The notes beneath the pieces were generated by a model. It ran no database searches. It was not told the origin of the DNA and saw nothing but the letters and a program-made list of their open reading frames with translations. A stretch of 64,000 bases of DNA from Candidatus Fervidifonticultor sextus (lineage in GTDB: Bacteria; Sysuimicrobiota; Sysuimicrobiia; Sysuimicrobiales; Humicultoraceae), in contig JAVKHQ010000004.1 of the NCBI GenBank assembly GCA_031459875.1, forward strand, positions 32,001 to 96,000, in the 5' to 3' direction. Every line of letters begins with the position of its first letter. Within the stretch, counting starts at the first letter, position 1. The translations under genes were made by a program, and so were the position numbers. Shown piece after piece: positions 1 to 64,000 of this stretch.

Positions 1-403
1 CCAGCGGGTCCGACAACACCAGGTCGGCCCCAAAGGCGCGCATGATGCCCTTGCGTTCCTCGCTGGCATGGCCCGGCACCACCAGCGTCACCCGGTAACC
101 CTTGACCGCGCCGATCATGGCGTAGGCGATCCCCGCGTTCCCGCTGGTGGAGTCCAGGATCGTGCGGGGGGTCCTCCCCGGGCCGGGAAGCCGGCCGTCG
201 CGCTCGGCGTCCTCGATGATGCGCAGGACCGGGCGGTCCTTCACCGATCCGCCAGGATTGAAACTCTCCAGTTTCGCATAGAGTTCCACCTGAGCGGGGA
301 GGTTTCCGATGCGGCGGATCGGGACGAGCGGGGTGTTGCCAATGAGCGCCAGCAGACCCGTCCCGATCGGTGCAGACGGCCCCGGCATCATGCGGTAGGC
401 CAT
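1..403 (-). CDS. cysM: PLP-dependent cysteine synthase family protein (CysM-like, probable O-phosphoserine sulfhydrylase); 5' part only, runs off the window
   Basis: Manual translation from ATG at 403 gives MAYRMMPG...IGNTPLV...YAKLESFNPGGSVKDR...DSTSGNAGIAYAMIGAVKGY...ASEERKGIMRAFGADLVLSDP. It has the PLP-lysine SVKDR and TSGN motifs, and a TGATG overlap with the upstream gene. Confidence 0.92.
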   Translation of the reverse strand, partial: MAYRMMPGPSAPIGTGLLALIGNTPLVPIRRIGNLPAQVELYAKLESFNPGGSVKDRPVLRIIEDAERDGRLPGPGRTPRTILDSTSGNAGIAYAMIGAVKGYRVTLVVPGHASEERKGIMRAFGADLVLSDPL

Positions 404-1254
404 CACTCGTCGTAGAGGACCGTGGGTTCCGGGTAGTGGCGGACGCGGTGTTCCAGCAGCCGCGCGCGGATCACCTGATCGAAACGCGCCTGTTTCACGG
501 CGGTTGGCTCGGGACCGGCCAGTAGCGCCAGATCCACATTCACCCGCAGGGCGCGCTGAGGGATGATGTGGCGGCTGATGCCGCTGGGAAGTTTGACCGG
601 GAGGCGCGCGATCGCGCGGATGTCGGCCTTGGTAAACCTCGGGAACAGCACGAGGGCCGCGGCCCGGCCGTACTCCTCGGCCAGCGCATGGAGGTCGGCA
701 GATGGAACCCGGTAGATCGGCGTCCGGCCGACATACCGGGCGACCACCTCGCCCAGCGCCCGGACGCGGTCGGCAAACTCGCCGGCGACGCGCAGACCCC
801 GAGCCGCCGCCGCGGTCACCAGGCCGCAGACGAGGGTGCCGTGCTCCAACTCCTCGCGCACGGCCTCTGGCGGCATCGTCTGCCACTGCGCCCCCACCAT
901 CGCGTCACCCGCCACGAGCAGCCCGTCATCTTGCAACAGGTGGGCCCAGACATCCAGGCGGACCGCCTGATCGTCGTAGTCGACCACCTGGACGGCCTGA
1001 TGGGGGAGGCCGGCCTGCTGGAGGGCGGTGACGCGATTGGCGCCGTCCAGCACGACAAATGTCTGGGCATCCATCGGCGCCACAATGGGGGGATTGCGGA
1101 GGACGCCGTCGGCCGTCAGCGCCTTCGCCAGCCGCTCCACCCGGGCGGGGTCGCATGCTTCGTGGAGCAGCAGTGCTCCCGACGGCACGATGCGCAGGTC
1201 GGGCAGGCGCACGCCGCTGGCGACGCGCGCCTGATGGGGCTGCACCCGCGTCAT
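403..1254 (-). CDS. ParB/Srx-fold protein, SbnI/SerK-like free L-serine kinase
   Basis: LLHE..DP.R...L...L..DGVLRNPPIV...FVVLDGANR at the N-terminus, W-x-H after the ParB core, LPSGISRH.I..R.L.V.V.L.LL, and a C-terminal R.Y.E...L..E. This follows the layout of staphylococcal SbnI as I recall it. Confidence 0.72.
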   Translation of the reverse strand: MTRVQPHQARVASGVRLPDLRIVPSGALLLHEACDPARVERLAKALTADGVLRNPPIVAPMDAQTFVVLDGANRVTALQQAGLPHQAVQVVDYDDQAVRLDVWAHLLQDDGLLVAGDAMVGAQWQTMPPEAVREELEHGTLVCGLVTAAAARGLRVAGEFADRVRALGEVVARYVGRTPIYRVPSADLHALAEEYGRAAALVLFPRFTKADIRAIARLPVKLPSGISRHIIPQRALRVNVDLALLAGPEPTAVKQARFDQVIRARLLEHRVRHYPEPTVLYDE

Positions 1255-1547
1255 GGTCTCGGCCGGGCTGCAGCGATGCCGCCGGCCATGGCAGGGAGGA
1301 TGGCCACCTCGTCGGCAGGTGCCAGGGGCGTCTGCAACCCGTCGCGCTGGCGGATCTCCGTGGAATTGACAAAGACGTTGACGTAGGTGCGCAGCGATCC
1401 GGATTCGTCGAGCAGGTAGCTGCGCACGCCCGGGTGGGCGGCGTCGAGCCGGTCCAGCAACTCGCCGACCGTCGCCGCGTCGACCTGGAGGCGGGCCTGC
1501 CCGCCCGTCAGGCGCCGCAGCGGTGCGGGAATCAGCACGATCGCCAT
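1251..1547 (-). CDS. Ubiquitin-like sulfur carrier protein (MoaD/ThiS/CysO family) with an 8-aa tail after the Gly-Gly
   Basis: MAIVLIPAPLRRLTGGQ...TVGELLDRLDAAHPG...LRTYVNVFVN..EIR..DGLQTPLAPADEVAILPAMAGG-IAAARPRP. True start is the ATG at 1547. Confidence 0.9.
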   Translation of the reverse strand: MAIVLIPAPLRRLTGGQARLQVDAATVGELLDRLDAAHPGVRSYLLDESGSLRTYVNVFVNSTEIRQRDGLQTPLAPADEVAILPAMAGGIAAARPRP

Positions 1548-1551
1548 GACG

Positions 1552-2280
1552 CTACGCCCCGGCCGACACCTGCTCCCGGGAGGCGGCCTCGACCGCCGAC
1601 AGCGCGGCGGCGACCGCCGGGAGGGACATGCGCTCCAGCGAAATTCGAAACGCGGCGGCGAACCGGGCCGCATACGCGCGGCGGACCTCGCCCAGGTCCA
1701 CGGCCCGACCCAGGACGGCGGCCATGGAGGTCACCGGCAGGCCGAGCCCGCACGGGTTGATCACGCGGTAGGCGTCGAGATCGGTGGTCACGTTCAGCGC
1801 GAACCCGTGCATCGTGACGCGGCGCTTGACGGCCACGCCCATCGCGGCGATCTTGGCGTCCCCCACCCAGACGCCGGGGTACCCCGGCCGCCGGCCGGCA
1901 GTGATGCCGAACCCGGCCAGGGTGTCGATTACCGTGCCTTCGAGGGTCCGCATGAACCGTCCGATGTCTTCGTCCAGACGGCAAAGATCCAGGATGGGAT
2001 AGCCGACCAGTTGCCCCGGCCCGTGGTAGGTCACGCTGCCGCCGCGCTCGACGTCGTACACTTCGATCCCCCAGTCGGCGAGCCGCTCGCGCGGGACCAG
2101 GAGGTGGGCGTCCTCCGCGCTGCGGCCCAGGGTGAGGACGGGCGCATGCTCCAGCAGGATGAGGACATCAGGAATGCGGTCGGCCTGCCGGGCCCGCACC
2201 AGCGCGCGCTGCAGGGCCCAGATCTCCGCATAGGGGCGGGGGCCGTCGTCCAGGTCGAGCAGCCAGGCCACGGACCTCAT
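1552..2280 (-). CDS. lipB: Lipoyl(octanoyl) transferase
   Basis: LLEHAPVLTLGR, ERGGSVTYHGPGQLVGYPI, KIAAMGVAV, HGFALNV, INPCGL. Confidence 0.95.
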   Translation of the reverse strand: MRSVAWLLDLDDGPRPYAEIWALQRALVRARQADRIPDVLILLEHAPVLTLGRSAEDAHLLVPRERLADWGIEVYDVERGGSVTYHGPGQLVGYPILDLCRLDEDIGRFMRTLEGTVIDTLAGFGITAGRRPGYPGVWVGDAKIAAMGVAVKRRVTMHGFALNVTTDLDAYRVINPCGLGLPVTSMAAVLGRAVDLGEVRRAYAARFAAAFRISLERMSLPAVAAALSAVEAASREQVSAGA

Positions 2281-3422
2281 GGCACCACCGTCTGGGCGCC
2301 TCCTGCCACCGGCACGGGACGTGGATCGTCCGCCCCGTCCTCTTCTGCGGGTACGGCCAGGCCGTCGCGGAAGCAGGCCAGCGGGTGACCGGGCACGATG
2401 CGCACGGCCACGCGGTCCCCGGGACCAAGGGTCGCCGTGTGGGGCTGCCGGCTGTGGACCACCCGGCCCGAGGGCAACTGCACCCGGTAGATGATCTCCG
2501 GACCGAGGAACAGCCGATCCAGGACCAGCCCCTGGCCGTCCGATGCGGGGGCGATGGCCACGTCGTCGGGCCGGACCAGCAGTTCGACGTCACCGTCGCC
2601 GCTGCCTTCCTGCAGCGCCAGCCGCTGCGGGACCAAGCCGGCCTCGGTCTCCAGGCCGCGCCGGGTCACGCGGGCCGGCAGGAAGTCGGCCCGCCCGAAG
2701 AAGGCGGCCACGAACCGCGTCCTCGGGGCATGGAAGATTCGCTCCGGGGTATCGACCTGCTCCAGGCGGCCCCGGTTGATGACGGCGACCCGGTCCCCAA
2801 GCAGCAGGGCTTCTTCCTGATCGTGCGTGACGAAGATCGCGCTCGTCCCGGTCGTCTTGAGGATGGCCCGGACATCCTGGCGCACCTGGCCGCGCAGGTC
2901 GGCATCCAGATTGGAGAACGGCTCGTCGAGCAGCACGGCGAAGGGCCGGGGCGCCAGCGCCCTGGCCAGCGCGACCCGCTGCTGCTGCCCCCCGGAGAGT
3001 TCGTGGGGATAGCGGGCCGCGAAGGCCTCCATGCCCACCAGGCGGAGGACCTCCTCCGTCCGCGGCGCGCGTTCCATCTGGAGCAGGCAGTGGAGTCCGA
3101 AGGCCACGTTCTCCGCCACCGTCAGGTGCGGGAACAGGGCGTAGTCCTGGAAGACCATCCCCACGCCCCGCGCTTCCGGCGGGATCCACTCGCCGCCGGC
3201 CACCTGGCGCCCGGCGATCCAGATCTGCCCGGCGTCGGGCCGCTCGAACCCGGCCACCAGCCGCAGCACGGTCGTCTTGCCGCTGCCGCTGGGGCCGAGC
3301 AGCGCCAGGATCTCGCCCTCGTCCACCTCGAGGGACAATTGGTCCACCGCCGGTGTACCGTCGAAGCGGCGCACGACCCCGCGCAAGACCACGACCGGCC
3401 GCCGGGACGTCTGCACGGTCAT
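2277..3422 (-). CDS. fbpC: Fe3+-type ABC transporter ATP-binding protein with C-terminal TOBE domain
   Basis: GPSGSGKTT, VFQDYALFPHL, LSGGQQQRVALARAL, LLDEPFSNLD, VTHDQEEA. Confidence 0.88.
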   Translation of the reverse strand: MTVQTSRRPVVVLRGVVRRFDGTPAVDQLSLEVDEGEILALLGPSGSGKTTVLRLVAGFERPDAGQIWIAGRQVAGGEWIPPEARGVGMVFQDYALFPHLTVAENVAFGLHCLLQMERAPRTEEVLRLVGMEAFAARYPHELSGGQQQRVALARALAPRPFAVLLDEPFSNLDADLRGQVRQDVRAILKTTGTSAIFVTHDQEEALLLGDRVAVINRGRLEQVDTPERIFHAPRTRFVAAFFGRADFLPARVTRRGLETEAGLVPQRLALQEGSGDGDVELLVRPDDVAIAPASDGQGLVLDRLFLGPEIIYRVQLPSGRVVHSRQPHTATLGPGDRVAVRIVPGHPLACFRDGLAVPAEEDGADDPRPVPVAGGAQTVVP

Positions 3423-5053
3423 GCGACCTCCAGTCCCCTGGCCCGCTCGCTGCGGAGCAGCATGGCCAGGGGCAACGCGGCGCAGGCAATCAGCAGCAGA
3501 CTCGGGAGCGCCGCCTGCGTGTAGATGCCGTCGGTGGCCGACAGCCAGGTCCGCACGGGAAGCGTATCAAAGCCGGCAGGCCGCAACAAGAGATTGATCG
3601 GGAGGTCCTTGAGCACGTTGAGGAAGACCAGGGCCCACCCGGCGATCACGCTGGGGCGCAACAGCGGCAGGTCCACGCGCAGGAAGGCCCGCACCGGGCG
3701 CTCGCCCAGACCCCGCGCCGCTTCGCCCAGCCGCTGCGGGATCTGCAGAAGGCCGGTCTCCACCGCCCGCAGTCCCTGGGCCATGTAGCGCACCATGAAG
3801 GCGCCGATCATGACCGGCAGGGTGCCGTACAGCCACGGCGCCACCGTGTTGGTCAAAAACGCCACTCCCAGGACGATGACGATCCCCGGCAGCGCATAGC
3901 CGGCCTGTCCCAGGGCCCAGATGGCCCAGGCCGGCCAGCCCGGCGACCGGACGCGCAGGTAGGCCGGCGGGACGGCCAGGCCCACGATGACCGTGGACGC
4001 CAGCACCCCCAGCAGCAGGCTCTCGCCGGCGGCCTTCCACGGGCTGGGCGTGCTCGCTGCCCACAGCCGCTCCGCGCCGGATGGACGCACCGCGCCGGCG
4101 TACGCCCAGCTCCCCAGCAGGATCACCGGGAGGACGAGGGCCAGGACGACGGCCGCCGCGACCGTGGCCAGCGCTGCGAGGCGGTAGCGACCGAGCCGGA
4201 CCGCCTCCGGCGGCCTCCACGACGCATCGCTCTGGTGGTATCGGGCGCGGCCGCGCAGCCGGGCTTCCAGCGCCAGGAACGCCAGGACCAGCAGGATGGC
4301 CGCCGTCCCCAGGGCGGCCGCCGCCGGACGCCGGTAGAACGCGGTGAGCTGGTAGTACAACTCGGTCGCCAGCGTGTCGTACCGCAGCAGCACCACGGTG
4401 CCGAAATCGGCCAGCGCGTACAGCGCGGGGAAGAACAGGCCGGCGCCGATCGCCGGTCGGATCAGCGGCAGCGTCACCGTCCAGAAGATCCGCCCCGACG
4501 ACAGCCCGCTGGCTCGGGCGACCTCGTCCAGGCTGCGGCTGACCCGCCGCAGCGCCGCCGAGGTGAGCAGGAAGCTGTAGGGGTACGTGTAGAGGGCGAT
4601 GACGAAGGCGGAACCGGTCAGGCCGTGGGGCGGCAGGGCCAGGCCGATCAGGCGATCGAGGATCCCACCCCGGCTCAGCAGGTGCAGGTAGACGATGGCG
4701 CCGATGTAGGGCGGAATGGCCAGCGGCAGCGCGAGGGCGATCCTCCAGGCGGCGCGCCACGGCAGGTCCGTCCGCTCCACGAGAAACGCGAGCCCCGCGC
4801 CCATCGCGGCGGAGCCGACGCTGGAGACCGCGGCCAGCGCCAGTGTCGAGACCAGGAGGGTCATCGTCTGCGAGCCGGACAGGGTGAGCAGGGTCTCGCG
4901 GCCGTCCAGCAGCGCGCGGGCCACGAGGAAAACCATGGGGCCGGCGATCACCGCGGCCACCGCAGCCGACGGTACCAGCAGGGCCCACGGCACCGGCCGG
5001 CGGCCGGACCGCCACAGCGCACGGACGGCGATGCTGGCGCTACCTGAACGCAC
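3419..5053 (-). CDS. fbpB: Fe3+-type ABC transporter permease with two EAA modules; start uncertain (GTG 5053 or ATC 5032)
   Basis: ERTDLPWR, LPLAIPPYIGA, YPYSFL, DEVARASG and EAARGLG loops, LLRPAGFDTL. Confidence 0.88.
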   Translation of the reverse strand: MRSGSASIAVRALWRSGRRPVPWALLVPSAAVAAVIAGPMVFLVARALLDGRETLLTLSGSQTMTLLVSTLALAAVSSVGSAAMGAGLAFLVERTDLPWRAAWRIALALPLAIPPYIGAIVYLHLLSRGGILDRLIGLALPPHGLTGSAFVIALYTYPYSFLLTSAALRRVSRSLDEVARASGLSSGRIFWTVTLPLIRPAIGAGLFFPALYALADFGTVVLLRYDTLATELYYQLTAFYRRPAAAALGTAAILLVLAFLALEARLRGRARYHQSDASWRPPEAVRLGRYRLAALATVAAAVVLALVLPVILLGSWAYAGAVRPSGAERLWAASTPSPWKAAGESLLLGVLASTVIVGLAVPPAYLRVRSPGWPAWAIWALGQAGYALPGIVIVLGVAFLTNTVAPWLYGTLPVMIGAFMVRYMAQGLRAVETGLLQIPQRLGEAARGLGERPVRAFLRVDLPLLRPSVIAGWALVFLNVLKDLPINLLLRPAGFDTLPVRTWLSATDGIYTQAALPSLLLIACAALPLAMLLRSERARGLEVA

Positions 5054-6098
5054 CCTCGCGGATCAACCGGAGCGTCCCGTCGCGGAGTTCACCCAACTGC
5101 TGGTAGGTGACCGCCATGCGCTTCACGCGATCCAGCGGCCGCACATCGGGGTGCAGCGGCACGCCCGGGAGGATCGGATACTCGAAGTTGGCCATCGCGT
5201 AGAACTCCTGGGCGCGCCGGTCGCCGGCCAGGAAGTCTATAAACCGCCTGGCCATCGCCGGATTGGGGGCACCCATGACGATGGCGATCCCCGACGGCGA
5301 GACCAGAACGCCCATCCCGTCCGGTCCCTGGTCTGGGTAGACGACCTCAAGATTCCGGCTGCCCTCGGCGATCTGGAGGTGGTAGTAGTAGTGGTTGGCG
5401 ATCCCGACCGCGGCCTCACCGCGGGCCACGGCCTGACGCACCTGCGTCCCGCTGGCGACCAGGGTGGGACGGTTGTCCCGGAGGCGCCGGAAGAACTCTT
5501 CCGTCCAGCCGTCGCCCCGCACCAGCCGCAATGCCGACAGCCAGGCGACGATGTACTCGTTGGTGAAGACGGGCATGACCACGCGGCCGCGCCAGGGTGG
5601 TGCGGCCAGGTCCGCCATGGAAGCCGGCACCGGCAGTCCCCACTCCGACAGGCGCTCGCGATTCGCCATGATCACGTGCGCGCGCAGCGAGAGGCCGATC
5701 CAGGTGCCATCGTGGGCCCGGAACTCGCGGGGGATCGCTCGGACGACCGCGCCCAGGTAGGGCTGGAGGACCCCCTCCCGCCTCAGCACCTCCAGGACCG
5801 ACACCTCGTTGGAAATGAGGACGTCGGCCCGCGGTCGTCCCCGTTCCTCCAGCACGAGGTTCGCCAGTTCCCCGATGCCGCCGGAGCGCACCGTGACCTG
5901 AATGCCGGTGGCCCGGCGGAACCGCTCGATCACCGGCAGGATCAGCGGCTCCCTCCGACCGGAGTACACCACCAGGGCCGGCGACTGGGCGGACGCCGGC
6001 ACGAGCGCTGTTGCGATGATCCCGCCCAGGAGGACGATGATCCCGTCCAGGAGGACCAGAATCGCCACCGCGCGGAGGAGCCGAGAATGCATCGCCAT
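5040..6098 (-). CDS. fbpA: Fe3+ ABC transporter substrate-binding protein (FbpA/FutA/IdiA-like)
   Basis: Signal peptide, LVVYSGRRE, TGIQV, ADVLIS, GIANHYYY (Tyr iron ligands), NFEYP. Confidence 0.88.
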   Translation of the reverse strand: MAMHSRLLRAVAILVLLDGIIVLLGGIIATALVPASAQSPALVVYSGRREPLILPVIERFRRATGIQVTVRSGGIGELANLVLEERGRPRADVLISNEVSVLEVLRREGVLQPYLGAVVRAIPREFRAHDGTWIGLSLRAHVIMANRERLSEWGLPVPASMADLAAPPWRGRVVMPVFTNEYIVAWLSALRLVRGDGWTEEFFRRLRDNRPTLVASGTQVRQAVARGEAAVGIANHYYYHLQIAEGSRNLEVVYPDQGPDGMGVLVSPSGIAIVMGAPNPAMARRFIDFLAGDRRAQEFYAMANFEYPILPGVPLHPDVRPLDRVKRMAVTYQQLGELRDGTLRLIREGAFR

Positions 6099-6141
6099 CT
6101 CCCCGAGGCCCGAGGCTCCGTGCCTTGTGGACCGTCGCCAG

Positions 6142-6178
6142 TTAGGCTATCCTTATTCCTGACTTAAGGCAATCCATT
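6142..6178. promoter_or_regulatory. Two tandem DtxR/SirR/IdeR-type operator boxes (TTAGG-N4-CCTAA-like)
   Basis: TTAGGCTATCCTTA (6142-6155) and TAAGGCAATCCATT (6165-6178) overlap the -10 and -35 of the fbpA promoter. A DtxR-family gene lies in the divergent operon. Confidence 0.62.
6144..6172 (-). promoter_or_regulatory. sigma70-type promoter of the fbpA operon: TTGCCT-N17-TAGCCT
   Basis: On the minus strand, -35 TTGCCT at 6172-6167, a 17-nt AT-rich spacer, and -10 TAGCCT at 6149-6144, about 45 nt upstream of fbpA. Confidence 0.65.
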
Positions 6179-6285
6179 CTCCGCCCGATGCGAGGCATCA
6201 CGCGGCACGGAGGGCCCCAATCGCCTGCAGGACGGCCCGGGGTCGGGCGGTCCTGACATAACGAACAATCGGTGTTAGATGCCAG

Positions 6286-6705
6286 ATGCAGCCAGCAGCC
6301 CCCACCCTTGAAGCCCACCTCCGACGGCACGGCCGGCGGATGACCCCCCAGCGGACCCTGATCTGCCGGCTGCTCGACGGCAATCGGGAGCACCCCTCCG
6401 CCGAGGCGCTGCACCGTCGGGCCAGCGCGCAGATGCCGACCCTCTCCCTCCGCACGGTCTATGCGATCCTCCACGATCTGGTCGAGATCGGTGCGATTCA
6501 GTCGCTGGACCTGGGGACCGGCAGCACCCGGTTCGACCCGGATCCGCGGCCGCACCACCACGCGGTGTGCACCCGCTGCGGCCAGGTCCGCGACATCTAC
6601 CTCCCGCTGGCGCCCGTTGAACTCCCCCCGGACCAGCGGAGAGGGTTTTGGGTTCGCAGCGTCGATCTGATCTTCAGGGGGATCTGCGGGGAGTGCCGGC
6701 GATGA
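6286..6705 (+). CDS. Fur/PerR family transcriptional regulator
   Basis: RMTPQR, HPSAE, SLRTVY, RFD...HHHAVCTRCG..RD, FRGICGEC. Confidence 0.93.
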   Translation: MQPAAPTLEAHLRRHGRRMTPQRTLICRLLDGNREHPSAEALHRRASAQMPTLSLRTVYAILHDLVEIGAIQSLDLGTGSTRFDPDPRPHHHAVCTRCGQVRDIYLPLAPVELPPDQRRGFWVRSVDLIFRGICGECRR

Positions 6706-7391
6706 CCGTCCACGATATCGCGAAAACCGAGCGCACCGAGATGTACCTGAAGGCGGTCTATTCCGTCTCCCAGTCTGCCCCGCCGGTCACGATCTCCAAG
6801 GTGGCCGAGTACATGGGGGTCTCGGCCCCGTCCTCCTATGAGATGCTCAAACGGCTCGAAGCGCAGGGCCTGCTGCAGTCCAGAGCCGATGAGGGATATC
6901 GGCTGACCCCCCAGGGCATGCAGACGGCGACCCGCGTCGTGCGGCGGCTCCGGCTGGCCGAACGGCTGCTGACCGACATCCTGCGCCTCCCCCTCCCCCG
7001 CGTCTATGCCGAGGCCTGCAAGATGGAGCACATCATCAGTCCCGAGGTCGAAGCCAGGCTGGAAGAGGTCCTGGGCCACCCGACCACCTGCCCCCACGGC
7101 CTGCCGATCCCGGACGGGAGCCCGGAGAGATCTGAGAACCTGCAGCGCCTGGACCAGCTCCGGGTGTGGGATCGGGTGGCGGTGGCCAGCATCCCCGAGG
7201 AAGACGAGGAGGTCGTCGCCCACCTGGTCGAAGTCGGCCTGCTGCCCGGAGTGCAGGTGCTGGTGCGGGAGGTCGCGCCGTTCGACGGCCCGATCACCGT
7301 GCAGGTGGCGCAGCAGATCCGGGCCATCGGCCGCGACGTCGCCCGCCGTGTCCGGGTGCGAACCGTCGAGCCGTCTCCCTCCCGCGCGTGA
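6702..7391 (+). CDS. DtxR/IdeR/MntR family metal-dependent repressor with C-terminal FeoA/SH3-like domain
   Basis: TEMYLKAVY, HTH, LAERLLTDIL, EACKMEHIIS, LGHPTTCPHGLPIP, GLLPG...PFDGPITV. ATG at 6702 overlaps the fur stop (ATGA). Confidence 0.93.
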   Translation: MTVHDIAKTERTEMYLKAVYSVSQSAPPVTISKVAEYMGVSAPSSYEMLKRLEAQGLLQSRADEGYRLTPQGMQTATRVVRRLRLAERLLTDILRLPLPRVYAEACKMEHIISPEVEARLEEVLGHPTTCPHGLPIPDGSPERSENLQRLDQLRVWDRVAVASIPEEDEEVVAHLVEVGLLPGVQVLVREVAPFDGPITVQVAQQIRAIGRDVARRVRVRTVEPSPSRA

Positions 7392-7406
7392 GAGCGCGGT
7401 GAGAGA

Positions 7407-7450
7407 CCGCCCTCCTACGTTTTCCGGTGCGGTCCGGAGACGGGGGGCGG
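7407..7450 (+). terminator. GC-rich stem-loop after the fur-dtxR operon
   Basis: CCGCCCTC..CGTTTTCCGG-TGCGGT-CCGGAGACG.GGGGGCGG; no U-tract. Confidence 0.4.
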
Positions 7451-7561
7451 CGGGCGCAGCCGCGGCGTCGCAGGTCGCGCCGTCCCCCGGGGGATCCGGC
7501 CGCCGTGTCCCCACAGGAATCCTGTCACCTGCGTCAGAAGTCTTCTCACATCAGACTCACC

Positions 7562-7729
7562 ATGCAGGCCCGGCCCGACGCAACGATCGCGGTGAGCCGA
7601 GGAAGTGGCGAAACGGCGGACGGCGTGGCCACCCAGACCTACCAGATCACGGTCACCGCTCAGGGAACCCAGTCGCGGCAGAAGCAACAACCCGCCCTGT
7701 TAGGGAAAGACGGCACTTCACGTGATTGA
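7562..7729 (+). other. Small ORF or gene remnant resembling the end of an Ig/cadherin-like beta-sandwich
   Basis: MQARPDATIAV...ETADGVATQTYQITVTAQG; the core segment has coding-like GC3 bias; no clear RBS. Confidence 0.25.
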
Positions 7730-7895
7730 CTTTTCCCCTGGGCGCAGGTGAGCATGCGACGTGTCGTTCGTGCTGTCCGCCTCCATCTTGCATGTTGCGG
7801 CAGAAATGGGTAAATAGATAGGTCGGGCACCCAAGGACTGCAGGGTGGCAGAGTCGCGATCCCAGGGAGAGCATCAGACGCCCGGAGGTGTCGGC

Positions 7896-9080
7896 ATGTC
7901 TCGATTCGCAATCCTGCTCGTGGTCGCCGGGCTGGTCCTGGCACAGGTCCCGTCGGGTCCGGCCACCGCTGGCCCAAGTCCGACCCCCACCCCGGGGTAC
8001 CGCGGGCTGGCCCTGACCACGCCCTTCCCCGACCAGACCATCCGTCAGGGTGAACCGGTCACCCTGAGCCTGACCGTTCGCAACTACGGGTTGCCTCCGC
8101 AGGTGGTGGCGCTGAGCGCCTCCCAGCGCAGTGCGGGCTGGAAGGTGACCTTCCTCGGCGCAGGCCGGCCGGTCGGCGCGGTATCGGTGGGCACCGACCA
8201 GGAAGCCTCCCTTAGCGTCCGGCTCGATCCGCCGCAGCGGCCGCGGGCGGGGGTCCATCGCTTCACCCTCGTCGCCCGGGGCCAGGACGCCGAGGCCACC
8301 CTGCCGGTGTCCCTCATCTTCGGCGAGGTGCTGCCGCCGCGCCTGGGCCTGTCGGCCGAACTGCCGACCCTGCGCGGGCCGGGCACGTCCAGTTTCCGGT
8401 ACCGGCTGACCCTGAAGAACGAGAGCGATCAGGATCTGCTCGTCAACCTTGAGGCCCAGGCAGCCAGGGGCTTCCAGGTGACCTTCACGCCGGCGTTTGG
8501 CAGCCAGCAGGTGACCAGCCTCCCGGTCAAGGCCGGGGAGTCCAAGGATCTCGACGCCGAGGTCAGCCTCCCTCAGGGCGTTGCGGCCGGCACGTACGAC
8601 GTCACCGTCCGGGCATCCGGCGGCGGGGCCCAGGCGACGGTCAAACTCACGCTGGAAGTCGTGGGCCGGCCGGACCTGAGCGTCACCACGCCGGACGGCC
8701 GCCTCTCGGGCCGGGCCTACGCCGGGCGGGAGACGCCGATCAAGCTCGTGGTAGAGAATCGCGGGAGCGCGCCGGCCCGCAACGTGGAGATGTCCTCCTT
8801 CGAGCCGACGGGCTGGAAGGTCACCTTCGACCCCAAGCAGATCGACGAGATCCCTCCGCGGGGCAAGAAGGAAGTGACCGCGACGATCCTGCCGGCGGCC
8901 AAGGCCATCGCCGGCGACTACAACCTCACCCTGCGCGCGGGCACCGGCGACACCACCAGTTCTGCGGAGTTCCGGGTCACCGTGTACACGTCGACGCTGT
9001 GGGGTGTCGTGGGCGTCGCCATCGTCGCGGTGGCCCTGGGCGTGCTGGGGCTGGCGGTCTCACGGTACGGACGACGATGA
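7896..9080 (+). CDS. Secreted, C-terminally anchored NEW3-domain protein (COG1470-like) associated with an ABC exporter
   Basis: Signal peptide, three Ig-like repeats (e.g. [16 protein letters not shown]), C-terminal TM followed by RYGRR; GGAGG RBS. Confidence 0.85.
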
Positions 9081-10012
9081 CGCCGGTTATCGAGACACAG
9101 GGCCTGACCAAGCGATACGGTGCGGTCGTCGCGGTTGTGGACCTGACCCTCCGCCTCCAGGCCGGTGAGGTCTTCGGCCTGCTCGGCCCCAACGGGTCGG
9201 GGAAGACCACGACCATCCTGATGCTGCTGGGGCTGACCGAGCCGACGGCCGGGACGGCTCGCGTCCTGGGGTTCGACCCGCTGCGAAATCCCCTGGAGGT
9301 GAAGCGCCGGGTCGGGTACATGCCCGACTCGGTGGGCTTCTACGACGAACTGACGGCGACGGAGAACCTGCAGTACACCGCGCGGTTGAACGGGATCCCG
9401 CCGGCAGACGCCGGGGCGCGGATCACAGAAGTCCTGGCCCGGATGGGCCTGACACAGGTCGCCCACCGGCCGGTCGCCACCTTCTCCCGCGGCATGCGCC
9501 AGCGGCTCGGGCTGGCCGATGTGCTGCTCAAGCGCCCCGAGATCGCCATCCTCGATGAACCGACGATGGGCCTGGACCCCGAGGCCGCCCATGAATTCCT
9601 CGAGTTGATCCGCGGGTTGAAAGCCGAGGGGATCACGGTCCTGCTGGCGTCGCATCTGCTGCACCAGGTCCAGGCGGTCTGCGACCGCGTCGGCCTCTTC
9701 CACCGGGGACGGATGGTCCTGGAAGGCACCGTGGAAGCCCTGACGACCAGGGTGCTCGGCGGGGCCTACCGGATCCGGGTGGAGGCGCGGCCCGACAACC
9801 TCGAGCGGACGTTCCGCAGCATCCCCGGCGTTGTCGGGGTCACAGCGGAGCGTCCCGGCCTCTATCACCTGGAAGCCCAGCAGGACTGCCGGAGCGAGGT
9901 GGCCCGCCGCGTCGTCTCCGAGGGCGGCCAGCTGCTGGGACTGGGGCTGGAACGGTCCAGTCTGGATGACGTCTACACGCGGTACTTCCAGGAGGCGCGC
10001 AGTGAAGCGTGA
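9077..10012 (+). CDS. ABC transporter ATP-binding protein (ABC-2/multidrug type)
   Basis: [37 protein letters not shown] overlap. Confidence 0.92.
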
Positions 10013-10988
10013 AGGGTCGCCCTGGACCGGCCTGTGGGCCGTGGTGTTCAAGGAACTCGCGGACAACCTCTCCAGCACCCGCATGCGGCTGCTGGAGGGC
10101 CTGATCTTCCTGACCGCGGTCGGTACGGTGTTCGCGGCGACGCAGACGCTGCGCACCGTCGCCGAGCCGGCGGCCCAAGACCCCGTGATCTTCCTCAGGA
10201 TCTTCTCCCTGCAGGTCCGGCTCGGGGAGGCCGAACTTCCCTCCTTTGTCGCCTTCATGGGGTTCCTGGTGCCGCTGATGGGCATCGCGCTCGCCTTTGA
10301 TTCAATCAACGGCGAGTACCTCCGCCGCACGATGAGCCGCGTGCTGGCCCAGCCGATCTACCGCGATGCTGTCCTCATGGGCAAGTTCCTGGCGGGGATG
10401 GCGACGCTGGCCACCACGTTGACGGCCCTCTGGCTCCTGGTGACCGGGCTGAGCATGGTCCGTCTGGGCGTCGTGCCCGAGCCCCGTGAGGTGGCGCGCG
10501 GGTTTGCCTTCCTGCTCGCCACGCTGGCCTACGGCGGGGTCTGGCTGGCCCTGGCGATGGTGTGCTCCGTGCACTTCCGACAGCCGGCCACCTCGGCCAT
10601 GACCGCGCTGGCTGTCTGGCTGTTCTTCGCCGTGTTCTGGGAAATCCTGGCCGGCTTGATCTTCAACGTTGTCAGCGCCGTGGCCTCAGGCGGCCCGGAG
10701 GCAGCGGATGCGCTGGACCGCTTCCGCCTGTTCCTCTCCCGCCTCAACCCCAACACGCTGTACTCCGAGACGGTCCTCGTGCTGCTGAACCCGGAGATCC
10801 GGACCCTGGGTCCGCTGCTGGCGCTGGTCGTCCAGCTGGAAGCCGCCGGAGCCATCCCCCGGACGCTGCTACCCCTGTCCCAAAGCCTGCTGCTGGTGTG
10901 GCCGCAGGTCACCGGGCTGGTGGCCGCGGTCATTATGCTCTTCGCCGCCGCCTACGTGCTGTTCCAGCGGCAGGAGGTCCGGGCGTAG
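10002..10988 (+). CDS. ABC-2 type transporter permease
   Basis: [34 protein letters not shown], multiple TMs, C-terminal [11 protein letters not shown] start with AGGAGG. Confidence 0.9.
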
Positions 10989-11001
10989 GCGGGACTGGCG
11001 C

Positions 11002-12360
11002 CTACGGCTGGATCGCCGCCAGTTCGCGCATGGCGGTCCGGACCGCTTCCTCCGGGTAGGCGTAGTCTTCCAGCCGGCCAGCCAGGTGCGCCTCGTAGGC
11101 TGCCAGGTCAAAGTGGCCGTGTCCGGAGAGGCCGAACAGGATCGTGCGCGGCGTCCCCTCCACCTTGGCCTCCAGCGCCTCATCGATCGCCCGGCGGACC
11201 GCATGAGCTGATTCCGGCGCGGGGATGATCCCCTCGGTCCGCGCGAACTGCACGGCCGCATCGAACACCGTCCGCTGCCGGTAGGCGACCGCCTCCACGT
11301 ACTTGTGGTGGTAGAGCAGGCACAGCAGCGGCGCGTCGCCGTGGTAGCGCAGCCCGCCAGCGTGGATGGCCGGTGGAACGAAGTTGTGGCCCAGCGTGTA
11401 CATCTTGATCAACGGGGTCGTCGCCGCGGTGTCCCCGAAGTCGTACAGGTAGTCGCCCCGGGTCAACGTCGGGCAGGCCTCAGGCTCGACGGCCACGAAG
11501 CGGATCCTGCGGCCCGCAAACTTCTCGGGCATGAAGGGGAAGGCGAGCCCCGAGAAGTTGCTCCCACCGCCGACGCACCCGATAACCACATCCGGCGGAT
11601 CGCCGGCCATCTCCATCTGCTTCTTGGCCTCCAGCCCCACCACGGTCTGGTGCATCAGCACGTGGTTGAGCACGCTGCCCAGGGAGTACTTGGTGTCGTC
11701 GTGTGTGGCGGCGTCCTCGACCGCCTCGCTGATGGCAATGCCCAGGCTCCCCGGCGAGTCCGGCGTCTGCTCGCGGATCTTCCGGCCGGCGTGGGTGCGG
11801 TCGGAGGGGCTGGGCAGGATCTCGGCGCCCCAGGTTTGCATCATGACCTTGCGGTAGGGTTTCTGTTCGTAGGAGACCCGGACCATGTACACGGTGCAGG
11901 CCAGGCCGAAGAGCTGACAGGCGAAGGCCAGCGCGCTGCCCCACTGGCCGGCGCCGGTCTCCGTGGTGAGCCGGCGCACCCCCTCCTGCTTGTTGAAGAA
12001 CGCCTGGGCGACCGCCGTGTTGGGCTTGTGGCTGCCCGGGGGACTGGTGCCCTCGTACTTGTAATAGATGCGCGCCGGCGTGTCCAGCGCCCGCTCGAGC
12101 CGCCGCGCCCGATACAGCGGGGTCGGGCGCCACAGGCGGTAGACCTCGCGCACCGGCTCGGGGATCTCCACGTAGCGCTCGGTGCTGACCTCCTGCATGA
12201 TCAACGCCATGGGGAACAGCGGGGCCAGGTCGGCGGGCCCGATCGGCTGCTTGGTCCCGGGGTGGATCACCGGCGGCGGAGGGACCGGCAGGTCGGCAGC
12301 GATGTTGTACCAGGTCTTCGGGACGTCGCCCTCGGCGAGCAGGATCTTGGTCGGGTCCAT
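11002..12360 (-). CDS. trpB2: Tryptophan synthase beta chain, type 2 (TrpB2)
   Basis: [64 protein letters not shown]. Confidence 0.95.
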
Positions 12361-12390
12361 ACCGGCACCTCCTCGTCTTCGCAGGGCTCA

Positions 12391-12637
12391 CGAAACAGCC
12401 GGTCTCCATCTGGGACGGAGACCGGCTCCGTGGTGCCACCCGGTTTCCGCGGGCCCCTCGGCCCGCAGCGCTCTCATCCGGTCACGGCGGACGGCCGGCG
12501 CGGCTACTGGCGCGATCGGCTGATCCGCGCCTTGGCCGCACCCCTCGCGGGGCCATTCCGCGCCGCGCAGCGGCTGCCTTCCACCTCAGCAGCTCTCTGG
12601 GCGCCCGCCTGGCGCGTACTCGTCCCGCTCATCGGGC
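12391..12637 (-). ncRNA. T-box riboswitch with a Trp (UGG) specifier, upstream of trpB2
   Basis: Minus strand: GAUGA..GAGUA (GA motif), AGAGAG and GGUGGAA distal motifs, specifier loop GAA-UGG-CCCC (12555-12553), AGUA box, T-box AAACCGGGUGGCACCACGG, antiterminator ACGGAG/CUCCGU, terminator AGCCGGUCUCC/GGAGACCGGCU+GUUU. Confidence 0.92.
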
Positions 12638-12721
12638 TGTAGACTTTTACACTTCGCGCCCATTCGAAGATTTCCTGCCGGCGACGTGGGCGCTGACCCG
12701 GGCTTAGACCATCCTCAGGGC

Positions 12722-14593
12722 TCACCCAACCGATCGGCTGGCCGAGCCATCCCTTTCGTCCCCGGACCGGTCGGCCCCTGGAGAGCCCTCCACCGCCTCC
12801 TCGGCCGGGGCGGGAGCCGCGGATTCCCCCGGCGGGAGTTGTGAGGTGGGCGCGCGTCTCACCCGAACTTGCAGCGATCGGAGTCGGTTCAGCACCGCCG
12901 CCACTTCGTGCCGGCGTGGCATGGCGTACTCTCCCTGTGGCTCTGGCCGCGCAGCCAGCACGGCCAGACCCGCGGTGTCCACATCGGCCCACACGTGATC
13001 CAGCACCTCGCCGACCGTCGCCTCCCCGGTGATGTAGCCTTTCTCCACGGCATAGAGGATGGCGTCCCCTGCGGCGCGCGCCTGCCCGGCGTCGACGAGT
13101 TGGGCCAGCGCTCCCAGGTCCACGCTGTCCCGGCCGATGCTCAACGTGTCGCGGCCCCGCACCTCGGCACGCAGGCCGCGGCCCTTGACCCCGCCCAGGC
13201 CCCTGGGCAGCGGGATGCGGGCCGCCGGCAGGGCAAACGGCCAGGCAACAGGTGGACGGCGCCGGAGACCGGCGGCCAGGCTCCGCGCGCGCTCGGTGGC
13301 GGCGGCCGGCTGATAGCCGTCCATCACGATGACGGTGTCGGCGACCGTCAGGTAGTCACCCAGCCCGCCCGTGGCGATGATGCACGAGATCCCGCAGGCT
13401 TCCCACAGGGCGCGCATCCGGTCCACCAGCGGAACCAGCGGTTCTTCGAGCCTCGGGGCCAGCGCTCGCATGACCTCATCCCGGATCAGGAAGGCGACCG
13501 CGCCCTCGTCTTCGTCGACCAGGATCAGCCCGGTCCCCACCTCGAGGGCTTCCGCAACCGCCGCCGCCATGCTCAGCGCGCCGCTGGCCCGTTCGACCGC
13601 CAGCGCACCGGGGTCGAGGCGGGACGGGAGCCCGCGGATGAACCCGCTTACGTCCACGTGCTCGATGCGCCGGCCGGGCTCGGCGCGAATTGTCACGGCG
13701 TCGGGCAGCGCGGCCACGTACTCGCGGCCGTCGCCCGGCACATGGGGGTAGACCCCGCTGCCGACGGCTGCCAGCAGCGTGGACTTCCCGCTGTAGGAGG
13801 GGCCAGCGATGACGGTCACCCCACGCGGGATGCCAAGCCCCCGCACGCTGCCGCGGTGCGGGAGGTCCACGGTGACGGCCAACTCATCGGGCGCCCGCAG
13901 GGGCACGGCGCGGCCGCCCCGCAGCGGCCGGTCCCCCGGCCCGGATTCCCGCGCCAGCAGGGACCCGTCGGCGAGGAACGCCACGAGCCCCAGCGACGGC
14001 AGGACCTCCCGCAGCGCCAGATAGTCCTCGTAGGTGTCACAGTGCCGCCGGCCGGCGGCGGCGTCGAGGTGGGCCCACACGAGTCCGGCATTCACCACAG
14101 CCGGGAGTTCCTCGAAGAGGAGCGTCTGCGCCGGCCTGGCCTGGACCTTCCGCCCCTCAGCCGGTAGCCCGACGGTCAGCCGGATCTCCACGTAGTCCTC
14201 GGCCACCGTGCAGCAGGTCCGCGCCAGGATCTCCGGTCCGCCGGCGTCGATGGCCAGCGGCGGGGTACGGCCGGACCAGCGCGTGCGCACGTGCCGCCCG
14301 ATCGCCTCGCGCACGGCGCGGCCGAGGAAGTCCTGCACGGCCAGGCGACGGCTCGGGCTCTCCCACAGGTCGCGGGGAATCTGTGCCTCGGCCTGATCGA
14401 TGCGGACGCGCGCCCGGCCGGTCGGCGCCGCGGGGTCCGGTCGGATCGCATCCAGGTACAGCTCGAACCGCTCGAACCGGTAGGCGCCGGCCAGGTCCCG
14501 GTAGACCTGCACGCCCTTGCCGTTCATCACGATCAGTTTGTCGCGCAGACGATCCGATGGGAGCATGGCGACCGTCCCTGCGCCCGGCGTCAT
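12722..14593 (-). CDS. Uncharacterised ABC-class ATPase (ABC_ATPase/COG3044-like family)
   Basis: NGKG...YRDL.G.Y.F, GLVAFLADGSLLARESG..DRP, GIPRGVTVIAG.SYSGKSTLL, GVYPHVPGDGRE, IRAEPGR, VDED, PRRHEVAAVLNRLRSL; start at 14593 or 14566. Confidence 0.85.
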   Translation of the reverse strand: MTPGAGTVAMLPSDRLRDKLIVMNGKGVQVYRDLAGAYRFERFELYLDAIRPDPAAPTGRARVRIDQAEAQIPRDLWESPSRRLAVQDFLGRAVREAIGRHVRTRWSGRTPPLAIDAGGPEILARTCCTVAEDYVEIRLTVGLPAEGRKVQARPAQTLLFEELPAVVNAGLVWAHLDAAAGRRHCDTYEDYLALREVLPSLGLVAFLADGSLLARESGPGDRPLRGGRAVPLRAPDELAVTVDLPHRGSVRGLGIPRGVTVIAGPSYSGKSTLLAAVGSGVYPHVPGDGREYVAALPDAVTIRAEPGRRIEHVDVSGFIRGLPSRLDPGALAVERASGALSMAAAVAEALEVGTGLILVDEDEGAVAFLIRDEVMRALAPRLEEPLVPLVDRMRALWEACGISCIIATGGLGDYLTVADTVIVMDGYQPAAATERARSLAAGLRRRPPVAWPFALPAARIPLPRGLGGVKGRGLRAEVRGRDTLSIGRDSVDLGALAQLVDAGQARAAGDAILYAVEKGYITGEATVGEVLDHVWADVDTAGLAVLAARPEPQGEYAMPRRHEVAAVLNRLRSLQVRVRRAPTSQLPPGESAAPAPAEEAVEGSPGADRSGDERDGSASRSVG

Positions 14594-14633
14594 GGTCGCG
14601 CGGCCGCTGACCGGCCGCCCCGGGGGTGCAGGG

Positions 14634-16007
14634 TCACCGGCTGGACGGGATGCGTGTGGCGGCCAGGCCGAGGCGCTGCCGGGCCCACAGGATGGCGCGC
14701 TGGAGTTGGGTATCCCGGCCCTGATCGAGGTCGGCGCTGGTGAGGGCCACCGGGACATCCGGAGAGACCCCGACCCCTTCCAGCCGCTTCCCCAGCCCCG
14801 TGGCCAGGCGGAGGATGGTGATGCTCAGCGCCGAGCCGTCGGAGAGGTCGTACAGCACGCTCGCCTCGACGGCGCCGCTCGTCTTGGCGCCCAACAGCGT
14901 CGCGCGTCCCTGTTCCTGCAGGGCGGCTGCCAGGAGTTCGGCCGCCGAGGCGCTGCTCTCGTCGATGAGCACCCCAAGCGGCATGTGGGACGGCAGGGCA
15001 GGCACCCCGAAGGTCCGGGTCGTCCTGGTCTGTCCGCCGCGGGTGGTTTCCTGATAGACGGGGCGGCCGGCCGGCAGCAGGCTGTTGAGCACGGTGGTCA
15101 GTTCGTGGAGGTAGCCGCCGCCGTTGGCGCGGACGTCCAGGATCAGCGCGCGCATCCCGTCTTTCAGCATACGCTCCAGCGCCCGGCGGACGTCCACGCC
15201 GGCGCGGTTGACGAACTGGTGCAGGGCCAGATAGCCTACCCCGCCATCCAGCACGCGGGCCTGGAAGATGGCGGGGATCTGGATGGGTGCCCGCATCACC
15301 GACACCGTCTGGGCGTCGGCGCGTCCGGGGCGCTCCAGGGTCAGCGACACGGTGGTACCGGCGGGCCCGCGGATCAGATTCGAGACCTGCTCGACCTGCA
15401 TGCCCGGCGTCGGGAGGTTGTCGACGCGGACGATGCGGTCCAGGGCCTGGAGACCCGCCTCTTCGGCGGGTGTCCCGGGGATCACGTCCCGGATGTAGAA
15501 GCGACCGTCCCTGGGCATCAGCACCACGCCAATCCCTGAGAACGCGGCCTGCCGGCGCTGCTTGAGCTGCCGCTCGCGGTTCTGGTCCGGGGTCAAGAAC
15601 CCGGTGTGCGAATCATGCAACGTTGCGGTCATGGCCCGGATGCTGGCGTACGCCAGGGTCGCGCTGGAGATGCGTCCGCCTCCGGCGGCCAGCGCCGCGC
15701 CGAACCGGCTGCGGAAGGCCGCCTCGGCCTGGTCGACGGGCGTGGCAGCCGGGATGTCGGCCAACTCGGCCTGGAGACCGGCGACCGACAGCGACGACCG
15801 GAGCCCGCCGATGGCGCCGTTCAGGAGCGCGACGGGGTCGACCGGATCGACATAGCGGTCGCGGAGGAGGGCGAGCGCCTCCAGGACCAGGCCTGCCTCC
15901 GGGACCCCTCCCCGCGGCGCCGCCACCAGTGGCACCGCGCCCACCGCCACCACGAGCAGAAGGGCCAGTAGACCCCGGGACCACACCCAGCGTGCCAATC
16001 GAGTCAT
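14634..16007 (-). CDS. ctpA: S41 carboxyl-terminal processing protease with PDZ domain
   Basis: Signal peptide, FSGIGV, GTPAEEAGL (PDZ), LILDVRANGGG, SASAAE, G.GVSPDV. Confidence 0.9.
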   Translation of the reverse strand: MTRLARWVWSRGLLALLLVVAVGAVPLVAAPRGGVPEAGLVLEALALLRDRYVDPVDPVALLNGAIGGLRSSLSVAGLQAELADIPAATPVDQAEAAFRSRFGAALAAGGGRISSATLAYASIRAMTATLHDSHTGFLTPDQNRERQLKQRRQAAFSGIGVVLMPRDGRFYIRDVIPGTPAEEAGLQALDRIVRVDNLPTPGMQVEQVSNLIRGPAGTTVSLTLERPGRADAQTVSVMRAPIQIPAIFQARVLDGGVGYLALHQFVNRAGVDVRRALERMLKDGMRALILDVRANGGGYLHELTTVLNSLLPAGRPVYQETTRGGQTRTTRTFGVPALPSHMPLGVLIDESSASAAELLAAALQEQGRATLLGAKTSGAVEASVLYDLSDGSALSITILRLATGLGKRLEGVGVSPDVPVALTSADLDQGRDTQLQRAILWARQRLGLAATRIPSSR

Positions 16008-16032
16008 CTTCGGCTCCGTTCGGTGCTCCCCC

Positions 16033-16761
16033 CTAGATGGCCGGCCGGAACGGCACCAGCCGGAGGATCCAGGTATTGAGGGCAAACAGCAGGTCGGTCA
16101 CCATGGCTCCGCCCATCACCAGCAGGAACACGCCGCTCGCGGTGGTGATGGTGCGGGCGTTGCGACGCAGCCATCCCATCGTATCAAAGGCGGCGCTCAT
16201 CAGCACCGCCGCCAGCAGGAACGGCAGCCCCAGGCCCAGCGAGTAGGCAAAGAGCAACACCGCGCCATCCGACGCGGTCCGGGAAGCCGCCGCCAGGGTC
16301 AGGACGGCGGTCAGCACCGGACCCACGCACGGCGTCCAGGCGAAGCCGAACGCCATCCCCACGGGGAAGGCCCCGAGCAGGCCCAGGGGACGACCCGACA
16401 TCTCGAACCGTCGCGTGCGGTAGAACCCGGGCACCTTGATGACCCCCAGGACGGCCAGGCCGAGGAAGATGACCACCGCGCCGCCGATGCGCGTCAGCAG
16501 CAGCCGGTTGTCCAGGACCAGACCGCCCAGCACCGACGCCGAGGCCCCGAGCCCGGTGAAGACCGTCGAGAACCCCAGGATGAACAGGACCGTGGCCAGC
16601 AGCACCCGGCCCAGGTGGCGGCGCCGTTGCTCCAGGGACATCTCGACGAGGGAGAGCCCGGACACGAACGAGAGATACCCCGGGATCAGCGGCACGATGC
16701 AGGGGCTCAGGAATCCCAGCACGCCCGCGGCGAACGCCAGCGCCACGTTGACCTCAATCAT
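16033..16761 (-). CDS. ccdA: Cytochrome c biogenesis protein CcdA
   Basis: AFAAGVLGFLSPCIVPLIPGYLS and FGFAWTPCVGPVL cysteine pair; YSLGLGLPF. Confidence 0.93.
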   Translation of the reverse strand: MIEVNVALAFAAGVLGFLSPCIVPLIPGYLSFVSGLSLVEMSLEQRRRHLGRVLLATVLFILGFSTVFTGLGASASVLGGLVLDNRLLLTRIGGAVVIFLGLAVLGVIKVPGFYRTRRFEMSGRPLGLLGAFPVGMAFGFAWTPCVGPVLTAVLTLAAASRTASDGAVLLFAYSLGLGLPFLLAAVLMSAAFDTMGWLRRNARTITTASGVFLLVMGGAMVTDLLFALNTWILRLVPFRPAI

Positions 16762-16866
16762 GGGCGATCCGTCCTCGCTGTATTATGCCACAGGGCGACG
16801 CCTTCCCGGTCCTGCCCGACCCACGCCCCCTCCAGGAACGACGCGCGCGGCGCCGGTGTTCCGGCC

Positions 16867-17658
16867 TCACGGGTGTCGCGCGTCCAACAGCACGGCCAGG
16901 AGGTCGCCGACGCCGATGCCCAGGGTGTCGGCGGCCGAACCCGTGTTGACGGCGATCTCCAGCGTGCCGCCGCTGCCGACGACCACCAGGATCTCCTGGC
17001 CGGTGCCCTCCGCGTAGGTCCGCACCGCCCGCGCCGGCGAGCGGCCACCCGGCAGTTCGAGGGTCAGGGGGCCGGCGACGCCCCCAAGCCAGTGTCCGGG
17101 AATGTTGGTGATCAGGTTGCCGAAGCGGTCGCGGAAGATCACCTGACCTCGCACGGTCCCGCCGACCCGTTCGGGAGGATGCTCCGGCAGTTCGACCGGC
17201 GTCGCGGCCGGCGGTCCGATCTGCTCGAGGGGTAGCCCGCGCGCCAGCGCCGCGGCGGCAGGTGCGAACAGATCCCGGCCGTGGAAGGTCGCCGACATCG
17301 GGTGGCGGGCGAACCGCACCGGGTCGATGGCGAAGGCCCTGGGCTCACCCGCCGCCCGCGCGGCTCGCATGAGGAGGCCGTTGTCCGGCCCCACGAAGAC
17401 GCACCCCCCGGAGCCGACGGCGAGCGCCTGACGCGGGGTGCCCACCCCTGGATCGACCACCGCCAGGTGAATGGTGCCGACGGGAAAGGCCGGAGTCGCG
17501 GCCGCCAGCAGGTAGGCGCCCGCGGCCACATCGTGTGACGGGACATCATGGGTGATGTCCACCAGCCTCGCCCGGCAGGCCGACAGCAGCACGCCCTTCA
17601 TCTCCGCCGGATACGGCGACGACGCGCCGAAGTCGGACAGGAGCGTGATGATCCTCAC
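16867..17658 (-). CDS. SAM hydroxide adenosyltransferase / chlorinase-fluorinase family (DUF62)
   Basis: ITLLSDFG, VDITHDV, HLAVVDPGVGT.R, FVGPDNGL, SATFHGRDLFAP, DRFGNLITN, LEIAVN.GSA; GTG start overlaps the upstream stop. Confidence 0.92.
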   Translation of the reverse strand: MRIITLLSDFGASSPYPAEMKGVLLSACRARLVDITHDVPSHDVAAGAYLLAAATPAFPVGTIHLAVVDPGVGTPRQALAVGSGGCVFVGPDNGLLMRAARAAGEPRAFAIDPVRFARHPMSATFHGRDLFAPAAAALARGLPLEQIGPPAATPVELPEHPPERVGGTVRGQVIFRDRFGNLITNIPGHWLGGVAGPLTLELPGGRSPARAVRTYAEGTGQEILVVVGSGGTLEIAVNTGSAADTLGIGVGDLLAVLLDARHP

Positions 17659-18866
17659 CGATCCCCGCCGCAGAACCGCAGGATGACATCGGCCAGCACC
17701 CCGGCGCAGATGACCACCGAGCGGAGATCCACCCACTCCTCCGCCGCGTGCGCGCCGGCGCCTTGGGGCCCGAACATCACGGTGGGGATCCCTGCCTGCC
17801 CCAGCAGCGCCGCATCGAACCAGGGCGCATCGCCGACCAGGCGGGGCGGTTCCCCACGGACCGCGCGGACGCTCTCGACGAGCGCCCGGACGACCGGAGC
17901 CTCAGGGTCGATGACAAACGGCGGCCGGCTCAGGAGCAACTCCACCTGGCCCGCCAGACCCGGTGAGGCGCGTCGCGCCTCCTCGAGCAGGCCCTGGAGT
18001 TCTGCGAGCACGCCCTCGTCGCGCTCGCCAGGCAACGTGCGGCGTTCCACCTCGAGCACGCACCGATCCGGATAGGTGCTCAACCCGATCCCGCCCCGGA
18101 TCGTGGAGGCGTGGACCGACGCCCGTCCCAGCAGGGCGTGACGCCGCTGCGGCAGGACCTCGCGGTCCAGGCGGTCTAGCGCCGCGAGCACGTGCCCCAT
18201 GCGGACGATGGCGTCATCGCCGTCCTCGTGGCGGCTGCCGTGCGCGGCCCGGCCTGAGGTCTCGATGCGTGCCCACACGAACCCCTTGTGGGCGATGCAG
18301 ACGTCCAGTGCCGTGGGCTCGGTGACGATCGCGGCCTCGGCCAGGTCGGCGCCGCCGTAGCGCCTGACCAGGTCGGCCGTCCCCAGGCTGGCGTATTCCT
18401 CGTCGGCGACGAACGCCAGCACGACCTCCCCGGCCTCCAGGCCGGCAGCAGCCACGGCGCGGGCGGCCTCCAGCATGGCCGCCAGACTCCCCTTCATGTC
18501 GTAGGCCCCGCGGCCGTAGAGCCGGCCGCCGATGACCACGGCGGCCAGGGGCTCCCGCATCCCAAAGACGCCCACGGTGTCCGTATGGCCGTTGAGCAGC
18601 AGACGCCGGCCGGGCCGCGCTCCCCGGACGCGCGCCACCACGTTGAACCGGCCGGGCGCCACCTCGTCCAGGCGCACGTCGAACCCGGCGGCGCGACACT
18701 CCTCAGCGAGGAGCCGGGCGATGGCCCCTTCGCCCGCCGCGCCATCCACGAGGGAGGGATTCACCGAGTCCGTGGCCACCAGCCGACGCAGCAGGTCGGT
18801 GAGCCGCTCGCGGTTGACCCGCCGCACGTGCGGCGGGATGGCCGGTACCGAAGGTCGGTCAGGCAT
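17655..18866 (-). CDS. M20 family ArgE/DapE-like deacylase
   Basis: LLLNGHTDTV, YGRGAYDMKG, ADEE, EPT, AHKG, GRAAHGS, GAHAAEEWV. Confidence 0.9.
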   Translation of the reverse strand: MPDRPSVPAIPPHVRRVNRERLTDLLRRLVATDSVNPSLVDGAAGEGAIARLLAEECRAAGFDVRLDEVAPGRFNVVARVRGARPGRRLLLNGHTDTVGVFGMREPLAAVVIGGRLYGRGAYDMKGSLAAMLEAARAVAAAGLEAGEVVLAFVADEEYASLGTADLVRRYGGADLAEAAIVTEPTALDVCIAHKGFVWARIETSGRAAHGSRHEDGDDAIVRMGHVLAALDRLDREVLPQRRHALLGRASVHASTIRGGIGLSTYPDRCVLEVERRTLPGERDEGVLAELQGLLEEARRASPGLAGQVELLLSRPPFVIDPEAPVVRALVESVRAVRGEPPRLVGDAPWFDAALLGQAGIPTVMFGPQGAGAHAAEEWVDLRSVVICAGVLADVILRFCGGDR

Positions 18867-20112
18867 GGCGCGCCTCCAGATGCCTGCGCGCGGCCGCGCG
18901 CGCGGCATCAACGAGCGCGGCCGCCGACGGCGCATCGGGCGCCGCCCCCTCCGCCGCCTCGGGCTTCCCCCCACCCCGGCCCCCAAAGCCCGCCAGCGCG
19001 TCCCGCAGGATGGCCGTCGCGTCCAGTCCGAGGTCGGGACTGCGTACCACCAGCAGACGGCGGTCGGGATCCGCAGCCAGAATGGCCACACACCGCGCGC
19101 GAGCGGTCAGCGCCCGGGCCAGGCCGCGGAGGTCCTCGATCGGCCGGCCGGCCAGGACGGCGCCGACGACGCGCAGGTCGGGCAGGCCGGCGCCCTCCTC
19201 TGGGGCCCGGACGGCCGCGAGCTGTAGACCCCCGGCCTCGCCGATGAGTTGGTCGGCCTCGGCCTCCAGGAGGCGGGTGCGGGCGTCGGTCAGGTCGCGT
19301 TCGAGACTGTGCAGGCGCTCCCGCAACCGGGCGACGGCCGAGGGGAGGTCGGCTTCGCCGGTCGTCAACTGCCCGACCAGGTCGCGCAGCAGCCTGCGGC
19401 TCCCGTGGTAGTCGCGCAGCACCCGCCACCCGCAGAGGAACTCCACCCGCACCCCGCCCTTGTACCGCTCCCAGCCCCGCACGACGACGGCGCCCACCCC
19501 GCAGGTGGTGCGGACGTGCGTCCCCCCGCAGGCCGAGCGGTCAAACCCCTCCACCTCCACCACGCGGATCCGCCCGCGAGGCTTGGGCGGTCGGCGCAGC
19601 CCCATCGCCTCGGCCTGTGCGGGCTCGACCTCGTGGATCAGCACCGGCCGGTTCTCCAGGACGACGGCGTTGGCCAGGCGCTCGGCGGACTCCACCTCGG
19701 ACGCGGTCAGCGCTGGCGTGGCCAGGTCCAGGGTGCAGGTCTGACCCATGTGCACGGCAATCGTCTGGGCGCCCAGCGTCCGGAGGAACGCCTGCGAGAG
19801 GATGTGCTGGCCGGTGTGCTGCTGCATGTGGTCGAACCGCCGCTCCCAGTCAATGCGGCCGTGCACGCGGTCGCCGGCCTGCAGAGCCCCGGACGCCTCC
19901 AGAACGTGCCAGATCTCGTCGTCTTCCTCCCGCACATCCAGGACGCGGCGACCGGCCAGTTGGCCCCGGTCGCAGGGCTGCCCGCCTGCGGCGGGATAGA
20001 AGGCCGTCCGGTCGAGGGCGACGGCCAGCCCGCCGTCCGCGGCGCGGACCGCCGTCACGGCCGCCTCGAACTCGCGGAGGTAGGCGTCCTGGTGGTAGAG
20101 CCGCTGCGTCAT
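18859..20112 (-). CDS. alaX: Alanyl-tRNA editing protein AlaX-L with DHHA1 domain
   Basis: TQRLY..DAYL.EF, LDRTAFYP..GGQP.D, RFDHMQQHTGQHILS, ACGGTHV, GGRGGG. Confidence 0.92.
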   Translation of the reverse strand: MTQRLYHQDAYLREFEAAVTAVRAADGGLAVALDRTAFYPAAGGQPCDRGQLAGRRVLDVREEDDEIWHVLEASGALQAGDRVHGRIDWERRFDHMQQHTGQHILSQAFLRTLGAQTIAVHMGQTCTLDLATPALTASEVESAERLANAVVLENRPVLIHEVEPAQAEAMGLRRPPKPRGRIRVVEVEGFDRSACGGTHVRTTCGVGAVVVRGWERYKGGVRVEFLCGWRVLRDYHGSRRLLRDLVGQLTTGEADLPSAVARLRERLHSLERDLTDARTRLLEAEADQLIGEAGGLQLAAVRAPEEGAGLPDLRVVGAVLAGRPIEDLRGLARALTARARCVAILAADPDRRLLVVRSPDLGLDATAILRDALAGFGGRGGGKPEAAEGAAPDAPSAAALVDAARAAARRHLEARHA

Positions 20113-23066
20113 CCGCTCACCCCCCCTGGTGCAGGGACATCAGGCCGGGACGCCCGGGCCATGGCGTCCGCCAGGACCTCCACCAGGTGCTTCGCCCGCC
20201 GGCCCGTCCCGTGGGCGATCTGCTGCCGGCACGAGACGCCCATCGCCACGACCTCGGCGTCGGCGGGCAGCCGCCGCACCGCGGGCAGCAGCCGGCGCTC
20301 GCCGATGGCCATGGACAACGCGTAGTGCTCGCGCTCGAAGCCGAACGAGCCGGCCATCCCGCAGCAGCCGGAATCCACCTCCTCCACCTCAAACCCGGCG
20401 GCACGGAGCACGCCCACAGCGGCGCGGGTCCCCACGATCGCCTTCTGGTGGCAGTGGCCGTGGAAGAGCACCCGGCGCCCGCCGGCCGCCAGAGACATCG
20501 GCCGCCCCCCATCGGCGCGGGATCCGGGCCAGCCGTGCGCCTGCACGTGATGGGCCAGGAACTCGTCGATGAGCAGGGTGTGGTCCGCCACGAGCCGCGC
20601 CTGGGGCCCCGGGACCAGGTCTGGAACTTCATCCCGGAATGTCAGGATGCAGGACGGCTCGCAGCCGACGATCGAGACGCCGGCCCGGGCAAAGGGGAAC
20701 AGGCGCTGGAGGTTGGCCTGTGCGTGCGCTTTCGCGCTCCGAAGCAGCCCCTTGCTGATCATCGGCCGGCCGCAGCAGTCCACCGTCGGGACGATGACCG
20801 CGTAGCCAAGCCCTTCCAGCACCGAAACCGCGGCGCGGCCGATCCCGGGATCGTTGTAGCGCAGGAACGTGTCGGCGAAAAGGACGACCTGCGGCGGGGC
20901 GCCGCCTGCCGGCGACCGTGCGGCCAGGTGCCGGGCCCACCAGGCGTCGAACGTGGGGCGGGCAAACGTCGGCAGCGGTCGGCGCCGGTCGATGCCGGCT
21001 GCGCGCTCCAGCAACCACCGGGCAGGGGTCGACTGCACCAGCCACGTGGAGACGGGCGCCAGGCGGGTTCCCAGGCGGTTGAGCCGGTGGATGCCCCCGA
21101 AGAGGCGGACGCGCAGCGGCGCGCCGTGGGCCTCGTGGTATCCGGCCAGGAACTCGTACTTCAGTTTGGCCATGTCCACGTTGGCCGGGCACTCGGCCTT
21201 GCACCCCTTGCACTCCAGACACAGGTCCAGGGCGTCGTAGAGGCGGCGGCCGGTCAACTCGGAGGGCGGCAGGCCCCCCGACAGCACCGCGCGCAGGAGG
21301 TTGGCCCGGCCCCGCGTCGAGTGTTCCTCCTCCCGCGTGACCATGTAGGAGGGGCACATCGTCCCCTCGGTGGTCTTGCGGCAGGCGCCAATCCCGCTGC
21401 ACAGTTCGACCGCCGCCGCCATCCCGCCGTCGGCACTCCAGTCGAAGTGTGTCCGGACGGACAGCGTCCGGTACGACGGCCCGTAGCGCAGGCCCTCGGT
21501 CATGGCCGGGGCCTCGACGATCTTGCCGGGGTTCATCACCCCCTGGGGATCGAAGGCCGCCTTGATGGCGCGGAACGCCTGGTAGAGCCTGGGGCCGAAG
21601 AACCGCTCGACGAACCAGCCGCGCACAATGCCGTCGCCGTGCTCGCCGCTCATCGTCCCGCCGAACTCGATGACCAGGTCCCCGACGGCCTCGGCGACCG
21701 CCTGCATGGTGGCGATCTGCCGCGCGTCCTTGAGGTCCAGAAGGGGCCGGACGTGGAGGCAGCCGACGCTGGCGTGGGCGTAGAAGGCCGCGCGCAGCCC
21801 GTGGCGGTCGAGCACCTCGCGGAACCGGCGGATGTAGGGCGCCAGGCGCTCCGGGGGCACCGCGGTGTCCTCGACGAAGGCGATCGGCTTGGCATCGCCC
21901 TTGATCCCCTGCAGGAGCCCCTGGCCGGCCTTGCGCACCCGCCAGATGTTGTCCTGGGAGAGGGGGTCCAGCGCGCGGACGGTCGCGTACCCCATCCCCG
22001 CCTGGGCCAGCGAGCGCTCCATGGTGCTGAGCCGGTCCAGGACCGCGTCGCGCTCGTCTCCGGCGAACTCCACGACCAACAGCGCGTCCGGGTCGCCTTC
22101 CACGAAGGTCATGCGGCGCGCGTACTCCATCTGGGCCCGGGTCAACTCCAGGATCATCCGGTCGATCAGTTCCACCGCCGAGGGGCCGTGGGAGAGAATC
22201 GTCTGGGTCGCCTCCAGGGCCTCGAGCAGGTCGCGGAAGTGGACCACGGCGACCGCCGTGTGCTGCGGGCGCGGCACGATGCGCACCGTCGCCTCGGTGA
22301 CGACCGCCAGGGTTCCCTCCGATCCCACGATGAGGCGGGAGAGGTTGAACGGCCGCAGGAACATCTCCGGGAGGTTGTACCCGCTGACGCGCCGGAGGAT
22401 CTTCGGGTAGCGGCGGTCGATCTCGTCGCGGTTGGCCTCCGCGATCTCGAGCACCGTCCGGTAGAGACGACCCTCACGGGACGGCTCCTGCCGCACAGCC
22501 GCCAGCGCCACCTCGTCCAGCGGCCCGGGCGCGATCTCCGTGCCGTCGGCGAGCAGCGCGCGCAGGCCCACCACGTGGTCGACCATCTTGCCGTAGACGA
22601 TGGAGCGCGCCCCGCAGGAGTTGTTGCCGATCATGCCCCCCAGCGTGGCACGGTTGCTGGTGGCGGTGTCCGGACCCAGCCGCATCCCATGCGGGGCCAG
22701 CGCGCCGTTGAGCACGTCCTGGACGACCCCGGGCTGCACGCGGGCGACTCCACGGCTCGGGTCGATCTCCAGGATCCGATCCATGTACTTGGAACAGTCG
22801 ATCACCACAGCCCGGCCCACCGACTGCCCCGCCAGGCTCGTCCCGGCGCCGCGGGGGAGCACGGGGACCCCTGCCTCGGCACACCGCCGTACCGTCGCCG
22901 CGATGTCGTCCGCGTCGCGCGGGACGACCACGCCGATGGGCAGGATCTGGTAGAGGCTGGCATCGGTGCTGTAGAGGATGCGGGAAACCTGGTCGAAGCG
23001 CACCTCGCCCCTGACGGAGGCGGCGAGCGCTTTCGTCAGACGGTCGAAGTCCCGGTCACCCATCAT
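20109..23066 (-). CDS. FAD-binding and (4Fe-4S)-binding oxidoreductase (GlcD-GlcF fusion, YdiJ-like 2-hydroxyacid dehydrogenase)
   Basis: YSTDASLY, RGAGTSLAGQ, ATLGGMIGNN, GSEGTL, GEHGDG, CSG.GAC, CLECKGCKAECP, CCG motifs. Confidence 0.92.
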   Translation of the reverse strand: MMGDRDFDRLTKALAASVRGEVRFDQVSRILYSTDASLYQILPIGVVVPRDADDIAATVRRCAEAGVPVLPRGAGTSLAGQSVGRAVVIDCSKYMDRILEIDPSRGVARVQPGVVQDVLNGALAPHGMRLGPDTATSNRATLGGMIGNNSCGARSIVYGKMVDHVVGLRALLADGTEIAPGPLDEVALAAVRQEPSREGRLYRTVLEIAEANRDEIDRRYPKILRRVSGYNLPEMFLRPFNLSRLIVGSEGTLAVVTEATVRIVPRPQHTAVAVVHFRDLLEALEATQTILSHGPSAVELIDRMILELTRAQMEYARRMTFVEGDPDALLVVEFAGDERDAVLDRLSTMERSLAQAGMGYATVRALDPLSQDNIWRVRKAGQGLLQGIKGDAKPIAFVEDTAVPPERLAPYIRRFREVLDRHGLRAAFYAHASVGCLHVRPLLDLKDARQIATMQAVAEAVGDLVIEFGGTMSGEHGDGIVRGWFVERFFGPRLYQAFRAIKAAFDPQGVMNPGKIVEAPAMTEGLRYGPSYRTLSVRTHFDWSADGGMAAAVELCSGIGACRKTTEGTMCPSYMVTREEEHSTRGRANLLRAVLSGGLPPSELTGRRLYDALDLCLECKGCKAECPANVDMAKLKYEFLAGYHEAHGAPLRVRLFGGIHRLNRLGTRLAPVSTWLVQSTPARWLLERAAGIDRRRPLPTFARPTFDAWWARHLAARSPAGGAPPQVVLFADTFLRYNDPGIGRAAVSVLEGLGYAVIVPTVDCCGRPMISKGLLRSAKAHAQANLQRLFPFARAGVSIVGCEPSCILTFRDEVPDLVPGPQARLVADHTLLIDEFLAHHVQAHGWPGSRADGGRPMSLAAGGRRVLFHGHCHQKAIVGTRAAVGVLRAAGFEVEEVDSGCCGMAGSFGFEREHYALSMAIGERRLLPAVRRLPADAEVVAMGVSCRQQIAHGTGRRAKHLVEVLADAMARASRPDVPAPGGVSG

Positions 23067-23095
23067 CAGGCGCGAGCGGCCCACACGGTTCGTCG

Positions 23096-24277
23096 TCAGG
23101 CGTGCAGCGCCAGGTGCTGCGCCAGCAGGAACTCCTGGCAGGCCGCCACCCCGGCACCCGGCGGGACCGCCACGCCGGCCATCCGGAGCGCCAGTTCGGT
23201 GCCGCCGACCGTGGCGATGACCTCCAGGTCGCCGAGCGCGCCCAGGTGGCCGATCCGGAAGACCCGGCCCTTCAGACGTCCCAGGCCCGTGCCCAATGAC
23301 AGATTGAGCCGCTCGGCGGCCCGGAGCACGTCGTCGGCGCTGGCAGTCTGGGGCACCACGACGGCCGTCAGGGTGTTCGAGTACTCCGCAGGGTCTTCAC
23401 AGAGGATCGAGAGTCCCCAGGCCCGGACCGCGCGGCGCACGGCCTCGGCCAGCCGCGCATGCCGGGCCAACACCTGCGGCAGGCCCTCCTCCAGCAGCAT
23501 GCGCAGTGCCTCGCGCAGGCCGTAGAGCAGCAGCGTCGCCGGCGTGTAGGGGAAGTACCCGCGGCGCATCTCCTCAATCACCGGCCGCCAGTCGAAGAAG
23601 TACCGGGGGGCGCCGGCCCGGGCGCTCTCGGCGAGGGCCCGCGGGCTGACGCAGAGGATGGCCATCCCCGGCGGCAGCATCAGCCCCTTCTGGGAGCCGG
23701 TCAGCGCCACGTCCACGTCCCACTCGTCGAAACGGAAGTCGATGCTGCCAAGCGCACTGACCACGTCCACCAGCAGGAGGGCCGGGTGTCCGGCCGCCCG
23801 CATGGCGTCCCGGATCGCCTTGAGATTGGACGTGACCCCGGTCGACGTCTCGTTGTGGACCACCAGCACGGCCCGGATCCGATGGCCGGGATCCCGAGAC
23901 AGTCGATCGTACACGAGATCGGAGGGGACCCCGCGGGTCCAGGGGAGGTCGACCTCGTCCACCACGGCCCCCACACGCCGCGCGCATTCCGCGTAGAGGT
24001 GGCTGAAGTGTCCGGTGTTGAAAGCCAGGACGCCGTCGCCCGGACTGAGGGTGTTCACAATGGAGGCTTCCCAGGCGCCTGTCCCAGAGCCAGGATAGAG
24101 GACGATCTCGCCGCGGGACGTCTGGAACACCTGCCGCAGCCCGTCGACCACCTCCCCGACCAGCGCCGGGAGTTCGGGGCCGCGGTGATCGGGCACGGGC
24201 CGGTCCATGGCCCGCAGCACACGGTCGGGCACGTTCGTCGGTCCCGGGATCTGGAGAAAGTGCCGGCCCGCTCTCAT
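23096..24277 (-). CDS. Serine-glyoxylate / alanine-glyoxylate aminotransferase (class V)
   Basis: GRHFLQIPGPTNVPDRVLRA, SGTGAWE, VHNETSTGV, GSQKGLMLPPG, FPYTP, FRIGHLG. Confidence 0.92.
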   Translation of the reverse strand: MRAGRHFLQIPGPTNVPDRVLRAMDRPVPDHRGPELPALVGEVVDGLRQVFQTSRGEIVLYPGSGTGAWEASIVNTLSPGDGVLAFNTGHFSHLYAECARRVGAVVDEVDLPWTRGVPSDLVYDRLSRDPGHRIRAVLVVHNETSTGVTSNLKAIRDAMRAAGHPALLLVDVVSALGSIDFRFDEWDVDVALTGSQKGLMLPPGMAILCVSPRALAESARAGAPRYFFDWRPVIEEMRRGYFPYTPATLLLYGLREALRMLLEEGLPQVLARHARLAEAVRRAVRAWGLSILCEDPAEYSNTLTAVVVPQTASADDVLRAAERLNLSLGTGLGRLKGRVFRIGHLGALGDLEVIATVGGTELALRMAGVAVPPGAGVAACQEFLLAQHLALHA

Positions 24278-24363
24278 CGGCGCCACCGCTTCCGGCTGCG
24301 GTGCTGTTCGTGGTGCGGGGGGGCGGTCTCCTGCAGCGACCGCCCGCGCCGCATGCGCGCGTG

Positions 24364-24392
24364 TTGACAGCGCCTCGGGCTCGTGCTACCGT
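24364..24392 (+). promoter_or_regulatory. sigma70-type promoter of the cold-shock gene: TTGACA-N17-TACCGT with extended TG
   Basis: Consensus -35, exact 17-nt spacer, about 65 nt upstream of the ATG. Confidence 0.7.
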
Positions 24393-24457
24393 CGTCGGGA
24401 CAGGTACGACGTGCAAGCGGCGCATCTGGATATCACCCAGGAAGGGACGTGCAGTAG

Positions 24458-24658
24458 ATGGTGACAGGAACGGTCAAGTGGTTCAACGCGGAGAAGGGCT
24501 ACGGGTTCATCTCCGTGGAGGGCGGCAAGGACGTCTTCGTGCACTACTCGGCGATCCGGGCGGACGGGTTCCGCAGCCTCCAGCAGGGGCAGCAGGTCCG
24601 GTTCGAAATCGTCGAGGGTCAGAAGGGTCCGCAGGCCGCCAACGTCACGATCCTCTAG
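24458..24658 (+). CDS. cspA: Cold-shock protein
   Basis: [39 protein letters not shown]. Confidence 0.97.
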
Positions 24659-24681
24659 CCGACGCGAGATCGTTGGGCCAC

Positions 24682-24714
24682 GCGCGGCCCCGGGCACCCT
24701 GCCCGGGGCCGCGC
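24682..24714 (+). terminator. Perfect 15-bp GC stem-loop after csp
   Basis: GCGCGGCCCCGGGCA-CCC-TGCCCGGGGCCGCGC; only a weak U-rich tail. Confidence 0.55.
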
Positions 24715-24729
24715 CGTCTGTGCGGTTCG

Positions 24730-24758
24730 TTGCCTGCCGCAGGAGGCCCTGATACAAT
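24730..24758 (+). promoter_or_regulatory. sigma70-type promoter for yggT: TTGCCT-N17-TACAAT
   Basis: Near-consensus hexamers, 17-nt spacer, TG extension. Confidence 0.65.
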
Positions 24759-24804
24759 CAATATGCTCCACCCGTCAGTACGGCGTCCACGATGGGGAGG
24801 CCGG

Positions 24805-25068
24805 ATGCCGGACCTCGCGGAACTCCTGGACCTCGTCATCCGACTGCTGAGCCTGTTCATCTTCGTCCACGTCATCCTCTCGTGGATCCCGGGCATACGG
24901 CCAGACCATCCGGTGGCGCGGGCCGTGCACCAGGTGGTGGCTCCCATCCTGAACCCGATCCGTCGGCTCATGCCCCCGGCGGGCGGGCTCGATCTCTCGC
25001 CGATCGTGGCGATCATGCTGCTCTACCTGGTGCGGACGCTGCTGGGGGAGGTCCTACAGGGGTTCTAG
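24805..25068 (+). CDS. yggT: YggT family membrane protein
   Basis: VILSWIP, P+L.PIRRLMPP.GGLDLSPIVA; GGGGAGG RBS. Confidence 0.9.
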   Translation: MPDLAELLDLVIRLLSLFIFVHVILSWIPGIRPDHPVARAVHQVVAPILNPIRRLMPPAGGLDLSPIVAIMLLYLVRTLLGEVLQGF

Positions 25069-25096
25069 GCACAACGCGCACCGCGGAGGAACCGAC

Positions 25097-25339
25097 GTGG
25101 TCCAGGCTTATGTCCTGATCCGCATCCTGCCCGGCAAGCTCGCCGAGGCGCTCGCCCAGATCCAGAAGACGCCTGGGGTCAAGATGGCCCATGCGGTCAC
25201 CGGCCCGACCGACATCATCGCCTTCGTGGAGACCGAGAGCATGGACACCCTGGGCCGGCTGATCGTGTCGCGGTTCCAGGAGACCCCCGGGGTCACCCGC
25301 ACGACCACGTGCGTGGTGACCCCCGTCAGCAGCGCGTAG
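25097..25339 (+). CDS. Stand-alone Lrp/AsnC ligand-binding (RAM) domain protein
   Basis: VQAYVLI...PGK, AHAVTGPTDIIA, GVTRTTTC; no HTH. Confidence 0.88.
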   Translation: MVQAYVLIRILPGKLAEALAQIQKTPGVKMAHAVTGPTDIIAFVETESMDTLGRLIVSRFQETPGVTRTTTCVVTPVSSA

Positions 25340-25345
25340 GGTCGG

Positions 25346-26512
25346 TCAGCGGTCCGGCCCGGGCAGGACGCCGATGGCGACCAGCGCCGGGATGGCCAGG
25401 GCCACGGTGGCCATCAACGTGGTGGTCAGGCCGATTCGGTCGGCGACGGCGCCGACCAGCGTCAGGGACACGCCCGCGGTGCCCCAGGCCATTCCGGTGA
25501 CCAGGCTGCTGGCCAGGCTCGCGCGGCGCGGCAGCATCTCCTGGGCCATGACGATCGCCACCGGCGCCGCCAGGTAGAGCGCGAACCCCCCCAGCGCCAG
25601 CGGCACCAATCCCCAGGCGCTCCGGCTCATCCCGAAGAGCAGCAGCAGCGGCGCGCTGGCGACCAGCGAGAGGCTCATCACCGCCCGCCGCCCGATCCGG
25701 TCGGCCAGCGCTCCCCCGGTGAGGCCTCCCAGGGCGCCGATCCCGCCGAAGAGGAAGACCGCGGTCCCGCCGACGACCAGCGACTGGCCCCGCTCCCGCA
25801 GGAGCAGCGGCAGAAACAGGATGTGGGAGAGGATGATCACGCTGCGCAACACGACGATCAGCCAGATGAGGGCCAGCGACCGTCCGTGCTCCTGGACGTC
25901 GCTGCGCCACCCTGCCTCGGGCCGCAGCGCCCGGACGTGCCACGATCGCGCCGCCCACCAGATGGCCAGACACGCCGCCACCCCTGGCGCCGCGGCCACG
26001 ACGGTGCCCCCCAGGCCCAGGGTTCCCACGACGGCGGCGATGTAGAGCGGGCCCAGCGCATAGCCCAGCTCGCCCCCGGCGACGAAGATCGACAGCCCGG
26101 TGGCGCGGCGGTCGGCGCTCACCGTGCCCGCCAGCGCGAAGGATTGGGGATGGAAGGAGGCCGTGCCGACGCCGGCGACCAGGAGCATAAAGAGCATGAC
26201 CGGATACGACGGTGCCAGCCCCAGCAGGCCCATCATCAGGACGGTGAGGGCCGGGCCGGCAATGGTGAACACCGGCCGGGCGATGCGGTCCGCCACGAGC
26301 CCGAAGAACGGTTGCGAGAACGCGGCCGAGACGTTGAACATGGTGCCCAGGAGGCCCGCCAACGCCAGCGTCAGGCTGAACTTCGACACGACCAGCGGCA
26401 GCAGGGGGCCCAGGAACGCGGCGTAGAGGTCGTTGGTGAAGTGCGCGAACGCCATGACCAGCACGCGCAGCCATCCCACGGCGGGGGACCTGACCGGGGG
26501 GCCGCCGCTCAC
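25346..26512 (-). CDS. MFS transporter (Fsr-like)
   Basis: AHFTNDLY, QPFFGLVADR, ASFHP, GGELGYALGP, GALADRIGRR. Confidence 0.92.
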   Translation of the reverse strand: MSGGPPVRSPAVGWLRVLVMAFAHFTNDLYAAFLGPLLPLVVSKFSLTLALAGLLGTMFNVSAAFSQPFFGLVADRIARPVFTIAGPALTVLMMGLLGLAPSYPVMLFMLLVAGVGTASFHPQSFALAGTVSADRRATGLSIFVAGGELGYALGPLYIAAVVGTLGLGGTVVAAAPGVAACLAIWWAARSWHVRALRPEAGWRSDVQEHGRSLALIWLIVVLRSVIILSHILFLPLLLRERGQSLVVGGTAVFLFGGIGALGGLTGGALADRIGRRAVMSLSLVASAPLLLLFGMSRSAWGLVPLALGGFALYLAAPVAIVMAQEMLPRRASLASSLVTGMAWGTAGVSLTLVGAVADRIGLTTTLMATVALAIPALVAIGVLPGPDR

Positions 26513-26528
26513 CAGGTCTCGACCGGCA

Positions 26529-27485
26529 TCACCGGCCCTCGTCCGGGATGAACACCTCGTTGGCGCCGCTGTAGCTCCCGCCCGGCCGCGGGCCGCCGCT
26601 GATCACGTAGATCCGGTCGCGCACGGCCACGGCCGCCAGGCCGTGGCGCGGGGTCGGCATCGGCGCCCGGGCGGTCCAGGTGTTCGTCGCCGGGTCGTAC
26701 ATCTCGTTTTCCGGATAGGTCGTCAGGCGGCCCAGTTCCCCGCCGAAGACGTAGATGCGGCCGGCCGCCACCGCGGCGGCGATGCCGCTGCGCGCCGTGG
26801 GAATCGGCGCGCCGGACACCCACGTATCGGTGGCCGGATCGTAGACCTCGGTCACGTTGACGTTCTGCCCGCCCCGACGGCCCACGAAGGTGTAGATCTT
26901 GCCGGCCACGGCCGCTGCGGCGTGGTGGTTGCGCGGCGTCGGGATGGGTGCGCGGCGCCGCCAGGTGTTGGTCGCCGGATCAAACGCCTCGGTGATCGGG
27001 GTGTCGGCCTGACCCGGTCCGGTGCCTGAGAACACATAGATCCGCTCGCCCGCCACTGCCGCCGCCAGGGCGCCCCGCGGCACCGCCATCGGCGCGCGCG
27101 AGGTCCACCGGTCGGCCGCCGGATCGTACTCCCAGACCGCCTCCGTGGGACTCCATCCGTTGACGAAGCCACCCAGGACGAAGAGCCGGCCCCCAACGGC
27201 GACCATCGCCGCATGGTGGAGGGGCACCGGCAGCGAGGCGCGCCGGCGCCAGGCGTTGGCGGCCACGTCGTACTCTTCCAGCGCGCCGGTGATGCCGCCG
27301 GGGACGAAGCCCCCGACGATGTAGATCCTCTCGTCGATGGCGGCTCCCGCGACCTCGGTCCGCTCGGAGAGCATCGGCGCCCTGGCCTCCCACCGTCCCA
27401 GGCCTCCGGGGCTCGAGGCGGCCGGTGCGAGACCGAGCGACGCGGCCAGGACTCCCGCGCCCAGCGCCGAGGCGATGGCACGCAT
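26529..27485 (-). CDS. Secreted Kelch-repeat beta-propeller protein
   Basis: Signal peptide and six Kelch blades (IY+.GG...E.YDP.T..W...APMP..R...AA). Confidence 0.9.
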   Translation of the reverse strand: MRAIASALGAGVLAASLGLAPAASSPGGLGRWEARAPMLSERTEVAGAAIDERIYIVGGFVPGGITGALEEYDVAANAWRRRASLPVPLHHAAMVAVGGRLFVLGGFVNGWSPTEAVWEYDPAADRWTSRAPMAVPRGALAAAVAGERIYVFSGTGPGQADTPITEAFDPATNTWRRRAPIPTPRNHHAAAAVAGKIYTFVGRRGGQNVNVTEVYDPATDTWVSGAPIPTARSGIAAAVAAGRIYVFGGELGRLTTYPENEMYDPATNTWTARAPMPTPRHGLAAVAVRDRIYVISGGPRPGGSYSGANEVFIPDEGR

Positions 27486-27508
27486 GGGCGTCGTCGCGTC
27501 GGGAGGAC

Positions 27509-27985
27509 TCAGCGCGCCGGCACGGGACGCCGCTTCGCGGTGCGGGCCCGCCGGCCCGGCCGCGGACGCTTCTGACCGTCCTTGGCCGGGAGGGTCTCCT
27601 CCCAGGTCACGATGCTGTGGTAGAACTGGCGGTCGCCTTCCTCGAGCCCGCGCGTGACTTCGGTGATGTGCATCGAGTTCGCGCCGAACTCCTTGAGGGC
27701 GTACTCGACGGCGGCTTCGGGCCTGGCCTCGCTGCCGCAGGTGAAGATGTCGAGGGCCACGTACCCGTACTCCGGCCACGTGTGCACCGACAGGTGCGAC
27801 TCGGAGATGACGACGACACCGGAGACGCCGTTGGGAGAGAATCGGTGGAATGAGATAGACCAGACCGTGACGCCCGCGACCTCGGCCGCCCGCACCAGGA
27901 TCTGCTCGACGGTCTCGACCTTCCCGATGATCTCGGGGTTGCAGCCGGAGGCCTCCGCGATATAGTGATGCCCGACCGGTTCCAT
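27509..27985 (-). CDS. speD: S-adenosylmethionine decarboxylase proenzyme (pyruvoyl-dependent, class 1B)
   Basis: FHRFSPNGVSGVVVISESHLSVHTWPE.GY.ALD+FTCG, including the E|S autocleavage site. Confidence 0.92.
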   Translation of the reverse strand: MEPVGHHYIAEASGCNPEIIGKVETVEQILVRAAEVAGVTVWSISFHRFSPNGVSGVVVISESHLSVHTWPEYGYVALDIFTCGSEARPEAAVEYALKEFGANSMHITEVTRGLEEGDRQFYHSIVTWEETLPAKDGQKRPRPGRRARTAKRRPVPAR

Positions 27986-28026
27986 CTCCCACCTCCCCCA
28001 GGGCGCAGTTCCTCGACCGAAGTCCA

Positions 28027-28055
28027 ATACTAGAATCCCGTGGGCAACCCGTCAA
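28027..28055 (-). promoter_or_regulatory. sigma70-type promoter for speD: TTGACG-N17-TAGTAT
   Basis: Minus-strand hexamers at 28055-28050 and 28032-28027. Confidence 0.65.
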
Positions 28056-28101
28056 CGTGTTCTCCGCGACGGTCACAAACCCCTGGGATCGCGGAGTTCG
28101 C

Positions 28102-28992
28102 CTAGATCCGCATCTTGGGGTCGAGCGCGTCCCGGATGGCGTCGCCCAGCAGATTGAACCCCAGCACGGTCAGCATGATGGCCAGTCCGGGGAAGGTGAC
28201 GCTGTGCCATGCCAGTCGGATGTACTGCCGGGCGTTGCTGAGCATGGCACCCCACTCCGCCGTCGGGGGCTGGGCGCCCAGACCGAGGAACCCCAACGCC
28301 GCAGCCGAGAGGATCGCCGAGGCGACCTGCAGGGTGGACTGGACGATGATGACGGCCAGCGTGTTGGGCAGCACGTGGCGCCAGATGATCCGGCCCCCGG
28401 TGGCGCCCAGGGCACGCGCGGCATCCACGAACTCCTGGGCACGCAGGGACAGGACCTGGCCGCGCACCAGTCGGGCGTACGTGGGGATCGAGACGATACC
28501 CACCGCCACCATGACCTGGACGAGCCCGACGCCCAATATCGCCACCAGCACGATGGCCAGCAGGATGCCCGGGAAGGCCAGCATGATGTCGATCAGCCGC
28601 TGCACCAGCAGGTCCACCCGACCGCCGACGTACCCGGAGACGGCCCCAATCGGGACGCCGAAGCCCACGCCGATGGAAACGGCGATGACCCCGATGATCA
28701 GCGAGAGACGCGCCCCGTAGATGATCCGGCTGAGCAGGTCGCGGCCGAGTTCGTCCTGGCCCAGCCAGTGGGCGCGGCTGGGTCTCTTCAGGCCGCCTTC
28801 CAGATCGATCTCGTAGGGATCGTAGGGGGCCAGCACGGGCGCGAACAGCCCGGCACCCAGAAACGCCATCAGGATCGCCAGGCCGATCAACCCGGCGCGG
28901 TTGCGCCGGAACTGGGCCCAGACCACGCGGAACCGGCTGCGCCCGGGCCGCAGGATCGTCTCGGCCCGCACTGCCGGCGTCGCCGTCACCAT
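28102..28992 (-). CDS. Peptide/nickel ABC transporter permease (DppC/GsiD-like)
   Basis: HWLGQDELGRDLLSRIIYGAR, LAFPGILLAI, EFVDAARALGA, FLGLGAQPPTAEWG, GDAIRDALDP. Confidence 0.93.
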   Translation of the reverse strand: MVTATPAVRAETILRPGRSRFRVVWAQFRRNRAGLIGLAILMAFLGAGLFAPVLAPYDPYEIDLEGGLKRPSRAHWLGQDELGRDLLSRIIYGARLSLIIGVIAVSIGVGFGVPIGAVSGYVGGRVDLLVQRLIDIMLAFPGILLAIVLVAILGVGLVQVMVAVGIVSIPTYARLVRGQVLSLRAQEFVDAARALGATGGRIIWRHVLPNTLAVIIVQSTLQVASAILSAAALGFLGLGAQPPTAEWGAMLSNARQYIRLAWHSVTFPGLAIMLTVLGFNLLGDAIRDALDPKMRI

Positions 28993-29028
28993 GCCGGCTC
29001 CTCCGGGCGGGCTGATGCCGACGGCGCG

Positions 29029-29949
29029 TCACTCATAGTGAATCCGCGGGTCCACCGCGGCGTACAGGACGTCGACGGCGAGGTTGACCAGCACGAATGC
29101 CAGCGCGACGACCAGGACCGCGGCCTGCACGATGGGGTAGTCGCGGGCCAGGATCCCCTCCACGAGCAGCCGGCCGATCCCCGGCCAGGCGAACACGCTC
29201 TCGGTCAGCACCGCGCCCGACAGCAGTGTCCCCATCTGCAGCCCCACCACCGTGATGACCGGGATGAGGGCGTTGCGGAGGGCGTGCCGGTTGACGACCA
29301 CGTGCTCCGCCAGGCCTTTGGCGCGGGCGGTCCGGATGTAGTCGGACCGCAGGACCTCCAGCATGCTGGATCGGGTCATCCGCGCGATGATGGCCGCGGT
29401 CGCCATCCCCACCGTGATGGCGGGCAGGACCAGGTGAGCCAGCGTCTCGGTCCCGACGGCCGGCAGCCACCCCAGGCGGACGGCAAAGATGAGGATCAGC
29501 ATCAGCCCGGACCAGAAGACCGGCATCGAGAGTCCCACAAGGGCGACCAGCATGACCGCCGAGTCGACGACCGAGTAGGGACGGATGGCCGAGACGACCC
29601 CGGCAGTCACGCCGACGCTGACAGCGACGACCAGTCCGGCGATCGTCAGACGCACGGTGTTGGGAATGCGGGCCCACAGTTCCTCCGACACCGGCGCCTT
29701 CGAGCGGATCGAACGGCCCAGGTCGCCCCGCAGCAGACTAGCCATGAAGGTCCCAAACTGCTCCAGCAGCGGCCGGTCGAGCCCCAGGTCTTTGCGGATC
29801 GCCTCCACGAACTCCTTGGTGGCCGTCTCCCCCGCAATGATCTGGGCCGGATCACCCGGGACGATCCGCACCATCGCGAAGACCACGAAGGCCACGCCGA
29901 AGATGACGGGGACGGTCAGCAACAGCCGCTTGGCGATGTAGGCCCACAT
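29029..29949 (-). CDS. Peptide/nickel ABC transporter permease (DppB/GsiC-like)
   Basis: PGDPA, GLDRP, GDLGRS, SMPVFW, DYIRTARAKG, HALRNA, TESVFAWPG, DPRI. Confidence 0.93.
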   Translation of the reverse strand: MWAYIAKRLLLTVPVIFGVAFVVFAMVRIVPGDPAQIIAGETATKEFVEAIRKDLGLDRPLLEQFGTFMASLLRGDLGRSIRSKAPVSEELWARIPNTVRLTIAGLVVAVSVGVTAGVVSAIRPYSVVDSAVMLVALVGLSMPVFWSGLMLILIFAVRLGWLPAVGTETLAHLVLPAITVGMATAAIIARMTRSSMLEVLRSDYIRTARAKGLAEHVVVNRHALRNALIPVITVVGLQMGTLLSGAVLTESVFAWPGIGRLLVEGILARDYPIVQAAVLVVALAFVLVNLAVDVLYAAVDPRIHYE

Positions 29950-29964
29950 GGTCCGCAGGCGAGA

Positions 29965-29995
29965 GGGGGAGAGGGACCGGAGCCCCTCTCCCCCC
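29965..29995 (-). other. Intercistronic stem-loop after the substrate-binding protein gene
   Basis: GGGGGAGAGGG...CCCTCTCCCCC between the SBP and permease genes. Confidence 0.6.
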
Positions 29996-30019
29996 GGACG
30001 TCCTAGACGCCCACCGGCC

Positions 30020-31582
30020 CTAGCGCCGCAGCCAGGCCTTGTGCGCCATCACCCGCTCCGCCGGATGCACCACCACGTCGGCCACGACGTTGCGGACGCC
30101 GGTCACCTGGGACTCGCTGTGCAGGAACAGCCAGGCGGCGTCGTCCATGATGAGCCGCATGGCCTCCGCGTAGATCCGGTTGCGCTCGGCTTGGTCCACC
30201 GTGATGCGGCCGCGGTCGAGGAGGGCATCCACCTGCGGGTTCTGGTAGAAGCCGCGGTTGAAGCCCACAGGCGGGAACTGCGATGAGTGGAACAGGGCGT
30301 AGAGACCGTAGTCCGCATCGCCGGTCACGGTCCCCCACCCCAGCATGTACATCTGGATGTCGTTCTGCTCCTTCGGCCGGGCGGTCAGCGCGATGTAGGC
30401 TCCGAACTCCAGGGTCCGAAGTTCCAGTTCGATGCCCACCCGTCGGGCGAGCCCCTGGATGCTGGCGGCGATCTCGGCGTCGCGGATGTACCGGCCCGTG
30501 GGATGGTGGAACACCGCCCGCAGCGGCCGCGCCCGGCTATAGCCGGCCTCGCGCAGCAGCGCTTCCGCGCGTTCCAGGTCCCAGGGGTACTGCATAATCT
30601 TGGAGTAACCCTGGACGTTGGGCGCGATGGGCGCGTCCGAGACCCGGGCCGTTCCGGCCAGGGCGGACTTGACGATCGCCTCCTTGTTGATGGCGTAGTT
30701 CAGCGCCTGCCGGAGCCGCTTGTCGGTGAACGGCGGCCGCGAGACGTTGAAGGCCGTGTAGATCGTCCGCAGGCTGGTGTCGATCCGAACGGTGAGGTCG
30801 CGGCTCCCCCGCAGCCGCTCGATCTCCCGCGGCGGCACGCGCACCGCCACGTGGAGCGAGCCCGCCTCCAGGGCCGCCAGCCGGGCCCCGTCGTCGGGGA
30901 TGACGCGGAACTGCACCTCATCGAGCAGGGCTTTCTCGCCCCAGTAGTCGTCGTTGCGGGTGACGACCACGCGGTCGCCGCGCACCCACTCCTTGAACCT
31001 GAAGGCGCCGGTGCCCACGGGCTGACGGGCATAGTCGGCGCCCAGCCGGCGGATGGCGGTCGGGCTCTGGATCCCCGTCCCGCTGTGGGTCAGGTGCGCC
31101 AGCAGCGGGGCAAACGGCGCGTCGGTCACCAGCCGCACCGTCGTGGGGTCGACCGCCGTGACCTGGGTCACCCGGCTGATCAAAAACCGCCAGGGCGCCC
31201 GGGTGGCCGGGTCGAGGATCCGGTCCAGGTTGAACTTGACGGCCTCCGCGTCGAACGCCGTCCCGTCGTGGAACCGAACGCCCGACCGCAGCCGGATCGT
31301 CCAGGTGCGGCCGTCGGGCGCCACGGTGAACGCCGTGGCCAGGCGGGGCAACACCCGTCCTTCCGGGGACAGTTCGAAGAGCGTCTCCACCATGTGCTCC
31401 ATGATGGTGGCGGTGGGCGCATCGGTGTAGAGGTGGCCGTCCAGGGTCGTGGCGTCCGTGCCGGACCCGATGATCAGGACGCCGCCTCGCTGCGGGGCAG
31501 GTCCCGCGGGGGCGGCTGCGGCCGAGTACCCCAGGGCCCCGACCAGTGCCGTCGTGATGAGCCACATCAGGAATCTGCGCAC
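30020..31582 (-). CDS. Peptide/glutathione ABC transporter substrate-binding protein (family 5)
   Basis: Signal peptide, LRSGVRFHDGT.FDAEAVKFN, PVGTGAF, N.DYWG, RQALNYAINK; GTG start with AAGGAGG. Confidence 0.92.
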   Translation of the reverse strand: MRRFLMWLITTALVGALGYSAAAAPAGPAPQRGGVLIIGSGTDATTLDGHLYTDAPTATIMEHMVETLFELSPEGRVLPRLATAFTVAPDGRTWTIRLRSGVRFHDGTAFDAEAVKFNLDRILDPATRAPWRFLISRVTQVTAVDPTTVRLVTDAPFAPLLAHLTHSGTGIQSPTAIRRLGADYARQPVGTGAFRFKEWVRGDRVVVTRNDDYWGEKALLDEVQFRVIPDDGARLAALEAGSLHVAVRVPPREIERLRGSRDLTVRIDTSLRTIYTAFNVSRPPFTDKRLRQALNYAINKEAIVKSALAGTARVSDAPIAPNVQGYSKIMQYPWDLERAEALLREAGYSRARPLRAVFHHPTGRYIRDAEIAASIQGLARRVGIELELRTLEFGAYIALTARPKEQNDIQMYMLGWGTVTGDADYGLYALFHSSQFPPVGFNRGFYQNPQVDALLDRGRITVDQAERNRIYAEAMRLIMDDAAWLFLHSESQVTGVRNVVADVVVHPAERVMAHKAWLRR

Positions 31583-31683
31583 GCGATCTGATCCCTCCTT
31601 TAGAGTCCTCTGTCCAGGATCGAGCAATCACTGATGTGCTTCCCGCTGGCTTCCTCCTCACTCTCCCTGCGGTGGGGATGGTA

Positions 31684-32199
31684 CTAAAACCACCGACGAA
31701 TGGCAACGGCCGCGCCGCCGGCTGCCAGCGTCACCATCACGCCGGCGACCACCACGCCCAGGGCCACGGCCGCCATCGCCGGCCAGCGGCGCAGCCCGAG
31801 CAACCAGGCCAGCGTGACCCCGGAGTAGGCGCCGGTGCCGGGCAGCGGGACCGCCACGAACAGGGTCAGGCCCAGCAGTTCATAGCGCTCGACCAGGCTC
31901 GCGCCCCTGGCCCGCACCCCCTCGACCAGCCGTCGCAACAGGGCGATGCGGGAGAGCCAGCGGTCGTAGAAGAGTTCCAAGGCGTAGTAGCTCGGGGCGA
32001 TGATCAGGCAGTTGGCCAGGGTGCCCAGGATCCCGGCGGCCAGAGGGTGCCAGCCCAACGCCACCGCCAGCGGGACCGAGCCCCGCAACTCGACGCCGGG
32101 GACGGCCGTGATGCCCACCACCCCCAGCGCCTGGACGGGAACGGACAGCCCCACCAGCCAGGATCTGACCTGTTCGAGGAGGGCGCCGAGGTCTGTCAC
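31684..32199 (-). CDS. Small multidrug export family membrane protein (COG2426-like)
   Basis: P.VELRGSVP and FVAVPLPGTGAYSG...A.LLG. Confidence 0.88.
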   Translation of the reverse strand: MTDLGALLEQVRSWLVGLSVPVQALGVVGITAVPGVELRGSVPLAVALGWHPLAAGILGTLANCLIIAPSYYALELFYDRWLSRIALLRRLVEGVRARGASLVERYELLGLTLFVAVPLPGTGAYSGVTLAWLLGLRRWPAMAAVALGVVVAGVMVTLAAGGAAVAIRRWF

Positions 32200-33461
32200 G
32201 CTGTGGGCCCGGACGGGACGATGTCTCGGCCGTTCGCCCGGGTGTGGCGTGGGCGGCGCCGCGCGTCGGCGGCGTAGAGGGCGGCGTCGGCCCGGGCGAT
32301 GAGGCTGTCCGCATCCGCCCCATCGGCCGGCGCGGTGGCGAGCCCGGCGTCCACGGCAAGCGCAATGCGCTCGGTGCCGACCATGAACGAGGCTTGGCCG
32401 ACGAGACCCACCAACCGATCCGCGACGGCCCGGCCCTGGGCGCGGTCCGTGCGGGGCAGGAGAATGGCGAACTCATCGCCCCCATACCGGAACACCAGGT
32501 CGCCGGGGCGCACGGCGCCGTCCAGCAGCCGCGCGAACTGCTGCAGCACCACATCGCCGGCCAGATGGCCCAGGCGGTCGTTGACCGCCTTGAAGTCCAC
32601 CAGGTCCAGCAGCACCAGGGAAAACGGCGTGGCGTCGCGGGCCTCCCGGCGGAACTCCTCTTCCAGACGGATGCGGAAGTGGCGCCGGTTGTACAGTCCG
32701 GTCAGGGGATCGGTGATGGAGAGCCGCTCGACCGCGATCAGTGCCTCCTCGAGCCGTCGGTTCGCCTCCGCCAGCCGCCGGCCGGCCGCCTGCGCGTCGT
32801 AGTTGCCCCTAAGCGCCACGCTGGCCAGCAGCCAGGAGGCGAATCCCAGCAGCGCGCCCACGCTCCCGAAGGCCTCGTAGAGGAGCGCGATGATGAAGCC
32901 CACCGGCGCCATGCTGGCGGAGAGCACCAGGGCCGAGGACACCGTCGGGACGTCGCTCAGGAGCGCCGGCGACCCGGTCTGGACCGCGCGACCCCCCAGG
33001 GTGAGGGCCGTGTTGGCCAGCGCGTAGACGACCCCGGCTAGCGCGAACGCTCCCAGCACGCCCGGCGTAAACTGCCCCACCCCCACCGGAGCGACCAGCG
33101 CCGCCAGGCCGATGCTGCCGGTCACGTTGCCGAGGTCGAACGCAGCCCGCCAGGCCGGCCTGCGCGCGCGGATCCAGAACACGACCAGGGTGAGCACGGA
33201 CAGGACCACCGGCACCGGCCATCCGAAGAGGAACAGAGCCGCCAGGGCCACCCCGCTGTGCGGATTGTAGTGAACGCCGATCGGCAGTTCAAAGATGATC
33301 ACCGCCGAGAGCACCGACATAGTCCCGAACAGCAGCCAGACCCCCCACGGGAGGGAGGGCAGGCGCTGCCACGCCGCCACCACCAGGACCGCGCCCGCGG
33401 CTCCGGCCGCGCCCGCGACCCAGCGGTACCGGCGCGGATAGGTGATCTGGGGTGAAGGCAT
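32196..33461 (-). CDS. Membrane-anchored diguanylate cyclase (GGDEF)
   Basis: Multi-TM N-terminus, coiled coil, DPLTGLYNRR, D.FK.VND..GH..GD, RPGD I-site and RYGGDEF. Confidence 0.93.
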   Translation of the reverse strand: MPSPQITYPRRYRWVAGAAGAAGAVLVVAAWQRLPSLPWGVWLLFGTMSVLSAVIIFELPIGVHYNPHSGVALAALFLFGWPVPVVLSVLTLVVFWIRARRPAWRAAFDLGNVTGSIGLAALVAPVGVGQFTPGVLGAFALAGVVYALANTALTLGGRAVQTGSPALLSDVPTVSSALVLSASMAPVGFIIALLYEAFGSVGALLGFASWLLASVALRGNYDAQAAGRRLAEANRRLEEALIAVERLSITDPLTGLYNRRHFRIRLEEEFRREARDATPFSLVLLDLVDFKAVNDRLGHLAGDVVLQQFARLLDGAVRPGDLVFRYGGDEFAILLPRTDRAQGRAVADRLVGLVGQASFMVGTERIALAVDAGLATAPADGADADSLIARADAALYAADARRRPRHTRANGRDIVPSGPTA

Positions 33462-33490
33462 CGATTCGGCCTCCGTGGCCTGCCGCCGCT

Positions 33491-34864
33491 TCAGCCACCC
33501 AACAGGTGCAGGAAGCGGATCACCGTTTCGATGCCCCGATCGAAGTGTGCCAGGGCGAACTTCTCGTTGGGCGCGTGGAGGTTGTCGTCGGGCAGACCGA
33601 AGCCCATCAGGACGGTGGGGATCCGCAGGGCCTGCGCAAATCCCGCCACGACCGGCACGCTGCCGCCGCTGCGCACATAGACCGGCGGACGACCGTAGGT
33701 GGCCTCCAGCGCCCGCGCCGCCGCCCGGACCGGAGCCGCGTCGGGGGAGACGACCACCGGCGGCGCCGAGGCCAGGTGCCGGACCTCGACGCGGACCTCA
33801 GGCGGCGCGATCCGCTGCACGAACCGGGCAAGTTGCCTGAAGATGCGCTCGGGCCGCTGGTCGGGGACCAGGCGCATGCTGACCTTGGCAACCGCCCGGG
33901 AGGGAATGACCGTCTTCATGCCTTCGCCCGTGAACCCGCCGGCGATGCCGTGCACGTCGAGGGTTGGGCGCGCCCAGCGGCGCTCCAGCACCGAGAACCC
34001 GTCCTCGCCGGGCGCGGCGTCCGCGCCCACTTCGGCCAGGTAGGCCCCTTCGTCGAAGGGCAGATGGGCCCACGCCTCGCGTTCGGCGGGCTCAGGCGGC
34101 CGGACGCGCGTGTAGAAGCCGGGAATCCGGATGCGCCCGCGCCGATCCTTGAGGCCGGCCACGATCTGCGCCGCGGCGCCGACCGCATTGGGCGCGGCAC
34201 CCCCGTAGAGGCCGGAATGGAGATCGCCCCGGGCCCCGGCGACGTGGATCTCGGTGTAGAGCAGGCCGCGCAGCCCGGTGACCAGCGTCGGGAGATCCGG
34301 GGCGAACAGGGCGCCGTCGCTCACCAGCGCCGCATCGGCCGCCAGGGGCCGGCGGTGGCGCGGCAGGTAGGTGGCCAGCGTGGGACTCCCGATCTCCTCT
34401 TCGCCTTCGAGCAGGAACTTGACGTTGACCGGCAGCCTGCCGGCGGTCGCGAGGATGGCCTCGACGGCCTTGAGGTGGATCATCAGCTGCCCCTTGTCGT
34501 CGGAGGCCCCGCGGGCGTAGAGGACGTCATCTGCGATGACGGGCTCGAATGGCGGATGGGTCCACAGCTCCAGCGGGTCGGGCGGCTGGACGTCGAAGTG
34601 GCCGTAGCACAACAGCGTGGGCGCCCCCGGGGCGTCCAGCCAGTCCGCACGGACGATGGGATGGCGATCGGTGGGTTCGACGCGGGCGGCAAACCCGAGC
34701 CCCCTCAGGTGTCCGGCCAGCCAGTCCGCGGCACGGGCCACGTCGCGGGCGTGTTCCGGCGCGGTGCTGATGCTGGGGATCCGGAGCAGGTCGATGAGTT
34801 CGGTACGGAAGCGCTGGCGGTGCTGGCGCGCGTAGGCGATGGCCTGGTCCATGATGGTAGGCAT
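33491..34864 (-). CDS. M20 family dipeptidase
   Basis: LLRIPSIS, YGHFDVQP, ARGASDDKGQ, EGEEEIGS, DLHSG.YGG, GGSVP, HAPNEKF. Confidence 0.93.
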   Translation of the reverse strand: MPTIMDQAIAYARQHRQRFRTELIDLLRIPSISTAPEHARDVARAADWLAGHLRGLGFAARVEPTDRHPIVRADWLDAPGAPTLLCYGHFDVQPPDPLELWTHPPFEPVIADDVLYARGASDDKGQLMIHLKAVEAILATAGRLPVNVKFLLEGEEEIGSPTLATYLPRHRRPLAADAALVSDGALFAPDLPTLVTGLRGLLYTEIHVAGARGDLHSGLYGGAAPNAVGAAAQIVAGLKDRRGRIRIPGFYTRVRPPEPAEREAWAHLPFDEGAYLAEVGADAAPGEDGFSVLERRWARPTLDVHGIAGGFTGEGMKTVIPSRAVAKVSMRLVPDQRPERIFRQLARFVQRIAPPEVRVEVRHLASAPPVVVSPDAAPVRAAARALEATYGRPPVYVRSGGSVPVVAGFAQALRIPTVLMGFGLPDDNLHAPNEKFALAHFDRGIETVIRFLHLLGG

Positions 34865-34930
34865 TCGACGTGTCTCGAACCGTCCCTGGGGCACCATGGT
34901 TGTCCGCCGCCCGGCCGCGGCGGCGCCTGG

Positions 34931-35503
34931 CTAGGGCCCGCGCCGCAGCCGGACGCGCAGCCGGACCGTCACGGGGTCCTCGGCCACGAAGATCAGAAAG
35001 CGCGGGATGGGGATGCCGTACTCGGTGAGGCGGATCGTCACCTCGCCGGTGGCGCGGTATTCGTCGGCCAGCGCCGTCACGGCCAGCGGGATCTCGACCT
35101 CCCGGGTCGTCTCGCGGATCGTCAGCCGGCCCCGCAGGAGGGTGCGCATCGTCGTCGCAGTGGGACGCACGCGACTTGCGATCTCACCGCGGAACACGAT
35201 GAAGGGGTACCGGTCGGTCTGCAGGAAGTCGCGACGCATCTGCGCATCGCGCAGCCCGATGCCGGTGGTCAGTGTGCGGGCATCAACCCGGCCTTCGACG
35301 ACCGCGCCGTAGCTCTCGGAGTCGCCCGGGACGACGGTCACGGTCCCCTCGACGCGATCCGTCGACCCGGTGAAGCCGCCGCGGTTGTCCCGCATCACGA
35401 ACTCGACCCGGCTCTCCCCGGGCTCGATGCGGAACGTGCCCACCGGGAGCAGCGCCGGGGCCTGGACGATGAGGACGGCGGCGACGAGCCAGCGGACGAC
35501 CAC
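34931..35503 (-). CDS. YceI family lipid/polyisoprenoid-binding protein
   Basis: Signal peptide, S.V.F, LTTGIGLRD..M...FL....YP.I.F, G.LTI..TTRE, TEYGI..P; GGGAGG RBS with GTG. Confidence 0.88.
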   Translation of the reverse strand: MVVRWLVAAVLIVQAPALLPVGTFRIEPGESRVEFVMRDNRGGFTGSTDRVEGTVTVVPGDSESYGAVVEGRVDARTLTTGIGLRDAQMRRDFLQTDRYPFIVFRGEIASRVRPTATTMRTLLRGRLTIRETTREVEIPLAVTALADEYRATGEVTIRLTEYGIPIPRFLIFVAEDPVTVRLRVRLRRGP

Positions 35504-35659
35504 GACCGACCTCCCCCCGACGGTCTCCGTCTCAACCAACGCCGGCAGCCCCACAGAAGTTCTGGCCCGCGCTCCCGCGTCCTGCAGGGGAGGCGGCGGG
35601 CACACCGTCGAAATCACCAGGCAGCCCCTGCTGCGAAAGAACCCGCAGGAGGCTCGCCG

Positions 35660-36526
35660 ATCGACGTCCGCGTCCTGATCAGTCACCTGGCCGAGTCCGG
35701 CGCGCGCCGCACGGCCGCGCGCTGGCTGGCGGCGGTGTGCGCCGCGGGCTTCGCGGTCACGCTGGCCACGATGGCCACCTTCGGCTACGGGCTCGACCGC
35801 TGGGTGTTCGCGCTGCTGGTCTGGGCCGCCCTGGTCTTCCTCCCGCTGCGGATCCTGCTCGATGCGTCGGAGACGCCCGCCGCCAGGATGCGGCGCGCGC
35901 TGGCCGGCAGGATCGCGAACGATCCCGGGCGCTACGATCGCCCGGGTTACCTGCCCGTCATCGTGGAGGAGCTGGCCGCCCGCAGGGTGGCCATGCCCCG
36001 GATCTGCCATCCCCTGCACGGCCGGCAGGCGACCGCCGCCGCCGTCGCCCTCGTCACCCGCGCGTGGACGCGGCCGGATGCCGCGAGCGCATTGCGCCAG
36101 GCCATCGCGACCCTGGTGTCGGCCGTCTGGCACGACGCGACCTCTCTCAGCGCTGCCGCCACCGGGGCGTCGGCGGAAAACATCCAGGCCCGCTGGGGGG
36201 CGGCCCGCGCCCTGGGCGGGATGTCGGCGCTGACCACGATCCTCGCGGCGGTCTATGCGGACCGCTGGGGGCGCGACCCCGTCATCCGGGAACTGGAGGG
36301 GAGGACGCTCGACGGGTTCCTGGCGGCGGCCTCCGATTACTGCGACGAAGCCGCCCTGCAGGTGGACGCGCTCCCCTGGACCGAGCCCCCGGTGGCGTCC
36401 TCCGTCCCTGAGGCGACCGTCAACGAGGTCCGGGGCGCCTGGCAGGCGTTCCTGGCCGCCGGTCTGCCGGCGCCGCGGGCCCTGGACGCCTTCGTCCGCG
36501 CCGTGCTGCCGGCGGAGGGGCCGTAG
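35660..36526 (+). CDS. Hypothetical membrane protein (two N-terminal TMs and a helical C-domain); probable ATC start
   Basis: Strong GC3 coding bias; hydrophobic WLAAVCAAGFAVTLATMATFG and WVFALLVWAALVFLPL segments; AGGAGG-7nt-ATC. Confidence 0.7.
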   Translation: MDVRVLISHLAESGARRTAARWLAAVCAAGFAVTLATMATFGYGLDRWVFALLVWAALVFLPLRILLDASETPAARMRRALAGRIANDPGRYDRPGYLPVIVEELAARRVAMPRICHPLHGRQATAAAVALVTRAWTRPDAASALRQAIATLVSAVWHDATSLSAAATGASAENIQARWGAARALGGMSALTTILAAVYADRWGRDPVIRELEGRTLDGFLAAASDYCDEAALQVDALPWTEPPVASSVPEATVNEVRGAWQAFLAAGLPAPRALDAFVRAVLPAEGP

Positions 36527-36620
36527 GCTGCCTGCGGCGATGCCTCCGGCCCGGGCTTCACGGGCGCTCGCCCGGGCTCACAGGCCCGGCCACCGTGCAC
36601 TTCCCCGCGGATCCGTTGTT

Positions 36621-36634
36621 CGAACATCCGTTCG
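36621..36634. promoter_or_regulatory. Gram-positive-type LexA (SOS) box CGAAC-N4-GTTCG
   Basis: CGAACATCCGTTCG in an intergenic region. Confidence 0.55.
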
Positions 36635-36799
36635 TATATCGGAGGGCCGGTTCCCAGGTTCCGTAGTGTAGGCAGGGCGCGGGTCCCTCTCTGCGCAACT
36701 TCTCCGGGCCGGGTGTGGAGGAAGCCAATCGGATACTGGGGAACATTCCTGGCTATTGGACGTCCCTGACGATGCTGCGGCAGAGATAATCGGGCCTCA

Positions 36800-37825
36800 A
36801 TGACACTGCTGATCCGCGAAGCCGACGTCGCCGCACTGCTGACCATGGACGACGTGCTCGCGGCGGTGGAAGCAGGATTCCGCGCGCTCGGCGAGGGAGC
36901 AGCGGTCAACCAGCCGCGCACCCGATCGGCGACCGCGGCGGGTGTGCTCCACGTCATGCACGCCGCGGCGCCATCGGTTGGGGTGATGGGCGTGAAGGCC
37001 TACGCCACGACGCCGCGCGGGTCGCGGTTCCTCGCCATCCTCTACCGCCTGGAAGACGGCGAGGCGGCAGCCATCGTGGAAGCCGACCTCCTGGGCCAAT
37101 TGCGCACCGGCGCGGCCAGCGGGGTGGCCACGAAGTACCTGGCCCGCGACGACGCGGGCGCGCTGGGCGTGATCGGCGCGGGCTTCCAGGCGCGCAGTCA
37201 GGTCCGGGCGATCTGCCGCGTCCGGCCCATCGCGCTCGTCAAGGTCTACAGCCGCTCCCCGCAGCGCCGGGAAGCCTTCGCCGCCGAGATGGTCGCCGAA
37301 CTGGGCATGGAGGTGGTCGCGACGGCCAGCGCCGAGGAGGCGGTCGAGGGCACGGACATCGTCGTGACCGCCACATCATCGCGCGATCCGGTGTTGCAGG
37401 GAGCGTGGCTTCGACCCGGGATGCACGTCAACGCCATCGGGTCCAACGCGGCGTGGCGGCAGGAGCTGGACACCGAAGCGGTCCGCCGCGCCGATGTGAT
37501 CGCCGTCGATGCCCTCGACCAGGCCCGCGTGGAGTGCGGCGACCTCATCGCGCCGGCGGAGGCGGGCCAGGCGGTCTGGGACCGGGTGATCGAACTGGGC
37601 GCCCTCGTCGCCGGACGCCACCCGGGTCGCACGGACCGGCGCCAGATCACCCTCTTCGAGTCGCAGGGCATCGCGCTCGAAGATGTGATGACGATGGAGG
37701 TGCTGCTCCGCCGGGCCCTGGCCGCCGGTGTCGGCCACGAGGTGCCACTGTCGCCGGGGGGCGGCCGTATCCGCCGGGACCCGCAGGGTGGCCCCGGGAG
37801 GCCGGGAGGGAAGACGACGTCGTGA
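36800..37825 (+). CDS. Ornithine cyclodeaminase / mu-crystallin family protein
   Basis: LGQLRTGAASGVATKYLAR, GVIGAGFQA, DIVVTAT, G.HVNAIGS, ITLFESQGIALED. Confidence 0.93.
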   Translation: MTLLIREADVAALLTMDDVLAAVEAGFRALGEGAAVNQPRTRSATAAGVLHVMHAAAPSVGVMGVKAYATTPRGSRFLAILYRLEDGEAAAIVEADLLGQLRTGAASGVATKYLARDDAGALGVIGAGFQARSQVRAICRVRPIALVKVYSRSPQRREAFAAEMVAELGMEVVATASAEEAVEGTDIVVTATSSRDPVLQGAWLRPGMHVNAIGSNAAWRQELDTEAVRRADVIAVDALDQARVECGDLIAPAEAGQAVWDRVIELGALVAGRHPGRTDRRQITLFESQGIALEDVMTMEVLLRRALAAGVGHEVPLSPGGGRIRRDPQGGPGRPGGKTTS

Positions 37826-37841
37826 CCGAGGAGGACAGGCA

Positions 37842-39329
37842 GTGACCGTCCGCGTGACCGTCGCCGACCCGCTCACGCACCGCTGTGATGTGCTGGCGCT
37901 GGGCGTCTTCTCGGCGCCCGGCCGGCTCGAGGGGATCGCCGCCAAGGTGGACCAGGCGTTGGGCGGCATGCTGGCCCGCGCGCTCCACGAAGAGCGGTTC
38001 ACCGGTGAACTGGCCCAGGTGTTCCTCCTCCACACGCATGCCCGCCTGCCGGCCGGACGGATCGGCGTCGTGGGACTGGGCGGGCGGGATCAGTTCACCC
38101 TGGAACGACTGCGCCTCGCCGCAGCGGCGGTCGCGCGGGCGGCCCAGGACCGCCGGCTGACACGGCTGGCCTACCCCCCGCTGCAGCACCGGGACTGGGA
38201 GCCCGCAGCCATCGCGGCCGCGCGGACCGAAGGCGCATTGCTGGGCACCTACCAGTTCACGAAGTACCGCAAGGACAAGGGCACCCAGGTGGACATCGAC
38301 CTGCTGGCCGCGAACCGGGCGGAGTCGGCGGCGGTCGAGATCGGCCGGCGCCGCGGACAGGTCACGGCCGACGCCGTCAACTACGCGCGCGACCTGGTGA
38401 ACGAGCCCGCCAACGTCCTGACCCCGGAGGCCCTGGCCGCGGAGGCGCGCCGCATCACCCGGGGCACCAAGCTCAAGGTCCAGGTGTGGGGCCCCCAGGA
38501 CCTCAAGAAGCGGGGCATGGAGGTCATCCTGGCGGTCGGCGGCGCCAGCGCCCACACGCCGCGCATGATCCTCCTGGACTACGCCCCGTCCAAGCCCCGG
38601 CGTGCCGTGGCGCTGGCCGGCAAGGGCGTCACCTTCGACACCGGCGGGGTGAACATCAAGTCCTTCGAGGGGATGTCCACCATGAAGACCGACATGGCCG
38701 GGGCCGCGGCGGTGCTGGCCACCATGCGCGCGCTGCCGCTGCTGCAGCCGCCGGTGCGGGTGACCGCCGCCATCGTCGCGGTCGAGAATGCGCTCGGCAG
38801 CCGCGCCATGCGCCCCGGCGATATCCTCACCGCGGTGAACGGCACGACCATCGAGATCACCAACACCGACGCCGAGGGCCGGCTGATCCTGGCCGAGACC
38901 GTCGCCCACCTGGCCGCCGGCAAGCCCGACGAGATGATCGACGTGGCGACCCTGACCGGCGCCGCGTCCATTGCCCTGGGCCCCTACGCGGCCGCGATCA
39001 TGGGCAGCGACCAGGGGCTCGTGGACCGGCTGGTGGCCGCCGGCGGCCGGGCGGGCGAACGCCTGGTGGCGCTGCCACTGTACGAGGAATACCGGCAGGC
39101 GATGCGCAGCGAGACCGCCGACATCAAGAACTCGGGCACCCGGCCGGGCGGAGCCCAGAAGGGCGCCATCTTCATCCGGGAGTTCACCGGCGGCGTGCCC
39201 TGGGCGCACCTCGACATCGCGCCCGTAGCCTACTTCGAGCGCGAGGAGGGCACGAGCCCGCTGCAGCCCAGGGGCGCCTCGGGATACGGCGTGCGGACGC
39301 TGCTGGAATACCTGACGGCGCGGAGTTAG
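37842..39329 (+). CDS. pepA: Leucyl aminopeptidase (M17)
   Basis: ARDLVNEPAN, GKGVTFDTGG, MKTDMAG, NTDAEGRLILA, ATLTGA, WAHLDIA. Confidence 0.95.
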   Translation: MTVRVTVADPLTHRCDVLALGVFSAPGRLEGIAAKVDQALGGMLARALHEERFTGELAQVFLLHTHARLPAGRIGVVGLGGRDQFTLERLRLAAAAVARAAQDRRLTRLAYPPLQHRDWEPAAIAAARTEGALLGTYQFTKYRKDKGTQVDIDLLAANRAESAAVEIGRRRGQVTADAVNYARDLVNEPANVLTPEALAAEARRITRGTKLKVQVWGPQDLKKRGMEVILAVGGASAHTPRMILLDYAPSKPRRAVALAGKGVTFDTGGVNIKSFEGMSTMKTDMAGAAAVLATMRALPLLQPPVRVTAAIVAVENALGSRAMRPGDILTAVNGTTIEITNTDAEGRLILAETVAHLAAGKPDEMIDVATLTGAASIALGPYAAAIMGSDQGLVDRLVAAGGRAGERLVALPLYEEYRQAMRSETADIKNSGTRPGGAQKGAIFIREFTGGVPWAHLDIAPVAYFEREEGTSPLQPRGASGYGVRTLLEYLTARS

Positions 39330-40714
39330 ACGGTCTTCAACTCCTGCAGGATGCGCACCAGCGCCTCCCGTCCGTCGGCGAAGAACATCCGCGTCTTGTC
39401 CATGTAGAACAGGTCGTTGTCCACGCCGGCGAAGCCGGGGGCCAGGCTGCGTTTGATCACGATGACGTGCTTGGCCCGATCCACATCCAGGATCGGCATG
39501 CCGTAGAGCGGGCTGGAGCGGTCGGAACGCGCTGCGGGGTTGACCACGTCGTTGGCCCCCAGCACCAGCGCCACGTCCGCATCGGGGAACTCGCCGTTGA
39601 TGACCTCCATGTCCACGAGTTTGTCGTAGGGGATGTCGGCTTCGGCCAGCAGCACGTTCATGTGCCCTGGCATCCGGCCGGCCACGGGGTGGATGGCGAA
39701 TTTCACGGAGACCCCGCGGGCTTCCAGCGCCTTCATCAGTTCGCGGACCTCGTTCTGCGCCCGCGAGACGGCCAGGCCGTAGCCGGGCGCGATGATCACG
39801 TTGCGCGCGTAGGCCAGCAGCGTCGCCGCCTCGTCGGCCTGGATGGACTGCGCGGTCCTGCCCGCTGCCGCACCCGTGGCCTGCACGGTGGCGCCGAAGG
39901 CCCCGAAAAGGACGTTGGCCACCGACCGGTTCATCGCCCAGCACATGATCCGGGTCAGCAGCACGCCCGACGACCCCACCAGGGCGCCGCTCACGATGAG
40001 GACGTGGTTGTGCAGCACGAAGCCGGCCCCGGCAGCCGCCAGGCCCGAAAAGGCGTTGAGCAACGCGATCATCACCGGCATGTCCGCGCCGCCCACCGGC
40101 AGCACGAAGAGCACTCCGAGGGCCAGCGAGAGGGCCAGTACCACATAGAAGGGTGCCATCACGGGGCCTGAGACGGTGGCCTGCAGGATCAGGTAGACCG
40201 CCAGACCCGCTGCCGCCAGGAAGACCGCCGCGTTGCCCGCCTGCTGGAACCGGTAGATGATGGGACGGCCGGAGACGAGCTCCTGGAGCTTGGCGAAGGC
40301 CATCACCGAGCCTGAGAGGGTGGCGGCGCCCACCAGGGTGGTGAACATGATGCTGATGGGCACGTCCAGCGCGACCCGCCCCGGGGTCAGGACCCAGAAC
40401 TCCGCCCAGGCGACCAGCATCGAGGCGCCGCCGCCGACCCCGTTGAACAGCGCCACCATCTGCGGCATCGCGGTCATCGCCGCCTTTCGCGCGGCCACCG
40501 CCCCGATGGTCGACCCGAGCAGCATCCCCGGGATGATGTACTCGAAGCGGGCAATCCCCTGGTGGAACAGGGTGGCCACGATGGCGATGGCCATGCCCAG
40601 GGCGCCGACCAGGTTCCCGGTGCGGGCGGTCCTGGGTGAACTCAACCACTTGAGGGCGATGATGAAGGTGACGCCGGCCAGCAGGTACGCCAGTTCGATG
40701 AAGATGATCGTCAT
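39326..40714 (-). CDS. pntB: NAD(P) transhydrogenase subunit beta
   Basis: MTAMPQMVALFNG.GG, GGADMPV, CWAMNRS, PGYGLAV, IHPVAGRMPGHMNVLLAEA, GANDVVNP. Confidence 0.96.
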   Translation of the reverse strand: MTIIFIELAYLLAGVTFIIALKWLSSPRTARTGNLVGALGMAIAIVATLFHQGIARFEYIIPGMLLGSTIGAVAARKAAMTAMPQMVALFNGVGGGASMLVAWAEFWVLTPGRVALDVPISIMFTTLVGAATLSGSVMAFAKLQELVSGRPIIYRFQQAGNAAVFLAAAGLAVYLILQATVSGPVMAPFYVVLALSLALGVLFVLPVGGADMPVMIALLNAFSGLAAAGAGFVLHNHVLIVSGALVGSSGVLLTRIMCWAMNRSVANVLFGAFGATVQATGAAAGRTAQSIQADEAATLLAYARNVIIAPGYGLAVSRAQNEVRELMKALEARGVSVKFAIHPVAGRMPGHMNVLLAEADIPYDKLVDMEVINGEFPDADVALVLGANDVVNPAARSDRSSPLYGMPILDVDRAKHVIVIKRSLAPGFAGVDNDLFYMDKTRMFFADGREALVRILQELKTV

Positions 40715-41019
40715 CTCCGCGGCTGCGTCCCGTCGTCGCCCGGCTTGCGCTTGAACATCTCCAGCATCCGGTCGGTGACCACGAAGCCACCGACGACGTT
40801 GATCATGGCCAGGGTCACGGCGACGAATCCCAGGACCGAGCGGGCCGGCTCGCCCACGGCGCCGGCAATCAGGAGCGCGCCGATGATGGCGATGCCAGAG
40901 ATGGCGTTGGACCCCGACATGAGTGGCGTGTGGAGCAGCCGCGGCACCTTGGAGATGACCTCGAACCCCACAAAGGTGGCCAGGATGAAGATGTTGAGGG
41001 CGAAGAGCAACTCGGCCAT
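40711..41019 (-). CDS. pntAb: NAD(P) transhydrogenase subunit alpha, part 2 (membrane)
   Basis: KVPRLLHTPLMSGSNAISG, NVVGGFVVTDRMLEMF. Confidence 0.95.
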   Translation of the reverse strand: MAELLFALNIFILATFVGFEVISKVPRLLHTPLMSGSNAISGIAIIGALLIAGAVGEPARSVLGFVAVTLAMINVVGGFVVTDRMLEMFKRKPGDDGTQPRR

Positions 41020-41022
41020 GGC

Positions 41023-42180
41023 TCAGGCTCCTCCCCCGGCCGACGCCGCGGCGGCGGCCGGGACGCCGGGGGGCCGGCCGTCGCGCACCACGCAGCTTTC
41101 GCGGACGATGGGGTCGTCGAAGTCCAGCGCCAGGGCACCGTCCCTGGTCATGTTGAGCAGGAAGGTGGAGATGGTCCGCGCGTAGAGCTGGCTCGCCAGC
41201 GCCGGCATGGTGGCAGGGAGGTTCACCGGGCCGATGATGGTCACGCCGGTGCGCTGGACGGTCTTCCCGGCCTCCGTCCATTCGCAGTTGCCGCCGTGTT
41301 CGGCGGCCAGGTCCACGATCACCGATCCCGGCTTCATCTGGGCGATCATGTCGGCCGCGATGAGCACGGGCGCCTTCTTGCCCGGCACCAGCGCCGCCGT
41401 AATGACGATGTCGGCCTCCTTCACCGCCCCGGTCATCAACTCGCGCAGGCGGCGCTCCTCTTCCTCGGCAATGCCCCTGGCATAGCCGCTGGCGTCGGCT
41501 TCGCTGACAATGCCCAGGGCGAGGAAGCGGGCGCCCAGGCTCTCGACCTCCTGCTTCACGGCGGGCCGGACGTCGTAGGCCGAGACCACCCCGCCCAGCC
41601 GGCGCGCGGTGGCGACGGCCTGCAGACCGGCCACGCCGCACCCCACGACGAGGACCTTGGCCGGCGCGATGGTCCCGGCCGCCGTGGACAGCATCGGGAA
41701 GAGGCGGTGGTAGGCGCCAGCCGCCAGGATCACGGCCTTGTAGCCCGACAGCGTGCTCATCGCCGAGCGGGCGTCCATTGGCTGGGCGCGGCTGATGCGG
41801 GGGATCAGGTCCATGCTGAAGTAGGTCACGCGACGATCAGCGAGCCGGCGCATCAGGTCCATCTCGGCCGAAGGCACCAGGAAGCTTATGACAACGGCCC
41901 CGGGCGCCAGCAGGTCCACCTCGTGGGCGCCGGCCGCCTCGTTCATCCGCAGCGGGGCAACCTTGAGGACGACCTCGGCCTGACGGTAGAGGCTGGCGGC
42001 ATCCGGCATGATCCGGGCGCCAGCCTCAGTGTAGTCCCGGTTGTGGTAGAGTGCCGCCTCGCCGGCGCCGGCCTCCACCAGGACCTCCATCCTGGCCTTG
42101 ACCAGGCGCTCGACCACGGCCGGGACCAGCCCGACGCGGGTCTCGCCAGGCGCAATTTCCTTCGGAACCCCGATCTTCAC
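41023..42180 (-). CDS. pntAa: NAD(P) transhydrogenase subunit alpha, part 1 (soluble dI)
   Basis: IGVPKE...GETRV, PRISRAQ.MD, TAAGTI.PA, G.GVAGLQA, DIVITAAL.PG..AP, DLAAE.GGNCE. Confidence 0.95.
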   Translation of the reverse strand: MKIGVPKEIAPGETRVGLVPAVVERLVKARMEVLVEAGAGEAALYHNRDYTEAGARIMPDAASLYRQAEVVLKVAPLRMNEAAGAHEVDLLAPGAVVISFLVPSAEMDLMRRLADRRVTYFSMDLIPRISRAQPMDARSAMSTLSGYKAVILAAGAYHRLFPMLSTAAGTIAPAKVLVVGCGVAGLQAVATARRLGGVVSAYDVRPAVKQEVESLGARFLALGIVSEADASGYARGIAEEEERRLRELMTGAVKEADIVITAALVPGKKAPVLIAADMIAQMKPGSVIVDLAAEHGGNCEWTEAGKTVQRTGVTIIGPVNLPATMPALASQLYARTISTFLLNMTRDGALALDFDDPIVRESCVVRDGRPPGVPAAAAASAGGGA

Positions 42181-42376
42181 GGGAACCTCCCGGGTGCAAT
42201 GGTGGGACAGGACCGAGTGCGGGAATCACGCCGCGTCTGGGGAAACTGCGGCCGGAGTGGGTGGGGAACCATCACCTGCACCATCATCATAAATTACAGA
42301 GGAGCCCGGCCGGCGCCTATCCTGTCCAGACCCGATCTCCGGTCTGCCCCCAAGCCCCGGTGGCGGCCGGAGCGAC

Positions 42377-43033
42377 CTAGACCGGCGCCCAGATCTCCCG
42401 CCGGGCGGGCAGTGAGGACGGGGTGATGGTCACCGACGATCCCACCCGCTTGACCCCGGTCTTGCCTTTGAGGTAGTCGTCCAGGGTCCCGATGGGCCAG
42501 GAGGCGTTGGCCTGGGTCTTGAAGTGCATGGGAATTGCCACCCGGGGCTGCAACTGGTCGATGACCTGGTCGGCCTCGGCCGGTCCGATGGTATAGTACC
42601 CGCCGACCGGGACCATCAACACATCCACCTTGCCGATTGCCCGGACCTGCTCGTCGGTGAGGACGTGGCCCAGGTCGCCCAGGTGCACGAGCCGCAGTCC
42701 CTCGACCTCGTAGATGGTCACGGTGTTCTTGCCGCGGGCGGCACCCTGCTCCGTATCGTGATAGGTGGGGACGCCGGTGATGCGCACGGGCCCCACCCGC
42801 TCGTCGAGTGCCGCCCACGCCTTCCCCTCCTGCGCGAGCCCGCGGATGACCCGCGGCCTGCCGCCGCACAGCCCCACGTTGTTATGGTCGAAGTGCTCGT
42901 GGCTGACAACTACGGCGTCGGGCGCCACGTTGGGCTTCGGGTGCCCGATGTCGTCGTTGAAGGGGTCGATGGCGATCGTCACGCCACCCGAGGAGAGAGT
43001 GAACATCGAGTGCCCGCAGTGCCGCAGTTCCAC
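42377..43033 (-). CDS. MBL-fold metallo-hydrolase (Lactamase_B_3-like)
   Basis: GHS.F, IDPF, SHEHFDHN, HD...GA.RG.N, HLGDLG, PVGG.YTI, IPMHF. Confidence 0.9.
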   Translation of the reverse strand: MELRHCGHSMFTLSSGGVTIAIDPFNDDIGHPKPNVAPDAVVVSHEHFDHNNVGLCGGRPRVIRGLAQEGKAWAALDERVGPVRITGVPTYHDTEQGAARGKNTVTIYEVEGLRLVHLGDLGHVLTDEQVRAIGKVDVLMVPVGGYYTIGPAEADQVIDQLQPRVAIPMHFKTQANASWPIGTLDDYLKGKTGVKRVGSSVTITPSSLPARREIWAPV

Positions 43034-43058
43034 TCCCGGTCACCTCCAGCCAGATCAT

Positions 43059-43736
43059 CTATGACGGACGGAACACACTGTGATACACCCATCCGGCCAC
43101 CACACCGCCGATGAGCGGACCGACCCAGTAGACCACGTGGTTCGTCCAGACCCCGGCGAACAGCGCGGGCCCAAACGCCCGCGCCGGGTTCATCGCCGCC
43201 CCGGTCAGGGGGCCGCCGGCCAGGATGTCCATGGCCAGCACCAGCCCGATGAACAGCCCGCCCGCCGCCCGGGGGCCCCGCTCGTCCACGGCGGTTCCGA
43301 ACACCACGAAGACGAGGAAGAAGGTCAGAAGGGCCTCCACCACGATCCCGGTGCCGGCGCTGGCGCCCTCGGCGAGGACCGGCGTTCCCAGGACCGCAGC
43401 CTGCCGAACGGCCTCCGGGAACGAGGCGGTGAGGAAGAACGCGCCGAGCGACGCCCCGACCAACTGCGCCAGCGCGTACGCCGCGCCGGTGCCGGGCGCC
43501 ATGCGGCCGGTCGCCACGAAGGCGGCGGTCACCGCGGGGTTGATGTGCCCGCCCGAGAGATGCCCGGTCGCCGAGACCATCGTGGCCAGCGCCACGGCGT
43601 GCGCCAGGGCGATGCCCACCGGCCCCACCTTGCCGCCGGTCAGCGCGTCGGCCAGGATGGCTCCCGAGCCGATGAAGACCAGCGTGAACGTGCCGACGAG
43701 TTCCGCGACCAGGGCTTTCCAGACGGGTTGGGACAT
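43059..43736 (-). CDS. MIP family channel (aquaporin)
   Basis: AELVGTF, SGGHINPAVT, AMNPARAFGP, VYWVGP. Confidence 0.95.
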   Translation of the reverse strand: MSQPVWKALVAELVGTFTLVFIGSGAILADALTGGKVGPVGIALAHAVALATMVSATGHLSGGHINPAVTAAFVATGRMAPGTGAAYALAQLVGASLGAFFLTASFPEAVRQAAVLGTPVLAEGASAGTGIVVEALLTFFLVFVVFGTAVDERGPRAAGGLFIGLVLAMDILAGGPLTGAAMNPARAFGPALFAGVWTNHVVYWVGPLIGGVVAGWVYHSVFRPS

Positions 43737-43848
43737 GGCCGGCCTCCTCTCCCTGTTGCCTTTCAGCCTCCGGCGGGCCGTTCCTGCCTCGGGCGTGCGG
43801 CGAGACGGTGGGACGTCGTCCGCGCGGCCCCATGATAGAATGGGCGCC

Positions 43849-45594
43849 GTGAAACGCACCTTCCGCACCCTCGACGAGACGTACCGGCTCCTCGCCGTCG
43901 CGCGCGGGGAGGCCCCGCCCGACCTGCTGATCGCCGGCGGTGAGGTCCTCAACGTGTATTCCGGCGAGGTCTATCCCGCCGTGGTGGCGACCTCCGGCGG
44001 GCGGATCGCCTACGTGGGCACCCACCCGATCCCCCCCGGACCCGCCACGACGGTGATCGACGCGCGCGGCCGCCTCGCGGTACCTGGCTACATCGACCCG
44101 CACGCGCATCCCATGGCACTGGTCACCCCGGTGGCGTTCGCGCGCGCCGTGCTGCCGCGCGGAACCACGGCCGTGGTGGCCGACACGCTGCTGCTGCTCG
44201 GCCTCTTGGCTCCGGAGCGCGTGCGCCAGGTCGTGGCGGCGCTGGCCGCGCTGCCCTGCCGGTTCTTCTGGTTCCTGCGGCTGCACGCCCAGACCCACGA
44301 TCCCGAAGACTCCCTCGTGACCGACGAGCGCCTGGGGGACCTGCTGGCCCTCGACGACGTGCGCGCAGTCGGCGAGCTCACGCGGTGGCCGCAGGTCTAC
44401 GCGGGCGATCCCGCGCTGCTGACCCGCATGAGCCGCGGGCTGGCCGCCGGCCGCCGCGTGGAGGGTCACGCGCCCGGCGTCTCGGGGGATCGGCTCCAGG
44501 TGCTGGCCGCCGCCGGGATCTCCTCCGACCACGAGGCGATCTCCGCGGACCAGGCGCTCGACCGCCTGCGGGCCGGACTCTACGTCATGCTGCGCCACGG
44601 CTCGCTGCGCGCCGACCTGCCCGCGCTGGCGGCCGCCACCACCCTCCGCGCCTCCTCCGGCCGCCTCATGCTGACCCCTGATGGCCCTGATCCGGTCTTC
44701 ATCCACTCGAAGGGCTATATGGACCACCTGGTGGATCTCGCCATCCGCCTGGGCATCGAACCTGCGGCGGCCTACCAGATGGCGACGGTCAACCCGGCGA
44801 CCTACTACAGCCTGGATGAGGAGCTGGGCGGCCTGGCACCGGGTCGGCGCGCTGACATCCTGCTGTTGGAAGGGATCGCCCGCCCCCAGCCCCAGACCGT
44901 CGTCGCCGGTGGCCAGGTGGTCGCGGCAGACGGCCGTCTGGTGGCCGACGTGCCGGACCTGCCCTGGGAGGCATGGGTGCGCCCCTACACCCCCGGACCG
45001 TGGCGCCCCGACCCCTCGGTGTTCGCGCTGGACGGGATGCCGTCGCCGGCCCCGGCCATGCACCTGGAGAACGCGGTGATCGCCAGCCGCAGGGACGTCG
45101 CCCTCGACAGGGAGCCGCCGCCCGGCGTGTTGCGGCTGATCCTCCTGGATCCGGCGGGCCGCTGGCGGTGCCGGGCGTTGCTCTCGGGGTTCGCCGATGA
45201 TCTGGGCGGCCTGGCCTCCACGTGGACGACGGGGGCCGGGATGTACGTCATCGGGCGCCGCCCTCGGGACATGGCCGCAGCCGCCTCGCGCGTCCTGGAC
45301 CTGGGCGGCGGCATCGTCTGGGCCGAGGACGGCCTCGTGCGGTTCGAACTGCCGCTGCCGCTGGGCGGAAAGATGTCCCCGGACTCCGTCGTTGATGTGG
45401 CCGCGGCCGTCGAGACGCTGACCGCTCTCCTGCGTGCGAGAGGGTACCGGCACCAGGACCTGACCTACACGCTGCTGTTCCTGGGATTCGACTCGCTGCC
45501 GTACCTGCGCCTGACCTACCGGGGGGTGTGGGACGTCCTGGCGGGGCAGGTGCTCCTGCCCCGCGAAGTGCTCGCTGGGGACGCGAAGAGGTGA
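43849..45594 (+). CDS. ade: Adenine deaminase family amidohydrolase (YerA-like)
   Basis: LLAVARGE, NVYSGE, PGYIDPHAHP, RGTT, EGHAPG, DHE, LRHGSLR.DL, A.Q.AT.NPA.Y, LAPGR.AD; start is GTG 43849 (leaderless) or ATG 43840. Confidence 0.88.
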   Translation: MKRTFRTLDETYRLLAVARGEAPPDLLIAGGEVLNVYSGEVYPAVVATSGGRIAYVGTHPIPPGPATTVIDARGRLAVPGYIDPHAHPMALVTPVAFARAVLPRGTTAVVADTLLLLGLLAPERVRQVVAALAALPCRFFWFLRLHAQTHDPEDSLVTDERLGDLLALDDVRAVGELTRWPQVYAGDPALLTRMSRGLAAGRRVEGHAPGVSGDRLQVLAAAGISSDHEAISADQALDRLRAGLYVMLRHGSLRADLPALAAATTLRASSGRLMLTPDGPDPVFIHSKGYMDHLVDLAIRLGIEPAAAYQMATVNPATYYSLDEELGGLAPGRRADILLLEGIARPQPQTVVAGGQVVAADGRLVADVPDLPWEAWVRPYTPGPWRPDPSVFALDGMPSPAPAMHLENAVIASRRDVALDREPPPGVLRLILLDPAGRWRCRALLSGFADDLGGLASTWTTGAGMYVIGRRPRDMAAAASRVLDLGGGIVWAEDGLVRFELPLPLGGKMSPDSVVDVAAAVETLTALLRARGYRHQDLTYTLLFLGFDSLPYLRLTYRGVWDVLAGQVLLPREVLAGDAKR

Positions 45595-45600
45595 GGGAGA

Positions 45601-46044
45601 GTGAAGACGCAGATCACCTGGACTCCACCGATGCGGTTCGACGGCACCGCCGAGAGCGGCGGGACGCTGGTCATGGACGCCAGACCCGAGCACGGCGGCA
45701 GCGGCGCCGGCCCGTCCCCGATGGAGACGGTCCTGATGGCCATGGCGGGATGCACCGGCATGGACGTGGTCAGCATCCTCCAGAAGATGCGCGCGCCGCT
45801 GAAACATCTGACGATCACGGTCGACGGTGAGCGGGCTGCCGAGCACCCGAAGGTGTTCACGAACATCCACATCCGCTACGAGGCCTCCGGAGCGGGGTTG
45901 ACACGCGAGCAGGTGGAACGGGCCGTGACGCTGTCGCTGGAGAAGTACTGCTCGGTGACGGCCATGCTGCGCCAGACCGCCGAGATCACCCACGAGATCG
46001 TGCTCCCGGCGGACGTGCCGGCCCGCTCGCACCCCGGCGTCTGA
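45601..46044 (+). CDS. OsmC/YhfA family protein
   Basis: GPSPME, AGCTGMDVVSILQK, PKVF..I, AV.LS..KYCSV. Confidence 0.92.
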   Translation: MKTQITWTPPMRFDGTAESGGTLVMDARPEHGGSGAGPSPMETVLMAMAGCTGMDVVSILQKMRAPLKHLTITVDGERAAEHPKVFTNIHIRYEASGAGLTREQVERAVTLSLEKYCSVTAMLRQTAEITHEIVLPADVPARSHPGV

Positions 46045-47185
46045 TGCCCGCGATCCCCACGACCGCACGACCCGACATCCGGCGGACGAGCCGCCGCAGG
46101 GCGCCGGCATAGGTCTGGTCGCCGCGCACGATGCGGCAGGCCAGCCCCCAGGCGCGCGGGGTCTGGCGGATGAGGCCCACGACGATCCACGGCGCCAGGT
46201 GCATGACCGCGTGGACCCGGCCGGCGATGCGCAGGTCGGGCAGGAGGCTCTTGGCGATCTCGGCCTCATATCCGTTCAGGTCCGACACCTGGCCGCTCAG
46301 ATACGCCGCCAGGTGGGTGGCGGCGGCGCGGCCGCTCCAGATCGCCGGGTAGATGCCGTCGCCGGTGAGGGGTTCCAGCAGACCGGCCGCATCTCCAACC
46401 AGCACGACGGGCCCGTCACGAAGCGGTGCCTCCGGCGCCCGGATCGGCAGGTGATATCCCCGCAAGCCCCGCAGGCCGGCGGGATCGAAGCCACAGAAGC
46501 GAACCAGTTGCTCCAGGCGGCCGCGCAGCCCTGCCGCGTCCGGCCGCCAGCCGCCGACCCCAATATTGAGGTGGTCGCCCTTCGGGAAGATCCATCCATA
46601 GCCGCCCGGCGGGGCACCGACGTCCAGCCCGAAGAGGTCCTCCCACTCGCGCGGGATGCCCCCGCGTGGCGTGAGGGTCGCCTCCAGGGCCACCGCCAGG
46701 CGTCGCTTCACCACCACGCCGGCCATACGGGCGGTCTGCCCGTTGACCCCGTCGGCCACCACCAGCGTGCGGCCCTCGAAGGCCTCGCTCCCGGCCCGGA
46801 CCACGAGGTGCGTCCCCTGCCGCTCGACCGTCCGGACCGGCGCGCGCTCGCGCAGCGTCACGCCCGCGCACAGGGCCTCCTCGACCAGGAAGCCATCCAG
46901 GCGGCTCCGCTGCGTGAGGTACGCGATCGGCTCGGGAGATCGGAGGTCGACCCACGGCGACCCACGCACGCTGACCCGTGCGCCGTAGATCACGCGCTCC
47001 ACGACCGGTGTCAGCGCGAACGGGAGGTGGCGAGCCGCCCGCAGGGTGACCCCGCCGCCGCACGGCTTGTCGCGCGGGAAGGCGGCGCGGTCCAGCAGGA
47101 TGACCGACAGGCCGTGCAGGGCGCACTCGCGGGCTGCCGTGGCCCCCGCCGGACCGGCGCCGGCGACAACGACGTCATAGCGCAC
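45986..47185 (-). CDS. Geranylgeranyl reductase family FAD-dependent oxidoreductase
   Basis: YDVVVAGAGPAG, FPRDKPCGGG, R..LD..L, ADG.N, GYGWIFPKG, LVGDAAGL.EP.TG.GI. Confidence 0.9.
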   Translation of the reverse strand: MRYDVVVAGAGPAGATAARECALHGLSVILLDRAAFPRDKPCGGGVTLRAARHLPFALTPVVERVIYGARVSVRGSPWVDLRSPEPIAYLTQRSRLDGFLVEEALCAGVTLRERAPVRTVERQGTHLVVRAGSEAFEGRTLVVADGVNGQTARMAGVVVKRRLAVALEATLTPRGGIPREWEDLFGLDVGAPPGGYGWIFPKGDHLNIGVGGWRPDAAGLRGRLEQLVRFCGFDPAGLRGLRGYHLPIRAPEAPLRDGPVVLVGDAAGLLEPLTGDGIYPAIWSGRAAATHLAAYLSGQVSDLNGYEAEIAKSLLPDLRIAGRVHAVMHLAPWIVVGLIRQTPRAWGLACRIVRGDQTYAGALRRLVRRMSGRAVVGIAGIRRRGASGPARPPGARSRG

Positions 47186-47390
47186 GCGGGGTCTCTTCGC
47201 GGCCTACGGCCCCTCTTCCCGTGAAGCGTGGGGGAGTGCTCAAGGTCGTCCCACCGATGCCTGGTCTGCATTGCTGCGCGCCGCCAGGGGGACTGCGTTG
47301 CCGGTCCGGCAGCACCTGGGCACACCACCACAGTCCGCGGGAGGGTCGGGGAATTTCAGCGGGTCCCGACGAAAGATGTCTGGGAAAGCA

Positions 47391-47466
47391 TGGTGCCGGG
47401 GGACGGAATCGAACCGCCGACGCGCGGCTCTTCAGGCCGCCGCTCTACCAACTGAGCTACCCCGGC
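47391..47466 (-). tRNA. tRNA-Phe (GAA)
   Basis: GCCGGGGTAGCTCAGTTGGTAGAGC-GGCGGCCTGAAGAGCCGC-GCGTCGGCGGTTCGATTCCGTCCCCCGGCACCA: 76 nt, anticodon GAA, encoded CCA. Confidence 0.97.
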
Positions 47467-47478
47467 GAGGCAATACGG

Positions 47479-47508
47479 AGTGTACCAACCCCCTCGAGCA
47501 GGCGTCAA
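47479..47508 (-). promoter_or_regulatory. Promoter of tRNA-Phe: TTGACG-N18-TACACT
   Basis: Minus-strand hexamers at 47508-47503 and 47484-47479, 12 nt upstream of the tRNA. Confidence 0.6.
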
Positions 47509-47584
47509 CACGTCACGCGGGGTCACGGGGCCCCTGGCGGCGGGAGGGGCCCACCCGGAGTTCCCTCCAGAGGGGAGGTTCGTG

Positions 47585-48637
47585 ATGCGCGTCACCATCG
47601 TCGGCGCCGGCGCCATCGGCGGCACGCTGGGCGCCTACCTGGCCCGGGCCGGCCACGAGATCACCTTCGTGGACGCCGCCGCCGACCACGTGGCCGCCAT
47701 CAACGCCCGCGGCCTGACCATCGAGGCCCGGGAGGAGACGTTTGCCGTCCGGGCGCCGGCGCTGCGGCCGGACGAGGTCACCGGCCCGATGGGCACCGTC
47801 TTCCTGGCGGTCAAGACCATGCACACCGACGCGGCGGCCCGCCAGATCGCGCCCCACCTGGCCGGCGATGGCATGGTCGTGTCGATGCAGAACGGGTTCA
47901 ACGAGGAGCGGATCGCCGCAGTCGTCGGGCGTGAGCGGACCATCGGCGCGTTCGTCAACTTCGGAGCCGACTACCTGGAGCCGGGACGCATCCTGTACGG
48001 CGGTGCGGGCGCCCTCTACATCGGTGAACTCGACGGCACCGTGACCGAGCGCGTGCGCGCCCTGGCCGACACCCTGCGCCTCGCCTTCCTGCCCACCACC
48101 CGGGCGACGTCCAACATCTGGGGCTACCTCTGGGGCAAGCACGCCTACGGCGCCATGCTGACCGCCACGGCGCTGGTGGATGCGCCGATCGCGGAGGTCC
48201 TGGCCGATCCGACGGCCCGCCCGGTCATCGCCAATCTGGCGGCGGAAGTGCTGGCGGTGGCGGCCGCCGAGGGCGTGCGGCCGGAGGGCTTCGACGGCTT
48301 CGAGCCGCAGGCCTTCGTGTTCCCTCCGCACCGCGACGCGGCCCGTATGGAGGCCAGCCTGGATGCCCTGGTGGCCTTCAACCGGAAGTCGCTCAAGGCC
48401 AAGAGCGGGATCTGGCGCGACCTGGCGGTGCGCAGGCGCAAGACGGAAGTCGAGTCTGTGGTGACCGAACTCCAGGCGCGGGCCGCCCGCCACGGCGTTC
48501 CGATCCCGTTGGTCGAGAACGTGGGCCGCATGATCCTGGAGATCGAGGCGGGCCGCCGTCAGATGTCCTGGGACAACGTCTGGGCCCTGGCCGACCTCAA
48601 CGTCCGCACGTACGGCGCGGGGACGCGGCATGGCTGA
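47585..48637 (+). CDS. Ketopantoate reductase family oxidoreductase
   Basis: VTIVGAGAIGG, FLAVK, VSMQNG, IGELDG, NIWGYLWGK, SGIWRDL.VR.RKTEV. Confidence 0.88.
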   Translation: MRVTIVGAGAIGGTLGAYLARAGHEITFVDAAADHVAAINARGLTIEAREETFAVRAPALRPDEVTGPMGTVFLAVKTMHTDAAARQIAPHLAGDGMVVSMQNGFNEERIAAVVGRERTIGAFVNFGADYLEPGRILYGGAGALYIGELDGTVTERVRALADTLRLAFLPTTRATSNIWGYLWGKHAYGAMLTATALVDAPIAEVLADPTARPVIANLAAEVLAVAAAEGVRPEGFDGFEPQAFVFPPHRDAARMEASLDALVAFNRKSLKAKSGIWRDLAVRRRKTEVESVVTELQARAARHGVPIPLVENVGRMILEIEAGRRQMSWDNVWALADLNVRTYGAGTRHG

Positions 48638-50004
48638 CGCGCCATACGGTCAGGTCAGCGCCCGGCGGCTCATGGCCGACGACGCCGTCAGGTCCGGTCG
48701 GCGCGGCGAAGGAATGGGTGATGCAGGGAAAGGCCGGCGGTCGGTCACCGCTCCGCGCGGCGACCAGCGAGGCCGCCCCCGGAAGACTGATGAAGGCGTC
48801 GTGGAGGATGAGGCGCGTGCTGCGATCGTCTCTGCGGTACGGGGCAGTCCGGCGCCCGACGACCTCTCCCGCCTCCCCCGGCTGCCCGTGGTAACGGTGG
48901 CCAGGGCCGAGGGCGACCGCCTGCGCGAGATGGCGCGCGCCGGCGGGCTTCGGCTGCGCATCACCGCGCAGGTCGACACCCGCTGGCGCAAGACACCGCT
49001 GCTGACCGGCGATCTCCCCGGCGCCGTGGAGGACACCTTCGTGCTCGTCTCGGGCCACCTGGACGCCTGGCACCGCGGCGCGATGGACAACGGTACGGCC
49101 AACGCCACGATGCTGGAGGTCGCGCGCCTGATGGCGCGGGTGCGTCGCTACCGGGGCATCCGGTTCGCCTTCTGGTCCGGCCACTCGCACGGCCGGTACT
49201 CGGGCTCCGCCTGGTACGCGGACCACTTCTGGCATGACCTCCACACCCGGTGCGCCGTCCACATCAACGTGGACTCGACGGGCGGCCGGGGCTCGGTCAT
49301 CAACCGGCATGGCTGCGCCATGCCCGAGACGCGCAGGGTGGCCGACCGAGCAGCCGCCTGACTCGCCTGACGCGAGTCTGGACTTCAGCCTTCGCACCGG
49401 CGGGGCGACCGGGGGGCTCGGGTGGTGGTGGCACACGCCCGAGGACCTGCCGGACAAGATCGATCCCGACGTCCTGGTGCGCGACTGCCGGATCTACCTG
49501 GGGATCGTGCACGCGTTCGCGACGGAGGCGATCCTCCCGCTCGACTACGGCGCCACCGCGCGCCGGTGGCAGGCCGCGCTGCGCGCGCTGCCCCGGGAGG
49601 TTGGCCGGCACGCGGACCTCAGGCCGGTGGTGGCGGAGGCCCAACGGCTGGTGGACGCCACCGGGACGCTGGAGCGGACCATCCGGCGGGTCCGGGCCGA
49701 CCCGTCGCGGCGCGCCGTGCGGGCGGCCAACGCCGCGCTGCTCGCCATGGGGCGGGCGCTGATCCCCATCGGGCACACGCAGGCCGGCCCGTTCCACCCC
49801 GACCCGGCGCTGGAGCTGCCCGAGATGCCGGTGCTGGCCGCCGCCCGGGCGCTGGGCGGCGCCGCAGGCGACGAGGCCAGGCACCTGGCGGTGCGGGCCG
49901 TCCGGGACCTCAACGCGGTGCGGGGCGCCCTCGCGCAGGCTGCAGACGCCGCGGAAGACGGCGCCCGGACGGTGCGTGGCGCCCTCAGCCGGTCACGCCG
50001 ATAG
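48630..50004 (+). pseudogene. M28 family peptidase, disrupted by an internal inversion, deletions and a frameshift
   Basis: SGHLDAWH.GAMDNGTANA, FWSGHSHGRYSGS and HINVDS lie in 48630-49361; GWWWHTPED..DKID lies in a different frame up to 50004; the family segment HDAFISLPG...PCITHSF reads on the minus strand at about 48675-48827. Confidence 0.82.
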
Positions 50005-50938
50005 CGAAGAGCGGATCCCCCGGGTTGGTCGCCGGGGTCGTCACCACGAACAGGACCACGCCCGAGGCCGGGCTGGTGAGGCGTGCGAGGGTCTGCCCGT
50101 ACCAGTCGCGGATCTCGCCGGCGGGCTCCCCCGACGCAACCTCCGCCCCGACCCGGAGGCGCGGGTAGAACAGCCCGGCGTACTCCGAGCGCACCCACAC
50201 GAAGGAGGACACCGCCACCGGGGCTTCGACGGCGTGGGGCTGCGCTGGGATCATCCCCAGCAGGCCCAGCACGTTGCGGATCCCGCGCAGGTGCAGGCCG
50301 ACCATGACCTCGTCCAGGACCCCCTGGCCGCCGGCCTCCGGCAGGATGGAGGGGATGCCGGCGGCGGCGGCGGCCGCGAACGCGGCGCCGGGGATCGATC
50401 CCGCGACGACGTAGCGCAGCCCGAAGGCCTCAGCCATCGCCCGCGAGCGCGCCACCACCCGGGGGGCTGCCTCCCGGGAGTAGATCACGAAGGGCACCAG
50501 GGCCTCGTTGAGGTCGCCCCCGTGCAGGTCGACGTGGGCGTCGGCGCGCGAGATGGCCTCGGTGAAGAGCGCGTGCGCGATGCGTTCCGATGCGCTGCCG
50601 TCCGTGCTGCCCGGGAAGACCCGGTTGAGGTTCTTGCCGTCCAGCGGGCAGACGTAGATCGATCGGGCGGCAAAGGCCGGGGGGTTGGCCACCGGGACGA
50701 CGACCACGGTCCCCCGCAGGGTGCGCGGATCGAGACCATTCGCCGTGCGGATGGCCGCTTCGATCCCGACGTACTCAGCGCCGTGCACCCCGGCCGTGAT
50801 GCAGACGGTCGGGCCCGGTCCGCCGCCGCGCACCACGACCACCGGAAGGGCCGTCTCCAGCCCGGGCACCGGGATCCCGCCAGCGACCCGCTGACCGGGC
50901 CGCGCCAGTACCGTCCCTACGGCAAGACCTTCGTCCAC
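49985..50938 (-). CDS. Succinylglutamate desuccinylase / aspartoacylase family (M14) protein
   Basis: TAGVHGAEY, P.DGKNLNRVFPG, VDLHGGD, EAGG, C-terminal biotinyl-like hairpin. Confidence 0.92.
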   Translation of the reverse strand: MDEGLAVGTVLARPGQRVAGGIPVPGLETALPVVVVRGGGPGPTVCITAGVHGAEYVGIEAAIRTANGLDPRTLRGTVVVVPVANPPAFAARSIYVCPLDGKNLNRVFPGSTDGSASERIAHALFTEAISRADAHVDLHGGDLNEALVPFVIYSREAAPRVVARSRAMAEAFGLRYVVAGSIPGAAFAAAAAAGIPSILPEAGGQGVLDEVMVGLHLRGIRNVLGLLGMIPAQPHAVEAPVAVSSFVWVRSEYAGLFYPRLRVGAEVASGEPAGEIRDWYGQTLARLTSPASGVVLFVVTTPATNPGDPLFAIGVTG

Positions 50939-50981
50939 GGGACCATCGAGCCCCCGTTCAGGGCAGGCGGCTCACCAGCGC

Positions 50982-51878
50982 CTACACCGTCATCTTCGGA
51001 TCCAGGGCGTCCCGCAGCCCGTCGCCCAAGAGGTTGAACCCCAGGACGGCCAGCGCGATGGCCAGCCCGGGGAACGTGGCGATGTGCGGGGCGATGGTCA
51101 GGAAGTCCCGCCCCGTGCTGACCATCAGCCCCCACGACGGCGTGGGCGGCTGGACGCCGAGCCCCAGGAACGAGAGGGCCGCCTCCAGCAGGATGGCGCT
51201 GGCCATGTAGAGGGCCGAGTAGACCACCAGGACCGAGATGCAGTTGGGCAGGATGTGGCGGACGACGATGCGGGCCGCACCCGCGCCGATCGCCCGCGCC
51301 GCCAGCACGTACTCCTGCTCCTTGATGGCCAGCACCGACCCGCGGACCACCCGGGCGAACCCCGGCGTGGCCCAGATCCCCACGGCCAGGATGGTGTTCT
51401 GGAGCCCCGGCCCCAGCGCGCTCACGATGGCGATGGCCAGCAGCAGGTAGGGGAAGGCCAGCAGGACATCGAGCCCCCGCATGATCACCTCGTCTGCGAC
51501 CCCGCCGACGAACCCCGCCGTCGTGCCCAGGACCGTCCCGAGCAGCAGCGCGATCAGGACCGACACCAGCCCGACGGCCAGGGCCACCCGGCTGCCGTAG
51601 ATCAGCCGGCTGGCGATGTCGCGTCCGAACTCGTCGGCACCCAACCAGTACCTGGCGCCGGGCGGCATCCGCTTGTCCTCCAGCACCTGGCGGGCCGGGT
51701 CGGCCGGCGCGAGATGAGGGGCGAAGACCGCCGCAAGCACCAGCAGGGCGACGACCACAAGGCCGATCAGGGCCAGGCGGTTGCGCCGGAACCGCTTCCA
51801 CATGGCGGCCCCGGCGGAGCGGTAGACCTCCGGCCGACGGGGGACATCCTTCTCGAACGACTGGACCCGATCGGCCAT
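50982..51878 (-). CDS. Peptide/nickel ABC transporter permease (DppC-like)
   Basis: WLGADEFGRD, LAFPYLLLAI, EYVLAARAIGA, SFLGLGVQPPTPSWG, GDGLRDALDP. Confidence 0.93.
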   Translation of the reverse strand: MADRVQSFEKDVPRRPEVYRSAGAAMWKRFRRNRLALIGLVVVALLVLAAVFAPHLAPADPARQVLEDKRMPPGARYWLGADEFGRDIASRLIYGSRVALAVGLVSVLIALLLGTVLGTTAGFVGGVADEVIMRGLDVLLAFPYLLLAIAIVSALGPGLQNTILAVGIWATPGFARVVRGSVLAIKEQEYVLAARAIGAGAARIVVRHILPNCISVLVVYSALYMASAILLEAALSFLGLGVQPPTPSWGLMVSTGRDFLTIAPHIATFPGLAIALAVLGFNLLGDGLRDALDPKMTV

Positions 51879-51892
51879 CCTCGTCCGCCCGC

Positions 51893-52813
51893 TCAGCGAT
51901 AGGTGATGCGCGGGTCCAGCATGGCGTACGAGAGGTCCACCAGCAGGTTGATCACCACGAAGGTGACGGCCAGAATCAGCACCCCGCCCTGCAGCAGCAC
52001 GTAGTCGCGCGCGAAGATGGCCCGCACCAGCATGCGGCCGATCCCCGGCCAGGCGAACACCGTCTCCGTGAGGACGGCGCCGCCCAGCAGCTGTCCCGTC
52101 TGCAACCCCAGCACGGTCACCACGGGGATCAGCGCGTTGCGCAACGCGTGGGTGGTCAGCACGCCGCGGACGCCCACGCCCTTGGCCCGCGCCGTCCGGA
52201 TGTAGTCCTCGCGCAGGACCTCCAGCATCGTCGAGCGCGTCATGCGGGCCAGCATGGCAATCGTCGGGGTCGCCAGGGTGACGGACGGGAGCACCAGGTG
52301 GGCCCAACCTCCCCGACCGCCGGCAGGGAACCATCCCAGGTGCAGGCTGAACACCACGATGAGCACGATCCCGGTCCAGAAGATGGGCATGGAGAGGCCG
52401 AACAGCGAGAGGACCCGCACCAGGTTGTCAAGCAGCGAGTGGGGCCAGCGGGCGGAGAGGATCCCCAGGGGGATGCCCGCCGCGATGGCGATCCCCAGCG
52501 CGGCTAGCCCGAGTTGCGCCGTGGCAGGCCAGACGTCGGCCACCTCCTCATTGACCCGACGCCCCTCCCGGATGGACCGGCCCAGGTCGCCCTGGAGCAG
52601 GCGGCCGAGGTAACGCGCGTAGCGGACCGGCAGCGGCTGGTCGAGGTCCAGCGAGGCGCGGAGCCTGGCGATCATCTCCGGCGTCGCACCCTCGCCGAGC
52701 ATCAGGGCGGCGGGATCGCCGGGGATCAGGTCGATGGTCACCATAATCAGCAGGATCACGCCCAGCAGGACGGGGACCATCACCAGGAGCCGACGGACGA
52801 GGTAGCGCGGCAT
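51893..52813 (-). CDS. Peptide/nickel ABC transporter permease (DppB-like)
   Basis: PGDPA, GDLGRS, SMPIFW, DYIRTARAKG, HALRNA, TETVFAWPG, DPRI. Confidence 0.93.
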   Translation of the reverse strand: MPRYLVRRLLVMVPVLLGVILLIMVTIDLIPGDPAALMLGEGATPEMIARLRASLDLDQPLPVRYARYLGRLLQGDLGRSIREGRRVNEEVADVWPATAQLGLAALGIAIAAGIPLGILSARWPHSLLDNLVRVLSLFGLSMPIFWTGIVLIVVFSLHLGWFPAGGRGGWAHLVLPSVTLATPTIAMLARMTRSTMLEVLREDYIRTARAKGVGVRGVLTTHALRNALIPVVTVLGLQTGQLLGGAVLTETVFAWPGIGRMLVRAIFARDYVLLQGGVLILAVTFVVINLLVDLSYAMLDPRITYR

Positions 52814-52861
52814 CGCCTACCGGGACGGGGCAGGGACGAATCGCTTCCGTGGCGTGGGAGT

Positions 52862-52890
52862 GGGACCGGGTCGTGCACCGACCCGGTCCC
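52862..52890 (-). other. Intercistronic perfect 12-bp stem-loop after the SBP gene
   Basis: GGGACCGGGTCG-TGCAC-CGACCCGGTCCC. Confidence 0.6.
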
Positions 52891-52920
52891 GCCTGATGCG
52901 GCGCCCTCCGAGGATGCCGG

Positions 52921-54510
52921 CTATTTCTGGAGCCACACGTAGTGGAAACCCTGATTGTACTCGATGGGGTGCGGCACGAAGCCCTTCACGTACGACCGCA
53001 TCACCGCAATCTCCTTGGTGGTGTAGAACGGGACGAACATGATGTCGCGCGCGATCATGTCCTGGGCGCGGCCGTAGAGCTCCTCGCGCTCGCGGGGGTT
53101 CATGCTGGTGCGCGCCTGGTCCACGAGTTTGTCGAACTCCGGATTGATGTACCGCCAGGTGTTCCAGCCGCGGGGCGGGGCCTGGTCCGAGCGGAACATG
53201 GGCAGCAGGCTGTAGTCCGCGTCGGCCGTCGTCGTCACCCATCCCAGGGTGAAGAGGTGGTAGTCCAGGGTGGCGGCACGGACCGTGGTGAAAACCGTCG
53301 CCCACTCCAGGAAGGAGATGTCCAGCCGCACGCCGATCTGGCGCAACTGGGCCTGGTAGGCCTCGGAGATCTCGGCGTCCTTGAAGTACCGGCCGCGGGC
53401 GCTGATCAGGGACACGACCAGCGGGATGCCGTCGCGCTGCATGACGCCGTCGGGCCCCGGGCGGAACCCGGCCTCCTGTAGCAGGGCCCGGGCGCGCTCC
53501 GGGTTGTAGGGGTACAGGGTGTCCAGCCCCATGGGCTTGTAGCCGAAGACGCCCGGGGCCAGGATGCCGTCGGCCGGCCCGGCGGCACCTTCCAGGATGT
53601 TGTCCAGGATGGCCTTGCGGTTGGCGGCCATCACCAGGGCCCGGCGGACGCGGACGTCCGTGAGCGGCGGTCGGGTGAGGTTCATGCCGATGAAAACGAC
53701 CCGCAGCCCGGTGGCCTGGGCCACCGTGAAGTTGGGGTCCCGCGCGAAGGCCGGGAGCTGTGCCGGCGCGGGCACCAGCACCATGTCCGCCTCACCGGTG
53801 CGCAGCGCGATCATCCGGGCCGATTCCTCGGGCACCACCCTGAAGACGATGCGGTCGAGATGGGCCTTCTGGCCCCAGTAGTCGTCGTGGCGCACCACCA
53901 CGATTCGGTCGTTGGTCCGCCACTCCTCGAACTTGAACGGCCCGGTCCCCACAGGCCGCCGGCTGAACTCGGCCCCGAGGCGCTGGACCGCCGTGGGGCT
54001 GACGATGCCGGCGTAGACCATGGCCGCGCTGTAGAGGAGCGGCGCATACGGCTCGGTGGTGACCAGGTCCACGGTGTAGTCGTCCACGACCTCCGCGCCC
54101 TTGATGGGGCCGGCCAGGCTCGCCCACCGGCCGGGCGAGCGGGGGTCGAAGGCCCGGTCGAAGGTGAACTTGACGGCAGCCGCGTTGAACGGCGTCCCGT
54201 CGTGGAACTTCACATCACGGCGCAGCGCAAACCGGATCCGCGTCGGCGAGAGCACGCGCCACCCGGTGGCCAGTTTCGGCTGGACCTTCATGTCGGGCCC
54301 CATGACCACCAGGGGTTCGAGGATCAACTGGTAGACCCACGCGCCGGGCGCGGTGGTCTCGAAATGCGGGTCCAGCGAGACGGCGTCCACCGGGCGGGCG
54401 ATGGTCAGGGTCCCTCCCCGGACCGGCCCCGCAGGAGCCGGATGAGCAGGTGGCCCGCTCAGGACGAGGATGAGGCCGACGGCGACGAGCGCCCAGCGTA
54501 CAGTCCGCAT
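52921..54510 (-). CDS. Peptide ABC transporter substrate-binding protein (family 5)
   Basis: Signal peptide, LRRDVKFHDGTPFNAAAVKF, PVGTGPF, DYWG, DVRVRRAL, YNPERARALL. Confidence 0.92.
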   Translation of the reverse strand: MRTVRWALVAVGLILVLSGPPAHPAPAGPVRGGTLTIARPVDAVSLDPHFETTAPGAWVYQLILEPLVVMGPDMKVQPKLATGWRVLSPTRIRFALRRDVKFHDGTPFNAAAVKFTFDRAFDPRSPGRWASLAGPIKGAEVVDDYTVDLVTTEPYAPLLYSAAMVYAGIVSPTAVQRLGAEFSRRPVGTGPFKFEEWRTNDRIVVVRHDDYWGQKAHLDRIVFRVVPEESARMIALRTGEADMVLVPAPAQLPAFARDPNFTVAQATGLRVVFIGMNLTRPPLTDVRVRRALVMAANRKAILDNILEGAAGPADGILAPGVFGYKPMGLDTLYPYNPERARALLQEAGFRPGPDGVMQRDGIPLVVSLISARGRYFKDAEISEAYQAQLRQIGVRLDISFLEWATVFTTVRAATLDYHLFTLGWVTTTADADYSLLPMFRSDQAPPRGWNTWRYINPEFDKLVDQARTSMNPREREELYGRAQDMIARDIMFVPFYTTKEIAVMRSYVKGFVPHPIEYNQGFHYVWLQK

Positions 54511-54659
54511 CACGACTTCCCCCCTTGTGCTCGACGGATGCCGCAGACCGGCAATCACTCACGCAAGGTTCGCCGTGCTCCGGCCGTTCCCTCCGCCAGG
54601 GGCCGATCCCGCCGGTCACGAAGAGAGAGGGTGCACCCATGCTTCCGTGGGAGGTCCCT

Positions 54660-56171
54660 ATGTGGTGGCGTACGCGGTGGCACCGATGGATCGTCGTCGC
54701 GGCCGTCCTGGGCCTGCTGGTCCCGCCGTCGGCGGCCCAGGCCCCGATCACCCTGACCTTCATGCACTTCAACGACGTCTACCAGCTGGGTCCCGTAGAC
54801 GGGGGCAGGGCGGGAGGCCTCGACCGGCTCGCCTTCGAGATCAAGCGCATCCGCGCCGCCGATCCCCAGGCGCAGCTGCTCTTTTCGGGCGACCTGATCT
54901 CGCCGTCGCTGGAGTCGTCGGTCTTCAATAAGGGGGCCCAGATGATCGAAGGGGCCAACGCGCTGGGCATCGACGCGGCGACGCTGGGCAACCACGAGTT
55001 CGACCACGGCCCCGACGTCCTGCAGCAGCGGCTGGCCGAATCCACCTTCCCCTGGATCGTGACGAACCTCTACCAGGCCGACTTCTCCCGCGTGCCCCGC
55101 ACGCGGTTGGTGCTGATCAAGCCCGTCCGGGGCGTCGTCGTCGGCTACTTCGGGCTGCTCACCCGGGACACGCTGATCTCCTCCAGCCCGGGGCCGAACA
55201 TCCGCATCGTGGACGAACTCGGGACCGCGCGCGGCGTCCTGCCGGTCCTGCAGCGCGGAGGCGCCCGGGTCGTCGTGGGGGTCACGCACCTCCCCATGGC
55301 CCTGGACCAGCAGATCCTGCGCGAGGTACCCGGCATCCACTTCATCGCCGGCGGCCACGACCACGACCCGATGCGGGCGACGGTGGGCGGCGCCCTGGTC
55401 GCCAAGGCCGGCTCCGACGCCAGGTGGCTGGGCGTCGTCCGCCTGCAGGTGACGCCTGACGGCCGCCTGCTCGGGCTGCGCGACCAACTCATTCCCATTA
55501 CGGATCAGACCCCTGCCGACCCGGAGGTCGCGGCCATCGTCAAGAAGTATGCCGACCGGTTGAGCCGGGAGATGGACGTGGTCATCGGCCGGACCACGGT
55601 GCCGCTGGATGCCCGCAACGTCACCGTGCGGACGGCCGAGGCGCCCCTGGGCAACTTCATCGCCGACGTGATGCGCCGGGCTGCAGACGCCGACGTCGCC
55701 ATCACCAACGGCGGCGGGATCCGGACCAACGCCATCTTCCCGGCAGGCGAGATCAGACGCCGGGACGTGCTGGCCTGGCTGCCCTTCGGCAACGTCGTGG
55801 TGAAGGTGCGGATGACCGGCGCGGCGATCCGCGCGGCGCTGGAGAACGGCGTCAGCCAGGTGGAAGGCCTCAGCGGCCGGTTTCCCCAGGTCTCGGGCCT
55901 GGCCTTCACCTTCAGCCGCAGCCGGCCGCCGGGGGCGCGCGTCGTCTCGGTCACGGTCGGCGGGCGGCCGCTGGATCCGGACGCCCTCTACACGGTGGCG
56001 ACCAACGACTTCATGCGCCGGGGAGGGGACGGTTACGAGACCATCAAGAGCGCCGAGGTCGTCATCGATGAGGCCGGCGGACCGGTCATGGCCACCATCG
56101 TGGCGCAGGCGATCCAGCAGGACGGGGCCATCAGCCCCCGCGTGGAGGGCCGCATCACCGTCACGCCGTAG
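54660..56171 (+). CDS. Secreted bifunctional metallophosphatase / 5'-nucleotidase
   Basis: HFNDVY, SGD, LGNHEFD, GGHDH, E..LGN..AD, N.GGIR, LPFGN, GRFPQVSG, GGDGY. Confidence 0.93.
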   Translation: MWWRTRWHRWIVVAAVLGLLVPPSAAQAPITLTFMHFNDVYQLGPVDGGRAGGLDRLAFEIKRIRAADPQAQLLFSGDLISPSLESSVFNKGAQMIEGANALGIDAATLGNHEFDHGPDVLQQRLAESTFPWIVTNLYQADFSRVPRTRLVLIKPVRGVVVGYFGLLTRDTLISSSPGPNIRIVDELGTARGVLPVLQRGGARVVVGVTHLPMALDQQILREVPGIHFIAGGHDHDPMRATVGGALVAKAGSDARWLGVVRLQVTPDGRLLGLRDQLIPITDQTPADPEVAAIVKKYADRLSREMDVVIGRTTVPLDARNVTVRTAEAPLGNFIADVMRRAADADVAITNGGGIRTNAIFPAGEIRRRDVLAWLPFGNVVVKVRMTGAAIRAALENGVSQVEGLSGRFPQVSGLAFTFSRSRPPGARVVSVTVGGRPLDPDALYTVATNDFMRRGGDGYETIKSAEVVIDEAGGPVMATIVAQAIQQDGAISPRVEGRITVTP

Positions 56172-56192
56172 CCCTCGGCGCGGCAGCAGGCC

Positions 56193-56666
56193 TCAGGGCC
56201 GGGCCGCCTGCCCGGTGAGGGCATCCAGCACCTCCTCGACGTGCCCCTCCACGCGGACCCGGGGAAAGATACGGGTGATCACGCCTCGCTCGTCGATGAT
56301 GAACGTGGTGCGCGCGGTGCCCATGGAGGTCCGGCCGTAGCGGCTCTTCCTGACCCAGACGCCGTAGGCCCGGACGATTTTGCGCTCGGGGTCGGCCAGC
56401 AGCGGGAAGGGCAGGCCGTGTTTCTCCTTGAACCGCGCATGCGAGGCGGCAGTGTCGGTGCTGACCCCCAGCACCACGGCGCCGCGATCCTGGATCGCAC
56501 GGTAGTGGTCGCGGAGGGCGCACGCTTCCTTCGTGCAGCCCGGCGTGTCGTCTCTGGGATAGAAGTAGAGGACGACCTTCCGCCCCCGGAAGTCCCGCAA
56601 CGAGACCGTCTTGCCCTCATCGGTGATGGCGGTGAACTCCGGGGCCCGGTCTCCCACCTTCAGCAT
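56193..56666 (-). CDS. bcp: Thioredoxin-dependent thiol peroxidase (Bcp)
   Basis: [38 protein letters not shown]. Confidence 0.95.
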
Positions 56667-56711
56667 AGTGTCCTCCTTCGACCGCCCGCCGCCGGCATCG
56701 CCGCGCGGGCG

Positions 56712-57608
56712 TCACCGGGTGAGCAGGCCTTCCAGCGCAGCCCGCAATCCGGTCCAGCGGAACGCGAACCCCTGCGCCTGCAGCTTCGCAGGGACCACCC
56801 GCTGGCTGGCCAGGACCATCTCGTCGGCCATCGCCCCCAGCACCAGCCGCAAGGCGAACGCCGGGGCCGGCAGCACCGCCGGGCGGCGCAGCACCGCCGC
56901 CAGGGTCCTGGCGAACTCGCGGTTGGTCACGGGCGTCGGTCCGACGACGTTGACCGGCCCGGCCAGCGCCGGGTTCTGGATGGCCGCCAGGATCGCCGCC
57001 ACCGCGTCGTCGAGATGGATCCAGGACCACCACTGCCGGCCGGCGCCCAGCGGCCCGCCCAGTCCCATCCGAAAAAGCGGCACGAGCGGCGCGAGCGCGC
57101 CGCCCTCCCGCGCCAGGACGAGCCCGAAGCGGGTGCAGACGACCCGCACCCCCCGCTCCTCGGCGCGACGGGCCTCCGCTTCCCAGGCCCGTGTCACGTC
57201 CGCCAGGAATCCCCGGCCGGGCGGCGACGACTCGTCGAGCACCTCGTCGCCGCGATCGCCGTAGTAGCCGATCGCCGAGGCGGAGACCAGGACCGACGGC
57301 CGCGCGTCGGCTCGCCTGAGCGTGTCCACGAGGAGGCGGGTGGAACGGACGCGGCTCTCGAGGATCTCGGACCGCGTCCGGGCCGTCCACCGGCCCCTGG
57401 CAATGCTGCGGCCCGCCAGGTTGACGACGGCGCTCGCGCCCTCGAACACGCCCGGATCGAGATACCCGGTCTGGGGATCCCAGGCGATCTCGTCAGGCCC
57501 CACGGGAGGCCGGGCCAGGCGCGCCACCTCCACGCCCTGCGCGCGCAGGACCGCGACCAGCGCCGTGCCAATCATGCCCGAAGCCCCCGCGATGACGATG
57601 CGCCGCAT
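56712..57608 (-). CDS. TIGR01777 family NAD-dependent oxidoreductase (YfcH-like)
   Basis: GASGMIG, VVNLAG, SASAIGYYG, GLGG.LG.G.QW.SWIH.DD, GPVN, SQRVVP. Confidence 0.93.
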   Translation of the reverse strand: MRRIVIAGASGMIGTALVAVLRAQGVEVARLARPPVGPDEIAWDPQTGYLDPGVFEGASAVVNLAGRSIARGRWTARTRSEILESRVRSTRLLVDTLRRADARPSVLVSASAIGYYGDRGDEVLDESSPPGRGFLADVTRAWEAEARRAEERGVRVVCTRFGLVLAREGGALAPLVPLFRMGLGGPLGAGRQWWSWIHLDDAVAAILAAIQNPALAGPVNVVGPTPVTNREFARTLAAVLRRPAVLPAPAFALRLVLGAMADEMVLASQRVVPAKLQAQGFAFRWTGLRAALEGLLTR

Positions 57609-57845
57609 CGAGGCTCCCGCTGCGAACCGGGGTGGCTGGCAAGAAGAATCTCCGTTCCCCCATGCCTTTCGGCGATTGGGAAGACCTCTCCTGGCCCTCC
57701 GGCTCCTGCGCGGTGGCCCGCATCAGGCCGCGACCCGATGTAGGATCACCACGGCATCCATAGAGTGTGAAATGGGCAGACGCGCCTACCCAAGTGGAGG
57801 GGTGTCGAGTGTCCTGTCTATCGCCTGGGCAAGGGAGGGATCGAG

Positions 57846-59012
57846 ATGCGCAGCACGCTCGGGCGGCTGACTGTCATGGCCGCCTTGCTCATGGTCGTGG
57901 TCGCGGTGCCGGCTGCGCTGGGCCAGGTCCCGACCATCAAGATCGGCTTCTTCGCGCCGCTGACGGGTCCGGCGGCGCCCGACGGGACCAGTTCCCGCAA
58001 CGGAGCCCAGATGGCCGTCGACGAGATCAACGCGGCCGGCGGCGTGCTCGGTCGTCCCTTGGGGCTGGTGGTCTATGACGACCGGCTGTCGGCCAGCGAG
58101 GCCGTAGCCATCGCCCACCGGTTGATCGAGCGCGACCGGGTCGTGGCGGTGGTGGCCGGTTCCTACAGCGGGCCCACCCGGGCCACCGCGCCGATCTTCC
58201 AGAGCGCAGGGATTCCCACCGTCGCCGCCTACGCCGTCCACCCGGACATCACCAAGGCCGGCGATTACGTGTTCCGCAACAGCTTCCTGGGAACGATCCA
58301 GGGCAAGGCCGGCGCGTATCTGGCGGCCAGGATCCTCAACGCGAAGACCGCCTCGATCCTGGTCATGGACATCGACTTCGGACGGGCGCTGGCCTCGGGG
58401 TTTAGGACCCAGGCCGCGGCCTACGGGCTGCGGATCGTCTCCGAGGACACCTATCCCCTCGGGGAAAAGGAGTTCGCGCCGCTGCTGACCAAGATCAAGG
58501 GATTGAACCCCGACGTCATCTATGCCACGGCGTACTTCGCCGAAGCCGCACAGATCGTCCGGCAGGCGAAGGCGCTGGGGATCACCAGCAGGATCATCGG
58601 TCAGGAGGGCTACGACTCTCCCAAGTTCCTCGAACTGGCCGGACCGGCTGCGGAGGGGGTCATCATCACCACCAACCTCAACCGGGACGACACCCGGCCG
58701 GTGGCGCAGCAGTTCCTCGGTCGCTACAAGGCCCGGTTTGGGATCGACGCGGACATGGTCGGCGCCTCCAGCTACGATGCGGTGCGGATCATTGCCGCCG
58801 CCATCGAGAAGGCGGGCGTGGTCTCGCCGCCGCGGATCCGCGACCAGATCTACCGCATTGCGAACTTCGACGGCGTCACCGGGATCATCCGGGGCTACAA
58901 CAAACTGGGCGAGGTCCTCAAGACGGTGCAGGTGCAGATCGTCAGGGAGGGCCGCTTCAGGTACTTCGCGGTCATCGACGACCCGGCAGTGATCACGCCG
59001 CCGACGGAGTAG
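57846..59012 (+). CDS. Branched-chain/HAAT-type ABC transporter substrate-binding protein
   Basis: Signal peptide, IKIG...PLTG..A, AVDEINAAGGVLG, YVFR, YDAV, F.GVTG. Confidence 0.92.
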   Translation: MRSTLGRLTVMAALLMVVVAVPAALGQVPTIKIGFFAPLTGPAAPDGTSSRNGAQMAVDEINAAGGVLGRPLGLVVYDDRLSASEAVAIAHRLIERDRVVAVVAGSYSGPTRATAPIFQSAGIPTVAAYAVHPDITKAGDYVFRNSFLGTIQGKAGAYLAARILNAKTASILVMDIDFGRALASGFRTQAAAYGLRIVSEDTYPLGEKEFAPLLTKIKGLNPDVIYATAYFAEAAQIVRQAKALGITSRIIGQEGYDSPKFLELAGPAAEGVIITTNLNRDDTRPVAQQFLGRYKARFGIDADMVGASSYDAVRIIAAAIEKAGVVSPPRIRDQIYRIANFDGVTGIIRGYNKLGEVLKTVQVQIVREGRFRYFAVIDDPAVITPPTE

Positions 59013-59018
59013 TCGCCA

Positions 59019-59057
59019 GGGGAGGCGGGGCACGGCGGCTCTGCCCCGCCTCTCCCC
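59019..59057 (+). other. Intercistronic stem-loop after the HAAT SBP gene
   Basis: GGGGAGGCGGGGCA...TGCCCCGCCTCTCCCC. Confidence 0.6.
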
Positions 59058-59067
59058 ACTCCGCCCG

Positions 59068-59931
59068 ATGATCGGGTTCTGGCAGCAACTTATCAACGGC
59101 GTCACCGTCGGCAGCACCTACGCCCTGATCGCCCTGGGCCTGGCCATGGTCTACGGCGTGCTGCGCATCCTCCACATTGCGCACGCCGGGGTCTTCACCC
59201 TGGGAGCCTATGTGGGGCTGGTGCTGCACGCGCGGACCGCCAGCCTGCCCACGGCGTTCCTGGGTGCCATGCTGGCCTGTGGGGTTGCCGGCGTCCTGAT
59301 CCAGCGCTGGCTCTACCGGCCGCTACTGAACCAGCCGCGGATCGTTCCCCTCATTGCCAGCATCGGCCTGTTCATCTTCATGGAGGACCTGTTCCGGCTG
59401 CTGGCCGGGCCCTACGTCCTGGCCTTCCGCCTCGATGCCGAGGTCCGGCCGCTGGAGATCGCGGGCGCCGCCGTCACCGGTGTCCAGGTCATGACGCTGA
59501 TCGTGACGGCCGTGCTGCTGGGCGCAGTCTGGCTGCTGGTGGGGAAGACGTGGCTGGGGCTGGGATGGCGCGCGGCGGCGCAGGACCTGGGGATGGCCGC
59601 AGCGGTGGGCGTGAACGCGCACCGCGTCGTCGCCCTCAACTTCGCCTTCGGCTCGGCCGTGGCGGGGGCAGCCGGGGTGTTGATCGGCGCGCTCTACAAC
59701 GCCGTCTACCCCACGATGGGCAGCGTCCCCGCCTACAAGGCGCTGGCCGTGATCGTGCTGGGCGGACTGGGAAACGTGTGGGGCACCGTCGTGGCCGGGG
59801 TGCTGCTGGGGCTGGTGGAGACGTTCCTGGTGGGAATCGTCGGCGGTCTGCTGCCCCGCGACTCGATCGCCTTCGTCGCCCTGATCCTGATGCTGCTGTT
59901 CCGGCCCACCGGACTGTTCGGGGAGCGCTAG
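59068..59931 (+). CDS. livH: HAAT ABC transporter permease (LivH-like)
   Basis: QQLING...GS.YALIALGL..VYG, AHAG, VLGGLG, FRPTGLFG. Confidence 0.9.
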   Translation: MIGFWQQLINGVTVGSTYALIALGLAMVYGVLRILHIAHAGVFTLGAYVGLVLHARTASLPTAFLGAMLACGVAGVLIQRWLYRPLLNQPRIVPLIASIGLFIFMEDLFRLLAGPYVLAFRLDAEVRPLEIAGAAVTGVQVMTLIVTAVLLGAVWLLVGKTWLGLGWRAAAQDLGMAAAVGVNAHRVVALNFAFGSAVAGAAGVLIGALYNAVYPTMGSVPAYKALAVIVLGGLGNVWGTVVAGVLLGLVETFLVGIVGGLLPRDSIAFVALILMLLFRPTGLFGER

Positions 59932-59935
59932 GCGC

Positions 59936-60868
59936 ATGCCGGAGGTCGGGCTGTACTACTACACGCTGGGCATCACGGTCGGGATCTGGATGATCCTGGT
60001 CATGGGCCAGAACATCATCACGGGATACGCGGGCCAGATCTCCCTGGGGCATGCCGCCTTCTTCGGGGTGGGCGCCTACGCCTCTGCGGTGTTGAGCACC
60101 ACGTACGGGGTCGTCTTCTGGCTGGCCCTGCCGGCCAGCGTGCTCATCACGGCGGTCGTGGGGGCCCTTCTGGGATCGGTCAGCCTGCGCCTGCGTCACG
60201 ACTTCCTGGCCATCACCACCATCGGGATCAACTTCGTGGTGGTCTCGGTGTTCCTGTACTCGGAGTACTTCGGCGGGTCGCTGGGTATCGGCGGCATCCC
60301 CCTCCCCCGGGCGATGGGCGTGGTGTTCACCAAGCCCCTCTACCTGGGCCTCGTGGTGGCGGCCCTGGGCCTGGCCGCCGCCGCGGACCGGCTGCTCAAG
60401 CGGTCCTGGCTGGGGCTGAGCCTGGAGGCCATCCGCGAGGAGGAGACGGCCGCCGCGGCCTCGGGGCTGAACGTGAGCGCGCTGAAGATCACGGCCTTTG
60501 CGGTGGGCACCGGCTACGCGGGCCTGGCCGGCAGCCTGTACGCGCACTTCATGACCTTCATCAGCCCGCACGACTTCGCGTTCCCGGTCTCCATCACGAT
60601 CCTGTGCATGGCGGTGCTCGGCGGTCTGGGGACGCTGCGAGGCGCCCTGGTGGGTGCGCTGCTGCTGGGCCTGGCGCCCGAACTGTTCCGCTTCCTGAGG
60701 GACTACCGCATGCTCACCTACGGCGCGCTGCTAGTGCTGCTGATGCGCTACCTGCCCTCGGGCCTGCTGGGGGATGCCAGCCCGCTCTGGCAGCGGCTGA
60801 TCACGCGCCCGCGCGGTGTGCGCGGAGGGGTCGCCTATGGCGGTGCTGTCGATCCGCCAGGTCTTTAA
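59936..60868 (+). CDS. livM: HAAT ABC transporter permease (LivM-like)
   Basis: GYAGQISLGHAAFFGVGAY, LRL..D.LAI.T, AIRE.E.AA...G, VLGGLG, P.GL. Confidence 0.9.
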   Translation: MPEVGLYYYTLGITVGIWMILVMGQNIITGYAGQISLGHAAFFGVGAYASAVLSTTYGVVFWLALPASVLITAVVGALLGSVSLRLRHDFLAITTIGINFVVVSVFLYSEYFGGSLGIGGIPLPRAMGVVFTKPLYLGLVVAALGLAAAADRLLKRSWLGLSLEAIREEETAAAASGLNVSALKITAFAVGTGYAGLAGSLYAHFMTFISPHDFAFPVSITILCMAVLGGLGTLRGALVGALLLGLAPELFRFLRDYRMLTYGALLVLLMRYLPSGLLGDASPLWQRLITRPRGVRGGVAYGGAVDPPGL

Positions 60869-61584
60869 GCACTTCGACGGCGTCGCGGCCCTGCGGGGGG
60901 TGAGCCTCGACGTTGAGGCGGGGGAGATCCTGGGCCTCATCGGTCCCAACGGTGCCGGGAAGACGACGCTGTTCAACGTGATCAGCGGGGTCTTTCCGCC
61001 GTCGGCCGGGGCCGTGCTCTACGAGGGCCGGCCGATCCACGGGCTGCCGGCGCATGCGGTCGCCAGAATGGGCATCGGCCGCACCTTTCAGATCCCGCGG
61101 CCTTTTGCGGATCTCAGCGTCCTGCGCAACGTGCTGGTGGCGCTGGGGCACCGGGCGGTGCAGCACCCGCTGACTGCGTTGCGACCCTGCGAGCAGGCCG
61201 AGGCGCTCGCAGAGGCCCACCGCATCCTGTCGCGGGTCGGGTTGAGCGAGCACGAGGCCACGCCCGCCCGGTTCCTGCCGCTGGGGCTGCAGCGGCACCT
61301 GGAAGTGGCGCGGGCCCTGGCGCTGCGCCCCCGGCTGCTCCTGCTGGACGAGCCCACCGCCGGGGTGAGCGGCCGCGAGGCAGACGCCATGATGGCGCTC
61401 GTCCGCCAGCTCCGAGACGAAGGGCTGACGTGTGTGCTGGTGGAGCACAACATGCGCGTGGCCATGGGGCTGTGCAGGCGGATTGCGGTCCTCCACTACG
61501 GCGAGAAGATCAGCGAGGGGCCCCCGGAGGCGGTGGCGCGGGACCCCCGGGTCATCGAGGCGTACCTGGGCACGGAGGACGAAC

Positions 61585-61598
<14 letters not shown>
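60837..61598 (+). CDS. livG: HAAT ABC transporter ATP-binding protein (LivG-like)
   Basis: GPNGAGKTTLFN, GIGRTFQ, LLLDEP.AG, VEHNM, VIEAYLG. Confidence 0.9.
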
Positions 61599-62292
<694 letters not shown>

Positions 62293-62319
62293 ACACCGGC
62301 AGAAGGGGAGGAGTCGCCC

Positions 62320-63987
62320 ATGGCTGACGGCGTGCAGCACCGCGTGATCCGCGCCCCGCGCGGCACCGCCATCTCCTGCCGGGGGTGGCCGCAGGAGGCC
62401 GCGCTGCGCATGCTGATGAACAACCTGGACCCCGAGGTCGCCGAGAGGCCAGACGAACTCATCGTCTACGGCGGCACGGGCAAGGCCGCCCGGGACTGGG
62501 CCGCCTTCGACGCGCTGGTCGCGTCGCTGCGCGCCCTGGGAGGCGACGAGACGCTGCTGGTGCAGTCGGGCAAACCGGTCGGGGTCTTCCGCACCCACGA
62601 GTGGGCGCCGCGGGTGGTGATCAGCAACAGCATGCTGGTGCCGGCCTGGGCCACCTGGGAACACTTCTGGGAGTACGAGGCCAAAGGGCTGACCATGTTC
62701 GGCCAGATGACGGCCGGCTCGTGGATCTACATCGGCACCCAGGGCATCCTTCAGGGCACCTACGAGACGTTCGCGGCGGTCGCCCGCCAGCACTTCAGGG
62801 GGTCGCTGGCGGGCCGGCTGGTGCTGACCGCCGGCCTCGGCGGGATGGGCGGTGCGCAGCCGATGGCCATCACCATGAATGAAGGAGTCGCGCTGGTGGT
62901 CGAGGTGGATCCGGCGCGCATCTACCGGCGGAAGTCCCAGGGGTGGGTGGACCGGACGACGGACTCGCTGGACGAGGCACTGATCTGGGTGGAAGGGGCG
63001 CGGCGGGCGCGGACGCCGCTGTCGGTGGCCCTGCTGGGCAATGCCGCCGACGTCGTCCCCGAGATCGCGCGCCGCGGCGTGCCCGTCGACGTCGTCACCG
63101 ACCAGACCTCCGCTCACGACCCGCTGGGCGGCTACATCCCCTCCGGCGTCGGCCCCGAAGAGGCGCCGCGCCTCCGGGCGGAGGATCCGGCAGGATACGT
63201 ACAGCGCTCCCGCGCCTCCATGGCCCGCCACTGCCACGCCATCGTGCGGCTGATGCGCGCCGGGGCGGTGGCCTTCGACTACGGCAACAACCTCCGCGGC
63301 CAGGCGAGGGAGGGCGGCTTCGCCGACGCCTTTGCCTACCCGGGGTTCGTCCAGGCCTACATCCGGCCGCTGTTCTGCGAGGGCAAGGGACCCTTCCGCT
63401 GGGTCGCCCTCTCCGGCGATCCGGCCGACATCGCCGCCACCGACGAGGTCATCCTGCGGCTGTTCCCCGACGACGCGGCCCTGGGTCGCTGGATCCGACT
63501 GGCGCAGGACCGCGTGCCCTTCCAGGGCCTGCCAGCCCGCATCTGCTGGCTGGGCTACGGCGAGCGCGCGCGGGCCGGGCTGGCGTTCAACGACCTGGTG
63601 CGCACCGGGCAGGTTGCCGCGCCAATCGTGATCGGTCGAGACCACCTGGACGCCGGGTCGGTGGCCTCGCCGCTGCGCGAGACCGAGGGGATGCTGGACG
63701 GGTCCGACGCCATCGCCGACTGGCCGATCCTCAATGCGCTGGTGAACACCTGCGCCGGCGCGACCTGGGTGGCGGTCCACCACGGCGGCGGCGTGGGGAT
63801 CGGGTACTCGATCCACGCCGGGCAGGTGAGCGTCGCCGACGGGACTGAGCTCGCCGCCCGGAAGCTCGAACGGGTCCTGACCACCGACCCCGGCACGGGG
63901 ATCATCCGGCACGCCGATGCGGGATACGAGCGCGCGCGCCAGGTCGCCCGCGAGCGCGGCGTGCGCATCCCGTCGCTGGAGGCCTGA
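62320..63987 (+). CDS. hutU: Urocanate hydratase
   Basis: [87 protein letters not shown]. Confidence 0.97.
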
Positions 63988-64000
63988 GGTTCCCGCCCGA

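Follow-up and report, generated by a model that had tools for sequence, protein, structure and literature searches.

A route leading from serine through O-phosphoserine to cysteine is already known in Thermococcus, and the available text of the report on it states that clear-cut SerK homologues were not found in bacteria (PMC5120207). The staphylococcal protein SbnI, which shares the fold of SerK, feeds the synthesis of staphyloferrin B (SbnA), unlike the protein studied here, which lies in a cysteine cluster. In Mycobacterium tuberculosis, the pathway formed by mec, cysO and cysM with MoeZ comprises no kinase as described in the accessible part of the report (PMC3227635). Operons combining a carrier, a JAB protein, an E1 and a cysteine synthase outside the actinobacteria were listed in 2006, with ParB going unmentioned in the available text (PMC1779556). 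The locus described here contains a 283-aa protein which we consider likely to be a free L-serine kinase feeding an O-phosphoserine/CysO-dependent CysM.

The window analysed is a stretch of 64,000 nucleotides (C34:32001-96000 of host genome G000), and the DNA to its left was also readable. Across the window and the DNA past its left edge, the minus-strand genes are ordered lipB, carrier, kinase, cysM, mec and rrf2 (Table 1). The three coupled genes described in the first-pass annotation are present with the overlaps reported there, namely ATGA between the carrier stop and the kinase start and TGATG between the kinase stop and the cysM start. Both junctions are spanned by a contig from a sequencing run with 0 differences, this being a possible source run and not an independent one, and the split carrier/kinase arrangement is also found in other genomes of the host genus. 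A JAMM (Mec) peptidase had been predicted past the left edge and was found there, while the predicted moeZ/rhodanese was located elsewhere in the host genome, as a MoeZ with a rhodanese domain encoded away from the operon. A consensus promoter and terminator scan of the locus gave no match; the TATAAT seen by eye is probably an internal leaderless promoter. The RNA pieces from sequencing runs are short, and none bridges a gene junction of the operon. The lipB gene lies 4 bases from the carrier gene and is the conserved upstream neighbour in many related loci.

Table 1. Features of the cysteine locus. Plain coordinates refer to the window; coordinates with C34 refer to the contig.
Feature	Coordinates	Strand	Evidence or remark
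lipB octanoyltransferase	1552..2280	-	TIGR00214 152.4 bits, cut-off 83.55
CysO-like ubiquitin-fold sulfur carrier, 98 aa	1251..1547	-	Pfam ThiS E 7.4e-15
SbnI/SerK-fold protein, 283 aa, predicted free L-serine kinase	403..1254	-	phmmer, profile, Foldseek, VIA-align
CysM-type cysteine synthase, 5' part	1..403	-	whole gene 321 aa, C34:31438-32403
TATAAT	C34:31395-31400, beyond left edge	same strand	seen by eye
Mec-like JAMM peptidase, 137 aa	C34:30974-31387	-	Pfam Prok-JAB E 3.3e-28
Rrf2/CymR-like regulator, 143 aa	C34:30546-30977	-	TIGR00738 over cut-off; CymR model 98.5 of 195 bits

With regard to the 283-aa protein, phmmer against the PDB returned SbnI as the top match (E 3.6e-12), followed by SerK-type proteins, and a profile of 44 homologues gave E 4e-28 for SbnI and E 7.8e-11 for SerK-type proteins. 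The AlphaFold model (pLDDT 91.3) exhibits the two-domain fold of SbnI and SerK, comprising a ParB/Srx nucleotide domain and an inserted second domain. SbnI/SerK-type entries occupy Foldseek ranks 1-9 (E 3.6e-17 to 9.4e-14, TM 0.61-0.73), and VIA-align gives a Z of 22.6 for SbnI (243 residues aligned) and 21.9 for SerK (221 residues aligned), the next best being 7.6. The likeness to SbnI that had been proposed from the letters alone extends over the full length, as does that to SerK. A chromosome-partition ParB or a sulfiredoxin was considered and rejected: PF02195 scores 16.4 bits against a cut-off of 26.3, no HTH family is matched, and in Foldseek the alignments with ParB, Noc and sulfiredoxin span no more than ~80-90 residues. 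As anticipated, databases label the gene 'ParB domain' or 'Spo0J', and its fused form 'molybdopterin synthase sulfur carrier'. The SbnI equivalog NF033589 (58 of 350 bits) and the SerK equivalog NF053625 (31.2 of 380 bits) do not reach their cut-offs. Scores so far below both indicate a separate subfamily: the protein belongs to the SbnI/SerK structural family, but to neither named subfamily, and is an orthologue of neither. A plasmid search gave only distant SbnI-like proteins from Bacillus and its kin (83 records; 21-27% identity among the 30 listed).

The motifs LLHE, NPPIV, LDGANR, WxH, PSGISRH and RHYPE, by which the protein had been likened to SbnI, are all present, with two departures from that likeness. 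The His of SbnI and SerK is replaced by Asn73, giving DGANR against DGVHR and DGHHR, respectively, and the His of SRH agrees with SerK (TRH) and not with SbnI (TRF). In SerK, we take Asp69 of the DG motif to bind metal, and His72, Trp102, Thr223 and His225 to be the residues around the serine site. Counted along the profile alignment, Glu32, Asp70 and Arg74 correspond to SerK Glu30, Asp69 and Arg73, as expected for the catalytic Glu and Asp, and Trp103, Ser227 and His229 correspond to Trp102, Thr223 and His225. SerK Glu30 is the residue altered in the E30A/E30Q structures (titles of PDB 5x0e/5x0j). In an alignment of 266 homologues, all 262 that cover the position have Glu32 (4 gaps), all 265 have Asp70 and Arg74 (1 gap), and 265 of the 266 have Trp103. 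At position 73, 216 of the 266 have Asn, 44 have Thr and 1 has His. Among the serine-site positions, Trp103, Ser/Thr227 and His229 are kept, and the position of SerK His72 is mostly Asn. The 283-aa protein would most likely convert serine and ATP or ADP into O-phosphoserine.

The genomic context was surveyed in GTDB over the best 80 loci of 514 relatives, many of which end at contig ends. Within these 80, the nearest named relatives belong to Ca. Sysuimicrobiota (CSP1-3; many deposits carry the name Armatimonadota) and the more distant ones mostly to Chloroflexota. The cysM gene directly follows the kinase gene in 42/80 loci, a cystathionine beta-synthase (CBS) gene directly precedes it in 33/80, and carrier, CysM and Mec occur together in 34/80; no listed sulfur gene is nearby in 14/80, or 16/80 when two hits to CBS domains only are discounted. 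A frequent full arrangement is lipB, gamma-lyase, cysO, CBS, kinase, cysM, mec, rrf2, and the triplet in the window is a reduced form of this longer cluster, minus the transsulfuration pair of CBS and gamma-lyase. Some Chloroflexota exhibit kinase, cysO, rhodanese or moeZ, and cysM, and others CBS and kinase only. Within the phylum, 80 genomes at least 80% complete, including G000 and the unpublished G013 and G018, were surveyed; close kin among them are not independent. The kinase is present in 76/80, CysM in 70/80, a CysO-type carrier in 73/80, full-length SerA in 45/80 and cysE in 1/80. The kinase thus counts among the core genes of the phylum. The kinase and cysM genes are at most 300 bases apart in 68 of the 69 genomes having both, the lone exception lying at a contig end; the exact order cysO-kinase-cysM occurs in 13/80 of the GTDB loci (best 80 of 514).

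The host genome, which is 96.2% complete, exhibits no cysE, full SerA, serB, DUF1015 or PAPS reductase, and no operon CBS, with only a second PALP of 319 aa at 40%. A gap of 38 bases separates a class V transaminase gene from the serS behind it. Two sister-genus genomes have an orthologue of the transaminase, 77% identical, and there serA stands between it and serS. As serA is missing from between these two genes in the host, it has been lost there, and SerA is found in 0/6 genomes of the host genus. The retained transaminase is probably of the SerC2 type (a name from the GapMind supplement, assigned here by position). The host also has three short 2-hydroxyacid dehydrogenases, for which glyoxylate reductase or the like scores best, always below cut-off, and which could hide SerA activity. 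In the absence of O-acetylserine and of a SerA route, the kinase is the host's only recognisable supplier of O-phosphoserine or activated serine. The first-pass annotation had the operon working on scavenged serine without CysE or SerA/SerC. This agrees with the lack of cysE and of SerA in the host and its genus, but not with SerA in 45/80 genomes of the phylum nor with the transaminase that is probably kept; uptake of serine is possible and not required, GlyA being present.

A single role for the kinase does not fit genus g10. All seven of its genomes (85-97% complete) have an intact kinase and the order lipB, kinase, mec, rrf2. CysM (threshold E 1e-60) and full SerA are missing from all of them, as is a CysO-type carrier (threshold E 1e-12). 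CysO and CysM were lost together in g10 and the kinase was kept, therefore supplying CysM is not its sole role. In the 5 of the 7 genomes in which another consumer of O-phosphoserine was looked for, a cysteine-synthase-like protein came up, but its closest PDB entry is 5b53 (E 1.9e-128), presumably a cysteine-degrading Fusobacterium enzyme, and it was set aside. In one of these genomes, a gamma-lyase-CBS pair lies beside a broken second kinase copy. A MoaD-MoaE fusion in g10 is suggested by frame length alone; a motif check for this fusion gave no match.

These observations bear on an alternative in which the kinase is a general serine/phosphoserine interconverter, either replacing SerB by turning phosphoserine into serine for CBS and translation, or starting the assimilation of serine via SerC and SerA, with the supply of CysM being incidental. 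No phylum genome has serB over its cut-off (0/80, as scored with the serB model only, one of the phosphoserine phosphatase families), while SerA in 45/80 implies another source of O-phosphoserine there. The kinase sits directly behind the serine-using CBS in the 33 loci mentioned above, several of them from cysM-less Chloroflexota, and SerA-kinase fusions exist. A CBS using O-phosphoserine is conceivable, but no special residue is seen and the CBS loop is of the ordinary type, as interconversion would have it. There is also a precedent, since the SbnI-like DUF1015 family is proposed to replace serB; the same report, in its available text, calls the reverse reaction thermodynamically unfavourable (PMC13759103). 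Against interconversion, the SerA fusions form a separate DGATR branch, and the kinase is kept where SerA is absent (SerA in g1 0/6, g10 0/7, g13 0/4). Such genera have no phosphoserine to dephosphorylate and no path to 3-phosphoglycerate, and the retention of the kinase there suggests that the forward direction matters. We regard this alternative as unlikely, though it fares best of those weighed.

In the PDB, the carrier is most like CysO as solved in 3dwg (E 7.5e-15), in keeping with the preferred reading that the kinase feeds CysM. The earlier description of a CysO/MoaD-like carrier stands, but it had missed that Gly89-Gly90 is followed by a tail of 8 residues, so that the C-terminus is not Gly-Gly. 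Over 9 aligned carriers, AMAGG is invariant and the tail is variable. None of the 44 GTDB loci having a carrier exhibits a terminal Gly-Gly. Tails of 1-25 residues are present in 34, 9 run into CBS (the read-through partner was confirmed as CBS in L025) and 1 is apparently frameshifted. Among the 120 homologues listed, 8 join carrier and kinase in one protein of 370-376 aa, in which AMAGG is internal, and in L177 the DNA reads lipB, fused cysO-kinase, cysM. The linkers of these fusions are of three kinds, and the fusions occupy three separate positions in the kinase tree, a quick, unfinished version with long branches that was read only for the placement of fusions; SerA-kinase fusions group apart in it, with DGATR. 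A single-protein search for longer kinase homologues returned none and is uninformative, since the profile search found such proteins. Among the best 150 of 1881 profile hits at E up to 0.001, in which 14 longer proteins were scanned, 1 carries an N-terminal JAB (Mec) domain and 8 carry a 2-hydroxyacid dehydrogenase, best named phosphoglycerate dehydrogenase in the 3 tested, below cut-off. CysM and Mec are fused by read-through in 7/46 loci. Since only an exposed C-terminal Gly-Gly can be thiocarboxylated, maturation of the carrier must fall to Mec, which presumably cleaves the tailed or fused carriers here. There is a precedent for this in the cleavage of MoaD-MoaE fusions by a JAMM peptidase (PMC8832034, available text), and the host genome has a MoaD-MoaE fusion as well.

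The CysM protein scores 365.8 bits with TIGR01138 (cut-off 394.2), 241 bits against enterobacterial CysM and 220 bits against mycobacterial CysM. Its Arg231 aligns with M. tuberculosis CysM Arg220, to which we assign a role in phosphoserine binding, and with E. coli CysM Arg210; in most relatives this position is Lys. The accessible texts give Lys at the basic phosphate-binding position of T. kodakarensis CysK (PMC5120207) and, in a review, link E. coli Arg210 to thiosulfate binding (PMC9547175). As Arg231 is shared with a thiosulfate-using CysM, it is not diagnostic of O-phosphoserine/CysO use, and sequence alone is insufficient to fix the sulfur donor. Dependence of CysM on the carrier would follow from context, namely the joint loss with the carrier, the fusion with Mec, and MoeZ. 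This leaves room for a second alternative, in which O-phosphoserine still comes from the kinase, but the sulfur reaches CysM directly as thiosulfate or sulfide, yielding S-sulfocysteine or cysteine as in enterobacterial CysM or mycobacterial CysK2, while carrier and Mec serve other transfers. It would suit the enterobacterial origin of the nearest solved CysM relatives, the shared basic residue, the YeeE-type transporter adjoining a rhodanese in the host, the other work that the MoaD-MoaE fusion gives to Mec, and the loci L008, L011, L014 and L121 (two maybe from the same genome), which have kinase, cysM and mec without a nearby cysO. It sits poorly with the joint loss of carrier and CysM in g10, the CysM-Mec fusions, CysO as the carrier's top solved match, and the second carrier found elsewhere in genomes without an operon carrier, and we consider it very unlikely. 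Slightly less probable still is that the kinase protein acts on another small molecule, or as a regulator or scaffold placed in the cluster for regulation, as SbnI also binds heme and DNA, a regulatory role of SbnI is described (PMC7139808), and a SerK-like protein is reported, in the available text, to bind CTP (PMC12704722): the change of the active-site His to Asn/Thr would fit, as would the persistence of the gene in g10, where no consumer of O-phosphoserine is recognisable, but conservation of the catalytic Glu and Asp extends to the Trp and Thr-Arg-His positions, all nameable fusion partners belong to serine or cysteine metabolism, and ParB is matched only in the nucleotide-binding domain.

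For the preferred reading, we infer each activity from the observed genes, fold, residues, synteny, fusions and gene absences. Serine would come from glycine via GlyA or from uptake, and the kinase would phosphorylate it to O-phosphoserine with ATP or ADP, the donor not being predictable from sequence. CysM would then eliminate the phosphate and add the thiocarboxylated carrier, giving carrier-bound cysteine. Cleavage by Mec after Gly-Gly would serve twice, first in carrier maturation, taking off the tail here or, in some relatives, the entire fused enzyme, and then in the release of cysteine at each cycle, after which MoeZ would re-sulfurate the carrier. The proposal that the kinase feeds CysM is supported by the full-length SbnI/SerK fold, the conserved Glu32/Asp70, the kinase-cysM adjacency, the fusions, Mec and MoeZ, and the scarcity of cysE, which is absent from the host. 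We count against it g10, SerA in 45/80, the His to Asn/Thr change in DGxHR, the low equivalog scores, the higher score of CysM against the enterobacterial enzyme, the loci without a nearby sulfur gene (14/80; best 80 of 514) and the short host dehydrogenases. A broader scheme, put forward only tentatively, is that, in a phylum lacking CysE and SerB, a third ParB-fold serine-kinase subfamily runs the serine/cysteine node, feeding CysM and balancing serine and phosphoserine for CBS, with the carrier always made as a precursor (with a tail, or fused to kinase or CBS) and a single JAMM peptidase gating the pathway, since it would both process these polyproteins and release cysteine.

If the proposed pathway is true, it closes the gap in cysteine synthesis of a widespread, still uncultured phylum (cysE 1/80), brings free-serine kinases into bacterial core metabolism, beyond a few archaea and siderophore clusters, and corrects the annotation of a gene labelled ParB domain/Spo0J. 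The carrier-enzyme fusions offer a simple test case of ubiquitin-like precursor processing in bacteria. There is a precedent for each chemical step, and the surprise is thereby limited. The first-pass annotation knew of no description of this combination in a bacterium; neither a bacterial kinase-CysO-CysM coupling nor CysO-CBS and CysO-kinase fusions were found described in a full-text literature with few subscription papers, including the available text of PMC12704722, PMC7139808, PMC12910592 and PMC5424206, although the serine-to-cysteine route itself is published for Thermococcus. The present analysis adds gene counts across the phylum, the deletion of serA, the fusions and, as a counter-example, genus g10.

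Compared with SbnI (PDB 5uje, 5ujd, 6nr6), the 283-aa protein exhibits the same whole two-domain fold (TM 0.68-0.73) and the HE, DG..R, WxH, G..R and C-terminal R.Y.E motifs, but only 20-23% identity, and Asn73 in place of His. With T. kodakarensis SerK (PMC5120207; PDB 5x0b), it shares the fold, Glu32 (Glu30 in SerK) and the TRH motif. The SerK and CysK pair likewise leads from serine through O-phosphoserine to cysteine, with a basic phosphate-binding residue in the synthase; in contrast, SerK is archaeal, ADP-dependent and 17% identical, and the available text mentions no carrier or JAMM (PMC5120207). The M. tuberculosis system resembles the host's in its carrier, its synthase with the Arg220 equivalent, its JAMM peptidase and its rhodanese-domain MoeZ (accessible part of PMC3227635). 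It differs in that CysO ends at Gly-Gly, whereas the carriers here have a tail or a fused enzyme, and by score the host CysM is no closer to M. tuberculosis CysM than to E. coli CysM. DUF1015/SerBK, a proposed bacterial serine kinase linked to serA (PMC13759103, available text), has an SbnI-like fold but belongs to another family, and PF06245 is not matched by the 283-aa protein in a Pfam scan and is absent from the host. Finally, MoaD-MoaE with DR0402/DRJAMM (PMC8832034, available text) also presents a ubiquitin-fold carrier as a linear fusion, released by a JAMM peptidase there and probably here; in contrast, the fused partner in the relatives of this locus is the kinase or cystathionine beta-synthase.

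Genomes G020-G026, which form a genus of the host's phylum, exhibit the gene order lipB-kinase-mec-rrf2 (e.g. at loci L094, L096, and L098). In these seven genomes, cysO, cysM, and serA are absent.

Fusions are observed for relatives of both the carrier and the kinase. Cystathionine beta-synthase is joined in frame to a carrier at L010, L020, L023, L025, L030, L032, L039, L044, and L046, in some cases without any linker after the Gly-Gly. A kinase domain with DGATR is fused to a SerA-like dehydrogenase in proteins P0202, P0213, P0225, P0247, P0259, P0261, P0263, and P0269, the dehydrogenase part being apparently degenerate or partial in some of them. The JAMM peptidase likely has a further substrate in the MoaD-MoaE fusion of the host. 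An O-phosphoserine sulfhydrylase (PDB 1wkv) ranked seventh among the structural matches to the kinase, its N-terminal domain aligning with the ParB-fold domain at a Z score of 6.1 over 73 residues; this is possibly a relic of a kinase-synthase fusion, a score within this range being one that may arise by chance.

The TATAAT before mec is probably a leaderless internal promoter for mec-rrf2. TATAAT-like elements are present in 19 of the 45 related loci, and TATAAT occurs 77 times across the whole host genome. In many related loci, rrf2 is followed by ECF-sigma-like and RidA-like genes, both named by eye from sequence likeness. RidA removes aminoacrylate, a reactive intermediate of CysM.

Features located in the host genome (G000) and on a Bacillus cereus plasmid
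Feature	Location	Strand	Remark
MoaD-MoaE fusion	G000:C23 about 92800-93550	-	
Perfect TATAAT	G000:C34:31395-31400, left of window	-	7 bases upstream of mec start
ECF-sigma-like and RidA-like genes	G000:C34 about 29000-30420, left of window		Sequence likeness by eye
Homoserine kinase, threonine-synthase-like PALP enzyme, second carrier	G000:C67:50411-52900 = L091:2411-4900	+	Consecutive genes
SbnI-like gene labelled 'ParB N-terminal domain', DMT transporter, PLP enzyme	L207 (NZ_CP009606.1), 5992-8676		Bacillus cereus plasmid
Class V aminotransferase gene	G000:C43 about 3850-4980		Apparently interrupted (frameshift or stop)
Class V aminotransferase gene	G000:C23 about 20970-21720		Apparently interrupted (frameshift or stop)

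The genes on the Bacillus cereus plasmid probably provide another pair of serine kinase and O-phosphoserine enzyme. In the host itself, the row on contig C67, whose carrier ends in Gly-Gly, resembles the pathway by which MetM and MetO turn phosphohomoserine into homocysteine, with the PALP enzyme as the putative MetM. This row and the cysO-kinase-cysM operon would exhibit a parallel design, in which a kinase is combined with a synthase and a carrier.
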